A stretch of 64,000 nucleotides of DNA from Bosea sp. (in: a-proteobacteria) (lineage in GTDB: Bacteria; Pseudomonadota; Alphaproteobacteria; Rhizobiales; Beijerinckiaceae): the NCBI RefSeq assembly GCF_036675845.1, contig NZ_JAKFED010000183.1, forward strand, positions 15,716-79,715, given 5' to 3'. Shown in pieces: positions 1 through 64,000 of the stretch. The notes below the pieces were generated by a model. That model was given only the letters and a program-made list of their open reading frames with translations, was not told where the DNA came from and ran no database searches. The number at the start of each line of letters is the position of its first letter. The stretch's first letter is position 1. Position numbers and translations under genes: made by a program.

Positions 1-944
1 TCGGACAGGCTCGCCTTGAAGGTCCCCAGCAGGTCGAAGACACCGATCACCAGGACCAGGCTGGTGTCCTTGAAGATCATGATGAAGGTGTTGACCTGAG
101 CCGGAATGACGGCCTTCAGCGCCTGCGGAAGAATGACGAGACGCAACGCCTGCCAGCGCGTCAGAGCAAGCGACGAAGCGCCCTCCGACTGCCCCCTGGG
201 CACGGACTGCAAGCCCGCGCGAAAGATCTCTGCGAGATAGGCCGAGCCGAAGATCGTGAAGCCGACCTGCGCGCGGACGAGCACTTCGAGTTCGACTCCT
301 TCGGGGAGGAAGAGCGGGACCATGATCGAGGCCAGGAACAGGATCGAGATCAGCGGCACGCCGCGGATGAGCTCGATCCAGGCGATCGAGAGCAGGCGGA
401 CGACCCGCATCTGCGACAGGCGGCCGAGTGCGAGGATCAGCCCGAGCGGATAGGCGGTCGCGAGCGCGACGACGGCGATCCAGACCGTGACCACGAGGCC
501 GCTCCAGGTCCGCAGCGGCGCCGGCGTCAGGCCGAATGCGCCGCCTTGCAGGAAGAGCGCGGTGAAGACGAGCACTGCCACCCAGGCCAGCAGCAGGCTG
601 CGTCCCCAGAAGGCGCGGTAGAGGCTGGCGCCGATCATCGCGGTGATCAGGCAGAGCACGAGCCCCACACGCCAATGCGCGGCCTCGGGCACGAAGCCGA
701 AGATGAAGAAGTCGAGCTTGTCGGCGATGAAGGCCCAGCAGGCGCCCGAGGCCGCCCGGCAGGCCGCGGCGTCGCCCCGGAAGACGGCTTCGGCCCAGCC
801 CCAGGCATAGAGCTTCGCCGCCAGCCAGAGGGTGAAGGCGGTGCAGACCGCGGTGATCGCGATGTTCGCCCAGCTCGAGAAGAGAGGCTTCAGCCCTTCG
901 GGCAACCAGCCCGAAGTCGGGCGCGATAGCGTCGCGGTCTCCAT
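1..944 (-). CDS. Polar amino-acid ABC transporter permease, AapM/BztC-like (3' end runs off the window)
   Basis: Not in the ORF track. Manual translation from ATG at 944 gives METATLSRPT...GACWAFIADKLDFFIFGFVPEAAHWR, typical of AapM/YhdY, with an EAA motif (GQSEGASALAL) downstream. It starts 1 nt after the stop of the upstream permease. Confidence 0.9.
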   Translation of the reverse strand, partial: METATLSRPTSGWLPEGLKPLFSSWANIAITAVCTAFTLWLAAKLYAWGWAEAVFRGDAAACRAASGACWAFIADKLDFFIFGFVPEAAHWRVGLVLCLITAMIGASLYRAFWGRSLLLAWVAVLVFTALFLQGGAFGLTPAPLRTWSGLVVTVWIAVVALATAYPLGLILALGRLSQMRVVRLLSIAWIELIRGVPLISILFLASIMVPLFLPEGVELEVLVRAQVGFTIFGSAYLAEIFRAGLQSVPRGQSEGASSLALTRWQALRLVILPQALKAVIPAQVNTFIMIFKDTSLVLVIGVFDLLGTFKASLS

Positions 945-945
945 C

Positions 946-2127
946 TCAGCCCTCCTTCGCCAGGAAGGCCGCGTTCAGGCGGTTCATCAGTGCGGAGATC
1001 AGCAGGTTCACCGCCAGATAGCTGCCCATGAAGATGAAGATCACTTCGAGCGCCTGGCCGGTCTGATTGATCACCGTGTTGGAGATGTTGATCAGGTCCG
1101 GGAAGCCGATCGCGACCGCGAGCGACGAGTTCTTGGTCAGGTTGATATATTGGCTGGCGAGCGGAGGAATGATCGTGCGCATGGCCTGGGGCAGGATCAC
1201 CAGCCGCATGATGCTCCCTGCGGGCAGTCCGAGCGAGCGTGCTGCCTCCCATTGCCCCTTCGAGACGCTCTGGATGCCGCCGCGGACGATCTCGGTGACG
1301 AAGGCGGTGGTGTAGAAGACGAGGCCGAACAGCAGCGCGACGAATTCGGGGCTGAACTCCTGGCCGCCGACGAAATTGAAGCCCTGCAGTTCCGGCATAT
1401 CGACGGCGATCGGGTTGGTCGCCAGATGTGCGCCGGCCAGCGGCGCCAGCACCAGGACGGCCAGCCCCCATGGCATGATGCGCGGTCGTTGGCCGGTGCG
1501 CTCCTGGAGGCGGCGAGCCCATGCGCGCAGCACGAGCCAGACGATGCCTGCGAAGAAGAAGCCCAACGCCGCGAAGAGCAGGCCGTCATTGGCAACGAAT
1601 GAGGGCAGTCTCAGGCCGCGGTTCGAGAGGAATACACCGGGAAGAGGCGAGGTCGCCTGGCGCGGACCGTTGAGGCGGGTGCAGAGCGAGTACCAGAAGA
1701 AGAGCTGCAGAAGCAGCGGGACATTCCGGCCGATCTCGACATAGACGCCGACGAGCCGCGACAGGAACGGGTTGGGTGAGAGCCGCAGGATGCCGAACAG
1801 AACGCCGAAGACGGTCGTCAGCAGGCAGCCGGAAATCGCGATCACGACCGTGTTGGAAAGCCCGGCCAGAAGCGCTCGGGCGTAGGTATCGGCCGGCGAG
1901 TAGGAAATGACGCTCTCGCCAATGGCGAAGTTGGCCGTCTTGCTGAGGAAGGCGAAGCCGACCTCCAGGCCGCGCCGGGCGATGTTGCCCGACGCGTTCC
2001 ACCAGAGGATGAAGACGATCGCGGCGACGCAGGCCACCAGCACCGCCTGAAAGGCCACTTTCCGGACGCCGATATCGTTCCACAGACTGGCGAGATCGCG
2101 CGATCTGGCTGGAGCGACGGGTGTCAT
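946..2127 (-). CDS. Polar amino-acid ABC transporter permease, AapQ/BztB-like
   Basis: 393 aa multi-TM protein with RNVPLLLQLFFWY and the EAA loop GQWEAARSLGL, plus YINLTKNSSLAVAIG. Confidence 0.92.
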   Translation of the reverse strand: MTPVAPARSRDLASLWNDIGVRKVAFQAVLVACVAAIVFILWWNASGNIARRGLEVGFAFLSKTANFAIGESVISYSPADTYARALLAGLSNTVVIAISGCLLTTVFGVLFGILRLSPNPFLSRLVGVYVEIGRNVPLLLQLFFWYSLCTRLNGPRQATSPLPGVFLSNRGLRLPSFVANDGLLFAALGFFFAGIVWLVLRAWARRLQERTGQRPRIMPWGLAVLVLAPLAGAHLATNPIAVDMPELQGFNFVGGQEFSPEFVALLFGLVFYTTAFVTEIVRGGIQSVSKGQWEAARSLGLPAGSIMRLVILPQAMRTIIPPLASQYINLTKNSSLAVAIGFPDLINISNTVINQTGQALEVIFIFMGSYLAVNLLISALMNRLNAAFLAKEG

Positions 2128-2155
2128 GGCGGTGGCCCCGGTTCAGCCGTCGGGC

Positions 2156-3175
2156 TCAGCGGGACGGCGGCGTATAGAGGGCACCACCTTGCGTATAGAG
2201 CCGGTTTACCCCGCGCGGGATGGCGAGCGGGGTCTTCTCGCCGAGATATTTTTCATAGAGTTCGCCATAGTTCCCGATCTTCTTGACGATGTTGTAGGCG
2301 TATTTCTCATCCACGCCGAGGGCACCGCCGAGACCGGGCTCGACACCGAGGAACCGTCGGATTTCGGGGTCCGAGCTCTTCGCCATCTCGTCGACATTGG
2401 CCTGGGTGATGCCGAGCTCCTCGGCATTGACCAATGTGTTGAAGCTCCAGGCAACGATGTCGCGGAACTCCTCGTCGCCATGCCGGACGGCGATCCCGAG
2501 CGGCTCCTTGGAGAGCCGCTCGGGCAGGATGACGTGGTCGGCCGGATTGGCCAGCGTCGAGCGCTGCGCAGCGAGCGTGGTCGCGTCCGATGTCAGCGCA
2601 TCGCAGCGCCCGTCCGCATAGGCGCGGGTCAGTTCATCCCGCGACTGGATGACGACGGGCGTGAACTTCATGTTGTGCTTGCGAAAATAGTCGGTGAGCG
2701 CGAGCTCGGTCGTCGTGCCCGGCTGAACGCAGACGGTCGCGCCGTTGAGCTCCTTGCCGGATTTCACATTGAGCTTCCTGGGCACGAGGATGCCCTGGCC
2801 ATCCATGAAGCTGAGGGCCGGGAAGTTGAATTTGAGCTGCGTGTCGCGCGTCAGAACAAAAGTCGTGTTGTTGGTGAGCACGTCGACCTCGCCGGACTGA
2901 AGCGCCGGAAAGCGGGTCTGGGTGGTGAGGGCCGAAATCTCGATCTTTTCCGGATCGCCGAAGATCGTCGTCGCGATCGCGCGGCAGAGATCGACGTTGA
3001 AGCCCACCCATTTGCCGCCGGAGCCGGGCACGCCGAAGCCGGGGTTCGACGGGCCCTGCACCGCGCATTTCAGCGCGCCACGGGACTTGATGGCGTCCAG
3101 GGTCGAGCCGGCATGGGCCGGGGCGATCAAGGTCAGAGATGCGGCTCCGAACAAGGCGACTGTCAGGCATTTCAT
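2156..3175 (-). CDS. Amino-acid ABC transporter substrate-binding protein, AapJ/BztA-like
   Basis: Signal peptide MKCLTVALFGAASLTLIAPAHA; motifs RFPALQSGEVDVL and SKEPLG. Start moved to ATG 3175, which has a GAAGGAGAG RBS. Confidence 0.93.
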   Translation of the reverse strand: MKCLTVALFGAASLTLIAPAHAGSTLDAIKSRGALKCAVQGPSNPGFGVPGSGGKWVGFNVDLCRAIATTIFGDPEKIEISALTTQTRFPALQSGEVDVLTNNTTFVLTRDTQLKFNFPALSFMDGQGILVPRKLNVKSGKELNGATVCVQPGTTTELALTDYFRKHNMKFTPVVIQSRDELTRAYADGRCDALTSDATTLAAQRSTLANPADHVILPERLSKEPLGIAVRHGDEEFRDIVAWSFNTLVNAEELGITQANVDEMAKSSDPEIRRFLGVEPGLGGALGVDEKYAYNIVKKIGNYGELYEKYLGEKTPLAIPRGVNRLYTQGGALYTPPSR

Positions 3176-3215
3176 GATGCTCTCTCCTTCAAGCATGCGT
3201 CGGGGCAGGCAGTAG

Positions 3216-3884
3216 TCAGCGATCCAGGCGGCGGCTCCCGCGCCTCGCGGCCGCGACAAGGGATTTCTGGGTCTGGCCGATGTGCTCCTCGAGCAGGCCG
3301 ACGGCCCGGTCGAGCTGACCGGTGCGGCAGAGGGCGACCAGTTCGCGATGCTCCTGCATCGGCCGTTCCTTGCCGGCGGCGAGCGAGACCTGGGCTCGGG
3401 AGAAGCGCCCGATATGTCCCCAGGTCGACCGGATCATCGAAAGCAGGCGCGGACGCCGGCAGGGGTCGTAGAGCGCGAAATGGAAAAGCTCGTTGTGGTC
3501 GCTCCATGTCACCGGCGTGGTGGCGCCGTCGTAGGAACGCAGGATTTCATCGAGGTGCTCGAAATCCTCGATCGCCATATTCGGGATCGCGAGCTTGAGG
3601 GCCCGGCATTCCAGCCCGATCCGGATGTCGAGGAGTTCCTGAACCTCGTCCAGCGAGAGGCGTGTGACGACGGCCCCCTTGTTGGCGACGAGGGTCACGA
3701 GCCCTTCAGCTTCCAGTTGCCGCAAGGCTTCCCTCACCGGGATGCGGCTCGTGCCGAAGCGCGCTGCCAGCTCGTCCTGGCGCAGTTGCTCGCCAGCCTC
3801 GAAAGTCCCGTCGAAGATGGCCTGCCGCAGGCCATCCCGGACCATCTCTGGCGCTGAAAGCTTGTCGGAGCCGGTCATCGTCAT
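3216..3884 (-). CDS. GntR/FCD family transcriptional regulator
   Basis: N-terminal HTH LRQDELAARFGTSRIPVREALRQLEAEGLV and a C-terminal FCD domain; GGAGG RBS before ATG 3884. Confidence 0.92.
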   Translation of the reverse strand: MTMTGSDKLSAPEMVRDGLRQAIFDGTFEAGEQLRQDELAARFGTSRIPVREALRQLEAEGLVTLVANKGAVVTRLSLDEVQELLDIRIGLECRALKLAIPNMAIEDFEHLDEILRSYDGATTPVTWSDHNELFHFALYDPCRRPRLLSMIRSTWGHIGRFSRAQVSLAAGKERPMQEHRELVALCRTGQLDRAVGLLEEHIGQTQKSLVAAARRGSRRLDR

Positions 3885-3918
3885 CCCTGACCTCCCAATC
3901 GGTTCGTCATCTGACAGC

Positions 3919-5298
3919 TCACAAGACGCCACGGCTCGACAGCGCGGCGAGCTCGGACATCAGGGCCGCATCGTCGTATCGGGCGAGGCTCAGAGGCCGG
4001 GCATAGGAGGGAAGTTCGCCGCCTGCGACCCAGGCTGCACAGACGGAGCCGGTCGAACAGGCGGCCATGGTACCGAAGCCGGACAGGGCTCCCGCCATGA
4101 AGGCGCCCGACGTCCTCATCGGGCCGATCAGCGGCCAGTTCTCGGCGGTCATCGCATAGTAGCCACCGTAATGGTGCGCGCCGCGAGGCAGGCGGCCGAT
4201 ATAGGCCTTGAGCTCCGGATGGAGGCGGCTCGCCGCGCGGATGACCGAATCCGGGAACTGAGGGTCGGCCGGATCCTCTTCGTGCGGATCGGTCGGGCGC
4301 TCGTTATAGGCCCAGCCCAGCTTGATCCACTTGCCGTCCTCGGCCCCGTCGGGCCGGCAATGGATCCCACCGGGCATCGGCTGCAGCAGCTTCGCGGCCT
4401 CCGGCTCCCCGGCCAGGATTTCCCGCTCCTCCTCGGACCAGGCGATTGTCTGGCCGTCGAGATCGATCGTGAACGGCATGTTGCGCGGGATCGCCTGTTC
4501 GCGATCCTCGAAGGCGATCTTCTGCTGGAAGACACAGGTGACCGGCAGGCTCTCGCCTAGCATCGCCGCGACATCCGCGAAGAACGGTCCGGCCGCGTTC
4601 ACCACCTTGCCCGCGCGCAGGACGAAGCTCCCGTCCGCGGTTCTGATGTCGAGAGCAAAAGGCGCCGTTCCTTCAATCGCTGCAACTTCGCCGCGGATCA
4701 GCCGCCCGCCGGCCTCGCGGATCGTCTCAAGCATGTATTGGCCGAGCTGCTGGCCGCTGATCGATCCGGCGCGGCGGATGTGAAGGACCGTGCGGATATC
4801 CTTCGCCCAGCCCGGGAAGGCCGCCTGGATCAGCTCCGGGTCGCAAAGCACATCGACGCCCTGCGGAGCCCCGTCCCACTCGGCCGAAGCCGGTGGGCTG
4901 TAGGCGCCGGCAGAGCCCTTCTCGTGAATCCGGATGGGCTGGTCGGGGCTTGCCGCATAGCCGCGATGGAGATCGTCGATCAGGTCGGCGGGGAGCGACC
5001 GGCGGGTCACCAGCGCATAGCCGCGCCGCGTCATGTTGATGCGCTCGCCGCTCTCGCGTGCAATCGCTTCCAGCAGGTCGATGCTGTGGTCCGTATAGGC
5101 CGTCATGACTGGATGCGGCCACCAATTGCGGTAGTTTTCGCCGGATTGGGCCGAGGTCAGGCTCATCGGATCGCGAGGGTCGATCAGGGTGACGTTGCCT
5201 ATCCCGTGCTGCTTCACGAGGTAATAGGCGCAGGCGATGCCGATGATGCCGGCGCCGACCACCGCCACTTCAGCCGAGCGTTCCGATAGGTTGGCCAC
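3919..5298 (-). CDS. FAD-dependent oxidoreductase (DAO/sarcosine oxidase beta-like)
   Basis: VAVVGAGIIG Rossmann motif, VVNAAGP, and C-terminal GALSGFGTM. Confidence 0.85.
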   Translation of the reverse strand: MANLSERSAEVAVVGAGIIGIACAYYLVKQHGIGNVTLIDPRDPMSLTSAQSGENYRNWWPHPVMTAYTDHSIDLLEAIARESGERINMTRRGYALVTRRSLPADLIDDLHRGYAASPDQPIRIHEKGSAGAYSPPASAEWDGAPQGVDVLCDPELIQAAFPGWAKDIRTVLHIRRAGSISGQQLGQYMLETIREAGGRLIRGEVAAIEGTAPFALDIRTADGSFVLRAGKVVNAAGPFFADVAAMLGESLPVTCVFQQKIAFEDREQAIPRNMPFTIDLDGQTIAWSEEEREILAGEPEAAKLLQPMPGGIHCRPDGAEDGKWIKLGWAYNERPTDPHEEDPADPQFPDSVIRAASRLHPELKAYIGRLPRGAHHYGGYYAMTAENWPLIGPMRTSGAFMAGALSGFGTMAACSTGSVCAAWVAGGELPSYARPLSLARYDDAALMSELAALSSRGVL

Positions 5299-5349
5299 CT
5301 CAGGCTCCTCGATTCAGGCTTGTTGAACGCATGAACCGACAGGCCACGC

Positions 5350-6513
5350 TCACAGGATTCCCCGTTCCCGATAGGGTTCGTTGTTCGCGACCCGCGCCCA
5401 GCCGAGTCGCGACAGGTCGATCGTCTGATACGCGCCGTCCATGATCAGCTCGCAGACGGCACGTCCGACACCGGGCGCATGCATGAGGCCATGCCCCGAG
5501 AAGCCGGCTGCCAGAATGAAGTTGTCGCAGCCGCCAGCCCAAGGCCCGACGATGCCGTTGCCGTCGAGCTCGTTCTGGTCGTAGAGCCCTGGCATCACGT
5601 TCTTCTCGCGCGTCCGCTCGAAGCCGGGGAAGCGATGGGCGAGAGCAGGCCAGACCACGCGCTCGAAATAGCCATGGTCGACCTCGAAGTTGAAGCCGCG
5701 CGGCTCGTCGCCGTCGGGGACGCCGCCGGTGAAGCCCTTGCCCTCCGGGCGGAAGGCGAGCCGGTTCATATCCTTGACGTAGGGCAGCGGCTCGAAGCTG
5801 TACTCGGATTCGAAGTAGTGCTCGAAGCGCCGCATCGGCGCGATCGGCGCCATCATCCCGATCATCCGGCATACCTCGCCAGCCCAGGCGCCGGCGGCGT
5901 TCACCACCCAGCCGGCCGCGATCCGCGTGCCGCTTGCGAGTTCGACGGAACGGATGCGGCCGTCGCCGTGCAGGCCGACGACGCGGTCGGTGAGGAAGGA
6001 CGCGCCGAGCTGCCTGGCCTTGCGGCGGAACCCCTGCAGCACGCTGTTCGGATCGAGCCAGCCATCCTCGACCGAATGGGCCGCCAAAGCGAGATCGTCC
6101 ACCCGCATCGAGGGAAAGCGGCCCTTGATCTCCGCCGGGGTCAGGACATCGAGCCGGACGCCCAGCTGGCCCTGAACCTTGGCATTGCTTTCGAGGACGT
6201 TCGCTCCGCTCTCGCCGACGATGAAGAGATAGCCGCCGCGATGGTAGCCGATCTCGGCCCGCTCCCCGTCGACGGCCATGTCGTCGGCGAAGCGCTCGAA
6301 GAACGGGATGCTGAAATTCGAGAGCGCGATGTTCTCCGGCATCGAGAACAAGCGCCTGACTCCGCCCGACGCCCGCGGGGTCGAGGCCTTCGCATAGGTC
6401 GGGTCCGGCTCGACGACCGCAACGCTCGGCGGGTTCGGACGGCTGCGCAGGAAATAGGCGACGCTCGCGCCGATCGCGCCTCCTCCGACGATGACGACAT
6501 CGCTGCGTTGCAT
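5350..6513 (-). CDS. FAD-dependent oxidoreductase (DAO family, FOXRED1/sarcosine oxidase beta-like)
   Basis: DVVIVGGGAIG, STPRASGGVRRLFS, VVNAAGAWA and AAGFSGHGLMHAPGVG; start moved to ATG 6513. Confidence 0.9.
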   Translation of the reverse strand: MQRSDVVIVGGGAIGASVAYFLRSRPNPPSVAVVEPDPTYAKASTPRASGGVRRLFSMPENIALSNFSIPFFERFADDMAVDGERAEIGYHRGGYLFIVGESGANVLESNAKVQGQLGVRLDVLTPAEIKGRFPSMRVDDLALAAHSVEDGWLDPNSVLQGFRRKARQLGASFLTDRVVGLHGDGRIRSVELASGTRIAAGWVVNAAGAWAGEVCRMIGMMAPIAPMRRFEHYFESEYSFEPLPYVKDMNRLAFRPEGKGFTGGVPDGDEPRGFNFEVDHGYFERVVWPALAHRFPGFERTREKNVMPGLYDQNELDGNGIVGPWAGGCDNFILAAGFSGHGLMHAPGVGRAVCELIMDGAYQTIDLSRLGWARVANNEPYRERGIL

Positions 6514-6554
6514 CCGCAATCCCCTCTCGGAGACGCGGATAACATGTGGCCAAA

Positions 6555-6565
6555 ATTTATACAAT
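6555..6565. promoter_or_regulatory. Possible GntR-type operator in the AT-rich promoter of the oxidoreductase operon
   Basis: ATTTATACAAT resembles the TTGTATACAA-type GntR/FadR palindrome with mismatches; it lies about 45 nt upstream of the first gene. Confidence 0.3.
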
Positions 6566-6854
6566 CCTGATTTATGGTATCCGCGGACTGCACCCAGCCG
6601 TGCCCAGCGTCTGCCGGATCAGCTTCGCGATCCTGTGGTTCCGGGATGTCGAGATCGGGATCGCGTTCATGGAGCAGGTGGCGTCAACCTGCTGACAGCC
6701 GGGCAGCGGCCAATCGCCGAGAACTTGCCGGCAGGGGTGGTCACACCGGCCGGGAGCGCTTCGACGCCGGTCGCTGGATCACCCTGTCGACCGGGGCGCC
6801 CTTGCTGGCGAATGCCCTGGCCTGTTTCGAGGGCGGCCGCCTCCCGATGCCGAG

Positions 6855-6960
6855 CTAGAGAATCGGACCGAAAAGTGGAATGCACTTTTCGGCAAGATCC
6901 GATGCTGAGACAAAGAGATAGATCGCCACTCCGCGTCCGAAAGGACGCGCGGCGATCTAA
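6855..6960. repeat. CTAG-bounded two-hairpin intergenic repeat (RIME-like), family A copy 1
   Basis: ctagagaatcggaccgaaaagtggaatgcacttttcggcaagatccgatgct...tagatcgcc..gcgtccgaaaggacgcgcggcgatcta closely matches the reverse complement of 29238-29344. Confidence 0.85.
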
Positions 6961-7718
6961 CGAATCAGGTCGCCGATGGCGTTTGTTTTCCAGGGGGCAG
7001 GCAGCTCGCTTTGGGCGCAATAGCGCGCACTGTAGCGAAAGCCGTCTGGGCCGATCCTGCGGTAGCTACGCGGGCTTCGAATTTCGTAGACGACCGTTCG
7101 CTTGCCGTCTTCGCGGCAGTTCTCGACCACCCGGTAGCGCGCCGAGCCTATCCTTTCGATCGCATCGAATTCACATAGCTCCCGCGCCGCGCCCATGGCA
7201 TTGCGCCGCAGAAGGTTGAGCGTGGCGTTCGAGGCGAGAGCGCAGGGCGTGTCGTCAGAAACGTAGTAGCCGCGCAGCAGCGGGAGCCCGGGCGCCGTCG
7301 CAGCCGGAGAAGCACTGGCGCCTGCGGATGGACCCGCTCCGCGCGAATCTTGCGCCACGCATCGCTGGAACCGTTTCGGGTCGAACGCTATTCCCCGCTG
7401 GCCGACAAAGGTCAGCACATTTCCGCCGACATGGATCGACAGCGAGACCCGGCTCTTGCCCCCCTCGCCCTGACAGCTTGCGTCAAGCTCGAAGACCTCG
7501 CCGCGCTGGCGCACGCGCCGAACGCTGCAGACCGTCTCGAAGGTGGAGAGATCGAGCGCGGAACGACTGAGCACAATTTCCGTCTTGTCCGGGCCGCAGT
7601 CCGGCGCTCCCCAGCGGCCAACCCAGGGATCCGACTGCGCCAAGGCGTCAAATGGCACAAACAGCGCCAATGGGGCGAAGGCGCGGATGCAGATCTTCAG
7701 GGGCAATGCGCGACGCAT
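6957..7718 (-). CDS. Hypothetical secreted protein with two Cys-containing domains
   Basis: 253 aa; signal peptide ending ALA-Q; two similar-sized Cys-patterned domains separated by an Ala/Pro/Ser linker. Confidence 0.65.
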   Translation of the reverse strand: MRRALPLKICIRAFAPLALFVPFDALAQSDPWVGRWGAPDCGPDKTEIVLSRSALDLSTFETVCSVRRVRQRGEVFELDASCQGEGGKSRVSLSIHVGGNVLTFVGQRGIAFDPKRFQRCVAQDSRGAGPSAGASASPAATAPGLPLLRGYYVSDDTPCALASNATLNLLRRNAMGAARELCEFDAIERIGSARYRVVENCREDGKRTVVYEIRSPRSYRRIGPDGFRYSARYCAQSELPAPWKTNAIGDLIR

Positions 7719-7872
7719 GATCGTCCCACCACGCAGATATGACGCAAGGTAACATAGCTCAGCTCTGGGCCGACCGCGAATCCGTCATGCAACGCGGTTG
7801 AGACCTTCACTGCGAAGGTCATGGGCTTCCAGCCTCGCGCTGTTTCAGCCACTCCCCCGTCGCCAACGCAGG

Positions 7873-8874
7873 TCAGGCGTGACCGTAGTCATCCTCGCTG
7901 GACGTCTCCTTCTTGTCGAACGCGGAGAGCCAGGCAGGGAGGTTCATGAGGCGCTGGGGGGCGGCAGCCATCTGTCGAAGGGTCACGCGCATCGAATGGC
8001 GCTCGAAACGACTGGCAGGCTCCGGAATGCGCTCGGGACGCTCCTGAGCCTCTATCGCCGCGACGAGGCTTTGCTTCAATGCGACGAGAGACCGATCGCC
8101 AAAGCTCGCCAGCAAGCTCTGAAAATGGGCATGCGCCTTCGCGTCCCACGCCCTTGGCCTTCCCATCGCATCCTTGACCGGATGAGCGGGCACGAAATGC
8201 GCGCAAGGCACGAAATCATCCGGCACCGGTTCCGTCGCGGCGTGGGTGCGGCCCGCAGCCAGCAGCTTCGGCAGGACATGGGTATGCGGGCCTTCGGGGC
8301 TGCGGCCGTCCGCGGGCGGAATCGGCTGGTAGACCTCGCAGCGCCCCGGGCGGGCGATGAAGACGCGGTGCGGCCCCGCGGCGACGATGGCTCCCATCGC
8401 CGGATTGCCCGGTTCCAGCAGGGGGCGCCCGACGAACGAGCGCAAGGTCGCGATCAGGCCTGGATCGGCGGTGCGGATGCAGACATCGACCTGCAGGGTG
8501 CCGAGCCCCATGTCGAACAGGAGGCCGTCGCGATCCTCGGCGCGCAGCGCAGCCCTGTCCCGGCCGAGCTCGGTCAGGACGGTCCGCCGGTTCATGGCGC
8601 AGGATTCGGCCGGCAGGCAGAGCGCGACGCGATGGCTCCAGCCCGCACCGACGACGCTCTCCGAGGCGAAGGGGCGCAGCTGCGCGAGGTCACCGAAGCC
8701 GATCCCGCCGCGCGCCGTCACGGCCGCGAGCCGCCCGGGCTCGTCGATCGGGGTCGCAGGCTCATCGGGATCGCGCATGAACTCGGCAATGGCGCCGAAG
8801 GTACCGAGATTCCACTGCGTCGTCTCGATGAGAAGCTGGGTGCGGATGAGCTCGCGGATGTCCGGTGCGGTCAT
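7873..8874 (-). CDS. Conserved uncharacterised protein (DUF6925-like, from memory), last gene of the B12-riboswitch operon
   Basis: Real start ATG 8874 overlaps the upstream stop (ATGA); motifs WNLGTFGAIAEF and SPEGPHTHVLPKLL. Confidence 0.75.
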   Translation of the reverse strand: MTAPDIRELIRTQLLIETTQWNLGTFGAIAEFMRDPDEPATPIDEPGRLAAVTARGGIGFGDLAQLRPFASESVVGAGWSHRVALCLPAESCAMNRRTVLTELGRDRAALRAEDRDGLLFDMGLGTLQVDVCIRTADPGLIATLRSFVGRPLLEPGNPAMGAIVAAGPHRVFIARPGRCEVYQPIPPADGRSPEGPHTHVLPKLLAAGRTHAATEPVPDDFVPCAHFVPAHPVKDAMGRPRAWDAKAHAHFQSLLASFGDRSLVALKQSLVAAIEAQERPERIPEPASRFERHSMRVTLRQMAAAPQRLMNLPAWLSAFDKKETSSEDDYGHA

Positions 8875-9659
8875 GGGGCGGTTTCCTGTCGTTCGAGCGG
8901 ATGCCAGGGCAGCACGAATTCCTCGCCGTCGCGGCTGCCGCGCGCGACGGTGACGCCGAAGGCCTGGGCGAGGTGATCGTCGCCCAGCACGCGTTCCGGG
9001 GGGCCGTCGACAAGGATGCGGCCCTGGTCGAGCAGGACCAGCCGATCGCAGAAGCGTCCCGCAAGCGTCAGGTCGTGCAGCACGACCACCACCCCGGTGC
9101 CGGCTGCGGCGGCCTGGCGAAGCAGCAGCATCGCCTCGAGCTGGTGGCGCGGGTCGAGCCCGGCGAGCGGCTCGTCGGCAAGCAGGATCTCCGCCGCCAC
9201 CGCCAGGGCCCGGGCCAGGAGCACGCGCATGCGCTCGCCGCCGGAGAGCGTGTCGAGCGTGCGGTCGGCGAAGGCCGAGATATCGGCGGCCGCCATGGCC
9301 CGTGCGGTCGCGGCATGGTCGGCTGCGGTCATCCCGGCGAAGGGCCGGCGATGCGGCAGGCGGCCGAGCGCGACCACGGCCTGCGCCCGCATCTGCCAAT
9401 GCACGGCCCCGCCCTGTGCGAGGAAGGCGAGCCGACGCGCCAGCCCCTTCTGGCCGACGACCCGCGCCGGTTCGCCGTCATAGAGAACGCTGCCTTCATG
9501 CGGGAGCATGTCGGCGAGGATGCGCAGCAGGGTGGTCTTGCCGGCACCGTTCGGGCCGATCAGCCCGACGAGTTCGCCGGGCTGCAGGACGAGGTCGACG
9601 CCACGCAGAACCGGCTTGCCGCCGAGCGCGACGGCGATGTCCTTGGCTTCGATGCGCAT
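8871..9659 (-). CDS. Cobalamin/iron-siderophore ABC transporter ATP-binding protein (BtuD/FepC-like)
   Basis: Walker A GPNGAGKT, signature LSGGERMR, Walker B ILLADEP and H-loop VLHDL. Confidence 0.93.
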   Translation of the reverse strand: MRIEAKDIAVALGGKPVLRGVDLVLQPGELVGLIGPNGAGKTTLLRILADMLPHEGSVLYDGEPARVVGQKGLARRLAFLAQGGAVHWQMRAQAVVALGRLPHRRPFAGMTAADHAATARAMAAADISAFADRTLDTLSGGERMRVLLARALAVAAEILLADEPLAGLDPRHQLEAMLLLRQAAAAGTGVVVVLHDLTLAGRFCDRLVLLDQGRILVDGPPERVLGDDHLAQAFGVTVARGSRDGEEFVLPWHPLERQETAP

Positions 9660-10075
9660 CAGGCCCCCCGCCGCAAGCGATGGATCAGCCCGAAGAGAAA
9701 GGGCGCGCCGACGAGAGCCGTGACCACGCTGAGCTTCAGCTCCGGGCGGATCGGCAGCAGGCGAAGCGCCGTGTCGGCGGCGAGCAGCAATATGGCGCCG
9801 CCGAAGCCGCTGAGCAGCAACAGACGTCCGGGCCGATGCCCGACGAGCGGGCGCAGCAGATGTGGCACGACGAGGCCGACGAAGCCGATCGCGCCCGTGA
9901 CCGCGACCGCGCTGCCGACGCTGAGCGCAGCCCCGCCGATCAGCCGGTCGAGCTCGACGGTCTCAGCCTGCGCCTGGGCATGGGCTGCTTGAGACAGCAC
10001 GATGCCGGCGGCAGCGAGAGAACAGCGAAAAACGGAGGAAGGACCGCATTTGGCGGCCTTGGGGAAGCGGATCAC
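9659..10075 (-). pseudogene. Chimeric ORF: TonB-receptor-like signal peptide fused to the C-terminal ~95 aa of a FecCD/BtuC permease
   Basis: N-terminus ...AAAGIVLSQAAHAQAQAETVELD is followed directly by LIGGAALSVGSAVAVTGAIGFVGLVVPHLLR...VTALVGAPF, the end of a FecCD permease (normally >300 aa). Confidence 0.75.
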
Positions 10076-10206
10076 GATGAGACCTCGGGCGTTGACGTCT
10101 GTGGCACGTCACCGCGAACGCGATCTCCCGTTCGCCCCGGTCAGGGGGCGGACAGTCGAGCAGCGATCGAAACACCCCGTCCGAACGTGTTCGCGTGTGA
10201 CCACGA

Positions 10207-10388
10207 CTGACGGCAGGTCTCCTGGCTCGCGGGTCGCTGCCTTGTCACCGCCTTCCCAGGGCCGAGGTCCCAGTGGCGTGTGGCGATAAGGCTCGCCGCT
10301 TACAGTTGCGGGGGCAGCCGCAGCATAGAATGGCGAACCATCCGCACTGCGTTCCCTTTTGATCCCGTGAGGGAACCGTCGCGATTAC
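10207..10388 (-). ncRNA. Cobalamin (AdoCbl) riboswitch
   Basis: Minus strand shows GGTTCCC..AAAAGGGAA.GCAGTGCG..CTGCGGCTGCCCCCGCAACTGTAAGCGG..GCCACTGGG..CTGGGAAGG..GCGAGCCAGGAGACCTGCC, the canonical B12-box elements. Confidence 0.96.
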
Positions 10389-10614
10389 GAGTAGGGCGGA
10401 AAAGTGGCGGGGTCAAATTCCCGCATGACGCCTTTTTCCTCCGGGCGCGGTCCAGCCTACGATATCGGGAGGTTCCCTTAAGCCGCCGTGGCTGTGCCTT
10501 GGATCATTTCACCGCTCGTCACACCGTTACAAAACAGTCCATAACTCCTGCCGGTGAGCTTGCCTGGGCACATTAGAGAACGCGTGATCCGAGCAGCGAG
10601 TTGGGAGATCGATC

Positions 10615-10809
10615 ATGGATGAAGACCGTTTCAACATGGCTGTCCGGAAGTTCCTGAAGGAGGTCGGCGTGACCTCGCAACGAGAGATCGAGCGCATTGC
10701 CCGGGAAGGCGCGCTTCAAGGGCGCACCGTGCGCCTTCGCATGACGCTCACCTCGGAAGATGCGCCCTCGCTTCAGCATGTCGTCGAGACAACCATCGAC
10801 CTCCGCTGA
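10615..10809 (+). CDS. Small conserved protein (DUF6494-like, from memory)
   Basis: 64 aa, MDEDRFNMAVRKFLKEVGVTSQREIE; GGGAG RBS. Confidence 0.75.
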   Translation: MDEDRFNMAVRKFLKEVGVTSQREIERIAREGALQGRTVRLRMTLTSEDAPSLQHVVETTIDLR

Positions 10810-11080
10810 TTCTTATCGACGTCGGTGGGACGCCGACGCGAAGCTCGTGGACCCTGTGCGCCCTCGGTCAGCCGGTCGCCGCCGGGCGATGCACGCATGA
10901 ACCTGTAAGACTTTCACGGAGAGCCGCAGGCTGGCTCCGCTGTGCCGCGTGCGGCATGGCTCGCCTTCGTCGATTCTGTCCGGACGCGTGCCGCAGCGCC
11001 CCGAGTTCGGACTCCCCTCGCGCCCATTTTGCGCGCCCATTTTTCGGCGCAATGCCGCCCGCCGCAGCGGGCCGGGCGGC

Positions 11081-11096
11081 TTCACCCTTTGTTAAC
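11081..11096 (+). promoter_or_regulatory. CtrA-like box (one mismatch)
   Basis: TTCA-ccctttg-TTAAC versus the consensus TTAA-N7-TTAAC; 61 nt upstream of the HTH gene. Confidence 0.45.
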
Positions 11097-11157
11097 CCTA
11101 TCGCCGTCTGCTGGGGGCATCCATCCGGGGGCTGGGCAGCCAAGGAAGGACCGAGCC

Positions 11158-11382
11158 ATGAGCGATGCCGGGACGGAACAGACGGCCGTTGATGACCTCG
11201 TCGGCCTGCCCGTCGCAGAGGTAGAGCGCAACCTCATCCTCGCCACACTGCGCGAAACCCGCGGCAACCGCACGCATGCCGCCCATATCCTCGGCGTCTC
11301 GATCAGAACGCTGAGGAACAGGATTGCGGCCTATGCCGCAGACGGGCACGACGTGCCCGAACCAAGCACTGCCGTTCATTGA
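11158..11382 (+). CDS. Stand-alone Fis-type HTH (HTH_8) protein resembling the FlbD/NtrC C-terminal domain
   Basis: 74 aa, LVGLPVAEVERNLILATLRETRGNRTHAAHILGVSIRTLRNRI; AAGGAAGGA RBS. Confidence 0.85.
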   Translation: MSDAGTEQTAVDDLVGLPVAEVERNLILATLRETRGNRTHAAHILGVSIRTLRNRIAAYAADGHDVPEPSTAVH

Positions 11383-11408
11383 GGCAGTGTCCATTCAAGG
11401 AGAACCAG

Positions 11409-11701
11409 ATGAATCGACGCTCGTTTCTCGCGGCCTGTTCGGCGGCATAGCGGCCACCGCTGCAGCGGCGACTGTGGGCACCGACGCCGCAAAGGCCGCT
11501 GCGCTTCCGGCCGAAACCTCGGCCGCGCTCGACGACGCACCGACGGAATTCCCGCAATACCGCCGGCGCCATCGCCGCTATCGTCGCTGGTAGCCGCATG
11601 ACCCGGCCCGCCTGGACATCCCCCGGCGGGCCGGGACCGGGCCAAGGCTCGGCCCCAAACGAGCGCGATCAGCGTCCGCTGGACGATGGTCATGTCGATG
11701 A
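11409..11701 (+). pseudogene. Degraded Tat-signal, Arg-rich small protein
   Basis: AAGGAG RBS, then MNRRSFL, then a 1-nt frameshift into GLFGGIAATAAAATVGTDAAKAAALP...QYRRRHRRYRRW, an in-frame TAG at 11591 and a further 35 Arg-rich codons. Confidence 0.55.
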
Positions 11702-11797
11702 TGACGCTCCGGACATGAGCGTCCCGGAGGCAGGTGCCTAGCCGACCGGCAGCAGCACCTGCCTGTTTTACTGATCTGGAAGCTCGCGGGGGCCGGA

Positions 11798-12154
11798 CTA
11801 TCGCCGTCTCCGGCAGAGATCGGCTTCAGCCCGGGTCGCCGGGCGGACGATGCTGCGGGCGACGACCTTCGTTGCCGGGCCTTGCTCGACCGTTCCGGCG
11901 AGCACCATGGTGCCGTAGTAGAGCCCGTCGCTCTCGACCAATCGCTGGCGTTCGGCACTGGTCAGGCCTGCAAGATCGGGCCCGGTCCTCGCCAGGCGCC
12001 GGCCGGATGGCAGCAGCACCACATCCTGCGCCGGGCATGGCGGGCGAAAGCAGCGAAGCCCGTTGTCGCAGGTCACGAAGCTGACTTCCGCAGCGCCTGC
12101 AACCGTGGCCGCGCTCGCCAGGAACAGGCTGGCGAGCAGCCGGATGCCGATCAT
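11798..12154 (-). CDS. Hypothetical secreted protein with a CDNGLRCFRPPCP motif
   Basis: 118 aa; signal peptide ending AGA; GGGAGAAG RBS; four Cys. Confidence 0.7.
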   Translation of the reverse strand: MIGIRLLASLFLASAATVAGAAEVSFVTCDNGLRCFRPPCPAQDVVLLPSGRRLARTGPDLAGLTSAERQRLVESDGLYYGTMVLAGTVEQGPATKVVARSIVRPATRAEADLCRRRR

Positions 12155-12248
12155 GGAGCTTCTCCCTCCCGGCCCTTCTTCCCGCCCCTTCGCATTGATC
12201 CTGCTCTAATACCCCCAAGGATAGCCCGCGGCCGGGAAGGCAAAAGCC

Positions 12249-12569
12249 TCACGGCGCGGTTCTCCGCCTGGCGCGCCAGGCACGAAAACGATTGAGCAGG
12301 CGCACGCTCTCCATGGCGAAGCGTGCCATCGGCTTGCGCAGGAAGGGGATGTCGGCGGCGATCAGCATCAGGCCCAAAGGCAGCATCCAGATGCCGAGGA
12401 AGGGCAGGATCGAGAAGACGCCGCCGAGCATCAGCAGCAGCGCCACCGGAATACGGACCAGACGCGACGATGGATGCCTGAGCCAGCGGCTCGTCGCGGC
12501 GAGCCCGGCGGGCAATTCCCGCTCCAGGTGCTTGAAAGCCAGTCGAAGAGCCTGTTTTCCGTCGGTCAT
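12249..12569 (-). CDS. Small membrane protein (PGPGW-like family)
   Basis: 106 aa with hydrophobic hairpin GGVFSILPFLGIWMLPLGLMLIAAD. Confidence 0.75.
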   Translation of the reverse strand: MTDGKQALRLAFKHLERELPAGLAATSRWLRHPSSRLVRIPVALLLMLGGVFSILPFLGIWMLPLGLMLIAADIPFLRKPMARFAMESVRLLNRFRAWRARRRTAP

Positions 12570-12650
12570 CCGTCTCTATCTCGGTCGAGGCGCGGCAGGG
12601 CCGGATTCATCTGCCTGCCAATCATGTCGTTTTCTGTGCATGCGAGACTT

Positions 12651-15600
12651 TCAGTGGAAATCCCGCGATTTCGGCAGGATCCGGACATTGCGCGGATGAC
12701 CGGCGCGCGGATGCTGCGGATGCAGGAACTCGTCGGCGCGGGTGAGTGCGATCTCGGCGCGATGCGTATCGGAGAGGCTGAGCAGCTCGGCCGAGCGGTC
12801 GACGACGCGCTGCGCCATCAGGTGCACCACGCCTTCCGGGCTCTTCTGCACCTTCCCTTCCACCAGCAGCAGCCGCGCCGCCATGACCTCGCGGCGGAAG
12901 CGCTCGAAGTCGCGGGCCCAGAGCACGATATTGGCGATGCCGGTCTCGTCCTCGAGGGTGATGAAGACGGCATTGCCGTTGCCGGGGCGCTGGCGCACCA
13001 GCACGACGCCGGCGACGCTCGCCCGGGCGCCGTCGCGCCCGGCGGCGATCTCGGCGCAGGTCGCGACGCGCTCGCTGGCGAAGCGCCGGCGCAGCAGACC
13101 CATCGGATGGCCCTTCAGCGAGAGCCGCGCCGTCTGGTAATCGGCGACGATGTGCTCGGCCAGCGGCATCGCCGGCAGGGCAACCGCCGGCTCCGCGCCG
13201 AGCTCGCGGGCCTGCGCCGCCTCGAACAGCGGCAGGGCCTCGTCATCGGGCAGGCGGCGCACGGCCCAGAGCGCCTCGCGCCGGTCGAGCCCGAGCGAAC
13301 GGAAGGCGTCGGCATCGGCGAGCAGGCGCATGGCCCGCGCCGGCAGGCGCGCCCGGCGGGCGAGGCTTTCGACATCGCCATAGCCTTCACTGCGGGCCGC
13401 GACGAGGCGCATCGCCCATTCTTCCGTGAAGCCGTCGAGCTGGCGCAAGCCGAGGCGGAGCGCATGCGGGCTTCGCCTGCCTCCTTCAGCCCTCATCTTG
13501 AGGAGCGCCAAGGGCGCGTCTCGAAGGATGGCTCCAGTGCACTCTGGAACATCCTTCGAGACGCCGCTGCGCGGCTCCTCAGGATGAGGGCTGAGACCAT
13601 CGGCAACAGGCTCCAGCAGATTGTCCCAGGCGCTGAAATTGACGTCGATCGGGCGCGGCTCGACGCCGCCGTTCTCCTGCGCCTCGCGCACGATCTGGGC
13701 CGGGGCGTAGAAGCCCATGGGCTGAGAGTTCAAGAGCGCCGCGGCGAAGATCGCGGGGTGATGGCATTTCAGCCAGGAGGAGACATAGACCAGCTTGGCG
13801 AAGGAGGCGGCGTGGCTTTCGGGGAAGCCGTAGCTGCCGAAGCCCTTGATCTGCTCGAAGCAGCGCTGGGCGAAGGCGGGTTCATAACCGCGCGCCACCA
13901 TGCGCCCGACCATCATCTGCTCGAAATTGCCGATGGTGCCGACATTGCGGAAGGTCGCCATGGCGCGGCGCAGGCCATTGGCTTCCGGGTCAGTAAACTT
14001 CGCCGCCACCATGGCGAGCGTCATCGCCTGCTCCTGGAAGAGCGGCACCCCCAGCGTGCGGTTCAGGACATGAAATAGCTCGTCTTGAGGATGCTGCGGG
14101 GCGGGCGAGGGATAGCTGACCTTCTCGATGCCGGAGCGCCGCCTGAGATAGGGATGCACCATATCGCCCTGGATCGGGCCGGGGCGGACGATCGCGACCT
14201 GGATGACGAGATCGTAGAACTCCCTCGGCTTCAGCCTCGGCAGCATGTTCATCTGCGCCCGGCTCTCGACCTGGAAGACGCCGAGCGACTCGCCCCGGCA
14301 GAGCATGTCGTAGGTCGGCTTGTCGTCCTGCGGGACGTCGGCGAGACCCAGCTCGACGCCGTGATGCAGCTTCAGCATCTCGAAGGCCTTGCGGATGCAG
14401 GTCAGCATGCCGAGCGCCAGCACATCGACCTTCATCAGGCGCAGCGCGTCGATGTCGTCCTTGTCCCATTCGATGAAAGTGCGCTCCGCCATCGCGGCAT
14501 TGCCGATCGGCACCGTCTCGTCGAGCCGGCCGCGCATCAGCACGAAGCCGCCGACATGCTGCGAGAGATGGCGCGGAAAACCGAGCAGGCGCACGGCGAA
14601 GCCGACAGCCTGGGCGATCACCGGATTGTCGGGGTCGAGCCCGGCCTGGCGGATCTGGTTGCGGGTGATGTCGCTGCCCCAGCTGCCCCATTGCGTCGAG
14701 GCGAGCCGGGCGGTGACGTCCTCGGTCAGGCCGAGCGCCTTGCCGACCTCGCGGATGGCGCTGCGCGGGCGGTAGCGGATCACGGTCGCGGCGATGCCGG
14801 CGCGCTCGCGGCCATAGCGCCTGTAGATCCACTGGATCACCTCCTCGCGCCGCTCATGCTCGAAATCGACATCGATATCGGGCGGCTCGCGACGCTCCTC
14901 GGAGATGAAGCGAGCGAAGAGGAGCTGGTGCTCGGCCGGGTCGACCGCGGTGATGCCGAGCGCATAGCAGACCGCCGAATTGGCGGCCGAGCCGCGGCCC
15001 TGGCAGAGGATGCCGCGGCTCTCGGCGAACTCGACGATCTGCCTGATGGTCAGGAAATAGCGGGCGTAGTCGAGCTTCGCGATCAGGGCGAGCTCGTCGT
15101 CGACCTGCCTCTGGACCTTGTCCGGAATGCCCTGCGGATAGCGCATCGGCAGGCGCCGGCACACCAGTTCCTCCAGCCAGCCCTGCGGCGCCCAGCCGGG
15201 CGGGACCGGCTCGTCGGGATATTCATAGCTGAGCTCGCCGAGATCGAACGCGATGCGGCCGAGGAGATGCTGCGTCTCTTCCAGCACCTCCGGCGCCTCG
15301 CGGAACAGGCGGGCCATCTCCCGAGAAGTCTTGAGATGCCGCTCCGCATTGGCGGTGAGCAGGCGCCCGGCCCGGTCGATGCTCGTGCCCTCGCGAATGC
15401 AGGTCAGCACGTCCTGCAGGTCGCGCTGCTCGGGCGCGTCGTAGAGCACGTCGTTGGTCGCGATCAGCGGCGTGCGGGTCGCAGCGGCAAGCGCCTTCAG
15501 CCGGGCGAGCCGGCGGCGATCGTCGCCCCTGCGATGCATCGAGGCGGCGAGCCAGACCGCGCCGGGGGCCGCCGCGTCGAGCCGGGACAGCAGCGCCGGC

Positions 15601-16127
15601 AGACCTTCCAGCGCCCTCTCGGGCATGACGATCAACAGCAGGTCGCGCGCATCGTTCAGGAGATCGTCGAGATGGAGGATGCATTCCCCCTTCGCCCCCC
15701 GCAGATTGCCCGTCGTCAGCAGGCGGCAGAGCCGGCCCCAGCCGGCGCGGTTGACCGGGTAGACGACGATGTCGGGCGCGCCTTCGGAAAAGACCAGCCG
15801 GCTGCCGACCACCAGCCTGAAGGCCTTCGCCATGGCCTGCAGCCGGTCGGCGGTGAAAGGCAGTCCGGCAAAGGCGGGATTCTCGACCCAGACATATTCG
15901 CCGGGGCTGCCACCTTCGCGCAGCTTCTCAGCCGGAGGCAGGCCGTCCTCGCGCAGATCGCGCAAGGCGCTCCAGGCGCGCACGACGCCCGCCACCGTGT
16001 TGCGGTCGGCGATGCCAAGGCCGGAATGGCCGAGCAGCAGCGAGGTCATCACGAGATTGGGCCCGGGCGAGGCGCCGCGCAGGAAGGAGAAATTCGTGGC
16101 GGCGACGGGCTCGGCGTAAGGGCTCAT
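12651..16127 (-). CDS. dnaE2: Error-prone DNA polymerase DnaE2 (ImuC)
   Basis: Start MSPYAEPVAATNFSFLRGAS overlaps the imuB stop (ATGA). Motifs GRGSAANSAVCY, catalytic PPDIDVDFEH, GFGSYGFPESHAASF and C-terminal KSRDFH. Confidence 0.97.
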   Translation of the reverse strand: MSPYAEPVAATNFSFLRGASPGPNLVMTSLLLGHSGLGIADRNTVAGVVRAWSALRDLREDGLPPAEKLREGGSPGEYVWVENPAFAGLPFTADRLQAMAKAFRLVVGSRLVFSEGAPDIVVYPVNRAGWGRLCRLLTTGNLRGAKGECILHLDDLLNDARDLLLIVMPERALEGLPALLSRLDAAAPGAVWLAASMHRRGDDRRRLARLKALAAATRTPLIATNDVLYDAPEQRDLQDVLTCIREGTSIDRAGRLLTANAERHLKTSREMARLFREAPEVLEETQHLLGRIAFDLGELSYEYPDEPVPPGWAPQGWLEELVCRRLPMRYPQGIPDKVQRQVDDELALIAKLDYARYFLTIRQIVEFAESRGILCQGRGSAANSAVCYALGITAVDPAEHQLLFARFISEERREPPDIDVDFEHERREEVIQWIYRRYGRERAGIAATVIRYRPRSAIREVGKALGLTEDVTARLASTQWGSWGSDITRNQIRQAGLDPDNPVIAQAVGFAVRLLGFPRHLSQHVGGFVLMRGRLDETVPIGNAAMAERTFIEWDKDDIDALRLMKVDVLALGMLTCIRKAFEMLKLHHGVELGLADVPQDDKPTYDMLCRGESLGVFQVESRAQMNMLPRLKPREFYDLVIQVAIVRPGPIQGDMVHPYLRRRSGIEKVSYPSPAPQHPQDELFHVLNRTLGVPLFQEQAMTLAMVAAKFTDPEANGLRRAMATFRNVGTIGNFEQMMVGRMVARGYEPAFAQRCFEQIKGFGSYGFPESHAASFAKLVYVSSWLKCHHPAIFAAALLNSQPMGFYAPAQIVREAQENGGVEPRPIDVNFSAWDNLLEPVADGLSPHPEEPRSGVSKDVPECTGAILRDAPLALLKMRAEGGRRSPHALRLGLRQLDGFTEEWAMRLVAARSEGYGDVESLARRARLPARAMRLLADADAFRSLGLDRREALWAVRRLPDDEALPLFEAAQARELGAEPAVALPAMPLAEHIVADYQTARLSLKGHPMGLLRRRFASERVATCAEIAAGRDGARASVAGVVLVRQRPGNGNAVFITLEDETGIANIVLWARDFERFRREVMAARLLLVEGKVQKSPEGVVHLMAQRVVDRSAELLSLSDTHRAEIALTRADEFLHPQHPRAGHPRNVRILPKSRDFH
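13486..13594. repeat. 109-bp palindromic repeat inside dnaE2, translated in frame
   Basis: Outer arms 13486-13506 and 13574-13594 (21 bp, 1 mismatch); inner arms 13516-13530 and 13550-13564 (15 bp, perfect). Confidence 0.9.
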
Positions 16128-17671
16128 GCGAACAATCCATGCAGGAACCAGCGCGGCTCGGCGCTCTCGCGCTCGTAGAGCCCGGCGCGGAACAGCCAGA
16201 AGCGGCGGCCCTGTGCGTCCTCGACGCGGTAGTAGTCGCGCGTCGGCTCGTCGGGCCCATCGCGCCACCATTCCGGCGCGATCCGCTCCGGCCCCTCGGC
16301 CCGGGCGATCTCGTGCAGCACGCGGCGCCAACGGAAGCGCAAGGGCGGGCCGTCCGGCACCTCTGCCAGCGTCTCGACCGGCTGCGGCGGCTCGAAGAGC
16401 TGGAGCGGGCGCGACGGCGGCTCGCCCGGCTCGGGTTTCGGCCAAGGCGGAGCCGCAACCGGCGCGCCAGCGGCCGGGATCGCATGCGCCTCCCGCTCCG
16501 GATGGTGGGAATCGCGGGCGACGAAGCGCAGCACCCGGTCGCGGCCGAAGCGGGCGACCAGCCGGTCGACCAGATCGGCCACCGCCTCGTCGGCGACGGC
16601 GCGCCCGTCGAGGCTGGTCTGGTGGGTCGCGAGCGCCTCGCAGACCGGCACGGCGAGCCGGACCGCGTCGAAGCCGAAGCCGGGGTCGAGCGGGTCCGAC
16701 AAGGTGTCGATGCGCTCGCGATAAAGCCGCAGGATCGCCGCCGTATCGCGCGAGGGCCGGCCGGTTTCGAGGGAAAGCCGCCGGACCGCCCCGTCGCTGC
16801 GGAAGAAACTGATCTCGAAAGCGCGCCCGCCCTCGCCGCGCTGTTCCAGGATGCGGGCGGCCTCGTCGAGCAGGCGCAGCACGATCGCCTCCAGCCCGTC
16901 GGTATCCTGCAGCGGCTCGGGAAAATGCCGCTCGACCATGCAGTCGGGCGGCAGCCGCAACGGCGTGATGCGGGCATCCTCGCAGCCAAGGATGCGCCGG
17001 AGCCGCTGGGCGAGGGCTTCGCCGAAACGCGCCGACAGCGTGCCGGAAGGGCGGGCGGCGAGATCGCCGAGCGTCTTCAGCCCGGCTCGCGACAGAGCGA
17101 GCACCGTCTCGGGCTGCACCTCCAGTGCCGCCACCGGCAGAGGCTGCGTCCGCTCCGCATCGCCGCCCAGCGGGGAGATGGCGCAATCGCCGAAGCGGGC
17201 CAGTGCGCGGGCCGCCTCGGGCGTACCGGCGATGCTGGCGCGAAGCTGGAGGCCGAGCCGGCGCAGCCGGATGCCGATCTCCTGGCGCAGCGCCGCCTCG
17301 CCGCCGAAGAGATGGGCGCAGCCGCTGATGTCGAGCACCAGCCCATGCGGCGGATCGAGCGCGACCAGCGGGGTGAAACGGTCGCAGAGCCCGGCGAGAC
17401 GCTCGATGAAGCGCGCATCGGCGGCAGGATCGGCCTCGGCGATAGCGAGGTCCGGGATGCGGGCACGGGCGTCGGCCAGCGTCAGGCCGCGGGTCAGGCC
17501 GAGCGCCACGGCGCGCCGGTCGCAATCGGCGAGCCGGAGCGCGCCGTGCTCCTTCTCGACCAGGACGAGCGGCCGCTCACCCGGCCCGGCGCCAGCCGAT
17601 AGCGCCTGCAGCCTGTGCAGCCGGTCGGTCGCCAGAAAGGGGAACCAGAGGGCGAGATAGCGGCGCTGCAT
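16124..17671 (-). CDS. imuB: Y-family polymerase-like accessory protein ImuB
   Basis: RYLALWFPFLATDRL, GLTLADARA, LVLDISGCAHLFGGE and GPERIAPEWW...RDYYRVED motifs. Confidence 0.95.
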   Translation of the reverse strand: MQRRYLALWFPFLATDRLHRLQALSAGAGPGERPLVLVEKEHGALRLADCDRRAVALGLTRGLTLADARARIPDLAIAEADPAADARFIERLAGLCDRFTPLVALDPPHGLVLDISGCAHLFGGEAALRQEIGIRLRRLGLQLRASIAGTPEAARALARFGDCAISPLGGDAERTQPLPVAALEVQPETVLALSRAGLKTLGDLAARPSGTLSARFGEALAQRLRRILGCEDARITPLRLPPDCMVERHFPEPLQDTDGLEAIVLRLLDEAARILEQRGEGGRAFEISFFRSDGAVRRLSLETGRPSRDTAAILRLYRERIDTLSDPLDPGFGFDAVRLAVPVCEALATHQTSLDGRAVADEAVADLVDRLVARFGRDRVLRFVARDSHHPEREAHAIPAAGAPVAAPPWPKPEPGEPPSRPLQLFEPPQPVETLAEVPDGPPLRFRWRRVLHEIARAEGPERIAPEWWRDGPDEPTRDYYRVEDAQGRRFWLFRAGLYERESAEPRWFLHGLFA

Positions 17672-18422
17672 CCCTCCTCCCTGCATCCCTTTGGCCTCCA
17701 TCCTCTCGGCTCCATTCCTGGAAAGATCGTCGCTCACGGCTCCACTCCACACGCCACTCACACTCCCCGAGGCCACCGCGATGGCGCAGCAGCCTCAGAC
17801 TGAAAGCCGGGTCGCCCGGCGCCCCGGCCTCGCGCGGCCGCGACGGCAGCGCCCGCACCAGCCAGCGCGTTGCGGCCGCGCTCGGCGCCGGCGAAGCCGC
17901 CACCCGCAGGAGCAGGGTCATGACGCCGGAGGCCTCGGCCGCCAGCGCGAGGCGCCGGCTGGCGGTCAGGTCGAGCTGACGCGGCTCGCCCCAGGGCTCG
18001 ATCAGCGCCGCGCCGAGGGCGGAGCAGCGCGCCGCCTCGGCGCCGGCCCGCAGCACGCCCTCGGCGTCGCGGGCGCGCACCAGCAGCACCCGAGCCGGAT
18101 CGAGTCCGAGCTCGAGGAGGCCAGGCGGATGCAGCCGGCCGGCCTCGGCATCGAGGAAATCCTGCCGGGCCCAGAGCAGCGGCCCCGCCCCTGCCGCCCG
18201 CAGCGCCAGGGCTGCGGCAAAGCCGGTCGCGGCGGGAAGGTCGGCCCCGCCCGGCGCGTAAACCTCGTGCAGGGCGGCGCGGGCGATGCCACCGCCCAGC
18301 GGCTCGTCCAGCGCCGCCATGCCGAAGGCGACGCGCTCCACCGGCGCAAGCTCACGCGCGAGCCCCGCCAGGGCGAGGCTCTGCCGGAGACCGGCCAGGG
18401 TGCGGGAGGAGGTATCGGTCAT
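17577..18422 (-). CDS. imuA: RecA-like mutasome protein ImuA
   Basis: LDEPLGGGIARAALHEVY, LDLTASRRLALAAEASG and SAAATRWLV; first gene of the imuABC cassette. Confidence 0.92.
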   Translation of the reverse strand: MTDTSSRTLAGLRQSLALAGLARELAPVERVAFGMAALDEPLGGGIARAALHEVYAPGGADLPAATGFAAALALRAAGAGPLLWARQDFLDAEAGRLHPPGLLELGLDPARVLLVRARDAEGVLRAGAEAARCSALGAALIEPWGEPRQLDLTASRRLALAAEASGVMTLLLRVAASPAPSAAATRWLVRALPSRPREAGAPGDPAFSLRLLRHRGGLGECEWRVEWSRERRSFQEWSREDGGQRDAGRRDAAPLSRPLVPLSGDRPAAQAAGAIGWRRAG

Positions 18423-18431
18423 GGGTTTCGT

Positions 18432-18446
18432 GTTCACTATTTGTTC
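18432..18446. promoter_or_regulatory. Alphaproteobacterial LexA (SOS) box upstream of imuA
   Basis: GTTC-actattt-GTTC is an exact GTTC-N7-GTTC match, 9 nt from the imuA start codon. Confidence 0.9.
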
Positions 18447-18652
18447 ACATGCAAAACCACTCCCAAACCGCCCCCGAGTCAAGCCCGGATATGCGGCATG
18501 GTCCTTGCCCATGGGGCAAGGAAGCCAGCCATGAGCAGCCGCCTGCACGGCCGGCCTGTCGCCAAACGCCGCGGTTCTGTCATATCAAGGAAACGCCTAT
18601 CGGCTTGCTACGGCCACGCCTCGCCACCCGTCCGCCATCCCCAAGGACCGCC

Positions 18653-19651
18653 ATGAGCTCAGGACTGTTCGCGCTTCTCGACGACATCGCCGGCCTCGCC
18701 AAGGTCGCAGCCGCCGCGCTCGACGATGCCGCGACCCAGGCGACCAAGGCGGGGGCCAAGGCGGCCGGCATCGTCATCGACGATGCCGCGGTGACACCGC
18801 GCTACGCCGTCGGCTTCGCCGCCGAGCGCGAATTGCCGATCATCTGGAAGATCGCGCTGGGCTCGCTCAAGAACAAGCTGCTCTTCCTGCTGCCGGCGGC
18901 GCTGGTGCTGAGCTTCATCGCGCCCTGGGCGATCACGCCGCTGCTGATGGCGGGCGGCGCCTATCTCTGCTTCGAGGGTTTCGAGAAGGTCTACGAGCTC
19001 GTCGTCCCGCATGCCCATACCGACGAGCCGGCCGGCACGGGCACCACCGCCATCCTCGATGCCACGCAGCTCGAGCAGCAGAAGATCTCCGGCGCGATCA
19101 AGACCGACTTCATCCTCTCGGCCGAGATCATGGCGATCACGCTCGCGACCGTCACCACCTCCTCCTACTGGATGCAGGCGCTGGTGCTCGCCGTGGTCGG
19201 CCTCGGCATGACCATGCTGGTCTATGGCGCCGTCGCCCTGATCGTGAAGGCCGACGATGCCGGCGCCGCGCTCGCGCGGAAGGGCCGGCCCTTCATCGCG
19301 CCCATCGGCCGCGGCCTCGTCCTCGGCATGCCGCATTTCCTCAAGGCCCTGAGCGCGGTGGGCACGGCGGCGATGCTCTGGGTCGGCGGCGGCATCATCA
19401 TCCACGGCCTCGCCGGCTACGGCCTGACCGGCATCGAGCATGCCATTCACGGCGTCGCGGTGGCTGTCGGGCAGGTCCTGCCGACGCTCTCCAGCCTGCT
19501 CGAATGGCTCACCACCGCCGGCGCCTCGGCGGTGTTCGGGCTCATCGTCGGCGGGCTCTGCCTGGTCGGCATGCATTTCATCGTCGAGCCGCTGCTGAAA
19601 GCCTGGCGGAGAACGAAAGCGCCAGGCGTTCCGGAAAGGCAGGGCCACTAG
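18653..19651 (+). CDS. DUF808 (YedI-like) inner membrane protein
   Basis: MSSGLFALLDDIA, IDDAAVTPRY, RELPIIWKIALGSLKNK and TDFILSAEIMAI. Confidence 0.92.
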   Translation: MSSGLFALLDDIAGLAKVAAAALDDAATQATKAGAKAAGIVIDDAAVTPRYAVGFAAERELPIIWKIALGSLKNKLLFLLPAALVLSFIAPWAITPLLMAGGAYLCFEGFEKVYELVVPHAHTDEPAGTGTTAILDATQLEQQKISGAIKTDFILSAEIMAITLATVTTSSYWMQALVLAVVGLGMTMLVYGAVALIVKADDAGAALARKGRPFIAPIGRGLVLGMPHFLKALSAVGTAAMLWVGGGIIIHGLAGYGLTGIEHAIHGVAVAVGQVLPTLSSLLEWLTTAGASAVFGLIVGGLCLVGMHFIVEPLLKAWRRTKAPGVPERQGH

Positions 19652-19685
19652 GCGTTTGCGCCCGCCCCTGCTCTGCCGAAATCTG

Positions 19686-19814
19686 CTAGAACCGGATGCT
19701 TTCAGACGGAATCGCGAAGCGCTTCCGTCTGAAAGCTGAATCCGTCTCTCATCGAGGAGTTAGAGCAGGATGATCGCGAAAAACCGGTTTCCACTTTTTC
19801 GCATCCTGCTCTAG
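19686..19814. repeat. CTAG-bounded two-hairpin mosaic repeat (RIME-like)
   Basis: Starts and ends with CTAG. The right module resembles family A; the left module resembles the module at 46023-46075. Confidence 0.8.
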
Positions 19815-19856
19815 CGCAGCGCCGACGGCTCGCTTCCCGGGCCGGCGGATCTCCCG

Positions 19857-20795
19857 ATGCTGCAATTCCTCGCCACCAGCACGCCCTTCTTCGCCGTCAT
19901 CGGGCTCGGCGCGCTTTCCGCCTGGCGCGGCCTGTTCGGCAGCGAGGCGGTCAGGGTGCTCAACACCTACGCCTTCATGGTGGCGACGCCGGCCATGGTG
20001 CTCAGGGTGATGTCGCGCCAGCCGATCGCCGAGCTCTGGAACAGCCTGTTCTTCGCGGCGCTGGCGCTGATCGGCATCGTGGTGATGGGTTGCGGCATCC
20101 TGCTGGCGCGCCGCCTCTTCGGCATGCCTTTCCCCAATGCGGTTTCGCGCGGGCAGAGCCTGGTCGGCGGCAATTTCGCCTTCCTCGGCATTCCGCTGAT
20201 GCTGGCCTTCCTCGGCGACAGTTCAGCAGCGCCGATCGCAATCGGGCTGATCTGCGACACGGCGCTGGTGGTGCCCCTCGCGATCGGGCTGATCGAGGCC
20301 GGGCGCGGCAAGGGCTCGCTTTGGCGCATCGCCTTCAGGCTGGTGCGCGGCACCATCGTCAACCCGTTCATGCTCTCGATCATGGGCGGCGTCGCGCTTT
20401 CGCTCAGCGGGCTCGCCATTCCCGAGCCGATCGACCGCTTCCTCGTCTTCCTCGGCGCCTCGGCGGCACCGGTCGGCATCTTCGTGCTCGGGGTCGCCGC
20501 CTGGCAATGGAGCGGGGAAGGCAGGCTGCCGCTGCGGGGCGTGCTGCCGCTCGTCTTCGGCAAGCTCGTGCTGCATCCGCTGCTGACCTGGTTCGTGCTC
20601 GCGATCGTGCTCAGGCTCGACCCGTTCTGGGTGCAGGCGGGCGTGCTCTATGCGGCGCTGCCGATCGCTGCCAACGTCTTCGTGATCTCGGAGCGCTTCG
20701 ACACCGACAGCCGGCCGCTGGCGGCAGCCATCGTGATCTCCACCGCCGCCGCGGCGCTGACCTTCCCGTTCGCGATCTGGCTGGTCTCGGGCTGA
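19857..20795 (+). CDS. AEC (auxin efflux carrier) family transporter
   Basis: 312 aa, about 10 TM segments; GNFAFLGIPL and AALPIAANVFVISERF. Confidence 0.9.
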   Translation: MLQFLATSTPFFAVIGLGALSAWRGLFGSEAVRVLNTYAFMVATPAMVLRVMSRQPIAELWNSLFFAALALIGIVVMGCGILLARRLFGMPFPNAVSRGQSLVGGNFAFLGIPLMLAFLGDSSAAPIAIGLICDTALVVPLAIGLIEAGRGKGSLWRIAFRLVRGTIVNPFMLSIMGGVALSLSGLAIPEPIDRFLVFLGASAAPVGIFVLGVAAWQWSGEGRLPLRGVLPLVFGKLVLHPLLTWFVLAIVLRLDPFWVQAGVLYAALPIAANVFVISERFDTDSRPLAAAIVISTAAAALTFPFAIWLVSG

Positions 20796-20852
20796 GCCGA
20801 CGGCCCGACCGACACTTCGCCCTTCCATGGCCCGCAACCCCAGAGACACCGC

Positions 20853-21950
20853 ATGACAAGCCAGCTCTTCCGCCCGCTCGCGCTCGGCGGGCTCCAGCTC
20901 CCGAACCGCATCGTCATCGCGCCGATGTGCCAGTATTCCGCCGACGAGGGCTCGGCCACCGACTGGCACCTGATCCATCTCGGCAACCTCTCCCTCTCCG
21001 GCGCCGGCCTGCTGATCATCGAGGCGACCGCGGTGGAGCCGGAAGGTCGGATCAGCCCCGACGATCTCGGCCTGTGGAACGACGCGAACGAAGCGGCGCT
21101 GGGACGCGTGCTCGACGCCGTCCGGCGCCATTCCGACATGCCGATCGGCATCCAGCTCGGCCATGCCGGCCGCAAGGCCTCCGTCCACTCACCCTGGAAC
21201 GGCAGCCGGCAGAGGCCGCTCGACGATCGCGGCTGGCAGACTGTCGCGCCCTCGGGCCTGCCGATGAACCCGCAGGACCGGCCGCCCCAGGCCCTCGATG
21301 CGGCGGCGCTGAAACGCGTGCGCGAAGCCTTCGCCGCCACGGCGCGGCGCGCGGTGCGCCTCGGCCTGCAGGCGATCGAGATCCATTGCGCCCATGGCTA
21401 TCTGCTGCACCAGTTCCTGTCGCCGCTGTCGAACCAGCGCGACGACGCCTATGGCGGCGCACTGGAGAACCGGCTGCGCTTTCCGCTCGAGGTCTATGAG
21501 GCGGTGCGCGAGGCGGTGCCGGCCGAAATCCCGGTCGGCGTGCGCGTCTCGGGCACGGACTGGGTCGAGGGCGGCTGGGAGATCACGCAGACCATCGCGT
21601 TCGCAGAGGCGCTGAAGGCGCGCGGTGCGAGCTTCATCCACGTCTCCAGCGGCGGTGTCTCGACCGAGCAGAAGATCCCGCTCGGGCCGGGCTATCAGGT
21701 TCCGCTGGCGCGGGCGGTGAAGGCGGCGACGGACCTGCCGACCATCGCGGTCGGGCTGATCACCGAATATGAGCATGCCGAGGCGATCGTCGCCGGCGGC
21801 GAGGCCGACATGGTCGGGCTGGCGCGCGGCATGCTCTACGATCCGCGCTGGCCCTGGCATGCGGCGGCGCATCTCGGCGCCAGCGTCAGGGCGCCGAAGC
21901 AGTATCTGCGCTCGCAGCCGCCGCGGTTGAAGGAGCTGTTCGGGAGCTGA
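20853..21950 (+). CDS. NADH:flavin oxidoreductase (Old Yellow Enzyme, NamA/YqjM-like)
   Basis: NRIVIAPMCQYSA, QLGHAGRKAS and EIHCAHGYLLHQFLSPLSNQRDDAYGG. Confidence 0.95.
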   Translation: MTSQLFRPLALGGLQLPNRIVIAPMCQYSADEGSATDWHLIHLGNLSLSGAGLLIIEATAVEPEGRISPDDLGLWNDANEAALGRVLDAVRRHSDMPIGIQLGHAGRKASVHSPWNGSRQRPLDDRGWQTVAPSGLPMNPQDRPPQALDAAALKRVREAFAATARRAVRLGLQAIEIHCAHGYLLHQFLSPLSNQRDDAYGGALENRLRFPLEVYEAVREAVPAEIPVGVRVSGTDWVEGGWEITQTIAFAEALKARGASFIHVSSGGVSTEQKIPLGPGYQVPLARAVKAATDLPTIAVGLITEYEHAEAIVAGGEADMVGLARGMLYDPRWPWHAAAHLGASVRAPKQYLRSQPPRLKELFGS

Positions 21951-21964
21951 CGCGGTAGAGCCGC

Positions 21965-22180
21965 GCCGTCTTTCCGGGGATTCGCGCAAGCGAAGAGCCT
22001 GGAACCCATAAACACGACATATTTGGCAAGAGCGTCATTGCGAGCGAAGCGAAGCAATCCAGGAGGGCTCGCTCGAAGACCCCTGGATTGCTTCGTCGGC
22101 TGACGCCTCCTCGCAATGACGGGAACCGTCGTGTTCATGGGTTCCGGGCTCAGCCCTGCGGGCTGCCCCGGAAAGACGGC
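21965..22180. repeat. Nested palindromic repeat (one REP-like element inside another)
   Basis: Outer arms gccgtctttccgggg...ccccggaaagacggc and gagcctggaacccataaacacgac...gtcgtgttcatgggttccgggctc. Inner element 22033-22121 is cgtcattgcgag..gaagcaatccagg..cctggattgcttc..ctcgcaatgacg. Confidence 0.85.
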
Positions 22181-22208
22181 GTAAACCCGCGCATGGTCGA
22201 AGCGAACC

Positions 22209-22517
22209 TCAATCGCCCGGCTGGGCTCCGTCATAGCCGCCGATGATGACGAGATCGACCGGCCCGACCTTGGCGAGGTGCTGCACCGCCGCCTGGTATT
22301 CCGGTGAATCATAGCAGGCGCGCGCCGTCGCCTCGTCCTTGAACTCGACGACGACATTGTGCTTGCGGCCCTCGCCGCGGGCGAGCTTGTACTCGCCGCC
22401 GCGGACAATGAACTTGCCGCCATATTTGGCGAAGGCGATGGCGTTGAGCGAACGATAGGTGGCGTATTCCGCCTCGTTCTGGACGTCGACGCGGGCGACC
22501 CAATAGCCTTTCGCCAT
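22209..22517 (-). CDS. DUF1330 family protein
   Basis: MAKGYWVARVDV..YGGKFIVRGG..VVVEFKD..ARACYDSPEYQAA. Confidence 0.9.
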   Translation of the reverse strand: MAKGYWVARVDVQNEAEYATYRSLNAIAFAKYGGKFIVRGGEYKLARGEGRKHNVVVEFKDEATARACYDSPEYQAAVQHLAKVGPVDLVIIGGYDGAQPGD

Positions 22518-22519
22518 GG

Positions 22520-22807
22520 TCAGACCCCCTCGACCACGACGATGTCGATCTCGCCGGCGCCCTCGCGCAGCTTGCGCGCCTCGGCATATTCCGGCGACAT
22601 CACATAGGCCCTGGCCGCGGCGAAATCGGCGAACTCGATGACGATGTTGCGGGCCCGCCCCTCGCCTTCCCCGACCGTCATCTGACCGCCGCGCACGATC
22701 GGCGTGCCGCCATACTGGCGGATCGCCTCGGAGGCCTTGGCGGCATAGGCCGCCCATTGCGTGGCGTTGCTGACCTTGGCGCGCGCGATCACATATCCCT
22801 TGGGCAT
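22520..22807 (-). CDS. DUF1330 family protein
   Basis: MPKGYVIARAKV..YGGTPIVRGG..VIEFADFAAARAYVMSPEYAEARKLR. Confidence 0.9.
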   Translation of the reverse strand: MPKGYVIARAKVSNATQWAAYAAKASEAIRQYGGTPIVRGGQMTVGEGEGRARNIVIEFADFAAARAYVMSPEYAEARKLREGAGEIDIVVVEGV

Positions 22808-22948
22808 TGCCGCTTCCGTTCCTGCGTGAGTGAACCCGAAGACTAGCGCGCTTTGCGCCGGCGCGGTATCGGCCCGGCGCAAAGAACCCGTGCAAAATCA
22901 AAAGCCGGATATGCAGCCGATCGCAGACCGGCCCGGCATGCGGCTGCC

Positions 22949-23656
22949 TCAGGCGGCGCCGGCGATCTCGTCCATGATCGCGGCCGCTGCGGCGCGCGGG
23001 TCGGCGGCACGGATGACCGGACGCCCGATCACCAGATGGTCGGCACCAGCGGCGATCGCCTCGCCCGGCGTCAGCGTGCGCTTCTGGTCGCCGGCCGCGC
23101 TGCCGGCCGGGCGGATGCCGGGGGTGACGATGACCATGTCGGGGCCGATGACGCCGCGCACGATCTCGGTCTCGGCGGCCGAGCAGACGATGCCGTCGAC
23201 ACCGGCGATGCGGGCCTGCTGGGCGCGCATGCGCACGAGATCGCGCACCGCCAGCCCGTAGCCGGCATCCTTGAGGTCGCCGTCGTCATAGGAGGTCAGC
23301 GCCGTGACCGCGAGCAGCTTCAGCGCCGCCTCGCCGCGGCCCTCGACCGCGCCGCGCATGGTCTGCGGATAGGCGTGCACGGTGAGGAAGGTGACGCCGA
23401 GCTTGGTCAGCGATTCGACGCCCTCGGTGACGGTGTTGCCGATATCGTGCAGCTTGAGGTCGAGGAAGACCTTCTTGCCCTCGCCGACGAGCTGGCGGGC
23501 AAGGTCGAGCCCGCCGGCGAAGGCGAGCCGGTAGCCGATCTTGTAGAAGCTCGCCTCGTCGCCCAGCGTCGAGACGATGCGATAGGCGTCCCAGATCGTC
23601 GGCACGTCGAGCGCGACGATCATGCGGTCCCGGAGGTCGTTGATTTTCTGCGCCAT
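22949..23656 (-). CDS. pyrF: Orotidine-5'-phosphate decarboxylase
   Basis: [26 protein letters not shown] and LVIGRPV. Confidence 0.97.
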
Positions 23657-23830
23657 GATCTGCCTCCTCGCTGCCCGGCGGCGAAGGGACATGATTCGAC
23701 GGCGGACGCAAGGTCGAGCTGCCTTCCGTAAGGGCATGCGATGCGCTATCTTGACCGCAGCAGGGGTGGATCAGCCCCGCTTCCATGCCTTCGCCATCAG
23801 CCCCCGGGGCGCCTGTAGCGAGGAGCCGTC

Positions 23831-24199
23831 ATGCCGATCCATGTCCGGTTCAGCAGCCCGATCAGCGACAGTTGCGAAGCAGTGAGCGCGCAACTGGCCC
23901 ATTCCCGCCCCACGGTCGCCCCCGGCGGTATCGCCACCCAGGCCCAGCCCGAGGATGTCACCTTCACCAAGGAGCATGATTTCCTGTCGGCGAAGCTGAT
24001 GATGCACGCAAACGACGGGACCCAGTTCGAGACCGTCACGATCGAATATCGCAAACAGGGCAGCCCCACGCCCTACCTGATCTACAAGCTCTCGAAGACG
24101 ATCATCACGGGGTACAGCTTCACTTCCCCCGGCGGCTCGCCTCCATACGAGACGATCGGCCTCAACGCCGCGAGCGTCAGCTGGCGGCTCTTCAGCTGA
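23831..24199 (+). CDS. Short, divergent Hcp (T6SS/phage tail tube)-like protein
   Basis: DVTFTKEHDFLSAKLM..GTQFETVTIEYRKQG..YLIYKL..IITGYS..PYETIGLN..VSW follows the Hcp pattern; GAGGAG RBS. Confidence 0.75.
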   Translation: MPIHVRFSSPISDSCEAVSAQLAHSRPTVAPGGIATQAQPEDVTFTKEHDFLSAKLMMHANDGTQFETVTIEYRKQGSPTPYLIYKLSKTIITGYSFTSPGGSPPYETIGLNAASVSWRLFS

Positions 24200-24222
24200 C
24201 CGCGAAGGCTCGGGCCTGGCCG

Positions 24223-24870
24223 CTAGGACGCCGTGCCGTTCAGCGCCTGCGCGAAGACTTTCGTCCAGACATCGGGCGTCTGCGCGCCGGACACCGCGAG
24301 CTTGCCGTCGACGATGAAGAAGGGCACGCCGGTGACACCGACCTTCTGGGCATGCGCTTCCAGGCCGATCACGGTTTCGCGCAATTCGTCATTGGCGAGT
24401 TCCTCGCGGGCGGCCTGCTCGTCGAAGCCTTCCTCTCCCGCGATCGCGACCAGGGTGTCGAGATCGCCGATGTCGCGGCCATCCTGCCAATAGGCCTTGA
24501 ACAGCGCCGCCTTCATCTCGCTGCCGCGCTGCACGGTCGCGGCAGCGGCGACCAGCATATGGGCCAGGCGGGTGTTGACGCTCTTCTTCACCCCGGCCCA
24601 GTTGAAGGTGACGCCGCTCTCCAGCGCCGCCTCGGACAGGCGCAGCTCGATCTCCTTGCGCTTGCCGGGGCCGAACTTGGCGTCGAGATAGGCGGTGCGA
24701 TCCATGCCTTCTTCCGGCATCTCCGGATTGAGCTCATAGGGCAGCCAGGTGATGGCGACGCGCTCGGTCAGGCCGAGATTGGCCAGCGCCGTCTCCAGCC
24801 GCGCCTTGCCGATGAAGCACCAGGGGCAGGCGAGATCGGAGACGATCGCGATCGGCAGCTTGTCTTGCAT
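24223..24870 (-). CDS. DsbA family oxidoreductase (FrnE-like)
   Basis: SDLACPWCFIGK, PYELNP and GVTGVPFFIV. Confidence 0.93.
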   Translation of the reverse strand: MQDKLPIAIVSDLACPWCFIGKARLETALANLGLTERVAITWLPYELNPEMPEEGMDRTAYLDAKFGPGKRKEIELRLSEAALESGVTFNWAGVKKSVNTRLAHMLVAAAATVQRGSEMKAALFKAYWQDGRDIGDLDTLVAIAGEEGFDEQAAREELANDELRETVIGLEAHAQKVGVTGVPFFIVDGKLAVSGAQTPDVWTKVFAQALNGTAS

Positions 24871-24903
24871 GGCTTCTTCCTTGGCGCGCGCCGCAGCGGG
24901 CTT

Positions 24904-25971
24904 TCAAGCCGGCGGATAGGCGTGGAGGTCGCCATGGCGATCCTCCGCGAAGCCCTGCGCGCCGGGCGTCTCGCAGCCCGAGAGAAAGGCGGGGCCGACC
25001 GGTATCTTGCCGGCCCCGCCGGGGATGTCGAGGATATAGGTCGGCTGGCACAGCCCGGAAAGTGTTCCGCGCAGGCTTTTGACCAGCGCCTGGCCCTCCG
25101 CCAGCGAGAGCCGGAAATGGCTGGTGCCCGGCGCAAGATCGGGGTGGTGCAGGTAATAGGGCTTGACCCGGTTCTCGACGAAGGCGCGCATCAGCGCCGA
25201 CAGCGTCGCGAGATCGGCATTGACGCCCTTGAGCAGCACGCTCTGGCTGACCAGGACATGACCGGCGTCGGCGAGGCGGGCGAGCGCCTCGCGCGCCGCC
25301 GGGGTGAACTCGCGCGGATGGTTGGCGTGGACGGCGACATAGCTCGCCTTGCCGGGGACGCGCAGCGCCCTCGCATAGTCCTGCGTGACCCGCTCGGGCT
25401 GCACCATCGGCACGCGCGTATGCCAGCGCGCGACCTTGATATGCGGGATCGCAGCGAGCCGCCTGCCGACCTCGCGCAGGCGCCGGCCCGAGAGGATCAG
25501 CGGGTCGCCGCCGGTCATGATCACTTCCCAGATCTCCGGCCGGGCGGCGAGATAGGCGAGCGCCGCGTCGAGCTTCGCCCCGGTCAGCGCATCGCCGCCA
25601 GGGCCGACCATCTCGCGGCGGAAGCAGAAGCGGCAATAGACCGGGCAGGCATGGACGAGCTTGAGCAAGGCGCGGTCGGGATAGCGGTGGACCACGCCCT
25701 CGACCGGCGAATGCGCCGCGTCGCCGATCGGGTCGGCCAGTTCCTCCGGCAAGGTCTCAAGCTCGGCAGCGTCCGGCACGAACTGGCGCGCGATCGGATC
25801 GGCAGCGTCGGTGGGGTCGATCAGTTCCGCGATCGCCGGCGTCACCGAGACGGCGTAGCGCGCGGCGACGGCCTGCAGCGCCTCGCGCCGCTCCGGCGCG
25901 ACGAGGCCGCGCTCGATCAGCGCCTCGATATTGCGCAAGGGCTGGCCGCCGGGGGGCTGGTGGATCGTCAT
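24904..25971 (-). CDS. epmB: Lysine 2,3-aminomutase family radical SAM protein (EF-P beta-lysylation)
   Basis: VHRYPDRALL, CPVYCRFCFRR and TGGDPLIL; coupled to epmA (ATGA overlap) and next to efp. Confidence 0.9.
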   Translation of the reverse strand: MTIHQPPGGQPLRNIEALIERGLVAPERREALQAVAARYAVSVTPAIAELIDPTDAADPIARQFVPDAAELETLPEELADPIGDAAHSPVEGVVHRYPDRALLKLVHACPVYCRFCFRREMVGPGGDALTGAKLDAALAYLAARPEIWEVIMTGGDPLILSGRRLREVGRRLAAIPHIKVARWHTRVPMVQPERVTQDYARALRVPGKASYVAVHANHPREFTPAAREALARLADAGHVLVSQSVLLKGVNADLATLSALMRAFVENRVKPYYLHHPDLAPGTSHFRLSLAEGQALVKSLRGTLSGLCQPTYILDIPGGAGKIPVGPAFLSGCETPGAQGFAEDRHGDLHAYPPA

Positions 25972-27032
25972 GCCTCTCCCCTGCCCGGTCGGGCCACCGG
26001 CGTCCAGAGCACATCCTCGATCCGGCGCGCATCCGTGCAGAGCATCACCAGCCGGTCGAAGCCGAGCGCGACGCCGGAAGCTTGCGGCATCGCGCCGAGC
26101 GCGGCGAGGAAATCCTCGTCGATCGGATAGCGCTCGCCATAGATGCGCTGCTTCTCGTCCATGTCCGCCTCGAAACGCCGGCGCTGCTCGTCCGGATCGG
26201 TCAGCTCTCCGAAGGCATTGGCAAGCTCGACGCCGCAGGCAAAAAGCTCGAAGCGCTCTGCGACGCGCGGATCGCCCGGCTTCGGCCGCGCCAATGCCGC
26301 CTCCGAGATCGGATATTCGCACAGGATGGTGGCGCGGCCGCGGCCGAGATGCGGCTCGATCTTCTCGGCGAGGACGCGGCTGAAGATGTCGGACCAGCTG
26401 TCGTCGCCGGCCAGGCGGATGCCTGCCTCCGTCGCCTGCACTGCCAACGCCTCGCGGTCGGCCGCGCCATCGGCCGCGAGCGTCGCCAGCAGGTCGATGC
26501 CGGCATGGCGGTCGAAGGCCTCGGCCAGCGTCAGCCGCTCAGGCTCGGCCAGGGGATCGACCTCGACGCCGCGCCAGCGCAGGCTGGTCGCGCCGGCCGC
26601 CTGGGCCGCTTCCGCGAGCAAGGCGGCGCAATCGGCCATCAGCGCCTCGTAGGGCTCGCCCACTCGATACCATTCCAGCATGGTGAACTCGGGATGGTGC
26701 AGCGCCGTGCGTTCGCGATTGCGGAAGACGCGGGCGAAATCGAAGATGCGCCGCTCGCCGGCAGCCAGCAGCTTCTTGGCGGCGAATTCCGGCGAGGTGT
26801 GCAGGTAATAGGGATGGCCGGCGCCGGCATCGTCGATCAGCGTCGTCGCAAAGCCGTGCAGATGCGTCTCGTTGCCGGGCGAGTGCTGCAGGATCGCCGC
26901 CTCGACCTCGACGAAGTCGCGCGCCTCGAACCAGCGCCGCAGCGCCGCCTTGACCCGGCCGCGCGCCATGAGCGCGGGGCGCCGGTCGGCATGGATGCCC
27001 GGCCGCCAGAAGGGCGGGTGGTTTTCGTTCAT
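25968..27032 (-). CDS. epmA: EF-P lysine aminoacylase (GenX/PoxA)
   Basis: LHTSPEFAAKKLL, FRNRE..HHPEFTMLEWY, ERFELFACGVELANAFGEL and GVALGFDRL. Confidence 0.95.
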   Translation of the reverse strand: MNENHPPFWRPGIHADRRPALMARGRVKAALRRWFEARDFVEVEAAILQHSPGNETHLHGFATTLIDDAGAGHPYYLHTSPEFAAKKLLAAGERRIFDFARVFRNRERTALHHPEFTMLEWYRVGEPYEALMADCAALLAEAAQAAGATSLRWRGVEVDPLAEPERLTLAEAFDRHAGIDLLATLAADGAADREALAVQATEAGIRLAGDDSWSDIFSRVLAEKIEPHLGRGRATILCEYPISEAALARPKPGDPRVAERFELFACGVELANAFGELTDPDEQRRRFEADMDEKQRIYGERYPIDEDFLAALGAMPQASGVALGFDRLVMLCTDARRIEDVLWTPVARPGRGEA

Positions 27033-27147
27033 GGATCCTCTGGCAAAACCGTCAGCCAGCTTCCGTTTTGCGCGCAAATGCGGTAGTTGCGCGGCGACGA
27101 AACCGGCATAGCGCGCCCCTCCGCCGCGCACCAGCAAGGAAGTTCAC

Positions 27148-27717
27148 GTGGTCAAGGTCATCGCCTCCTCAGTCCGCAAGGGCAACGTCCTCGAGCTCGA
27201 CGGGCATCTCTGCACGGTCATTTCGGCCGAGAGCTTCTTCCCGGGCAAGGGCACCCCGACCACCCAGATCGACATGCGCCGCATCGCCGACGGCGTGAAG
27301 ATGACGCAGCGCTACAAGACGACCGAGCAGGTCGAGCGCGCCTATGTCGAGGATCGCGACTTCACCTATCTCTACCAGGACGGCGAGCAATACGTCTTCA
27401 TGAACCCCGAGACCTATGACCAGATCCATGTCGACAGCGACGTGGTCGGCGATCTCGCGCCCTATCTCCAGGAAGGCATGAAGGTCTCGCTCTCGGTGTT
27501 CGAGGACAGGGCGGTGGCGATCGAACTGCCGCAGCGCGTGACGCTCGAGGTGGTCGAGACCGAGCCGGTGACCAAGGGCCAGACCGCCTCCTCCTCCTAC
27601 AAGCCGGCGATCCTCGCCAATGGCGTGCGCTCCGCCGTGCCGCCGCATATCGGCGTCGGCACCCGCATCGTGGTGATGACCGCCGACGGCTCCTATGTCG
27701 AGCGCGCGAAAGATTGA
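27148..27717 (+). CDS. efp: Elongation factor P
   Basis: PGKG loop with the modified Lys, TASSSYKPA and VPPHI..G; GTG start. Confidence 0.97.
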
Positions 27718-27805
27718 TCCGACCGGGCGACCTGCCCGCAGGTCGTGCGCTATAGATTGAGGTAGCGGGCCCTTCCGGGCCCGTTTCCATTTCTGGAGCC
27801 AGACC

Positions 27806-28324
27806 ATGCCGCTTTCCGCCCATGCCGCCGCCTTCGCCGGCTTCATCCAGACCCTGAATGCGCTCGACGCCATCCTCGACAAGGCGCTGGCCGAGGCGGA
27901 AACCCGCAAGATCCAGCCCGAGGTGCTGCTGGCGAGCCGGCTCGCGCCCGACATGCTGCCCTTCACCCGGCAGATCCAGCTGATGTCGGACTTCGCCAAG
28001 AACGCGGCGGCGCGCGTCGCCGGCGGCGAGAACCCGCGCTTCCCCGACGAGGAGAAGAGCTTTGCGGAGCTCAAGGCGCGCATCGCCAGGACGCTCGACT
28101 TCCTCGCCGCCGTCGACCAGAGCGCGCTCGATGCCGGGCTCGAGAAGGACGTCACCTTCCCGCGCGGCCAGTCGGCGACCGTGACCATGAAGGGCGCGGA
28201 CTACCTCACCCGCTTTGCCGTGCCGAACTTCTATTTCCACGCCACCACGGCCTACGCGATCCTGCGCGAGAACTGCTTCTCGATCGGCAAGCAGGATTTC
28301 CTGAAGGGCGTGTTCGACGCCTGA
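27806..28324 (+). CDS. DUF1993 family protein
   Basis: RLAPDMLPFTRQIQ and PNFYFHATTAYAILR..GKQDFL. Confidence 0.9.
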   Translation: MPLSAHAAAFAGFIQTLNALDAILDKALAEAETRKIQPEVLLASRLAPDMLPFTRQIQLMSDFAKNAAARVAGGENPRFPDEEKSFAELKARIARTLDFLAAVDQSALDAGLEKDVTFPRGQSATVTMKGADYLTRFAVPNFYFHATTAYAILRENCFSIGKQDFLKGVFDA

Positions 28325-28523
28325 GCCGCGAGGGCTTGCAATCCGCGATTGCATCCCCATCTAGGGTTCACGGCGATGTCGAGGGCGTTCCACTGTCCTC
28401 CAGCGCCGTTGAAGACGGCCATGAGCCGAACGTGTGACGCCGGATGTACGCGCGCCCGTTCCGGACATGGCCGTTGGCCATTTCAAAGACCCGTCGCGAC
28501 CCTTCGCGGCGGGTATTTTCATG

Positions 28524-29180
28524 TCAGCCCTGCAGGAACGGGTTGTTGCGGCGCTCCTCGCCGAGCGTGCTCGCCGGACCGTGCCCGGGGAGGAACTGCA
28601 CATCGTCGCCGAGCGGCAGCAGCTTGCCCTTGATGCCGGCGATCAGCGTCGCATGGCTGCCATAGGGAAAGTCCGTGCGGCCGATCGAGCCGGCGAAGAC
28701 CGTGTCGCCCGCGAGCAGGAGGCGCAGCTCCTTCTGGAAGAAGGTGACGTGGCCCGGCGTATGGCCCGGCACATGCTGCACGGAGAAGCTGACCTCGCCG
28801 ACCGAAACGCTGTCGCCTTCGCTGAGCCAGCGCGTCGGCACCACCGCCTTGATGCCGTGCATCTCAAAGCGCAAACCCTGCTCGGGAAGGGCGTCGAGCA
28901 GGAACTTGTCGGCCTCGTGCGGGCCTATGATCGGCAGCGCCAGCACCTCAGCAAGCTCGGCCGCGCCGCCGGCATGGTCGATATGGCCATGCGTCAGCCA
29001 GATCGCCACCGGCTTGACCCCCGTCTCCTTGAGCGCCTCCTGGATACGCACGGCATCGCCGCCCGGATCGACGATCGCCGCCTCCTTGGTCAGCGTGCAC
29101 CAGACGAGCGAGCAGTTCTGCTGGAACGGCGTCACCGGCACCACGGCGATGCTGAGCGGGGCCTGCGGTTGGTCGGTCAT
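28524..29180 (-). CDS. MBL-fold metallo-hydrolase (glyoxalase II/GloC-like)
   Basis: THGHIDH, PGHTPGH, GDTVFAGSIGRTD and PGHG. Confidence 0.93.
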   Translation of the reverse strand: MTDQPQAPLSIAVVPVTPFQQNCSLVWCTLTKEAAIVDPGGDAVRIQEALKETGVKPVAIWLTHGHIDHAGGAAELAEVLALPIIGPHEADKFLLDALPEQGLRFEMHGIKAVVPTRWLSEGDSVSVGEVSFSVQHVPGHTPGHVTFFQKELRLLLAGDTVFAGSIGRTDFPYGSHATLIAGIKGKLLPLGDDVQFLPGHGPASTLGEERRNNPFLQG

Positions 29181-29237
29181 GCGGGGGCCTTTCGCTGAAA
29201 TGCGCGGAGCTTTCTGATCTGTTTCGAACCGGCGCGG

Positions 29238-29344
29238 CTAGATCGCCGTGCGTCCATTCGGACGCAGACATGGCGGTCTAGCTCTTTGTTGTAGCATCGG
29301 ATTCAACCGAAAACCGGATTCCACTTTTCGGTCCGATGCTCTAG
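29238..29344. repeat. CTAG-bounded two-hairpin repeat (RIME-like), family A copy 2, inverted relative to copy 1
   Basis: CTAG at 29238, 29278 and 29341; the reverse complement aligns end to end with 6855-6960. Confidence 0.85.
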
Positions 29345-29669
29345 CGTTTGCCGCAGCGATTGGCGAGCAGCACGCGATATTCGGCGAGGGACTGGTCCAT
29401 CTGGCCGACATTCTGCTCGCGCTGGCGCCCGCTCTGACAGGTAGCGAAGACGGCGCGGGCCTTCTGCATGAATACGACATGCTCGCGCCAGGCCTGGCAT
29501 TGCGTGCCTTGGTCCGCATTGGCGACCTGCTGCATGCGGTACTGGCGCTGGCGCATTGCCGCCTCGTTCTGGAAGAGGTCGCGCGAGCAACTCGCCGGAG
29601 CCGAACGCGGTTGCGCCTGCACCAGCGTCGGCAGGAGCACGAGCGTCAGGGTGAGGATGGCACGGCCGA

Positions 29670-29673
<4 letters not shown>
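29341..29673 (-). CDS. Hypothetical secreted protein (4 Cys)
   Basis: 110 aa; signal peptide ending VQA; ATGA overlap with the fumarase stop. Confidence 0.7.
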
Positions 29674-31298
<1,625 letters not shown>

Positions 31299-31412
31299 CG
31301 GGCGGCACTCCGGCGATTCGGCGGCGCCCTGCGCGAAAGAGCGCGGCGCCTTGGCGTTGCGCCGCGTCATAGCCCCTCGGCCCGAGGCCTCCAAGCCCAG
31401 ACTGAAAGCTTT

Positions 31413-31476
31413 CCAGTCAGGCGGCCTTGCCAAGCCGCCTTGCCAGTCAGGCGGCCTTGCCGGTCAGGCAGCCTTG
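31413..31476. repeat. Three 17-bp direct repeats of the ptsN 3' end
   Basis: ccagtcaggcggccttg at 31413-31429 and 31443-31459; ccggtcaggcagccttg at 31460-31476 contains the ptsN stop. Confidence 0.85.
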
Positions 31477-31925
31477 GCCGCCGTTTCGGCCAGGATGGCA
31501 TAGATCGCCGCCGGATCATGCGCATGGCGCACCTGCTCCAGCACCGCCTGGTTGCGCAGCACGCGGGCGACGCGGGCGAGCGCCTTGAGATGGTCGGCGC
31601 CTGCCCCTTCGGGCGCGATCAGCACGAAGATGATGTCCACCGGCTGCCCGTCCAGCGCCTCGAAATCGAGCGCCTTCTCGGTCCGCGCGAACAGGCCGAC
31701 GAGCTTGTCGATGCCAGCCATGCGGCCATGGGGGATGGCGATGCCGTCCCCGATGCCGGTCGAGCCGAGGCGCTCGCGCTGCAGCAGCGCCTCGAACAAT
31801 TCACGCTCGGGCAGGCCGGTGAGCAGAGCCGCGTGCTGTGCCAGTTCCTGAAGCGCCTGCTTCTTGCTGTTGGCGCGTAGCGGCGAAATCACCGCATCGG
31901 GCCGGAGAAGATCGGTCAGCGTCAT
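31464..31925 (-). CDS. ptsN: PTS IIA-like nitrogen regulatory protein
   Basis: RERLGSTGIGDGIAIPHG and DFEALDGQPVD..HLKALARVAR. Confidence 0.96.
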   Translation of the reverse strand: MTLTDLLRPDAVISPLRANSKKQALQELAQHAALLTGLPERELFEALLQRERLGSTGIGDGIAIPHGRMAGIDKLVGLFARTEKALDFEALDGQPVDIIFVLIAPEGAGADHLKALARVARVLRNQAVLEQVRHAHDPAAIYAILAETAAKAA

Positions 31926-32011
31926 AGGCCAATCCATGCATGTCCCGTGCCTGGAATCCGGACCGAGCCGGCAAGTCCGACAGGGCGCCCAGATTCGTCA
32001 GCGGCGGAACT

Positions 32012-32599
32012 TCAAGAAAGAGAAGCCGGCGGATCGATCCAGCCGATATTGCCGTCGCGGCGGCGGTATACGACGTTCATGCGGCCATTGCCAGCGTGGT
32101 GGAAGATGACGACAGGCGCGCCGGTCATATCGAGTTCGGCAACCGCGTCGCCAACCGTCATCCGGTGCAGGGATTTGGTCGATTCGGCCACGATGACCGG
32201 GTTTTCGCCGGGCTGATCGGCGTCATGCTCCTCGATCTCGTGGTCGGGAGCCGCAATCACATAGCTGGGGATTTCGAGTCCCGCCTCGCGTCCGTTCATC
32301 GCGGCGGAGCGATCCTTCAACCGGCGCTTGTAGCGGCGCAGCCGCTTCTCGATACGCTCGGCCATCTTGTCGAGGCTGGCATAGGGATCATGCGCGACCG
32401 CCGAGGCTTCGAGCGTGATGCCGGAGGACAGGTGCAGGACACCGTCGGTCTTGAAGGCGGTACCGTCCTTGCCGACGGTGACATGGCCCTGATAGCCGCC
32501 CTCGTAATACTTGCCCAGGGCCGCCGCGACACGCGCTTCGGCCTGGCCGCGCAGGGCCTCGCCGACATCGAGATTCTTGCCGGAGATTCGCAAGCTCAT
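32012..32599 (-). CDS. hpf: Ribosome hibernation promoting factor (long HPF)
   Basis: MSLRISGKNLDVGEALR, IEKRLRRYKRRLK and C-terminal VYRRRDGNIGWIDP; downstream of rpoN. Confidence 0.95.
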   Translation of the reverse strand: MSLRISGKNLDVGEALRGQAEARVAAALGKYYEGGYQGHVTVGKDGTAFKTDGVLHLSSGITLEASAVAHDPYASLDKMAERIEKRLRRYKRRLKDRSAAMNGREAGLEIPSYVIAAPDHEIEEHDADQPGENPVIVAESTKSLHRMTVGDAVAELDMTGAPVVIFHHAGNGRMNVVYRRRDGNIGWIDPPASLS

Positions 32600-32819
32600 G
32601 GAGTGCTTCCCCTTCTTGTCGCCATGGCCAGTAGCCGACCATCTACTGGAGGTAAGGACGGGGTCACCGGCTTGTCAATGAGCCCGGAAGCCGCTGCTCC
32701 GAAGGAGTTGCCCCGAACGGGGCGCATGCCGCAAGGGCAACCGAATCGGCCGGGCAGTTTCCGGCGACGCTTGCGCCGGCCTTGCCCGCAGGGGAGCGCT
32801 CCAGGCGGCGCGGGCGGGC

Positions 32820-34352
32820 TCAGCGCCCGCCATTGGCCATGGCGAGCTTCTCGCGCCGACGCTCCATCGAGGACGGAATGCGCAGCGATTCCCGGTATTT
32901 CGCCACGGTCCGCCGGGCAATGTCGATGCCGCTCGCCTTCAGCCTGGTGACGATCGCATCATCCGACAGCACCTCGGCCGGCGTCTCATCGTCGATCATC
33001 TGCTTGATCTTGTAGCGCACCGCCTCGGCGGAATGGGCCTCGCCATAGCCGGTCGCCGCGATGGCGGCGGAGAAGAAGTACTTCATCTCGAAGACGCCGC
33101 GCGGGCAGGTCAGGTATTTGTTGGAGGTCACGCGCGAAACCGTCGATTCGTGCATGCCGATCGCATCGGCGACGGTCTTCAGGTTCAGGGGCCGCAAATG
33201 CTCGACGCCATGGGCGAAGAAGCCGTCCTGCTGGCGCACGATCTCGCTCGCGACCTTGAGGATGGTGCGGGCGCGCTGCTCGAGGGAACGGGTCAGCCAG
33301 TTCGCCGTCTGCAGGCATTCGGCGATGAAGGCCTTCTCCTCGTCATTGCGCGCCGCCCGCGAGACGCGGGCGTGATAGGTCTGGTTGACCAGCACGCGCG
33401 GCAAGGTGTCGGGGTTGAGGTCGACCAGCCAGGAGCCGTCCGGCGCGGCGCGGATGAAGACATCGGGCACCACCGTCTCGGCCGCCGAGCCGCCGAAGGC
33501 GCGGCCGGGCTTGGGGTCGAGGCGCCGGATCTCGGCGACCATGTCGGCGATATCCTCGTCATCGACCCCGCAGATGCGCTTCAGCGCGGCGTAGTCGCGC
33601 TTGGCGAGCAGCGGCAGATTGGCGAGCAGGGCCAGCATGGCCGGGTCGCAGCGGTCGCGGTCGCGGAGCTGGATGGCGAGGCACTCGCCGACATCGCGCG
33701 CCGCGACGCCACTGGGATCGAAGCTCTGGACGATGCGCAGGACCGCTTCGACCCTGGCCTCGTCGACGCCGAGCCGCGCGGCGATGTCGGCGAGCGGCTC
33801 GGCGAGGTAGCCGGCATCGTCGACGCCGTCGATGATGTGCCGCCCGATCAGCCGCTCGGCGGGCGAGGCGACGGCGAGGTCGAGCTGGGCGGAAAGATGC
33901 TCGTGCAGCGAGGCCTCGACGGTCAGGCTGCTCTCGAAGCCCTCGGGCCCTTCCTCGAAGGAGCCGCCGGCGCCGCCATAGGCCCCGCCGGTGATCGGCA
34001 GGCTATCGGCGCCCTGCGTGTCGAGCCTGGCGACCTGCGGCTGCTCGTTCTGGAAGACGTTCTCCAGCCCGGTCCCGAGCCGGCCTTCCATGCCCTCCTG
34101 GGTATTCAGGCGCTCGGCGCGCTCATAGCTCGCCTGATCGGCCGCCATCGCCGCCTCGCCGCCGCCATTGGGCAGCGCCGGCTCGCCGGCGTCGTCGGTG
34201 CGTTCCAGCAGCGGGTTGCGCTCGAGCTCGCCCTCGACGAAATCCTGCAGTTCGAGATGGGAGAGCTGGAGGAGCTTGATCGCCTGCAGAAGTTGCGGCG
34301 TCATCACCAGGGACTGCCCCTGGCGCAGCTCCATGCGCGGCATCATCGCCAT
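32820..34352 (-). CDS. rpoN: RNA polymerase sigma-54 factor
   Basis: QSLVMTPQLLQAIKLLQLS, HESTVSRVT and RpoN box ARRTVAKYRE. Confidence 0.98.
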   Translation of the reverse strand: MAMMPRMELRQGQSLVMTPQLLQAIKLLQLSHLELQDFVEGELERNPLLERTDDAGEPALPNGGGEAAMAADQASYERAERLNTQEGMEGRLGTGLENVFQNEQPQVARLDTQGADSLPITGGAYGGAGGSFEEGPEGFESSLTVEASLHEHLSAQLDLAVASPAERLIGRHIIDGVDDAGYLAEPLADIAARLGVDEARVEAVLRIVQSFDPSGVAARDVGECLAIQLRDRDRCDPAMLALLANLPLLAKRDYAALKRICGVDDEDIADMVAEIRRLDPKPGRAFGGSAAETVVPDVFIRAAPDGSWLVDLNPDTLPRVLVNQTYHARVSRAARNDEEKAFIAECLQTANWLTRSLEQRARTILKVASEIVRQQDGFFAHGVEHLRPLNLKTVADAIGMHESTVSRVTSNKYLTCPRGVFEMKYFFSAAIAATGYGEAHSAEAVRYKIKQMIDDETPAEVLSDDAIVTRLKASGIDIARRTVAKYRESLRIPSSMERRREKLAMANGGR

Positions 34353-34512
34353 CGCGATCCGGCTCCTTTCCTCCGCGCCACCTCGGCACGCTTCTTGCCT
34401 GTGGGCGGAGCCTAGCCTTGGGCCGCGGTCGCGTCAAAGCTCTTTGCGGGCGCGCGAGGGAAGAAATTGACGCACCGCAATATCGGCCGCCGCAACCGGC
34501 CGCCGCGCCGGG

Positions 34513-35493
<981 letters not shown>

Positions 35494-35535
35494 CCTGGCA
35501 ACGCCTTCGTCATCCAGAGCCGCTGCGGGATGAAG

Positions 35536-36264
35536 TCAGTTCGTCGGCGCGGCGGGCTTGGGCGCGGCACCCGGCTTCTCCTTGCCGGCCTCGGCCGTGT
35601 CCGGCACGAAGAAGCCCTGCACGCGGCCACCGGGCTTGGTGTCGATATTGGCGATGCCGGTCTGCGTGTCATAGACGAGGCGCTCGCCCCGCGTGATGTT
35701 GGGGCCGTCGTTCAGCGCGACATTGCCGGTCATGATCACCTTGTTGTTGGCGCGGTCGAAGACGGCGTTGTCGGAGGTCGCGGCCTGCGTCTTCGAGACG
35801 ACGGTCACCGGCCCGGCGCATTCGATGCGCTTGATCGCGCCATCGCTCGATTGCGCCGGAGCAGGCGCGCCGGGCGCAGCCGCCGTAGCGGCGGCAGGGC
35901 GCCTGGCAGCCCCGGCCGCGCCGTTCTGGCCGCGCCCTTCATAGAAGACGGTCATGGTCGAGCAGCGCACGGTCGTCTCGCCCTGCACGGCGACGACGTT
36001 GCCGGAGAAGATCGCCTTGTTGTCCTTGTCGAGCACGTCGAGCTTGTCGGCGTCGATCTTGATCGGCTCCTTGCTGTCGCCGCCCATGCCGCCGAAGGGC
36101 GAGCCGGGAGCGCCGCCACGCGCCTTCGCGGGCGCAGCGGCCGGCTTGGCCGGCTGGGCGGGCGCCGCACCGGACCTCGCCGGCGGCTGCTGGGCGAGCA
36201 CCACCGCCGCAGGCAGGCAGAAGATTGCGGACACGATTGCGAAGAGGAGGGTTGTGGGTTTCAT
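35536..36264 (-). CDS. lptA: LPS transport periplasmic protein LptA
   Basis: Signal peptide, PIKIDADKLDV..AIFSGNVVAVQG (OstA-like), located between lptC and lptB. Confidence 0.9.
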   Translation of the reverse strand: MKPTTLLFAIVSAIFCLPAAVVLAQQPPARSGAAPAQPAKPAAAPAKARGGAPGSPFGGMGGDSKEPIKIDADKLDVLDKDNKAIFSGNVVAVQGETTVRCSTMTVFYEGRGQNGAAGAARRPAAATAAAPGAPAPAQSSDGAIKRIECAGPVTVVSKTQAATSDNAVFDRANNKVIMTGNVALNDGPNITRGERLVYDTQTGIANIDTKPGGRVQGFFVPDTAEAGKEKPGAAPKPAAPTN

Positions 36265-36311
36265 CGCCGACCTGTCGTTCGCTTGAGCTTCACTGTTTCG
36301 AGCCGGTTTCG

Positions 36312-37073
36312 TCAGCGCTGCGGGGCCGGGGTGCCAGCCGTCGCGGCGGGCCGCAGCAGATCGGGATTGGGCGTACTGCCCTGGCGCTCAGGCCCCGCCA
36401 GGCTGTTGGCCGGCGCATTCTCGATGACCACACGCACCCGGCCTTCGAACACGATCAGGGCCCCGTTGTCCTTAACATCGAGTGTATCGGCGTTGACCGT
36501 GGTGGTGCCGAGATTGACCGTGACCGGCTCGCGCGACACGACCGTGCCAGCCTTGAAATCGACATCCGCCGTCCGCATCCGCGCATCATAGCCCGATTCC
36601 GTACGGATCTTGACATCGTCGACCAGCTTCAGCCGCTCCTTCTGCTGGTCGAAGAGACCGCTGCGGGCATTGACCGTGACCCAGCCCTCCTCGGAGTTCA
36701 TCTGGATCCGCGCGGTCATCTTCACCAGCTCGATCTGCGTCGGGTTGCGGATGTCCTGCAGCGCGGAATCGGCCGTGACCTCGTAGGGGCTGTTGTCCTT
36801 GCGGTAGCCGGCGAGCTTCGGTGCTTCCATCACGACCTTGCCGCCGGACAGGCCGACCGAACCGAGCGAGAAATTGCCGACATCGCGCAGCGGATTGAGG
36901 AAGGGCGCGACGACGAGCACCAGCACCGCCGTCACGGCGCCGACCGGGATGGCACGCCGGAGCAGCCGCACCAGGCCGGAATGGCGGCGCGCCGCGTTGA
37001 ACGCGGACTGCCGCAGCCGCACCTGCTTTTCTGCCGCGCCCGCCATGTCAGGAGATGTCATCGCCAAGGTCAT
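36312..37073 (-). CDS. lptC: LPS export protein LptC
   Basis: RHSGLVRLLRRAIP plus one TM segment, MEAPKLAG..PYEVTA..ALQD; start uncertain. Confidence 0.85.
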   Translation of the reverse strand: MTLAMTSPDMAGAAEKQVRLRQSAFNAARRHSGLVRLLRRAIPVGAVTAVLVLVVAPFLNPLRDVGNFSLGSVGLSGGKVVMEAPKLAGYRKDNSPYEVTADSALQDIRNPTQIELVKMTARIQMNSEEGWVTVNARSGLFDQQKERLKLVDDVKIRTESGYDARMRTADVDFKAGTVVSREPVTVNLGTTTVNADTLDVKDNGALIVFEGRVRVVIENAPANSLAGPERQGSTPNPDLLRPAATAGTPAPQR

Positions 37074-37189
37074 GCCCCGCCCATTGCCAGCCGCCGGCGG
37101 CTTTTTGATGTCGGCGGAAGCGCTGCGGCAAGACCGCGCGACCGCCATGTCGACCGCTCGACGAATGACCTAGCTGGAATACATCAACT

Positions 37190-37804
37190 TTACGTATGTG
37201 CGAAGATGTCCGTCTCCGGCCAGCCGGCGAGATCGAGTTCCGCCCGGATCGGCAGGAAGTCGAAGCAGGCGCCGGCCAGATGAGTCCGCTCCTCGCGAGC
37301 GAGCATCATGTCGAGCCGCGCCTTCAATGCATGGAGATGCAGCACGTCGGCGGCAGCATAGCTGAGCTGGGATTCGGAAAGCGCGTCGGCGCCCCAGTCC
37401 GAGGATTGCTGCTGCTTCGACAAGTCGATGCCGAGCAGCTCCCGGACCAGGTCCTTGAGCCCGTGCCGGTCGGTATAGGTCCGCACCAGCCTGGAGGCGA
37501 TCTTGGTGCAGTAGACCGGCGCCGTGACGACGCCGAACGCCTTCTGCAGGGCGGCGATGTCGAAGCGGGCGAAATGGAACAGCTTCAGCACCGCCGGATC
37601 GGCCAGGATGCGACAGAGATTGGCCGGGGCCGGCGCGTCCTTCGGGATCTGGACGACATCGGCCGAACCGTCGCCGCGCGAGAGCTGCACCACGCAGAGC
37701 CGGTCGCGCTGCGGGTTGAGGCCGAGCGTCTCGGTGTCGATCGCCAGGACCGGCCCGGGCTGGAAGTCGGCCGGCAGATCGCCGCGATGCAAACGGATGG
37801 TCAT
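37190..37804 (-). CDS. rnd: Ribonuclease D-like 3'-5' exonuclease (short alphaproteobacterial type)
   Basis: AIDTETLGL..RDRLCVVQLS, FHFARFD, CTKIAS, SKQQQSSDWG and YAAADV. Confidence 0.9.
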   Translation of the reverse strand: MTIRLHRGDLPADFQPGPVLAIDTETLGLNPQRDRLCVVQLSRGDGSADVVQIPKDAPAPANLCRILADPAVLKLFHFARFDIAALQKAFGVVTAPVYCTKIASRLVRTYTDRHGLKDLVRELLGIDLSKQQQSSDWGADALSESQLSYAAADVLHLHALKARLDMMLAREERTHLAGACFDFLPIRAELDLAGWPETDIFAHT

Positions 37805-38033
37805 GCTGGAAACCTCACTCGAGCGGCGCAGCGCGCCGCTCAGATACCTGCGTCCGCCGGACTACCGGATGGCCTCCTAAAACCGACGAACCTGCCGCAG
37901 CTAGCGGTGCGTTCCGCCGCGTTCAAGCATTTTCTGTAGCGATACAACCGGTTCGGGGCCATTAACCTTTTATTCACCATGTCCTTCATCCGGGCGCCGA
38001 GGCATGCGACGATGCCGGATCGGAGCCCGACGC

Positions 38034-38462
38034 ATGTCCCCAATCCGCCTGTTCACCGATTTCGACGGCCGCATCGGCCTGCGCCAGTTCTGGTTCGGCA
38101 GCGTCGTGATCGCGCTCTGCCTGCTGGCGATCCAGTGGCTTTCGCCACGCCTTACGGACAGCCACACGGGTGCCGTCATCGTCGCCTTCGCCAACGCCTT
38201 CGCCCTGTTTCCCTGGGCGGCGCTGGCGGCAAAGCGCGCCACCGACCGGGGCAGTTCGTCGCTCTTCGGCATCCTGCTGGTCTGCGCCATCGTCCTGCCG
38301 ACGCAGTTGCGCCCCTTCCTCGGCTACGGATGGCGGCCGTCGCTGGAGGCGATCTCGACGATGGCGTGGCTGGTCGCGCTGGTCGATCTCGGCATGATGC
38401 CGGCGGCCGAACCCGATGCAGCGCTTGCAGAGCACAAGGCGGCTGATAAACCGGCGCAATGA
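38034..38462 (+). CDS. DUF805 family membrane protein
   Basis: FDGRIGLRQFW and AKRATDRG motifs; GA overlap with the dapE start. Confidence 0.8.
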   Translation: MSPIRLFTDFDGRIGLRQFWFGSVVIALCLLAIQWLSPRLTDSHTGAVIVAFANAFALFPWAALAAKRATDRGSSSLFGILLVCAIVLPTQLRPFLGYGWRPSLEAISTMAWLVALVDLGMMPAAEPDAALAEHKAADKPAQ

Positions 38463-39661
38463 GCCAGAACACGCCAGCCGCCCTCGCCTTCGACCCCGCC
38501 GATCCCGTCGCCCTGACCCAGGCCCTGGTGCGCTGCCCCTCGGTGACGCCGGCCGAGGCCGGGACGCTCGCCCTGCTCGATGCGGCGCTGAGCGCCGCGG
38601 GCTTTTCCGTCGAGCGCCCGGTGTTCTCCGAGCCGGGCATGCCGGAAATCGAGAACCTCTACGCCCGCATCGGCAGCGACGGCCCCGTTCTTGTGATCGC
38701 CGGGCACATCGACGTCGTGCCGCCGGGCGACCTCGCCGCCTGGACGCATGATCCTTTCGCAGGCGAGATCGTCGACGGCGTGCTCCATGGCCGCGGCGCC
38801 TGCGACATGAAGGGCGGGCTCGCCGCGATGATCGCCGCCGTGCTGCGCTTCCGGCGCGAGAACCCGCAGGCGCCGGGCTCGATCGCCTTCCTGATCACCG
38901 GCGACGAGGAAGGCCCCGCCGTCAACGGCACGGTCAAGCTGCTGGAATGGGCTCGGGCGCGCGGCGAGCGCTTCGACCATTGCCTGCTCGGCGAGCCGAC
39001 CAATCCGGCAACGATGAGCGACATGATCAAGATCGGCCGGCGCGGCTCGCTCACCGGCAAGCTGACGGTCACCGGCATCCAGGGCCATGTCGGCTATCCG
39101 CATCTGGCGCAGAATCCGATCCGCGGCATGGTCCGGCTGCTGGCCGGGCTCGAGACCGCACCGCTCGACGCCGGCACCGAGCATTTCGACCCGAGCAATC
39201 TCGAGGTGACGACGCTCGATGTCGGCAATCCGGCGACGAACGTCATCCCGGCGCAGGCCAGAGCGGTGTTCAACATCCGCTTCAACGACCTCTGGACACC
39301 GGAGACGCTGGCCGCCGAGATCGAACGGCGCCTGCGCGAGGCGGCCGGCAATGCCGTGCGCTACGAGATCGCCTTCAACCCGACCAATGCGGTCGCCTTC
39401 CTGACGCAGCCCGGCCCCTTCGTCGCGATGGTCGCCGACGCCGTCGAAGCCGAGACCGGCAAGCGCCCGGCGCTCTCGACCACCGGCGGCACCTCCGATG
39501 CGCGCTTCATCAAGAACCATTGCCCGGTCGTCGAATACGGCGTCGTCGGCCAGACCATGCACCAGGTCGACGAGCGCGTCGCCGTCGCCGATCTCATCGC
39601 GCTGGAGCGGATCACCCACCGGCTCCTGACCACCTATTTTGCCGCAACCCAGCCGGCTTGA
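38459..39661 (+). CDS. dapE: Succinyl-diaminopimelate desuccinylase
   Basis: AGHIDVVPPG, GRGACDMKG, TGDEEG, GEPT, GRRGS and STTGGTSDARFI. Confidence 0.96.
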   Translation: MSQNTPAALAFDPADPVALTQALVRCPSVTPAEAGTLALLDAALSAAGFSVERPVFSEPGMPEIENLYARIGSDGPVLVIAGHIDVVPPGDLAAWTHDPFAGEIVDGVLHGRGACDMKGGLAAMIAAVLRFRRENPQAPGSIAFLITGDEEGPAVNGTVKLLEWARARGERFDHCLLGEPTNPATMSDMIKIGRRGSLTGKLTVTGIQGHVGYPHLAQNPIRGMVRLLAGLETAPLDAGTEHFDPSNLEVTTLDVGNPATNVIPAQARAVFNIRFNDLWTPETLAAEIERRLREAAGNAVRYEIAFNPTNAVAFLTQPGPFVAMVADAVEAETGKRPALSTTGGTSDARFIKNHCPVVEYGVVGQTMHQVDERVAVADLIALERITHRLLTTYFAATQPA

Positions 39662-39728
39662 CGGAACCTTTCCCGCTCTCCATGCTTTAGACGAAAGTCT
39701 AATGCCATTGAGACCGGAGGGTCTGGCC

Positions 39729-40316
39729 ATGAGGCTTGCTGCCGACGATGTGACGCGTTCCCTGCGGGCCTCCTGGCGCCTGCTCTCGGCAGATGCCAAG
39801 GCCCTGCCCGATCTCGATCTCTCCCGCGATGGCTTCTGGCGCTCCTATCTGGCCCTGGTCCTGACCGTGCCGGCGATCATCCCCGTGCTGGCGGCCGAGC
39901 GCGTGCTCGCCGGGCTGCCGAACACGACCGGGCTGTTCGACGCCCCCGTCCTGCTCGCCTCGGTGATCGTCGCCGAATTGCTGGCGGTGATCACGGTGCC
40001 GGTGCTGCTCGTCATGCTGGCGCCGGGGCTGCTGCACTCCCCGCGCTTCACCGGCTTCATCATCGCCTGGAACTGGTCGAGCATTCTCTCCGCCAGCCTG
40101 ATGGCGGTGCCGGCGGCGGTCTTCGCGCTGGGCTGGTCGAACGCCGGAATCGCGAGCGTCCAGGCCCTCGCCTTCGCGGCGATCGTCCTGCGCCTGCGCT
40201 ATTGCGTGGCCCGCGCCGCCTTCGGCGCACAAAGCGGCATCGCCGGCGCGGTCGCCTGCGCCAGCCTGCTCGCCGACTACGCGATCATCCGGACCTTCGG
40301 GCTCGCCGGGTTCTAG
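39729..40316 (+). CDS. Hypothetical membrane protein
   Basis: About 195 aa multi-TM protein, DLSRDGFWRSYLA..FIIAWNWS; GGAGG RBS before ATG 39729. Confidence 0.75.
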   Translation: MRLAADDVTRSLRASWRLLSADAKALPDLDLSRDGFWRSYLALVLTVPAIIPVLAAERVLAGLPNTTGLFDAPVLLASVIVAELLAVITVPVLLVMLAPGLLHSPRFTGFIIAWNWSSILSASLMAVPAAVFALGWSNAGIASVQALAFAAIVLRLRYCVARAAFGAQSGIAGAVACASLLADYAIIRTFGLAGF

Positions 40317-41023
40317 ATTTTCGTCACCGGGATCAGGCCGACGCCGTAATACAGGGCCTTGCCCCGGGTCGTGACCGAATCCGAGGAAGGGGCGATCTCG
40401 AAACCCGCCTTGACCAGCTCGTTGACGGCTTTCGCCTTGATCGACGCGCTGGCCGCCACGTCGAAGCTGATCTTCAATTCGACCGTGGCTTCGAGAACCT
40501 TCAAGACCTGATGCGCATTGCTCTGACCGATATTGGTCATGACGATCTCACGGCAAACCGGCCTGAGGAGCGCGCGGATCTCCGCCAGCTCGTCCTGCGC
40601 ATAGGTGTAGATCTTGGCGTCGGCGACGGTGACCACGGCGCTCCTGGCCGCACGGGCCGTCGCCTGGAGATTGAACAGGCTCTTGAGAGCGGGCGCCTCG
40701 ATGTTGAAGCTTCCTCCAAGCTGACTGGCGACGTCCCGACTTTCGGTGTCGCTCAAGGTCGGCTTGAAATTATAGAGATCGACCGAGTACCGCGACGTGC
40801 AAAGGGACGTCAGCTGCACCGAGCGCGGGTTCTTGTCGCTCGGGTCGTAATTCTCCCTGGCGACCAGGGCGCCCGGTCCATGCAGGGTGCTGGGCGGGAC
40901 GTTTCTCGAAAAGCCGTATCTGGCGATGATGCTTTCGATCTGGCGGTCTTCGTCCTGGCAGGCGGCCAGGGGAAACGTGGCCAGAAGGCATAGTGCGAGC
41001 CGTAGTCCCCGTTTCCGCTTCAT
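40313..41023 (-). CDS. Orphan lipoprotein with gasdermin-like sequence pattern (see findings)
   Basis: MKRKRGLRLALCLLATFP-LAA-C lipobox. The mature chain begins CQDEDRQIESIIARYGFSRNVPPSTLHGPGALV and ends KALYYGVGLIPVTKI. The ORF itself is well supported; the fold call is inference. Confidence 0.7.
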   Translation of the reverse strand: MKRKRGLRLALCLLATFPLAACQDEDRQIESIIARYGFSRNVPPSTLHGPGALVARENYDPSDKNPRSVQLTSLCTSRYSVDLYNFKPTLSDTESRDVASQLGGSFNIEAPALKSLFNLQATARAARSAVVTVADAKIYTYAQDELAEIRALLRPVCREIVMTNIGQSNAHQVLKVLEATVELKISFDVAASASIKAKAVNELVKAGFEIAPSSDSVTTRGKALYYGVGLIPVTKI

Positions 41024-41064
41024 GGCCAACTCCGACGGGACCCTCAAGGGTTATTCTACTTAAA

Positions 41065-41078
41065 GTTGCATATGCAAC
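41065..41078. promoter_or_regulatory. Perfect 14-bp palindrome (putative operator)
   Basis: GTTGCATATGCAAC in an AT-rich spacer, 41 nt upstream of ATG 41023, with an extra TTGCAAC half-site at 41085. Confidence 0.5.
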
Positions 41079-41122
41079 CCTGCCTTGCAACCTTAGGGGT
41101 CTCCCGTCAGCCCATCGGCAAA

Positions 41123-41860
41123 TCAGTAGTCGACGCCGGCGAGATAGAGCCCGCAGGGCGGCGCCAGCGCGGCACATTGCGAGCGGTCGCGCGCCGCCAG
41201 CACCTTGCCGACCTTGTTCTCCGGCCAGCGCCCCATGCCGACCATCTTCAGGCAGCCGACGATGGAGCGGACCTGATGGTGCAGGAAGGACCGGGCATGG
41301 GCATAGACCACGACCTCCGGTCCCTCGCGCCGGCAGTCGAGCCGGTCGAGCGTGCGCAGCGGGCTGTTGGCCTGGCATTCGGCGGCGCGGAAGGTGGTGA
41401 AGTCGTGATGGCCGATGAGCGCCTTGGCGGCGCGGTCCATCGCCTCGTGGTCGAGCCTGACCGGCACATGCCAGACGCGGTCGGCCTCGAGGGCGGGTTG
41501 CGCCCGGCGGTCGAGGATGCGGTAGATATAGTAGCGGCGCAGCGCCGAGATGCGGGCGTCGAACGAGTCGGGCACCGCCTCGGCGCTCAGCACCGCCACC
41601 GGCAGGCGCTTCAGCCTGGCATTGCTGGCATCGCGCACGACATCGGTGCGCCATTCGCGCTCGAGATCGACATGAGCGACCTGATGGGTGGCATGCACGC
41701 CGGCATCGGTGCGCCCGGCGCAATGCAGCCGCACGGCATGGCCGCAGAACGCCTCGACCGCCTCCTCGACGCTCTGCTGCACGGAGGGGCCGTTGAGCTG
41801 GCGCTGCCAGCCCGAGAACGGCGTGCCGTCATATTCGATGACCAGCTTGTAGCGCGGCAT
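41123..41860 (-). CDS. truA: tRNA pseudouridine(38-40) synthase
   Basis: IEYDGTPFSGWQ, AGRTDAGVHA, FDARISA, SFLHHQVR and APPCGLYL. Confidence 0.97.
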   Translation of the reverse strand: MPRYKLVIEYDGTPFSGWQRQLNGPSVQQSVEEAVEAFCGHAVRLHCAGRTDAGVHATHQVAHVDLEREWRTDVVRDASNARLKRLPVAVLSAEAVPDSFDARISALRRYYIYRILDRRAQPALEADRVWHVPVRLDHEAMDRAAKALIGHHDFTTFRAAECQANSPLRTLDRLDCRREGPEVVVYAHARSFLHHQVRSIVGCLKMVGMGRWPENKVGKVLAARDRSQCAALAPPCGLYLAGVDY

Positions 41861-41864
41861 CGCG

Positions 41865-42794
41865 CTAGAGCTTCGCGCCGGCAGAGAGCCGGGCGCCGCG
41901 CAGGAACTCGCCGCCGCTCATCGGCGCGCGCCCGGCGCGCTGGACCTGCAGCAGCTTCACCGCGCCGACCTTGCAGGCGACCGTGCCGTCATCGTCGAGC
42001 AGGGTTCCAGGCTCGGCCGCGCCGCCGGCACGCGCCGTACGCAGCAGCTTGAGCCGCTCCGGCCCCTTGCCAAGATCGACCTCGACGAAAGCACCCGGAA
42101 AGGGCGAGAGGCCGCGCACGAGATCGTGCACCTGCTGCGCCGGCCGTGTCCAGCTCAGCTTCGCCTCGTCATTGCCGATCTTGCTGGCATAGGTGACGCC
42201 TTCCTGCGCCTGCGGCGTGAAGCGCAGGCCGCCGCGGCCGAGAGCAGCCAGGGCCCGCACCATCAGATCGGCGCCGAGCCCGGCAAGCCGGTCGTGCATG
42301 TCGCCCGCCGTGGCGTCGCTGTCGATGGCGAGCCGCTCGACCATGCCGACGGGGCCGGTATCGAGCCCCTCCTCCATCTTCATCACGCAGACGCCGGTCT
42401 CGGCATCGCCGGCCATGATCGCGCGCTGGATCGGGGCGGCGCCGCGCCAGCGCGGCAGCAGCGAAGCGTGCAGGTTGAGGCAGCCGAGTTCCGGAACCTC
42501 CAGGACCGCGCCCGGCAGGATCAGGCCATAGGCGACGACGACCGCGACATCGGCCTGGTGCGAGGCCATGATCTCGGCGGCCTCGGCGTTCTTCAGCGTC
42601 TTCGGCGTGAATACCGGAATGCCGAAACGCTCGGCGGTGCGCTGCACCGGCGACGGCTTCAGTTCCATGCCGCGCCCGGCCGGAGCCGGGGCCCGCGTAT
42701 AGACGGAAACGACCTCATGGCCCTGGCCGATGATCTCGGTCAGGGTGGGCACGGCGAAATCCGGCGTGCCCATGAAGATGATGCGCAAGCTCAT
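41865..42794 (-). CDS. fmt: Methionyl-tRNA formyltransferase
   Basis: [12 protein letters not shown] and [20 protein letters not shown]. Confidence 0.98.
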
Positions 42795-42810
42795 GTCTTT
42801 TCCCGGCCGT

Positions 42811-43344
42811 TCAGGCCGCGCTCTCCCGGCGGGCCGCCTTGGCGAAGCGCTTGGTCACGCGCTCGCGCTTCAGGCGCGAGAGATAATCGATGAACAGCAC
42901 GCCGTTGAGATGGTCGATCTCGTGCTGCAGGCAGGTGGCGAGGATGCCCTCGGCCTCGATCTCCTGCGTCGCGCCGTCGAGGCCCATATAGCGCACCTTG
43001 ACCCGCGCCGGCCGCTCGACCTCCTCGTAATATTCGGGGATCGACAGGCAGCCCTCCTCGTAGACGTTCGTCTCTTCCGAGCGCCAGGTGACCTCGGGAT
43101 TGACGAAGACCATCGGCGCCTTCGGGGTCTCCTCGTCCTCCTCGCTCTTCTTCGACACATCGAGGGTGACGAGCCGGACCGGCGCGCCGATCTGGATCGC
43201 GGCAAGCCCGATGCCGGGCGCGTCGTACATCGTCTCCAGCATGTCTTCGGCGAGCTTGCGGACCTCGGGCGTAATCGCCGCGACGGGCGCCGAGACCAGC
43301 CGAAGCTGGCTGTCGGGCAGGATGACGAGAGGGCGAATGGCCAT
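42811..43344 (-). CDS. def: Peptide deformylase
   Basis: [15 protein letters not shown] and QHEIDHLNG. Confidence 0.98.
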
Positions 43345-43411
43345 GGGACGCTCTAAAGCAGATTTCCTGAGATTCAGGCGACATAAGCACTTGTGCGGAG
43401 GCGGTCAAACT

Positions 43412-43426
43412 GTTCCGCTTTCGTTC
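43412..43426. promoter_or_regulatory. LexA (SOS) box upstream of rmuC
   Basis: GTTC-cgctttc-GTTC is an exact GTTC-N7-GTTC match, 22 nt before the rmuC ATG. Confidence 0.75.
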
Positions 43427-43448
43427 GCTTTCGTGTAGGCTCCCCGGC

Positions 43449-44633
43449 ATGAACCAGATCGCCTTCGTCCTGCTCGACCGCCCCGTCACCTGGGCGCAGG
43501 CCACCTTCGGCTTCGCCGGCCTGACCCTGTTGCTGCTGGCGCTGGCGCTACTCTCCTCCTGGCGCGGCGGGCGCCGGCGCGAGGCGGAAGCCGCGGCCGC
43601 CACCGAGCGGGCCCGCGAGATGGACGACAAGGTCGCCGAGATGAACCGGATGCAGTCCGAGCTGACCGGTCGGATGCAGACCATGGCCGAGATCCTCTCG
43701 ACCCGGCAGGGCGACCTTGCCCGCCTCGTCGCCGACCGGATCGACGGGCTGCGCCAGCAGGTCGGCGCCGGGCTCGAGCAGAATGTCCGCCAGACCACGG
43801 AAAGCCTCGGCAAGCTGCAGGAGCGGCTCGCCGTGATCGACAGCGCCCAGAAGAACCTGAGCGAGCTGACCGGCGAGGTGGTGACGCTGAAGGACGTGCT
43901 TTCCAACAAGCAGGCGCGCGGCGCCTATGGTCAGGGCCGGATGGAGGCGATCGTGCGCGACGGTCTCCCGGCTGCGTTCTTCGCGTTCCAGCCGACGCTC
44001 TCCAGCGGCAAGCGGCCGGACTGCCTCGTCACGTTGCCGGGTGACGGGCGCGGCCTCGTCATCGACGCCAAATTCCCGCTGGAGAGTTTCACCCTGCTGC
44101 GCGCAGCGCGCGGCGAACAGGAGAAGAAGGCGGCGGCGGCACGGGTGCGCGGCGATGTCGGCCAGCATGTCAAGGACATCGCCGAGCGCTATTTCCTGCC
44201 CGGCGAGACGCAGGACATGGCGCTGCTCTTCGTGCCGTCCGAATCGATCTATGCCGACCTGCACGAGCATTTCGACGATGTGATCCAGAAGGCGCATCGC
44301 CAGCGCGTGATGATCGTCTCGCCCTCGCTGCTGGCGCTGGCGATCCAGCTGATGCAGTCGCTGGTCCGCGATGCGCGGATGCGCGAGGAGGCGCAGGTGA
44401 TCCAGTCGGAGGTCGGCAAGCTGCTCGACGATGTCCGCCGGCTCGGCGAGCGGGTCGACAGGCTGGATAACCATTTCCGCCAGGCGCAGGAAGATGTCGG
44501 CCAGATCAAGACCTCCGCCGGCAAGGTCACCGGCCGGGCCGAGAAGATCGGCGCGCTGGAATTCGACGACGGCCCGGGCAGCCAGACGACCCTGCCCTTC
44601 GCAGGGGAAACCCGGCTCAAGGCGGCAGAATAA
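43449..44633 (+). CDS. rmuC: DNA recombination protein RmuC
   Basis: N-terminal TM segment and coiled coil; KQARGAYGQ, RPDCLV, IDAKFPLE and LFVPSESIYA. Confidence 0.93.
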   Translation: MNQIAFVLLDRPVTWAQATFGFAGLTLLLLALALLSSWRGGRRREAEAAAATERAREMDDKVAEMNRMQSELTGRMQTMAEILSTRQGDLARLVADRIDGLRQQVGAGLEQNVRQTTESLGKLQERLAVIDSAQKNLSELTGEVVTLKDVLSNKQARGAYGQGRMEAIVRDGLPAAFFAFQPTLSSGKRPDCLVTLPGDGRGLVIDAKFPLESFTLLRAARGEQEKKAAAARVRGDVGQHVKDIAERYFLPGETQDMALLFVPSESIYADLHEHFDDVIQKAHRQRVMIVSPSLLALAIQLMQSLVRDARMREEAQVIQSEVGKLLDDVRRLGERVDRLDNHFRQAQEDVGQIKTSAGKVTGRAEKIGALEFDDGPGSQTTLPFAGETRLKAAE

Positions 44634-44708
44634 ACCCTGGACGCCATCGGCAGATCACATTCGGGGTTAGCCTAGCAGCTCGAACGGATTCGCGGGGGGC
44701 TGCCAGAC

Positions 44709-45950
44709 GTGCTCGTCCAGATCGGAACGCTCATCGCCGCGACGAGCCTCGTCCAGCTTGCCAACGGCTTCTTCAACACGTTCCTGTCGCTGCGGCTGAC
44801 GACCGAGAATTTCGGCGCGACGCTGACCGGCATCGTGCTCAGCGCCTATTTCATCGGCTTCTCGATCGGTGCCGTCGGCTGCGGCGGCATCATCCAGCGC
44901 ATCGGGCATATCCGCGCCTACGCCGCCTTCGCGGGCATGGTCGTGGTCGCCACGGCGCTGATGTCGCTCCTCGTCTCGCCGCTCGGCTGGATCCTGTGCC
45001 GGATGGCGATCGGCACCGGCTGCGTCGGCCTGTTCATCACGACGGAGAGCTGGCTGAACGCCAAGGCACCGCCGGAACAGCGCGGCCGGATCTTCTCGAT
45101 CTACATGGTCGGCACCTTCCTGGCCCTGGCGGCCGGGCAATTGCTGATCGGCAAGCTGCCGATCACCTCGGCGACGCCGTTCAGCATCATCGTCGCGCTG
45201 TTCGCGCTGGCGCTGATGATGGTCAGCGCGACCCGCGCCGAGGCGCCGGCGTTGCCGCCCGAGACTTCGCTGCCCTATGGCGAGCTGACGCGGCAGGCCC
45301 CGGTCTCGGTGATCGGCTGCGTGGTCTCGGGCATCGTCACCAGCGCCTTCTACGCGCTCGTCCCGGCGTGGATGGCCAGGAACAACGTCGCCCAGGAAAC
45401 GATCGCGCTGGTCATGCTGGTCGCCGTGCTTGGCGGCTTCGTGTTCCAGGTGCCGGTCGGCCGGCTCTCGGATCGCGGCGACCGCCGGATCGTGCTGGCC
45501 GGGCTGGCGCTCGGCTTCTCGGTCGCGGCCGTGCTGCTCGGTTTCGTTCCGCGCGATCTGATGCTGGTGCTGCCGGTGGCGGCGCTGCTCGGCGGCTTCA
45601 TGTCGACGCTCTATCCGGTCTGCGTCGCGCATGCGCTCGACCGCATGCCGCAGGATCGCGTCGTCGCGGTCAGCGGCCGGCTGATCCTGGTCAGCGGCAT
45701 CGGCTCGGCGCTCGGTCCGATCCTCGGCGCCCAGGTGATGGCGCGGCTCGACATCAACGGACTGCTCTACTTCATGGCCGCCGCGACGGCTGCGCTCGCC
45801 GCGGTCGCGGGCCTGCGCATCCAGCAGCGGGCGCCGGCGGAGCAGATGGCGGAGAGGCCGTTCGCGGTCATCGATCCGCTCAACGCCTCGATCTCGCAGG
45901 AACCGGAAGCGACGGATCCGGACGGGACGCCGCGCGCCCTGCCCGGCTGA
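44709..45950 (+). CDS. MFS transporter (YcaD-like)
   Basis: About 12 TM segments; RIGHIRAYAAF, TESWLN..QRGRIFSIYM and GRLSDRGDRR. Confidence 0.9.
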   Translation: MLVQIGTLIAATSLVQLANGFFNTFLSLRLTTENFGATLTGIVLSAYFIGFSIGAVGCGGIIQRIGHIRAYAAFAGMVVVATALMSLLVSPLGWILCRMAIGTGCVGLFITTESWLNAKAPPEQRGRIFSIYMVGTFLALAAGQLLIGKLPITSATPFSIIVALFALALMMVSATRAEAPALPPETSLPYGELTRQAPVSVIGCVVSGIVTSAFYALVPAWMARNNVAQETIALVMLVAVLGGFVFQVPVGRLSDRGDRRIVLAGLALGFSVAAVLLGFVPRDLMLVLPVAALLGGFMSTLYPVCVAHALDRMPQDRVVAVSGRLILVSGIGSALGPILGAQVMARLDINGLLYFMAAATAALAAVAGLRIQQRAPAEQMAERPFAVIDPLNASISQEPEATDPDGTPRALPG

Positions 45951-45959
45951 TCGCGCCGA

Positions 45960-46075
45960 CTCAGAGCCCGTTCCGATCAGCTTGCACCGCAAGCTGATCG
46001 GAACGGGCTCTCATCTCAAGTTTAGAGACGGATTCACCGATCAGATTGATTCAATCTGATCGGATCCGGCTCTAG
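45960..46075. repeat. Two-hairpin RIME-like repeat overlapping the OsmC-family gene 3' end
   Basis: Hairpins gagcccgttccgatcagcttg/caagctgatcggaacgggctc and ccgatcagattga/tcaatctgatcgg; ends in CTAG at 46072-46075. Confidence 0.8.
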
Positions 46076-46580
46076 CTTGCGTCAACGCCGCCGAGAGCTC
46101 CGGCTTGACGTTCAGCGTCTGGAACACGACGCAATAGCGCTCGGTCAGCTTGAGCAGGCTGTCGAGCTTCTCCTGCGGCGCGTCGGTCTCGACGTCGAAG
46201 AACAGCCGGATCGCCTTGAAGCCGACGGCGGCATCCCTGGCGACGCCGAGCGTGCCGCGGAAGTCGAGATCGCCCTCGGCGCGGACGACGCCCTTCTTCA
46301 ACTCGATCTCGAGCGCGGTCGCGACCGCCTTCAGGGTCACGCCGGCGCAGGCGACCAGCGCCTCGAGCAGCATGTCGCCGGAGCAGAGCTCGGCGCCGGA
46401 GCCGCCGGTCGCCGGATGCAGGCCGGCGAGCGCGATGGCGCGCCCGGTCTCGACCTTGCAGGCGATGTGCTGGTCGTCGAGCTCGCCCTTCGCCTTGAGC
46501 GTGATCACCGCCGCATCCGGCGCCTCGCGATATTTATCCTTGAGCGGGGCCTGAAGAGCGCGAAGCGCAGTGACGTCCAT
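46041..46580 (-). CDS. OsmC family protein
   Basis: AGLHPATGG..LCSGDMLLEALVACAGVTL..EGDLDFRGTLGV..TERYCVVFQTL. Confidence 0.9.
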   Translation of the reverse strand: MDVTALRALQAPLKDKYREAPDAAVITLKAKGELDDQHIACKVETGRAIALAGLHPATGGSGAELCSGDMLLEALVACAGVTLKAVATALEIELKKGVVRAEGDLDFRGTLGVARDAAVGFKAIRLFFDVETDAPQEKLDSLLKLTERYCVVFQTLNVKPELSAALTQARAGSDQIESI

Positions 46581-46683
46581 GATGGCGGTTCCTCGATCGA
46601 AATGGATGCTGGCAGGGTTTACTGCATCGGGCGCAAAAGTGGATGCGGTTTTCAGAAAAGGACGATGCGATCGCGGCGCCGCG

Positions 46684-47412
46684 TCAGGCGGCGACTTCCA
46701 CGGCCACCACCGGCTGCTCGCCGCCGAACTCCTTTTCCAGCGCACGACGCAATTCACGGCGCAGGGCGACGAAGCCGACCGAGCGGGGATCGCGCGGCCG
46801 CGGCAGCAGATTGTCGAGCCGATAGGCGAAGGGGCCGGGCTTCTGCGGCAGCACGAGGATCCGGTCGGCGAGACGGACGGACTCCTCGACGGAGGCTGTG
46901 GCGATGACCACGGCCGGGCGCCCTTGCGTGCAGAGATCGGCGAAGGGTTCGGCAAGGCGGTGCTGCGCCTGCTCGTCCAGCCCGGCGAAGGGCTCGTCGA
47001 TCAGCAGCAGCTTCGGGCGCAGCAGCGACAGGCGCGCCAGCGCAAGGCCCTGCAGCTCCCCCAGTGAGAGCGTGCCGGGGCGCCGGTCGGCGGCTGCGCT
47101 GAGACCGACGCGGACCAGCGCATTGGCGATCAGTCCCTCGCGGGCGAAAGGCGTCGCGCCGGGCAGGCCAAAGGCCAGGTTCTCGGCCAGGCCGAGCCAG
47201 GGGAAGAAATGCGGCCGGGCGCCGAGCAGCCCCAGCTCGGCCGACGGCACCGGGTCCACATCGGCGTCGAGGCCGGCGATGGCGCGCAGCAGCGCACTGC
47301 GGCCGGCGGCGGGCCCGCCGAGCAAGGCGACGACCTGCCCGGGCGCCGGGCGCAGCGCGGCGGCATCGAAACTTGCGGCGAAGAGATCGGGATCGAGAAA
47401 GCTGACGGACAT
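46684..47412 (-). CDS. Degenerate SsuB/TauB-like ABC ATPase paralogue (start uncertain, possibly frameshifted)
   Basis: Collinear with the neighbouring ATPase at 47584-48366, but Walker A is GGPAAGRS, signature LSLGE and H-loop ATAS. Walker B LLLIDEPF is intact. Confidence 0.7.
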   Translation of the reverse strand: MSVSFLDPDLFAASFDAAALRPAPGQVVALLGGPAAGRSALLRAIAGLDADVDPVPSAELGLLGARPHFFPWLGLAENLAFGLPGATPFAREGLIANALVRVGLSAAADRRPGTLSLGELQGLALARLSLLRPKLLLIDEPFAGLDEQAQHRLAEPFADLCTQGRPAVVIATASVEESVRLADRILVLPQKPGPFAYRLDNLLPRPRDPRSVGFVALRRELRRALEKEFGGEQPVVAVEVAA

Positions 47413-47475
47413 CGGGCGATTCCTTCCAGAACAAGGCGGAGGGAAGCGCCGACGGCTTGAGCCGTCATCTCGTCT

Positions 47476-47533
47476 CCCACGCTTTAGCGGCATTTGTTTC
47501 GCGCCCGCAAGCTGAGGCTCAAATCGGCGCGTA
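47476..47533 (-). ncRNA. SAM-II (SAM-alpha) riboswitch, copy 1
   Basis: Minus strand cgcgccGATTTgagcctcagcTTGCgggcgcgaaacAAATgccGCTAAAgcgtggg matches the SAM-II pseudoknot pattern (P1 cgcgc/gcgcg, GAUUU, UUGC, GCUAAA). Confidence 0.8.
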
Positions 47534-47538
47534 TCCTT

Positions 47539-47567
47539 TAATAAGGTCCAGTCGTCTGTTTTGTCAA
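47539..47567 (-). promoter_or_regulatory. Sigma70-like promoter for riboswitch copy 1
   Basis: TTGACA-N17-TTATTA immediately upstream of the aptamer. Confidence 0.55.
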
Positions 47568-47583
47568 ACGGGGCGGTTGACCA

Positions 47584-48366
47584 TCACCACCACATGCCGG
47601 CGCTCTCAGCCGCCTTGTGCTGCTGCGGCTGCTCGTCACGCAGCGAGCGGTCGAGCGTGCGCAGCACCTCGCGCTTGCCCGCCTCGAAGGCGGGCGAGAG
47701 CCGGTCGCGCGGCCGGGCCAGGGGATTGTCGAGCTCGTCGAAGACGCGGCCGGGCCGGGGCTGCATCACCATGATCCGGTCGGCCAGCGTCACCGCTTCC
47801 TCGACATCATGGGTCACCATCACCACGGTCGGCCGGCTTTCCTCCCAGAGCGCCAGCAGGTGGTCGTGCAGGCTGGCGCGGGTGGTGGCGTCGAGCGCCG
47901 AGAAGGGCTCGTCCATCAGCAGGAGCTTGGGCCTTGTGATCAGGGCGCGCGCAATGGCGACGCGCTGCTGCTGGCCGCCGGAGAGCTCGCGCGGCCAGCG
48001 CCTGTCATAGCCGCCGAGGCCGACGCGGGCGAGCGCGCTGCCGATCAGCCGCTGGCGCTCGGCTGCCGGGAGGTCCGCCAGGCCGAAGCCGACATTGTCG
48101 GCGACGCTGAGCCAGGGAAAGAGCCGTGGCTCCTGGAAGATGACGCCGACATCGGCGCGCGGCTCGGTGATCGCCGTGCCGCCCAGCACGATGCGGCCCT
48201 CGCTCGGCCGGTCGAGCCCGGCGACGAGCCGCAGCAGCGTGGTCTTGCCGCAGCCCGAACCGCCGACCAGAGCGAGGATCTCGCCGGCCGCGACCTCGGC
48301 CGTGATGCCGGACAGCGCCCGGGTGCCGTCGGCATAGGTCTTGGAGAGGTTGTCGAAGGTCAGCAT
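47584..48366 (-). CDS. Sulfonate/nitrate-family ABC ATPase (SsuB-like)
   Basis: GGSGCGKTT, LSGGQQQR, LLMDEPF and VTHD; start at ATG 48366. Confidence 0.94.
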   Translation of the reverse strand: MLTFDNLSKTYADGTRALSGITAEVAAGEILALVGGSGCGKTTLLRLVAGLDRPSEGRIVLGGTAITEPRADVGVIFQEPRLFPWLSVADNVGFGLADLPAAERQRLIGSALARVGLGGYDRRWPRELSGGQQQRVAIARALITRPKLLLMDEPFSALDATTRASLHDHLLALWEESRPTVVMVTHDVEEAVTLADRIMVMQPRPGRVFDELDNPLARPRDRLSPAFEAGKREVLRTLDRSLRDEQPQQHKAAESAGMWW

Positions 48367-48376
48367 CGCGGCGGCC

Positions 48377-49204
48377 TCAGAGCTTGTCCCGCGCCGTGTC
48401 CTGCCAGCGCAGGAAGGGGCGGGCGAGCGCGACCAGCACGCCATCCGCCAGCTTGCCGAGCACGGCGAAGGAGATGATGGCGGCGATGATGGTGGCAGGC
48501 CGGCCGAGTTGCTGGCCGTCGACGAGGAGATAGCCGAGCCCCTCGCTCGCGCCCATGATCTCGGCGGCGACGACGAACATGAAGCCGAGGCCGAGGCCGC
48601 CGCGCAGCGCCGTGAACCAGTCAGGCAGGATCGCCGGCAGCAGCACGCGCCGAACCATCGCCAACCTTCCGAGACGGAAGACGCGGCCGACCTCGACGAT
48701 CTTGCGGTCGATCGAGAGGATCGCGGCGGCAACGCCGAGATAGATCGGGAAGAAGACGCCGACCGCGATCAGCGCCACCTTGGACGCCTCGAAGATGCCG
48801 AACCAGAGGATGAAGAGCGGCACCCAGGCGATCGAGGGGATGGCGCGGAGCGCCTGCAGGGTCGGGTCGAGCAGGCCGCGTGCCACCGGCAGGGCGCCGG
48901 TGAGCGCCCCCAGCAGGGTGCCGGCGGCGGCGCCGAGGCCGAAGCCGGCGAGCACGCGCCAGAGCGTCGCGGCGGCATGGGTGGCGAGCTCGCCGCTGAG
49001 CGCAAGCTCCCAGAGCGTCGCGCCGACGACGCTCGGCGGCGGCATCAGCCGGCCATTGGCGAGCCCGGTCCGGACAGCCACCTCCCAGAGCGCAGCCAGG
49101 ACGAGCGGCAGCACCAGCCCGGCGAGACGCAGCCGCGTCCGCCCGGCCGACCCGGCCCGGGCGATGCTTTCGGCCGGAGCCGTCCCGATCTCGATCGCGC
49201 TCAT
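48377..49204 (-). CDS. Sulfonate-family ABC permease (SsuC-like)
   Basis: LRAIPSIAWVPLFILWFG and FVVAAEIMGASEGLGYLL. Confidence 0.93.
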   Translation of the reverse strand: MSAIEIGTAPAESIARAGSAGRTRLRLAGLVLPLVLAALWEVAVRTGLANGRLMPPPSVVGATLWELALSGELATHAAATLWRVLAGFGLGAAAGTLLGALTGALPVARGLLDPTLQALRAIPSIAWVPLFILWFGIFEASKVALIAVGVFFPIYLGVAAAILSIDRKIVEVGRVFRLGRLAMVRRVLLPAILPDWFTALRGGLGLGFMFVVAAEIMGASEGLGYLLVDGQQLGRPATIIAAIISFAVLGKLADGVLVALARPFLRWQDTARDKL

Positions 49205-49223
49205 CGCCGCCCGGCCATGCCGC

Positions 49224-50198
49224 TCAGTTGGTCGCGACGAAGCGCCGGTCGATCAGCGCGTCGACAGCCGCCTTGATGTCCGTCGCGGCGGGCAGCACCC
49301 CGGCCTGCTGCAAGGCGATGCCGGCGGCCAGGATCGTCTCGGCCTGGGCCGCGCCGATACTGCTGTGGGTCAGCTCGGTACGGGTGAGCTGGCGCTCGAT
49401 CACCGCGTCGGAGAGCTTGGTCGCCTCGACCAGCACCTTCCTGACCTCGGCCGGGTTGGCGAGCGCGATGGCGCGCGCCTCCTCATAGGCTTTCAGCACC
49501 TTGCGGACGAGCTCCGGATGCTTTTCGGCGAACTCCTCGCGGACATTGAGCACGCCCCAGGTGTTGTCGGCCGCCTTGCGGTGGAACAGCCTGGCGCCGG
49601 CCTCGATCTCGGCGGCGGCCATCAGCGGGTCGAGCCCCGCCCAGGCCTCGACATCGCCGCGCTCGAGCGCGAGCCGGCCATCGGCATGCTGCAGCAGGAC
49701 GAGCTTGACGTCCTTCTCGGTCAGGCCGGCATCGGCGAGCGAGCGCACCAGGAAGATGTGCGGATCGGTGCCGCGGGTGACGGCGACGCGCCTGCCCTTG
49801 AGATCGGCGACCTTGGTGATCTCGCTCTTGGCGCCGGTGACCAGCGCCGTCCATTCGGGCCGCGAATAGACATAGATGGACTTGATCGGGTTGCCGTTGA
49901 TCCTGCCGATCAGCGCGGCGGCGCCGGCGGTCGAGCCGAAGTCGAGCGAGCCGGCATTGAGGAATTCGAGCGCCTTGTTCGAGCCGGCGGAAAAGACCCA
50001 GCGGACCTTGATGCCGTCGGCCTCGAGCGCCTTCTCGAGGATACCGCGCTCCTTCAGGAGGAGGCCGACCGGATTATAGGTCGCGTAGTCGATGCGGATT
50101 TCCTTCGGCGCCTGGGCCAAAGCGGCGCCGCCGACGAATGCGGCGGCTGCAAAGCCGGCAATTGCGGCGCGGCGGCTCGGAGGCAGGATCTTCGTCAT
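49224..50198 (-). CDS. Aliphatic-sulfonate-family ABC substrate-binding protein (SsuA-like)
   Basis: Tat-like signal (SRRAAI), IRIDYATYNP, SAGSNKALEFLNAGSLDFGSTAG and RGTDPHIFL. Confidence 0.92.
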   Translation of the reverse strand: MTKILPPSRRAAIAGFAAAAFVGGAALAQAPKEIRIDYATYNPVGLLLKERGILEKALEADGIKVRWVFSAGSNKALEFLNAGSLDFGSTAGAAALIGRINGNPIKSIYVYSRPEWTALVTGAKSEITKVADLKGRRVAVTRGTDPHIFLVRSLADAGLTEKDVKLVLLQHADGRLALERGDVEAWAGLDPLMAAAEIEAGARLFHRKAADNTWGVLNVREEFAEKHPELVRKVLKAYEEARAIALANPAEVRKVLVEATKLSDAVIERQLTRTELTHSSIGAAQAETILAAGIALQQAGVLPAATDIKAAVDALIDRRFVATN

Positions 50199-50257
50199 GG
50201 CGTTTCCCTTCGTCGAATGGCTGCGAAGGGATCGGAGGCCTTGCGGGCCTCCCGCGC

Positions 50258-50317
50258 CCCACGCTTTAGCTGCACTTGTTTCGCGCCCGCAAGCTGGTGG
50301 CTCAAATCGGCGCGTGT
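50258..50317 (-). ncRNA. SAM-II (SAM-alpha) riboswitch, copy 2
   Basis: Minus strand cgcgccGATTTgagccaccagcTTGCgggcgcgaaacAAGTgcaGCTAAAgcgtggg; near-identical to copy 1. Confidence 0.82.
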
Positions 50318-50321
50318 CCGA

Positions 50322-50350
50322 TTTTTAGGTGCATGCGTTCTGTTTGTCAA
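50322..50350 (-). promoter_or_regulatory. Sigma70-like promoter for riboswitch copy 2
   Basis: TTGACA-N17-TAAAAA(T). Confidence 0.55.
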
Positions 50351-50472
50351 ACAACCCTTCCTGAAATCGGCATAGAAAATTTTCACATTTCAAGTATGTT
50401 TAATAGGGATTTCTGCCGTAGCCGCCATCGTGCTAGGGATCGCTCCTGAACCCTTCCCGCGAAAGCGCCGCC

Positions 50473-53280
50473 GTGCCGCCAGCGACCGACAAGCCCGCTC
50501 CGAAACTGGCCGAACTGATCGAGAACCCGGCCGCGGCCGTCGCCCGGCTGGCACGCCAGGCCGGCGGCGGCACGGAGGCGCTGCGCGCCGCCCTCGCCGC
50601 CGCCCTGCGCGACGCCCTCGAGGAAGGCCGCGCCTCGGCCAAGGAATTGCTTGCCCGCACCCGCAACGGCCTCACCTGCGCCAAGCGGCTCTCGGCCGCG
50701 ATGGACGCCGTGGTCGGCAGTCTCCATGCCGCGGCGACGCGACATTTCTATCCCGCGGAGAACCCGTCCTCGGGCGAGCGCATGGCCGTCGTCGCCGTCG
50801 GCGGCTATGGCCGCGGCACGCTGGCTCCGGGCTCGGATGTCGACCTGCTCTTCCTCTTCCCGGACAAGCAGACGGCCTGGGGCGAGAGCGTGGTCGAAGC
50901 GGTGCTCTACCCGCTCTGGGACCTGAAGCTGAAGGTCGGCCATTCGGTCCGCTCGGTCGACGACTGCATCCGCGAGGCGCGCGGCGACATGACGATCCGC
51001 ACCGCGCTGCTGGAGGCGCGGCTCGTCGCCGGCGATGCGGCGCTGTTCGCGCAGATGATGCGGCGCTACGGCGCCGAGGTGGTCGAGGGCAGCGCCCCGG
51101 CCTTCACCGAGGCCAAGCTCGCCGAGCGCGAGACCCGCGTCACGCGGGCCGGCACCTCGCGCTATCTGGTCGAGCCCAACGTCAAGGACGGCAAGGGCGG
51201 CCTGCGCGATCTCAACACCCTGTTCTGGATCGCCAAATACGCCTACCGCGTCGACGATCCGGCCGATCTCGTCGAGGCCGGCCTGTTCGACGCCCGGGAG
51301 CTCGCGATCTTCCGGCGCGCCGAGGAGTTCCTCTGGCGCGTGCGCTGCTGGATGCATTTCATCACCGGCCGGGCCGAGGAGCGGCTCTCCTTCGACCTGC
51401 AGCGCCAGGTAGCAGCTGCGATCGGCTATGCGGGCAGAAGCGGCCAGGCCCCGGTCGAGCGCTTCATGAAGGCCTATTTCCTCACGGCGAAGGATGTCGG
51501 CGACCTCACGGCGATCGTCTGCGCCGCGCTGGAAGCCCGCCAGCAGAAGCCGCGCGCGACCCTGACCCGGCTGCTCGGCTCGCTGACCAAGCGCAGGCGG
51601 GTGCGCGCGCTCGGCCACCCCGATTTCACGCTGAAGAGCCAGCGCCTCAGCGTCGTCGACGACGACGCCTTCAAGCGCGATCCCGTCAATCTCCTGCGCC
51701 TCTACGAGATCGCCAGCCGCGACGACATCGCCATCCACCCGGCCACCAGCCGGCTGGTGACGCAATCGCTGCGACTGGTCACGGCGCAATTGCGGAACGA
51801 TCGCGAGGCCAACCGCATCTTCATCGAGATCCTGACGGCACGGCGCTCGCCCGAGGCGGTGCTGCGGCGGATGAACGAATCCGGCCTGCTCGGCCGCTTC
51901 ATCCCGGATTTCGGCCGCGTCGTCGCGATGATGCAGTTCAACATGTATCATCACTATACGGTCGACGAGCACCTGATCCGCTCGATCGGCATCCTGGCCG
52001 AGATCGATGCCGGGGTGCTGGTGGCCGAGCATCCGCTCGCCAACTCGATCTTCGCCTCCATCGCCAACCGGCGCGCGCTTTATGTCGCGCTGTTGCTGCA
52101 CGACATCGCCAAGGGCCGGCCGGAGGACCATTCGGTCGCCGGCGCGCGCGTCGCCCGCAAGCTCTGCCGGCGTTTCGGCATGGCCGAGGCCCAGACCGAG
52201 ACCGTGGTCTGGCTGATCGAGAACCATCTCGTGATGTCGACCGTCGCCCAGAGCCGCGACCTCGGCGACCCGAAGACGATCGAGAGCTTCGCGGCGATCG
52301 TGCAATCGCTGGAACGGCTGAAGCTTTTGCTCGTGCTCACCGTCGCCGACATCAAGGCCGTCGGCCCCGGCGTCTGGAACGGCTGGAAGGGCCAGCTGCT
52401 GCGCACGCTCTATTACGAGACCGAGGTGGTGCTCGCCGGCGGCCATTCCGCGATCGAGCGCAAGGCCCGGGTGGAGCTGAAGCAGGACGCGCTCGCCGCC
52501 AGGCTCTCCGACTGGCCGCCGGCAGCACGCCAGGCCTATCTGGCCCGGCACTACCCGGCCTATTGGCTCAAGGTCGAGCTCGACCGCCAGGAGCAGCATG
52601 CGCGCTTCCTGCATGAGGCGGAGGGCGCCGGGCGCACCACCGCGACCAGGGTCGAGACCGACCGGTTCCGCGGCGTCACCGAACTCACCATCCTGGCGCC
52701 CGACCATCCGCGCCTGCTCGCCATCGTCACCGGCGCCTGCGCGGCGGCCGGCGGCAACATCGTCGACGCCCAGATCTTCACCACCAGCGACGGGCTGGTG
52801 CTCGACACCATCTTCGTCTCGCGCGCCTTCGAGCGCGACGACGACGAGTTGCGCCGGGCCGAGCGCATCGCGGCCGCGATCGAGCGCGCGCTGAAGGGCG
52901 AGATCAAGATCGCCGACCTGGTGGCGCAGCGCCGCGCCCCACCGCCGCGCGGCCAGACCTTCCAGGTCGCGCCCGAGGTGATCATCGACAACGTGCTCTC
53001 GACCCGCCACACCGTGCTCGAGGTTTCGGGGCTCGACCGGCCGGGCCTGCTCTACGATCTCACCACCGCGATCTCGAAGCTCAACCTCAACATCGCCTCG
53101 GCCCATATCGCCACTTTCGGCGAGAAGGCGGTCGACGTTTTCTACGTCACCGACCTGACGGGCGCGAAGATCACCACGACGGCGCGCCAGCTCGTCATCC
53201 GCCAGGCCCTGCTCGCCGTGTTCAGCTTCGACCATGACAAGGCGCAGGCGACGCGGACCAAAGCGATGGCCCGAGCTTGA
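50473..53280 (+). CDS. glnD: Bifunctional uridylyltransferase/uridylyl-removing enzyme
   Basis: AVGGYGRGTLAPGSDVDLLF, EPNVKDGKGGLRD, YHHYTVDEH, HD domain and two ACT domains (DRPGLL). Confidence 0.98.
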   Translation: MPPATDKPAPKLAELIENPAAAVARLARQAGGGTEALRAALAAALRDALEEGRASAKELLARTRNGLTCAKRLSAAMDAVVGSLHAAATRHFYPAENPSSGERMAVVAVGGYGRGTLAPGSDVDLLFLFPDKQTAWGESVVEAVLYPLWDLKLKVGHSVRSVDDCIREARGDMTIRTALLEARLVAGDAALFAQMMRRYGAEVVEGSAPAFTEAKLAERETRVTRAGTSRYLVEPNVKDGKGGLRDLNTLFWIAKYAYRVDDPADLVEAGLFDARELAIFRRAEEFLWRVRCWMHFITGRAEERLSFDLQRQVAAAIGYAGRSGQAPVERFMKAYFLTAKDVGDLTAIVCAALEARQQKPRATLTRLLGSLTKRRRVRALGHPDFTLKSQRLSVVDDDAFKRDPVNLLRLYEIASRDDIAIHPATSRLVTQSLRLVTAQLRNDREANRIFIEILTARRSPEAVLRRMNESGLLGRFIPDFGRVVAMMQFNMYHHYTVDEHLIRSIGILAEIDAGVLVAEHPLANSIFASIANRRALYVALLLHDIAKGRPEDHSVAGARVARKLCRRFGMAEAQTETVVWLIENHLVMSTVAQSRDLGDPKTIESFAAIVQSLERLKLLLVLTVADIKAVGPGVWNGWKGQLLRTLYYETEVVLAGGHSAIERKARVELKQDALAARLSDWPPAARQAYLARHYPAYWLKVELDRQEQHARFLHEAEGAGRTTATRVETDRFRGVTELTILAPDHPRLLAIVTGACAAAGGNIVDAQIFTTSDGLVLDTIFVSRAFERDDDELRRAERIAAAIERALKGEIKIADLVAQRRAPPPRGQTFQVAPEVIIDNVLSTRHTVLEVSGLDRPGLLYDLTTAISKLNLNIASAHIATFGEKAVDVFYVTDLTGAKITTTARQLVIRQALLAVFSFDHDKAQATRTKAMARA

Positions 53281-53304
53281 TTTCGGCCACCCGAAATCCG
53301 ATAT
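53276..53304 (+). promoter_or_regulatory. RpoH (sigma32)-type promoter for grpE
   Basis: CTTGAT-N16-CCGATAT versus the alphaproteobacterial consensus CTTGAA-N15/16-CCTATAT. Confidence 0.6.
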
Positions 53305-53373
53305 CGGCCACGAAACAGGCGCGGACCCGGCTTCCGTCCCTGACAGTTTGCATGACTGGAGTTTGATGACGCG

Positions 53374-53991
53374 ATGACGCGGAACCCTGCGATGGACGAT
53401 CCGAAGCCCGAGACGGAAACCCAGGTCGAGACGGAGGGCCAGGCGCCCGACGCGCTCGCCGCCGCCGAGGCCGAACGCGACGACCTCAAGGACAAGCTGC
53501 TGCGCACGCTGGCCGAGATGGAGAATCTGCGCCGGCGCACCGAGCGCGAAATCGCCGACGCCAAGGCCTATGCCGTCACCAGCTTCGCCCGCGACATGCT
53601 GGGCTCGGCCGATAATCTGCGCCGCGCCCTGGAAAGCGTGCCGCAGGCGGTACATGATTCTGCCGATGGGACGCTGAAGGCCGTCATCGACGGCGTCGAG
53701 CTGACCGAGCGCGAACTGCTCAAGACGCTGGAACGCCATGGCGTCCGGCGCATCGAGCCGCATGGCGAGAAATTCGACCCGAACCTGCACCAGGCGATGT
53801 TCGAGGCGCCCGACGAGAGCGTCGCCAAGGGGCTGGTCTCGAAGGTGGTTCAGACCGGCTACAAGATCGGCGAGCGGGTGCTTCGCCCGGCGCTGGTCGG
53901 CGTTTCGGCCGGTGGGTCCAAGCCCGCGGCGAACGGAGCCTCCGAGGCGCCGGCGCCGGAAGCCGGGGACAAGCCCGCTTCCGGCGAATGA
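53374..53991 (+). CDS. grpE: Nucleotide exchange factor GrpE
   Basis: [27 protein letters not shown] and [17 protein letters not shown]; alternative start at 53392. Confidence 0.96.
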
Positions 53992-54037
53992 TGGGTGATG
54001 CGAAGGCGGGCGACGTCGCCGTCTTCGCCCTCACGCC

Positions 54038-54661
54038 TCAGCCTGACGGCTTGGTCACGCGGCGCAGGGTCAGGTTGATCCGCCCGGCCTGCGGCAGCAG
54101 GTTCGACGAGCCGGCAAGGATGCGGTCGATGCCGTGATAGGCCAGCCTCGCCTCGCCGCCGAAGGCGAGCGCGTCGCCCGAGGCCAGCTTCAGCGAGACC
54201 GTCCTGCCGCCGCGCACCGTGCCGCCGATGCGGAAGATCGCCGTGTCGCCGAGCGAGAGCGACAGCACAGGCGCCGAAAAATCCTGCTCGTCGCGGTCCT
54301 GGTGCAGGCCCATCCTCGCCGTCGGCTCGTAGAAATTGACCAGGCAGGCCTGCGGCGGGTGCGGATAGGCGGCGAGCTCTTCCCAGGCGCGCAGCAGGCG
54401 CGAAGGCATCTCCGGCCAAGGCGTGCCGGTTTCCGGATGGTTGGGCTGGTAGCGATAGCCACTCTCGTCCGAGACCCAGCCGAGCGCGCCGCAGTTCGTC
54501 ATTTTGACGGAGAAGGGTTTTCCCGTCTTCGGCATGCGCGGGGTGAAGAACGGCGCCTGCCGGGCGACCTCGCGCAGTTCTGCGACCAGCGCCGCCTGCT
54601 CGGCCGCATCGAGATAGCCCGGCCAATGCGTCACGCCGGGGGCGACGGCGAGCGGAGCCAT
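54038..54661 (-). CDS. alkB: Alpha-ketoglutarate-dependent dioxygenase, AlkB family
   Basis: SVKMTNCGALGW, CLVNFY..MGLHQD (HxD), YHGI and RINLTLR. Confidence 0.9.
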   Translation of the reverse strand: MAPLAVAPGVTHWPGYLDAAEQAALVAELREVARQAPFFTPRMPKTGKPFSVKMTNCGALGWVSDESGYRYQPNHPETGTPWPEMPSRLLRAWEELAAYPHPPQACLVNFYEPTARMGLHQDRDEQDFSAPVLSLSLGDTAIFRIGGTVRGGRTVSLKLASGDALAFGGEARLAYHGIDRILAGSSNLLPQAGRINLTLRRVTKPSG

Positions 54662-54666
54662 CAGGG

Positions 54667-55482
54667 TCAGAGCTTGTCGAGGCCGAGCACGTCGGCCATC
54701 GAATAGAGCCCGGGCTTGCGGCCGCGGCCCCAGAGCGCCGCCCGGACCGCGCCCTGGGCGAACAGGCTGCGATCCTCGGCGACATGGGAGAGCTCGAGGC
54801 GCTCGCCGGCCCCGGCGAAGATCACCTTGTGGTCGCCGACGACGGTGCCGCCGCGCAATGCGGTGAAGCCGATGGCGCCGGCGGGACGCGCCCCGACCTG
54901 GCCGTCGCGCACCGCGACGCGCGCCTGCGCGAGATCGACGCCCCGACCCTGGGCTGCCGCCTCGCCGAGCAGCACCGCCGTTCCCGACGGCGCATCGACC
55001 TTCATGCGGTGGTGCATCTCCGCGATCTCGATGTCCCAGTCGGTGCCGAGCGTGGCGGCGACCTTGCGCACCAGCGCCGCCAGCAGATTGACGCCGAGGC
55101 TCATATTGCCGGAGCGGATGATCGCGGCATGGCGCGCCGCCGCCTCCAGCCTTGCGATGTGGCCGGGCTCCAGGCCGGTCGTGCCGACGACATGCACGAT
55201 GCGGGCTTGGGCCGCGAGGCCGGCGAAAGCGACGCTCGCCTCGGGAGAAGTGAAGTCGAGCACGCCCTCGGCCTCGACGAAAGCCGGCAGCGCGTCGTCG
55301 GTGACGACGACGCCGCTTGCGGGCAATCCGGCGAGCACCGCGGCGTCCTGGCCAATCGCAGGCGAGCCCGGCCGCTCGATCGCGGCGCCGAGCACGCAGC
55401 CTTGCGTCTCCGCGATCGCCTTGATCAGCGAGCGGCCCATCCGGCCGGCGGCGCCGACGACGACAAGGCGCATGTCGCTCAT
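54667..55482 (-). CDS. dapB: 4-hydroxy-tetrahydrodipicolinate reductase
   Basis: [22 protein letters not shown] and [15 protein letters not shown]. Confidence 0.98.
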
Positions 55483-55564
55483 GATGAAACGCTCCAGAAT
55501 GCCAGGCTACGCCCGATCCGGGCGGCGCGACTGCCTATAAGCCGCTTCGCAGCCGGCCGAAACG

Positions 55565-55592
55565 AAAAACGGCCGGGCGAACCCGGCCGTTT
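55565..55592 (-). terminator. Intrinsic terminator after the Tim44-like gene
   Basis: Stem acggccggg/cccggccgt with a 4-nt loop, followed by TTTTT on the minus strand. Confidence 0.75.
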
Positions 55593-55613
55593 CGATCTCG
55601 ATAGGTGATGGCC

Positions 55614-56591
55614 CTATTCGGCCGGCTGGATCGCCGAGACCTGCCAGGCGCCACCGCGCGGACGCACGAAGGTCCAGAGCTCGGTGACCTCGCGCGGGAT
55701 CGTCGCATGGCCCTCGACGACGCGGCCGCCTTCGCGCTCGACGAGCGCGTTGAGCGAGCTGAAGCGCATCGCGACCGTGGCGTATTCGAAACCGGCCTCG
55801 CGCCAGGATTCGGCGAGGTCGCCCTGCAGCAGCTTGACGTCGGCGACGCGGTCGACGAGGCCCTTGCCGGCGTTCTCGGCGATGTCCTCGGCGAAATAGC
55901 CGGCCATCTCCGGCGTCGCCAGCTGACGCAGCGTGGCGTTATCCTCGTTCGAATAGGCGAGCTGGACGTCGCCGAGCAGCCGCTCGAAATTGGCATAGTC
56001 GGCGCCGGCGAGCTCGAACTCGACCGGCTTGGCGGAAGCGGCGGTGGCGGCGCCCGCACCGCCCATCATCGCGCCCACGCGCTGGGCAGCCTGAGGCTGC
56101 TCCGGCTGATAGGGCTCGCGACCGAGCGGAGCGCCGGCGCTCGCGAGCTGCGGCTGCGAACGGCGACGGAAGAAGCGCAGCGCCAGCCAGATCAGGCCGC
56201 CGATCAGCGCAACCTGGAACAGCATGCCAAGCATGCCGGCGAGGCCGCCGAAACCGGCGCCCGAGAGCAGGCCGAACAGGCCGGCACCGAGCAGGCCGGC
56301 ACCGATGCCCATCATCATGTTGCGGGCGAAGGACGGACGCGCCGCCTGCGCCGCGGCGGCGCCGGGCGCGGCCGCCGAGGGGCTAGGCGCAGGAGTGGCG
56401 GTGCGCTGCATCGGCGCGGCACCGGTCGGCGCCGTCTGGGTCGGCGCGACCTGCTGCGTGGTGCGCGAGCCGCGGCTGCCGAAGCCCTTGCCGCCACCCG
56501 GGCGAGCCTCGGCCAGCACGGGAACGAGCAGCAAGGCGCCGGCGAGAAGGGTGACGATCCGGCCGCGCCGGGCAAGCGAAATCAAAGACAT
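55614..56591 (-). CDS. Tim44/TimA-like domain protein
   Basis: AEARPGGGKGFGSRGSRT, GLLGAGLFGLL and C-terminal KLLQGDLAESW..VTELWTFVRP.GG.W.VSAIQ. Confidence 0.9.
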   Translation of the reverse strand: MSLISLARRGRIVTLLAGALLLVPVLAEARPGGGKGFGSRGSRTTQQVAPTQTAPTGAAPMQRTATPAPSPSAAAPGAAAAQAARPSFARNMMMGIGAGLLGAGLFGLLSGAGFGGLAGMLGMLFQVALIGGLIWLALRFFRRRSQPQLASAGAPLGREPYQPEQPQAAQRVGAMMGGAGAATAASAKPVEFELAGADYANFERLLGDVQLAYSNEDNATLRQLATPEMAGYFAEDIAENAGKGLVDRVADVKLLQGDLAESWREAGFEYATVAMRFSSLNALVEREGGRVVEGHATIPREVTELWTFVRPRGGAWQVSAIQPAE

Positions 56592-56773
56592 GGTCCCTCC
56601 CGGGGCCAGAGTGGCCCTCTTCGCGCAAATATGGAGGGGTCGTACGACTTTCGCAAGGTGGGCGCCCGGCAAACGCCTGCGATTCACCCGCTGCCGGAAC
56701 GTTGGGCTGCCGACACGGCTGTGGTATCGTTTCCGCTTCGTTACGCCTCGAACGCGAACGAAAGGAGCCAGCC

Positions 56774-57112
56774 ATGATCCGGGTCTTTCGGAGGCTGCAC
56801 CACCCGCGCGCGACGGCATCACGCCCTGTCGCGATTTCCGCCATGACGATGCTGGCCACGACGATTCTGGCCGCCACCGCCCTGCTGCTCTGCATCCCGG
56901 CCCAGGCTCAGGAGCCCGCCGAGGCGCTCGACCGGCCGCGTGTCGCACAGGCGCCCGAGCCCTATTGCTTCTGCTGGAGCGACGGCAAGAAGATCGCCGA
57001 AGGCGCGATCGCCTGCATCCGCACCAACAAGGGGCGGCGGCTGGCCCAATGCGGCCGCGTCATCAACATGATGTCCTGGGAAGTCAGCGAGAACCCCTGC
57101 CCCGAGAGTTGA
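56774..57112 (+). CDS. Hypothetical secreted Cys-rich protein
   Basis: AAAGGAG RBS; signal peptide ending AQA; C-terminal CFC..C..C..CP domain. Confidence 0.7.
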   Translation: MIRVFRRLHHPRATASRPVAISAMTMLATTILAATALLLCIPAQAQEPAEALDRPRVAQAPEPYCFCWSDGKKIAEGAIACIRTNKGRRLAQCGRVINMMSWEVSENPCPES

Positions 57113-57204
57113 GCGCCGCAGGGGGCGGCGGAGGGCGGCATCGAACGATGCCTTGCCGGGCCAAGGCCGGCTATAAAAGGACCAGCGATAAAGGGACCGG
57201 CCGG

Positions 57205-57239
57205 AAAAGAAAAACGCCACCGGATCCTTCCGGCGGCGC
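57205..57239 (-). terminator. Intrinsic terminator downstream of the small ORF
   Basis: Minus strand gcgccgccgga-agga-tccggtggcgt followed by TTTTCTTTT. Confidence 0.75.
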
Positions 57240-57284
57240 TTCCCGAACCATCTCTAGGGTCTCCAGACTTCAGACTGACTTCTG

Positions 57285-57368
57285 TCAGAACGCTCCGACC
57301 ACGATCGCCAGAACCAGCAAAAAAGCCGCTCCCATGGCCAATCGGTCGAGACTTAGCGCAAGGCTCAT
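57285..57368 (-). CDS. 27-aa single-TM small protein (not in the ORF track)
   Basis: MSLALSLDRLAMGAAFLLVLAIVVGAF*; strong AAGGAGG RBS 5 nt upstream; terminator downstream. Confidence 0.7.
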   Translation of the reverse strand: MSLALSLDRLAMGAAFLLVLAIVVGAF

Positions 57369-57470
57369 CGAACCCTCCTTTGTCATTGACCTGTCGCCGA
57401 AGTTAGCAGAATCGAGCGACGCCGCAAGCGGAAACGACGCGGAAAGCCGAGCCCGGCGAGAGCAATGACC

Positions 57471-57485
57471 TTAATCAAGGGTTAA
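57471..57485. promoter_or_regulatory. CtrA-like box
   Basis: TTAA-tcaaggg-TTAA (TTAA-N7-TTAA) about 100 nt upstream of the small ORF. Confidence 0.6.
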
Positions 57486-57649
57486 AGCATTGACTCGCTT
57501 TGTATATGGTCAAGATCAAGACCTTCTCTGTAAAAGGCTTTAGTATTCACAAGTCTAAGATGAACCCCCTGTATCACACTCGCGCCCGAATTGTTGCGAC
57601 GCAATATTGTTCCATCCGGGACAGGCGCCATTCTCCTGCCGGCGTTTCG

Positions 57650-58894
57650 TCAAGCGGCGGTCACGATCAGGCGCTCGAGCGCCTTCGCCACGGCGATCAC
57701 CTGCGCATCGGCGCCGAAGCGGCCGACGAGCTGGAACGAGACCGGCAGACCACGCGGGCCGCGCAGCAGCGGCACGGTCAGGCACGGCGTCCCGAGCAGG
57801 GTCCAGAGCCGGTTGAACTTCGAATCGCCGGTCGAGGCGAGCGTCGCCGGCGCCTCGCCGGGGGCCGCATAGGTCAGCAGGACATCGACTTCGCCGAGCC
57901 AGCTTTCGGCGGCATGGCGCCCGCGCCGCGACTGGCGCCGGGCCTCGTCATACTGCGCCGGCGTCGTTTTCCGCGCCTCGTCGAGATAGGCGCGCAGCTT
58001 GGGCGACAAGGCCTCGCGATGATTGGCGTATTCCCAGGCCAGCGCCTGCGTCGCCTCCCAATCCTGCAAGGGCCCGTGCGCCTTGAAGGCGTCGGCGAGC
58101 TCGGTCGGCGCCGCCCGCTCGATCACGCTCGCCCCGGCCTGCCGCGCCAGAGCAGCGATGCGCTGCAGGGCTTCCTCGCAGGCCGGTTCCGGCGCCTCGG
58201 TGAATTCCTGCCGGGCGAGGCCGAGCCTGAGCCCCTGCAGCGGCGCTGCCGCGGCGTCGAGCTCCGCCCGGCCGGTCAGCGCCGCCAGCGCGAAGCCGAG
58301 ATCGTCGGCGCTGCCCGCCATCAGGCCGAGCGTATCGAGCGACCAGGAGAACGGCTTGACGCCGACGGTCGGCAGCAGAGCGTAGGAAGGCTTGATCGCC
58401 GCTGCGCCGCAATAGGCCGCGGGGCGGATCACCGAGCCGCCGGTCTGCGTGCCGATGGCCAGCGGGACCATGCCGGCCGCGACGGCTGCCGCCGAGCCGG
58501 CCGAGGAGCCGCCCGGGCTCGCGCTCGGATCATGCGGGTTGCGGGTCGGCGCCGGGTCGAGGAAGGCGAAGGCGGTGCTCTGCGTCTTGCCCGCGACGGT
58601 CGCGCCCGCCGCCTTCAGCGCCATGACGATCGCCGCATCGGCGCGCGGCTGCCAGCCTTCATAGATCGTCGAGCCCATGCCGGTCGGCAATTCGGCCGTG
58701 TCGATGATGTCCTTGACGCCGCAGGCGATGCCGGCGAGCGGGCCGGCGCCCGGCTTCAGCGCGTCGGGGCGGCTGGCGAAGGCGTGCAACTCGCCGTCGC
58801 GCGCCGCGATTCGCTGCTCGCTTTCAGCCAGGGCGGCCTGGGCCGTGATCTCGCCATTGGCGACGCGGCGGGCAATCTCGCGAACCGAAAGCAT
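57650..58894 (-). CDS. Amidase signature family protein
   Basis: GVKDIID and PGGSSAGSAAAVAAG..GTQTGGSVIRPAAYCG. Confidence 0.94.
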   Translation of the reverse strand: MLSVREIARRVANGEITAQAALAESEQRIAARDGELHAFASRPDALKPGAGPLAGIACGVKDIIDTAELPTGMGSTIYEGWQPRADAAIVMALKAAGATVAGKTQSTAFAFLDPAPTRNPHDPSASPGGSSAGSAAAVAAGMVPLAIGTQTGGSVIRPAAYCGAAAIKPSYALLPTVGVKPFSWSLDTLGLMAGSADDLGFALAALTGRAELDAAAAPLQGLRLGLARQEFTEAPEPACEEALQRIAALARQAGASVIERAAPTELADAFKAHGPLQDWEATQALAWEYANHREALSPKLRAYLDEARKTTPAQYDEARRQSRRGRHAAESWLGEVDVLLTYAAPGEAPATLASTGDSKFNRLWTLLGTPCLTVPLLRGPRGLPVSFQLVGRFGADAQVIAVAKALERLIVTAA

Positions 58895-59061
58895 GGAAGC
58901 GTTCCTGTGGCATGGCGGCCGCAGGATCGGGCCGGACGGGGCCATGCTGGCATGAAGCCGCCGCCCTGCGGTAGCCGGCCGATCGCGACCGCAGGGCGGC
59001 GCCGGCGCATGCCTGTCGCAGCGCCAGCGGCCGCTGGATGGCGGCGCTCAGGCAGAAGCCT

Positions 59062-59844
59062 TCAATAGCTCGCCCGCCCGCCCGACAGATCGAAGATGCC
59101 GCCGGTCGAGAAGGAGCATTCGTCGGAGGAAAGCCAGAGCACCATGCGGGCGACCTCCTCGACCTCGACGAAGCGCCCCATCGGGATGCGCGAGAGGATC
59201 TCGGCCCGGCGCTCGGCCGAGATCTCCTTGGCCATCGCCGTCTCGGCGGCCGAGGGCGTCACCGCCGTGACCATGATGCCGTCCGTCGCGGCGTCGCGGG
59301 CAACGCTCTTGGTCAGCGCGATCATCCCGGCCTTGGAGGCGGAATAGGCGCCGGCCATGGCCATGCCCTCCTTGCCCTGGATCGAGGCGATGTTGACGAC
59401 ATGGCCGCGCAGGGGGTGGCCGCCGGCACTCGAAGCCCGCGGCGGCTGCCGGCGCATCAAGCCGACCACCGAGCGCATCACCAGATAGGCGCCGAACAGG
59501 TTGACCTGGAGCACGCGCTGGAAATTGTCGGGCGAGGTTTCCCAGATTGGCTTCACCTCGCCGAGCACGCCGGCATTGTTGACCAGGATGTCGATGCGGC
59601 CATGGCTGGCGAAAGCCGCCTGCGCCGCCTCCTCGACCGCGCCCGCCACCCGGATGTCGAGCTGCCGGCGGCCGACGCGCCGGCCGAGATCGACCACGGC
59701 TTCGGTCAGCGCCGTACCATCCTGGTCCCAGAGCTCGACGCTGGCGCCGGCCGCGAGCAGCGCCCGGGCAATGCCGCGGCCAAGCCCGCCGGCGCCGCCG
59801 GTGACGATGGCGAAGCGGCCGGAGAGATCGTAACGCGCGCTCAT
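59062..59844 (-). CDS. SDR family oxidoreductase
   Basis: TGGAGGLG, NNAG, NIAS and YSASK. Confidence 0.94.
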   Translation of the reverse strand: MSARYDLSGRFAIVTGGAGGLGRGIARALLAAGASVELWDQDGTALTEAVVDLGRRVGRRQLDIRVAGAVEEAAQAAFASHGRIDILVNNAGVLGEVKPIWETSPDNFQRVLQVNLFGAYLVMRSVVGLMRRQPPRASSAGGHPLRGHVVNIASIQGKEGMAMAGAYSASKAGMIALTKSVARDAATDGIMVTAVTPSAAETAMAKEISAERRAEILSRIPMGRFVEVEEVARMVLWLSSDECSFSTGGIFDLSGGRASY

Positions 59845-60542
59845 CAGCCGGCACTCCATTGCGTTCTGGTGCGGGTGATCTGGTGGCGATAGAAGCCGAG
59901 CGTGAACGGCCCCTCGCCGCCCAGCGCCGCCAGCCTGTCGCCGCCGAGCCCGGCCCTGGCAAGCGCGACGAAATCGGCCTCGTCGCCCCAGCCCTCCAGC
60001 AGCAGTACCCAGCGCGGCACCGCATTGGCGACGCCGCGCGCCTTCTGCTCGGCGGTGGCGACGCCGCTCGCCTCTGCATCCGCCGTCAGCAGGTGCACAC
60101 CAGCGACGCCGGGCTTGGCCAGCAGGTCCGGGATGAGGCCGCGCAGCAGGGAGGCCTTGTGGCTGGCGGCCTGCTCGTCGGGAACATCGTAGCGCAAGGT
60201 CGCGATCATACCGCCCTGGGCCGGACCGGCGGTATGGGCGACGCGGCAGATCGAGCGCGCGACGGCGCGGAAATGCTGCACCGCCGACAAGGTCCAGGGC
60301 GTCGGAGCGTTGACGCGGGCGGCGTAGTCCTGGCCCTTCAGCACCTCGACGGTCTGCGCCTCGTAGAGGTTGAAGAATTCGAGATCGGCCTCGATCGCGA
60401 CATAGCGCCGGCCGCGCAGGAAGCCGGGAATGCCGACCCGCTCCGGCATGTGCTCCTGCCCATGCCAGGCATAGAAATCCGCCCTGCCCTCCGGCGCGAT
60501 GTCGTGCCAGATCGCAACCGCCCCCTCACCCGCCAGGCTCAT
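59844..60542 (-). CDS. Dimeric alpha/beta-barrel protein (DUF4286/EthD-like)
   Basis: DFYAWHGQEHMPERVGIPGFLRGRRY and a second similar half (PGVAGVHL). Confidence 0.7.
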   Translation of the reverse strand: MSLAGEGAVAIWHDIAPEGRADFYAWHGQEHMPERVGIPGFLRGRRYVAIEADLEFFNLYEAQTVEVLKGQDYAARVNAPTPWTLSAVQHFRAVARSICRVAHTAGPAQGGMIATLRYDVPDEQAASHKASLLRGLIPDLLAKPGVAGVHLLTADAEASGVATAEQKARGVANAVPRWVLLLEGWGDEADFVALARAGLGGDRLAALGGEGPFTLGFYRHQITRTRTQWSAG

Positions 60543-60614
60543 CGTTCCTCCGTCAGGCTCGTGCGAGGCGCGTTGACTCGGCCTCGAGCGACCTCTATAC
60601 GAAAATCAAATCCA

Positions 60615-60635
60615 AATTGGAAATCATTTCCAATT
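60615..60635. promoter_or_regulatory. Perfect 10-1-10 palindrome, probable IclR operator
   Basis: AATTGGAAAT-C-ATTTCCAATT between the divergent genes. Confidence 0.8.
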
Positions 60636-60659
60636 ATAACGCATGAGGGGACGGAACGA

Positions 60660-61508
60660 GTGACGATCGCGGCAGTCGAGCGCGCATTGAAGATGCTGGA
60701 AGCGCTGGCGGGCGAGCCCGAAGGCGCCGATCTCAGCCTGCTCGCCGAACGCCTCGACCTGCCGGTCAGCGCGACCCACCGGCTGCTGGCGACCTTGGCC
60801 GAGCGCGGGCTCGTAGCGCAGGATGCGAGCTCCGGCGCCTATGGCCTGACGCTGAAGCTGGCGCAGCTCGCCTTCCGCAATCTCGATCTGCGCGGCCTGC
60901 CCGATGCCGGCCAGATCGTGCTCGATGAACTGGCGCGTACGACCCGCGAATATTGCCGCCTCGCCGTGGTCGAGGGCGAGAACCTGGTCTGGATCGCCCG
61001 GGCCCAGGGCGCGACGGCCGGCCTGCGCTACGAGCCGCCGATGGGCACCGAGATCGTCCTGCACGCCACCGCGACCGGCAAGGCCTGGCTCGCCAGCCTG
61101 CCCGAGGCCGAGGCGCTGCGCATCGTCTGCGCCCGCGGCTTCAAGGCCGAAGGGCGTACCGGGCCGAATGCGCTCGGCGACGTCGATGCGCTGCGTGCCC
61201 ATCTCGACGAGACCCGCCGGCGCGGCTTCGCGCTCGCCGTCGAGGAGGGTGAGATCGGCACGGTCGCGATGGCGGCGACCTTCCGCGCCAGCCCGGAAGC
61301 CGAGGCCGACGTCGCCGGCACGCTGAGCGTCGCCGGCCCGCTGCAGCGCATGCAGGAGGCGCGGCGCGAGGAGATCGCCGAGGCCCTGCAGCATGCCGCG
61401 CAGGCGATGGCCGAGATCTGGCCGCTGCGACGCCGGCAGATCGCGCCGGCAGGCGAGCAGGCGCCGCGCCTGCGCGCCGCGGCGCCGGCCGCGAGGGCTT
61501 CGGCATGA
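60660..61508 (+). CDS. IclR family transcriptional regulator
   Basis: AVERALKMLEAL..LPVSATHRLLATL and LHATATGKAWLA; GTG start with GAGGGG RBS. Confidence 0.93.
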   Translation: MTIAAVERALKMLEALAGEPEGADLSLLAERLDLPVSATHRLLATLAERGLVAQDASSGAYGLTLKLAQLAFRNLDLRGLPDAGQIVLDELARTTREYCRLAVVEGENLVWIARAQGATAGLRYEPPMGTEIVLHATATGKAWLASLPEAEALRIVCARGFKAEGRTGPNALGDVDALRAHLDETRRRGFALAVEEGEIGTVAMAATFRASPEAEADVAGTLSVAGPLQRMQEARREEIAEALQHAAQAMAEIWPLRRRQIAPAGEQAPRLRAAAPAARASA

Positions 61509-62317
61509 GCCAGGATAGCGCCAGCACCCATCCCGCTCCGGCGGCGCTCGGCAGCGGCCAGACGCGCGCCTGGATCTCGGCCATCGCCTGGCCGCTCGCC
61601 AGCTTCGCCCTGCTGCTGCTCGCCTGGCAGTGGTTCGTGCCGATGGCCGGCATCCCGGAATACATCCTCCCGGTTCCGAGCGCCTTCTTCGAGCGGCTCT
61701 GGATCGACCGGGCGCTGATCTTCCAGCACACGCTGGTGACGGCCAACGAGATCGTGCTCGGCTTCCTGATGGCCGCGGTGATCTCGATCCCGCTCGGCTA
61801 TGTCATCGTCTCGGTGAAGCTGCTCGAGAAGGCGATCTACCCGGTCATCGTCTTCTTCCAGCTCGTGCCGAAGATCGCGATCGCTCCGCTCTTCGTGGTC
61901 TGGTTCGGCTTCGGCCTGTTCCCGAAGGTGCTGCTGACCTTCCTGCTCTGCTTCTTCCCGACGCTGGTCGCCAGCATGACCGGCTTTAGGGCGCTCGACG
62001 AGCGCGTGCTCTATCTCACCCGCTCAATGGGCGCCTCGGCCTGGCAGACCTTCCGCTATGTCCGGGTGCCGGCGGCGCTGGCCTATATCTTCTCGGGGCT
62101 GAAGGTCTCGGCGGTGTTCGCCGCAACCGGCGCGATCGTCGGCGAGTTCGTCGGCGCCAATGCGGGGCTCGGCTACCTCTTGCTGCGTGGCACCAGCTTC
62201 CTCGACATGCCGCTGATCTTCGCCTGCCTGGTGGCGCTCAGCTTCGTCGGCATCCTGTTCAGCTATCTCGTCGACGGGCTCGAGGTGCTGCTGATGCCAT
62301 GGCAGCGCAAGAGTTGA
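61505..62317 (+). CDS. NitT/TauT family ABC permease
   Basis: PKIAIAPLFVVWFGFG and GAIVGEFVGANAGLGYL. Confidence 0.93.
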   Translation: MSQDSASTHPAPAALGSGQTRAWISAIAWPLASFALLLLAWQWFVPMAGIPEYILPVPSAFFERLWIDRALIFQHTLVTANEIVLGFLMAAVISIPLGYVIVSVKLLEKAIYPVIVFFQLVPKIAIAPLFVVWFGFGLFPKVLLTFLLCFFPTLVASMTGFRALDERVLYLTRSMGASAWQTFRYVRVPAALAYIFSGLKVSAVFAATGAIVGEFVGANAGLGYLLLRGTSFLDMPLIFACLVALSFVGILFSYLVDGLEVLLMPWQRKS

Positions 62318-62374
62318 AGACCGCTAATTCGACCATCAATCCGGGCAAACCGGAACCACAGGGAGGACAGGACC

Positions 62375-63367
62375 ATGCTGAGAAGGACATTGCTCACCGC
62401 CGCCGCCATGCTGGCACTCGGCGCGACCGGCGCGCTCGCCCAGGCCGGCGGCAAGCCGATGAAGATCACGCTGAACTTCCTCGCCGCCGCCCCCAATGCC
62501 GGCTTCATGCTGGCCAAGCAGATGGGGCTCTATGAGAAGGCCGGGATCAACCTGACCATCGAGGAGGGCAAGGGTTCCGGCACCACGGCGCAGATGGTCG
62601 CCACCGGCCAGACCGATGTCGGCTTCGCCGATGCGCCGGCCGCCATGCAGCTGCGCACCAAGGGCGCGCCGGTGAAGATCATCGCGCCGGTGCTGCAGAC
62701 CAATGGCTTCGCCATCATCTCGCTCGAGGAGAGCGGCATCGCCTCGCCAAAGGACCTGGTCGGCAAGAAGCTCGCGGTCCAGCCCGGCACGGCGCAGACC
62801 ATTCTGCTCGACGCCATCCTCGCCTCCAACCAGATCGACAAGACGAAGGTCGACATCATCAACATCGACCCCGGCGCCTTCGTCGGCGCGCTGCTCGAGA
62901 AGAAGGTCGACGCCATTCTCGGCGGCGCCGACTTCCATTCGATCCAGATCCGCGAGCGCGGCTTCAAGGTCCGCGACCTGTTCTATCGCGACATCGGGGT
63001 GCCGACGGTCGGCCTGTCGATCATCGCCCGCGACGACAAGATCAAGGCCGATGCCGAGCTCTACAAGAAGTTCGTCGAGGCGAGCCTCCAGGGCTGGGAC
63101 GCCGCCCGCAAGAATCCCGAGGCCGCCGCCGACGCCGTCATCGCGCAGTTCCCCTCGGTGAAGAAGGCGCAGGTGATGGGGCAGTTCGAGGTCGTCAACA
63201 AGCTGCTCTGCGCGCCGGGCGCGACCTCGCTCGGCAAGGTGCCGGAGAAGAACTGGAATGTGAGCTTCGAGCTGCTGACGCAGTATCTCGGCCTGCCCAA
63301 GGACAAGCCGATCACCGACTATTACACGACCGAGCTGCTGCCGGCCGCGGCGCCGGCCTGCCCGTAG
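62375..63367 (+). CDS. ABC substrate-binding protein (NMT1/THI5-like)
   Basis: Signal peptide; GLYEKAGINLTIEEGKGSG and PKDLVGKKLAV. Confidence 0.9.
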   Translation: MLRRTLLTAAAMLALGATGALAQAGGKPMKITLNFLAAAPNAGFMLAKQMGLYEKAGINLTIEEGKGSGTTAQMVATGQTDVGFADAPAAMQLRTKGAPVKIIAPVLQTNGFAIISLEESGIASPKDLVGKKLAVQPGTAQTILLDAILASNQIDKTKVDIINIDPGAFVGALLEKKVDAILGGADFHSIQIRERGFKVRDLFYRDIGVPTVGLSIIARDDKIKADAELYKKFVEASLQGWDAARKNPEAAADAVIAQFPSVKKAQVMGQFEVVNKLLCAPGATSLGKVPEKNWNVSFELLTQYLGLPKDKPITDYYTTELLPAAAPACP

Positions 63368-63386
63368 TCGACGACCACCCCTGAAC

Positions 63387-63481
63387 GGTCATCCCGGCCG
63401 GAGCGCAGCGCAGGGCCGGGATCCATGCCTGAACCGTTCCGGCATGGGCCCCGGGTCTCCCTGCGGTCGCCCGGGACGACC
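63387..63481. repeat. REP-like palindromic repeat between the SBP and ATPase genes
   Basis: ggtcatcccgg..gccgggatccatgcc..ggcatgggccccggg..ccgggacgacc; similar layout to the outer element at 21965-22180. Confidence 0.75.
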
Positions 63482-63502
63482 GCGAGATTGGACGAGAAAA
63501 GC

Positions 63503-64000
63503 ATGACCGCCTCCGCCGCCTCGATCGAAGGACGTGGCATCGTCAAGAGCTTCGGCGGCTTCACCGCCGTCGACGGGCTGACACTCGACATCAGGAGCGG
63601 CGAATTCGTCAGCCTGATCGGTCCCTCCGGCTGCGGCAAGAGCACCTTCATGCTGATGGCCGCCGGGCTGATCCCGACCAGCGGCGGGGAACTGCTGGTC
63701 AACGGCAGGGAACTGACCGAGCCGCTGACCGATATCGGCATCGTCTTCCAGGACCACCTGCTGCTGGAATTCCGCACGGCGCTGGAAAACGTCATGCTCC
63801 AGGCCGAGATTCGCGGCCTGCCGCTCGGCCCGGCAAAGGAACGGGCGCTCGAGCTCTTCGCCAAGCTCGGCATCAGCCATGCGGTCGACCGCTATCCGAA
63901 GCAGCTTTCCGGCGGCATGCGCCAGCGCGTCTCGATCGCCCGGGCGCTGATCCACGACCCCTCCGTGCTGATGATGGACGAGCCCTTCGGCGCGCTCGAC
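63503..64000 (+). CDS. NitT/TauT family ABC ATPase (3' end runs off the window)
   Basis: Manual translation gives MTASAASIEG..GPSGCGKST..LSGGMRQRVSIARAL..LMMDEPFGALD. Confidence 0.93.
   Translation, partial: MTASAASIEGRGIVKSFGGFTAVDGLTLDIRSGEFVSLIGPSGCGKSTFMLMAAGLIPTSGGELLVNGRELTEPLTDIGIVFQDHLLLEFRTALENVMLQAEIRGLPLGPAKERALELFAKLGISHAVDRYPKQLSGGMRQRVSIARALIHDPSVLMMDEPFGALD

What the first reader, a model, noticed from the sequence alone, without database searches (positions are those of the whole stretch)
40313..41023. Orphan exported lipoprotein with a gasdermin-like fold pattern, no inhibitory tail and no partner protease
Seen: a 236-aa ORF inserted between the dapE operon and truA, with a lipoprotein signal (KRKR, hydrophobic core, LAA-C). 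Established: bacterial gasdermins are cytosolic anti-phage pore formers with a palmitoylated N-terminal Cys. A short C-terminal peptide inhibits them until an adjacent caspase-like or other protease removes it. Inference, from a by-eye comparison with the Bradyrhizobium gasdermin sequence as I recall it (not a computed alignment): the mature chain follows the same order of motifs. CQDEDRQIESIIARYGFSRNVPPSTLHGPGALV resembles C-x(5-6)-helix-G-x4-PP-x4-PG-x-L; alternating beta-hairpin segments follow; KVLEATVELKISF resembles KVWRARGIRISV; AKAVNELVKAGFEI resembles AKAVEELTAKAKMEL; and ALYYGVGLIPV resembles QLIFGLTLREV. The lipobox Cys sits where the palmitoylated Cys would be. The protein stops right after the last strand, so there is no room for an inhibitory tail, and no protease gene is nearby. 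Two internal Cys (SLCTS, PVCRE) could form a periplasmic disulfide. This suggests a cleavage-independent gasdermin-fold protein lipidated by Lgt/LspA, acting at the outer membrane or on other cells, or repurposed as a channel.
Basis: partly seen in the sequence, partly recalled or inferred. Interest (0 to 1): 0.88.

Follow-up and report, generated by a model that had tools for sequence, protein, structure and literature searches.

The report
Exported, tail-less gasdermin-family lipoprotein
A Bosea gene encodes a very distant relative of the gasdermin pore-forming cell-death proteins that, unlike every described bacterial gasdermin, is predicted to be exported and lipid-anchored, and it has no inhibitory tail and no partner protease, which points to an undescribed, cleavage-independent use of gasdermins in the cell envelope.

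Summary
The ORF is real: window 40313-41023, minus strand, 236 aa, with a textbook lipoprotein signal (KRKR, hydrophobic core, LAAC, Cys22).

The gasdermin reading holds.
- A confident AlphaFold model (pLDDT 90.7) has bacterial gasdermins as its seven best PDB matches (E 4e-6).
- Curated gasdermin HMMs (PADLOC bGSDM, NCBIfam prok_gasdermin) hit 21-23 of 91 family members.
- A profile of the family aligns end to end with 41 canonical bGSDMs (hhalign 96%, E 1.5e-9).
- That alignment puts lipobox Cys22 exactly on the palmitoylated Cys4.
- The protein ends 3 residues after the shared core. Canonical bGSDMs continue for about 40 residues, and "long" exported relatives for 13-79.

No protease gene is adjacent. 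The gene is a single-gene indel of 819 bp between truA and dapE. It is present in a few Bosea genomes, absent from the same site in others, and under purifying selection. Two cysteines absent from cytosolic bGSDMs are invariant.

Relatives sit on conjugative plasmids and islands. Some are fused or adjacent to GH25 lysozymes or C70 proteases.

Pore formation itself is untested. I found no publication describing exported gasdermins. Earlier notes of this scan flagged the same kind of protein in other genomes.

The parts
40313..41023 (-). Coding sequence (with stop) of the 236-aa exported gasdermin-family lipoprotein (P0001)
   Evidence: ORF and translation. 15 close and about 100 distant homologues. 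dN/dS 0.18 against the nearest orthologue. Gasdermin fold and homology.
40958..41023 (-). Signal peptide of type II (residues 1-22). It has an n-region KRKR, a hydrophobic core and the lipobox LAAC. The Cys22 codon is at 40958-40960.
   Evidence: Sequence. Cys22 is invariant in the close clade. 62/91 family members have a lipobox. Cys22 aligns with Cys4 of canonical bGSDMs.
40799..40801 (-). Codon of Cys75, one of two cysteines specific to the exported clade
   Evidence: Cys in 91/91 family members. Canonical bGSDMs have no Cys in this column.
40553..40555 (-). Codon of Cys157, the second clade-specific cysteine and a candidate disulfide partner of Cys75
   Evidence: Cys in 90/91 family members. 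It aligns with Asp/Asn in canonical bGSDMs. The geometry could not be measured.
40316..40936 (-). Gasdermin-like core (about residues 30-236): a twisted sheet with two beta-alpha-beta motifs (strands 104-108/126-140 and 171-187/216-232). It ends without a C-terminal inhibitory peptide.
   Evidence: AF2 secondary structure. Foldseek. hhalign register P0001 18-233 = bGSDM 1-222 of 262.
41030..41033 (-). GGAG ribosome-binding site 6 nt upstream of the ATG
   Evidence: Read from the sequence.
41066..41090 (-). Conserved upstream element in the truA-gene spacer: TTGCA ... ATGCAA (an inverted repeat). It is a possible operator or promoter element.
   Evidence: The TTG and ATGCAA columns are invariant in five orthologous loci whose spacers are otherwise diverged. 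The sigma-70 consensus scan found no promoter.
40304..41122 (.). The 819-bp single-gene indel: present here, replaced by 28-72 bp in five other genomes of the genus
   Evidence: DNA search of five congeners. GC 0.61-0.63 against 0.68-0.72 in the flanks.

Best explanation
The gene encodes a member of a divergent, extracytoplasmic branch of the bacterial gasdermin superfamily.

Shown by computation:
- The precursor carries a type II signal peptide.
- The mature chain starts at the very cysteine that is S-palmitoylated in cytosolic bGSDMs.
- The chain has the gasdermin pore-forming-domain fold.
- It stops where proteolytically activated bGSDMs stop.
- It carries two invariant cysteines that cytosolic bGSDMs lack.
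- It is a stand-alone gene, under purifying selection, with no protease partner.

Inferred:
- The protein is exported by Sec and lipidated by Lgt/LspA/Lnt on Cys22.
- It is probably sorted to the outer membrane (Gln at +2, by the E. coli rule).
- It is oxidised to a Cys75-Cys157 disulfide.
- It acts as a latent membrane-perforating effector in the envelope. Its two beta-alpha-beta motifs would refold into membrane hairpins and oligomerise as in bGSDM pores.
- Its restraint is not a cleavable tail. The restraint could be the disulfide (compare TrichoGSDM), the lipid anchor or location, or tight expression control through the conserved upstream element.

The patchy, fast-evolving distribution, partly on mobile elements, and the recurrent GH25 lysozyme or C70 protease partners of relatives point to a lysis, antagonism or defence role rather than housekeeping.

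My odds: exported gasdermin homologue about 0.9; it actually forms pores about 0.45.
For: - Fold: the AF2 model has pLDDT 90.7 and pTM 0.80. Its seven best PDB matches are all bGSDMs, E 4e-6 to 3e-3, TM 0.32-0.49, followed by GSDMB and CDC/MACPF proteins at E > 0.01. A shallower model gave the same ranking.
- Curated HMMs: PADLOC bGSDM hits 23/91 family members, best E 2.4e-8 (per-protein examples). NCBIfam NF051890 hits 21/91, best E 6.3e-6.
- Profile against profile: the family vs 41 canonical bGSDMs gives 96.3%, E 1.5e-9. The short subfamily vs canonical gives E 1.1e-4. The short vs long exported subfamilies give 100%, E 6e-40.
- PDB sequence searches: three different profiles each have gasdermins as top or only hits.
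- Cysteine equivalence.
- No tail.
- Export signals in 88/91 members.
- Cys75/Cys157 conserved in 91/91 and 90/91 and absent from canonical bGSDMs.
- Selection: dN/dS 0.18.
- Accessory character: present in 3/25 genomes of the genus and 2/400 others of the class. Empty sites exist. The gene is 44-82% identical where its flanks are 75-97% identical. Relatives lie on an integrase island, beside a resolvase and restriction-modification genes, and on conjugative rhizobial plasmids.
- Partners of relatives: GH25 fusion or neighbour. C70 protease fusions.
- Literature: reviews describe bGSDMs as needing an associated protease and a C-terminal inhibitory peptide of 17-67 aa, and as typically encoded in anti-phage defence islands. 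Tail-less gasdermins are known only in eukaryotes.
Against: - There is no experimental or computed evidence of pore formation or oligomerisation.
- P0001 itself reaches no curated gasdermin HMM. Its own subfamily's profile match to canonical bGSDMs is only 57% probability.
- TM-scores stay just below 0.5.
- A tail-less pore former exported into the producer's own envelope should be dangerous, and no restraint has been demonstrated.
- No immunity gene, regulator or hydrolase is adjacent in the window.
- The context is housekeeping (def-fmt-truA, dapE, lptCAB), and the gene could be co-transcribed with truA.
- Outer-membrane sorting is assumed from an E. coli rule.
Confidence: 0.7

Rival explanations
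1. A gasdermin-fold lipoprotein that no longer forms pores. In this reading the fold, with its hydrophobic tunnel, serves as a lipid-binding, structural or envelope-maintenance module. The missing tail then simply reflects that nothing needs inhibiting.
For: The gene is tolerated without a tail, protease or immunity gene in a housekeeping neighbourhood. 49 of 91 family members are tail-less, so the form is stable. P0001 is too diverged to hit the curated gasdermin HMMs.
Against: The two beta-alpha-beta motifs and the amphipathic long strands are kept. The distribution is patchy, partly mobile and fast-evolving, which fits a conflict gene rather than a maintenance gene. Relatives are fused or adjacent to lysozymes and proteases.
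Confidence: 0.25
2. A protease-activated gasdermin after all. A periplasmic protease encoded elsewhere would remove a different inhibitory element, for example the acidic N-terminal helix after Cys22, or would release the protein from its anchor.
For: Long relatives carry C-terminal extensions of 13-79 aa, and some carry a C70 protease in cis. The genome has one unlinked Peptidase_C70 protein.
Against: P0001 has no C-terminal extension at all. The unlinked C70 protein shows no signal peptide. No protease is syntenic in any of eight orthologous loci.
Confidence: 0.1
3. The gasdermin resemblance is an artefact of modelling or convergence, and the protein is an unrelated beta-rich lipoprotein.
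For: Sequence identity to bGSDMs is only 12-19%, TM-score is below 0.5, and P0001 has no direct HMM hit.
Against: Independent sequence-only evidence agrees with the fold: two curated HMM libraries, three PDB profile searches, and full-length collinear profile-profile alignments with the lipidated Cys in register.
Confidence: 0.03
4. A decaying remnant: a truncated, non-functional leftover of a long-form gene.
For: The gene is missing from most congeners, and it has a GC dip.
Against: dN/dS is 0.18. 38 columns are invariant across 15 homologues. The frame, RBS and upstream element are intact and conserved in orthologues down to 44% identity. The tail-less form makes large clades.
Confidence: 0.02

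Closest known systems
Bacterial gasdermins (bGSDM) of anti-phage gasdermin-protease systems: Runella zeae 7N52, Bradyrhizobium tropiciagri 7N50, Vitiosangium 7N51/8SL0/9A84 (Johnson et al., bioRxiv 10.1101/2021.06.07.447441; Pfam PF26164, PADLOC PDLC02986, NCBIfam NF051890)
   Same: Same fold and common ancestry over the whole pore-forming domain. A lipid-bearing cysteine sits at the identical N-terminal position. Both have preformed beta-alpha-beta motifs. The size is that of the cleaved, active form.
   Different: This protein is predicted to be Sec-exported, with lipoprotein-pathway lipidation instead of cytosolic S-palmitoylation. It has no C-terminal inhibitory peptide and no adjacent protease. 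It has two extra invariant cysteines. It does not lie in a defence island. It is below the threshold of all three curated models.
Pore-forming-domain-only eukaryotic gasdermins: TrichoGSDM (Trichoplax) and RCD-1 (Neurospora); Li et al., Science 2024, as summarised in PMC12547243 and PMC13475620
   Same: A single gasdermin N-domain with no inhibitory tail or domain, so activation must be cleavage-independent. TrichoGSDM is restrained by disulfides and released by reduction, a precedent for a role of Cys75/Cys157.
   Different: Those proteins are eukaryotic, cytosolic and not lipoproteins. The TrichoGSDM disulfides are intermolecular, in the beta1-beta2 loop. Here the cysteine positions differ and their pairing is unverified.
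'Long' exported relatives in the same family, including fusions to Peptidase_C70 (P0062, P0096, P0099, G343) or GH25 lysozyme (P0067)
   Same: Clear homologues (hhalign E 6e-40) with the same export signals, the same PPSTL-GPG motif and the same cysteine pair.
   Different: They keep 13-79 extra C-terminal residues, or a whole enzyme domain, after the point where P0001 stops. It is these members that the curated bGSDM HMMs detect.
CDC-like (CDCL) pore-forming toxins of gut bacteria (PMC11952106; 8G32, 9CCQ)
   Same: Bacterial giant-pore formers said to be used for antibacterial antagonism (abstract). This is a functional analogy for what an exported gasdermin might do.
   Different: They belong to a different superfamily and are only weak fold matches here (E about 1).

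Membership tests
Gasdermin superfamily (pore-forming N-domain) | Gasdermin N-domain fold: twisted central beta-sheet with extension regions | tested here: met
   On a pLDDT-90.7 model, the seven best Foldseek PDB hits are all bGSDMs (E 4e-6 to 3e-3, probability 0.87-1.0, TM 0.32-0.49). Next come GSDMB and CDC/MACPF proteins. This is a predicted structure, not an experimental one.
Gasdermin superfamily (pore-forming N-domain) | Detectable sequence homology to known gasdermins | tested here: met
   Family profile vs 41 canonical bGSDMs: hhalign 96.3%, E 1.5e-9, 203 columns. Own subfamily: E 1.1e-4. Curated HMMs hit 21-23 of 91 members. PDB profile searches return GSDMD, GSDMA3 and Vitiosangium bGSDM as top hits at E 0.02-0.08. 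P0001 alone hits no curated model.
Bacterial gasdermin (bGSDM) systems | Conserved N-terminal cysteine that carries a lipid | tested here: met
   Lipobox Cys22 aligns exactly with Cys4 of canonical bGSDMs. The predicted chemistry differs (diacylglyceryl/N-acyl via Lgt/LspA/Lnt instead of an S-palmitoyl thioester) and was not testable.
Bacterial gasdermin (bGSDM) systems | Cytoplasmic protein acting on the inner membrane from inside | tested here: not met
   A type II signal peptide is present. Export or anchor segments occur in 88/91 relatives. The founding paper mentions no signal peptide, lipoprotein or periplasm.
Bacterial gasdermin (bGSDM) systems | Short C-terminal inhibitory peptide (17-67 aa per PMC13475620) | tested here: not met
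   P0001 ends 3 residues after the last aligned column, where the canonical bGSDM has 40 more. Its C-terminal extension is 0 aa, against 13-79 aa in long relatives.
Bacterial gasdermin (bGSDM) systems | Adjacent activating protease (caspase-like/CHAT, trypsin, subtilisin etc.) | tested here: not met
   The neighbours are truA, fmt, def, rmuC, a membrane protein, dapE, DUF805, an exonuclease and lptC/A. The same holds in eight orthologous loci. By contrast, the canonical bGSDM fetched from G670 lies next to a large ORF I read as a caspase/CHAT-like protease from its CHGG motif; this was not confirmed by a domain search.
Bacterial gasdermin (bGSDM) systems | Oligomerises into large membrane pores; toxic when released | not testable with these tools
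   No multimer modelling or experiment was available. Only the retained beta-alpha-beta motifs and amphipathic strands could be noted.
Bacterial lipoproteins (Sec/SPII substrates) | n-region, h-region and lipobox [LVI][ASTVI][GAS]C within the first 15-40 residues | tested here: met
   KRKR, then a hydrophobic core, then L-A-A-C22. The Cys is invariant in the clade. Pfam LPAM_1 gives only weak hits (best E 0.0068) in five relatives. No SignalP-type predictor was available.

The most novel reading that the evidence does not exclude
This would be the first extracytoplasmic and first cleavage-independent bacterial gasdermin. In this reading it is a lipoprotein-pathway-lipidated, constitutively tail-less pore former. 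It is held in check by a periplasmic Cys75-Cys157 disulfide (a redox switch like that of TrichoGSDM) or by its anchor. It opens giant pores in the outer membrane, in the inner membrane from the periplasmic side, or in neighbouring cells, working with exported lysozymes in related systems as a holin-independent lysis or antagonism module.
Probability: 0.3. Interest if true: 0.85.

Novelty: new variant of a known kind. Interest (0 to 1): 0.72.

Why it matters
Bacterial gasdermins are currently described as effectors typically encoded in defence islands, and the founding paper makes no mention of export. Current accounts say they need an adjacent protease to remove an inhibitory tail. Tail-less, cleavage-independent gasdermins are known only from a placozoan and fungi.

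A whole branch of homologues that is exported and lipid-anchored at the same cysteine, often lacking both tail and protease, would change that picture in three ways.
- Gasdermins would also work on the outside of the cytoplasmic membrane.
- N-terminal lipidation would be an ancestral requirement that two different lipidation routes can satisfy.
- There would have to be a non-proteolytic way to keep a gasdermin silent.

The question is directly testable in culturable, non-pathogenic bacteria. The close clade occurs in Bosea sp. WAO, B. rubneri and Bosea sp. Leaf344. A tail-less homologue sits next to a GH25 lysozyme on plasmid pSMED03 of Sinorhizobium medicae WSM419.

Tried and rejected
- Direct scans of P0001 against Pfam, NCBIfam, PADLOC and PDB sequences gave nothing meaningful. 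The only results were chance hits to ARM_LIN and a picornavirus VP3.
- Ten N-terminally anchored (non-lipobox) long relatives gave no bGSDM hit. Pfam's own bGSDM model (PF26164) is not among the 25 most-matched families listed for the 91 members, so at most a few match it at E <= 1.
- The PADLOC bGSDM HMM found no canonical gasdermin in 401 alphaproteobacterial genomes. NCBIfam NF051890 found one in 401 genomes of the phylum, and that one was used as the yardstick.
- hhalign of the short subfamily against a single bGSDM sequence was uninformative (probability 0.4%) until a 41-sequence bGSDM profile was built.
- The 225-aa membrane protein is rejected as a dedicated partner or immunity protein. 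It is present at empty sites and absent from three loci that carry the gene.
- DapE (M20 'peptidase') is rejected as the activating protease because it is housekeeping and present everywhere.
- There are no tandem paralogues in any locus and no phage homologue by tblastn.
- Rooting on canonical bGSDMs places long forms at the base, which suggests tail loss, but the basal node has only 44% support.
- Six literature searches found nothing on exported or lipoprotein gasdermins.
Full report
**1. The observation**

Window 40313-41023 holds a 236-aa ORF on the minus strand. A GGAG ribosome-binding site sits 6 nt before its ATG. The N-terminus is a textbook type II signal: MKRKR, a hydrophobic core and the lipobox L-A-A-C with Cys22.

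The gene lies downstream of def-fmt-truA in the same orientation. It is tail to tail with a 225-aa membrane-protein gene that follows dapE, and the two stop codons share one CTAG. The flanks are housekeeping genes: rmuC, def, fmt and truA on one side; dapE, DUF805, a 3'-5' exonuclease, lptC and lptA on the other. No protease gene other than the housekeeping M20 enzyme DapE is nearby.

**2. The gene is real and constrained**

A word-indexed search found 15 homologues of 45-82% identity. They share 38 invariant columns, including Cys22, Cys75 and Cys157. dN/dS against the nearest orthologue is 0.18 at dS 0.69.

The close clade occurs in Bosea sp. WAO, Bosea rubneri, Bosea sp. Leaf344, several Bosea or Bradyrhizobiaceae MAGs and one uncultured alphaproteobacterium. 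It always lies between truA and dapE. Only 3 of 25 sampled genomes of the genus have it. In five congeners that lack it, the membrane-protein gene and truA are 28-72 bp apart, where the window has 819 bp.

The gene is 44-82% identical between loci whose flanking genes are 75-97% identical. Its GC content is 0.61-0.63 against 0.68-0.72 around it. It is thus a fast-evolving, frequently lost, single-gene accessory locus in a core neighbourhood.

**3. Fold**

With the 15-sequence alignment, AlphaFold gave pLDDT 72. An exhaustive phmmer search of 1.8 billion representatives then found 102 relatives. A 91-sequence alignment of these raised the model to pLDDT 90.7 and pTM 0.80.

Foldseek against the PDB returned bacterial gasdermins as the seven best matches:
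- Runella 7n52, Vitiosangium 7n51, the 8sl0 oligomer and the 9a84 pore
- E 4e-6 to 3e-3, probability 0.87-1.0, TM 0.32-0.49

GSDMB and CDC/MACPF proteins followed at E > 0.01. The shallower model gave the same ranking and also matched Bradyrhizobium 7n50. No other lipoprotein fold competes.

**4. Homology by sequence alone**

P0001 itself hits no curated model. Its family does:
- PADLOC bGSDM matches 23 of 91 members, best E 2.4e-8. For example, P0092 matches at E 1.4e-5 over profile positions 3-202 of 257.
- NCBIfam NF051890 (prok_gasdermin) matches 21 of 91, best E 6.3e-6.

Three different profiles searched against 177,635 PDB sequences each returned gasdermins as top or only hits:

| Profile | Top gasdermin hit | E-value |
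|---|---|---|
| Whole family (A2) | GSDMD | 0.019 |
| Long subfamily (A3) | Vitiosangium bGSDM | 0.06 |
| Window's short subfamily (A4) | GSDMA3 | 0.06 |

For a direct test I fetched a canonical bGSDM. It comes from genome G670 and is named Ramlibacter ginsenosidimutans 'Gasdermin bGSDM' by UniRef. It starts M-G-I-C, and I read the adjacent large ORF as a caspase/CHAT-like protease from its CHGG motif, without a domain search. I then built a profile of 41 canonical bGSDMs that includes the crystallised Vitiosangium protein.

| Comparison (hhalign) | Probability | E-value |
|---|---|---|
| Exported family vs canonical bGSDMs (203 columns) | 96.3% | 1.5e-9 |
| Window's own subfamily vs canonical bGSDMs (same register) | 56.8% | 1.1e-4 |
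| Short vs long exported subfamilies | 100% | 6e-40 |

Homology to gasdermins is established for the family. For P0001 it follows by strong transitivity plus a modest direct signal.

**5. The three points that make it unusual**

(a) The cysteine. In the profile-profile alignment, lipobox Cys22 falls exactly on Cys4 of canonical bGSDMs. The HMMER alignment to Vitiosangium places the family's lipobox Cys on its Cys4. The founding paper reports that residue as palmitoylated. The mature lipoprotein therefore begins at the same lipid-bearing residue as a cytosolic bGSDM. The difference amounts to a signal peptide in front of it. Export is a family trait: 88 of 91 members have an N-terminal hydrophobic signal or anchor, 62 of them with a lipobox.

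(b) The tail. P0001 residue 233 aligns with residue 222 of a 262-aa canonical bGSDM, and P0001 then ends after 3 more residues. Within the exported family, 49 of 91 members have a C-terminal extension of 0-9 aa, including all close relatives of P0001. The other 42 have 13-79 aa. Rooted on canonical bGSDMs, long forms branch first and P0001 sits in a 63-member clade that is mostly short. This suggests tail loss, but the basal node is weakly supported.

(c) The protease. None is syntenic in any orthologous locus. The one Peptidase_C70 protein of the genome is unlinked and shows no signal peptide.

In addition, Cys75 (91/91) and Cys157 (90/91) have no cysteine counterpart in canonical bGSDMs. This fits a disulfide acquired with export.

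**6. Family context**

Relatives occur in these settings:
- on an island with an integrase, AlpA and a restriction-modification system
- beside a resolvase and a restriction-modification pair
- on rhizobial plasmids, three of four conjugative

Several long members are fused to a Peptidase_C70 domain (P0062, P0096, P0099, and the 479-aa protein of genome G343). One is fused to a GH25 lysozyme and has another GH25 gene next to it. On pSMED03 of Sinorhizobium medicae WSM419, a tail-less, lipobox-bearing homologue lies about 670 bp upstream of an exported GH25 lysozyme.

The family is rare in the class: 2 of 400 other alphaproteobacterial genomes have a member. In the window itself no hydrolase is adjacent. 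The genome's two GH25 genes are on another contig.

**7. How it most likely works**

Shown: everything in sections 1-6.

Inferred from established pathways: Sec export; Lgt/LspA/Lnt lipidation of Cys22; Lol sorting, probably to the outer membrane (Gln at +2, an E. coli rule that may not transfer); DsbA oxidation of Cys75/Cys157.

Inferred from the gasdermin mechanism: the two beta-alpha-beta motifs (strands 104-108/126-140 and 171-187/216-232) would refold into membrane hairpins and oligomerise. This is as described for bGSDMs, in which the lipid on the N-terminal cysteine promotes insertion.

Because there is no tail to cut, restraint must be non-proteolytic. The TrichoGSDM precedent of disulfide-locked, reduction-activated pores makes the invariant cysteine pair the first candidate. 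Location and expression control are the alternatives. A TTGCA...ATGCAA inverted repeat is conserved upstream in five diverged loci.

I put about 0.9 on 'exported gasdermin homologue' and about 0.45 on 'forms pores'. The main rival, at about 0.25, is a gasdermin-fold lipoprotein that has lost pore formation.

**8. Novelty**

The founding preprint contains no mention of signal peptide, lipoprotein or periplasm. Reviews and a 2026 structural paper describe bGSDMs as needing an associated protease and as carrying 17-67-aa inhibitory peptides, and as typically encoded in defence islands. They list tail-less gasdermins only in Trichoplax and fungi. Six full-text searches found nothing on exported gasdermins.

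Within this scan the same kind of protein has been noted before in other genomes: Hyphomicrobium, Verrucomicrobia, predatory bacteria and Chitinophagales. Those are unchecked AI notes. I used them only as leads (the NCBIfam model, the hydrolase association) and tested both here.

I class the finding as a new variant of a known kind. It is a member of the gasdermin superfamily but fails three defining features of bGSDM systems: cytoplasmic location, inhibitory tail and partner protease.

**9. Limits**

- There are no expression data because the run finder was unavailable.
- The viral structure library was unavailable.
- No multimer model or coordinates were available, and no signal-peptide predictor beyond rule-based reading.
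- All structural statements rest on a predicted model.

Noticed in passing
window 41066-41090 (minus strand): An inverted repeat TTGCA...ATGCAA lies in the 99-bp truA-gene spacer. In the window it includes the 12-bp palindrome TTGCATATGCAA. Its TTG and ATGCAA columns are invariant in five orthologous loci whose spacers are otherwise diverged, so it is a possible operator or non-sigma-70 promoter element.
   Followed up: partly
window 40313-40316: The convergent gasdermin-like gene and the 225-aa membrane-protein gene overlap in a single CTAG that provides both stop codons. There is no intergenic terminator space.
   Followed up: no
window 39639-40316 (+): A 225-aa multi-pass membrane protein with no Pfam family overlaps the end of dapE by 23 bp. 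It is conserved after dapE in most Bosea genomes whether or not the gasdermin-like gene is present, but it is missing in Bosea sp. Leaf344, in the uncultured alphaproteobacterial locus L025 and in locus L007.
   Followed up: partly
L027:297-2701 (Sinorhizobium medicae WSM419 plasmid pSMED03, NC_009622.1): A tail-less lipobox homologue (WP_011971145.1, annotated hypothetical) lies about 670 bp upstream of an exported GH25 lysozyme (WP_011971143.1) on a conjugative plasmid. This makes a culturable model pair.
   Followed up: partly
L016:7505-8944 (-) (genome G343) and proteins P0062, P0096, P0099: These are fusions of an exported gasdermin-like domain to a C-terminal Peptidase_C70 (AvrRpt2-like) cysteine protease, that is, a gasdermin and a protease in one exported polypeptide. 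P0067 is an analogous fusion to a GH25 lysozyme.
   Followed up: partly
L018:910-1953 (+) (G000 contig 29): The genome's only Peptidase_C70-domain protein is unlinked to the window and has no evident signal peptide.
   Followed up: no
L029/L030 (G000 contig 100, 3063-4693): Two tandem GH25 lysozyme genes lie on another contig of the same genome. Any link to the gasdermin-like gene is unknown.
   Followed up: no
L008:3593-5201 and L009:273-1881: Two unannotated genes (425 aa and 109 aa, no Pfam) are conserved divergently upstream of the island-borne homologue P0016 in two independent contigs. They are possible partners in that lineage.
   Followed up: no
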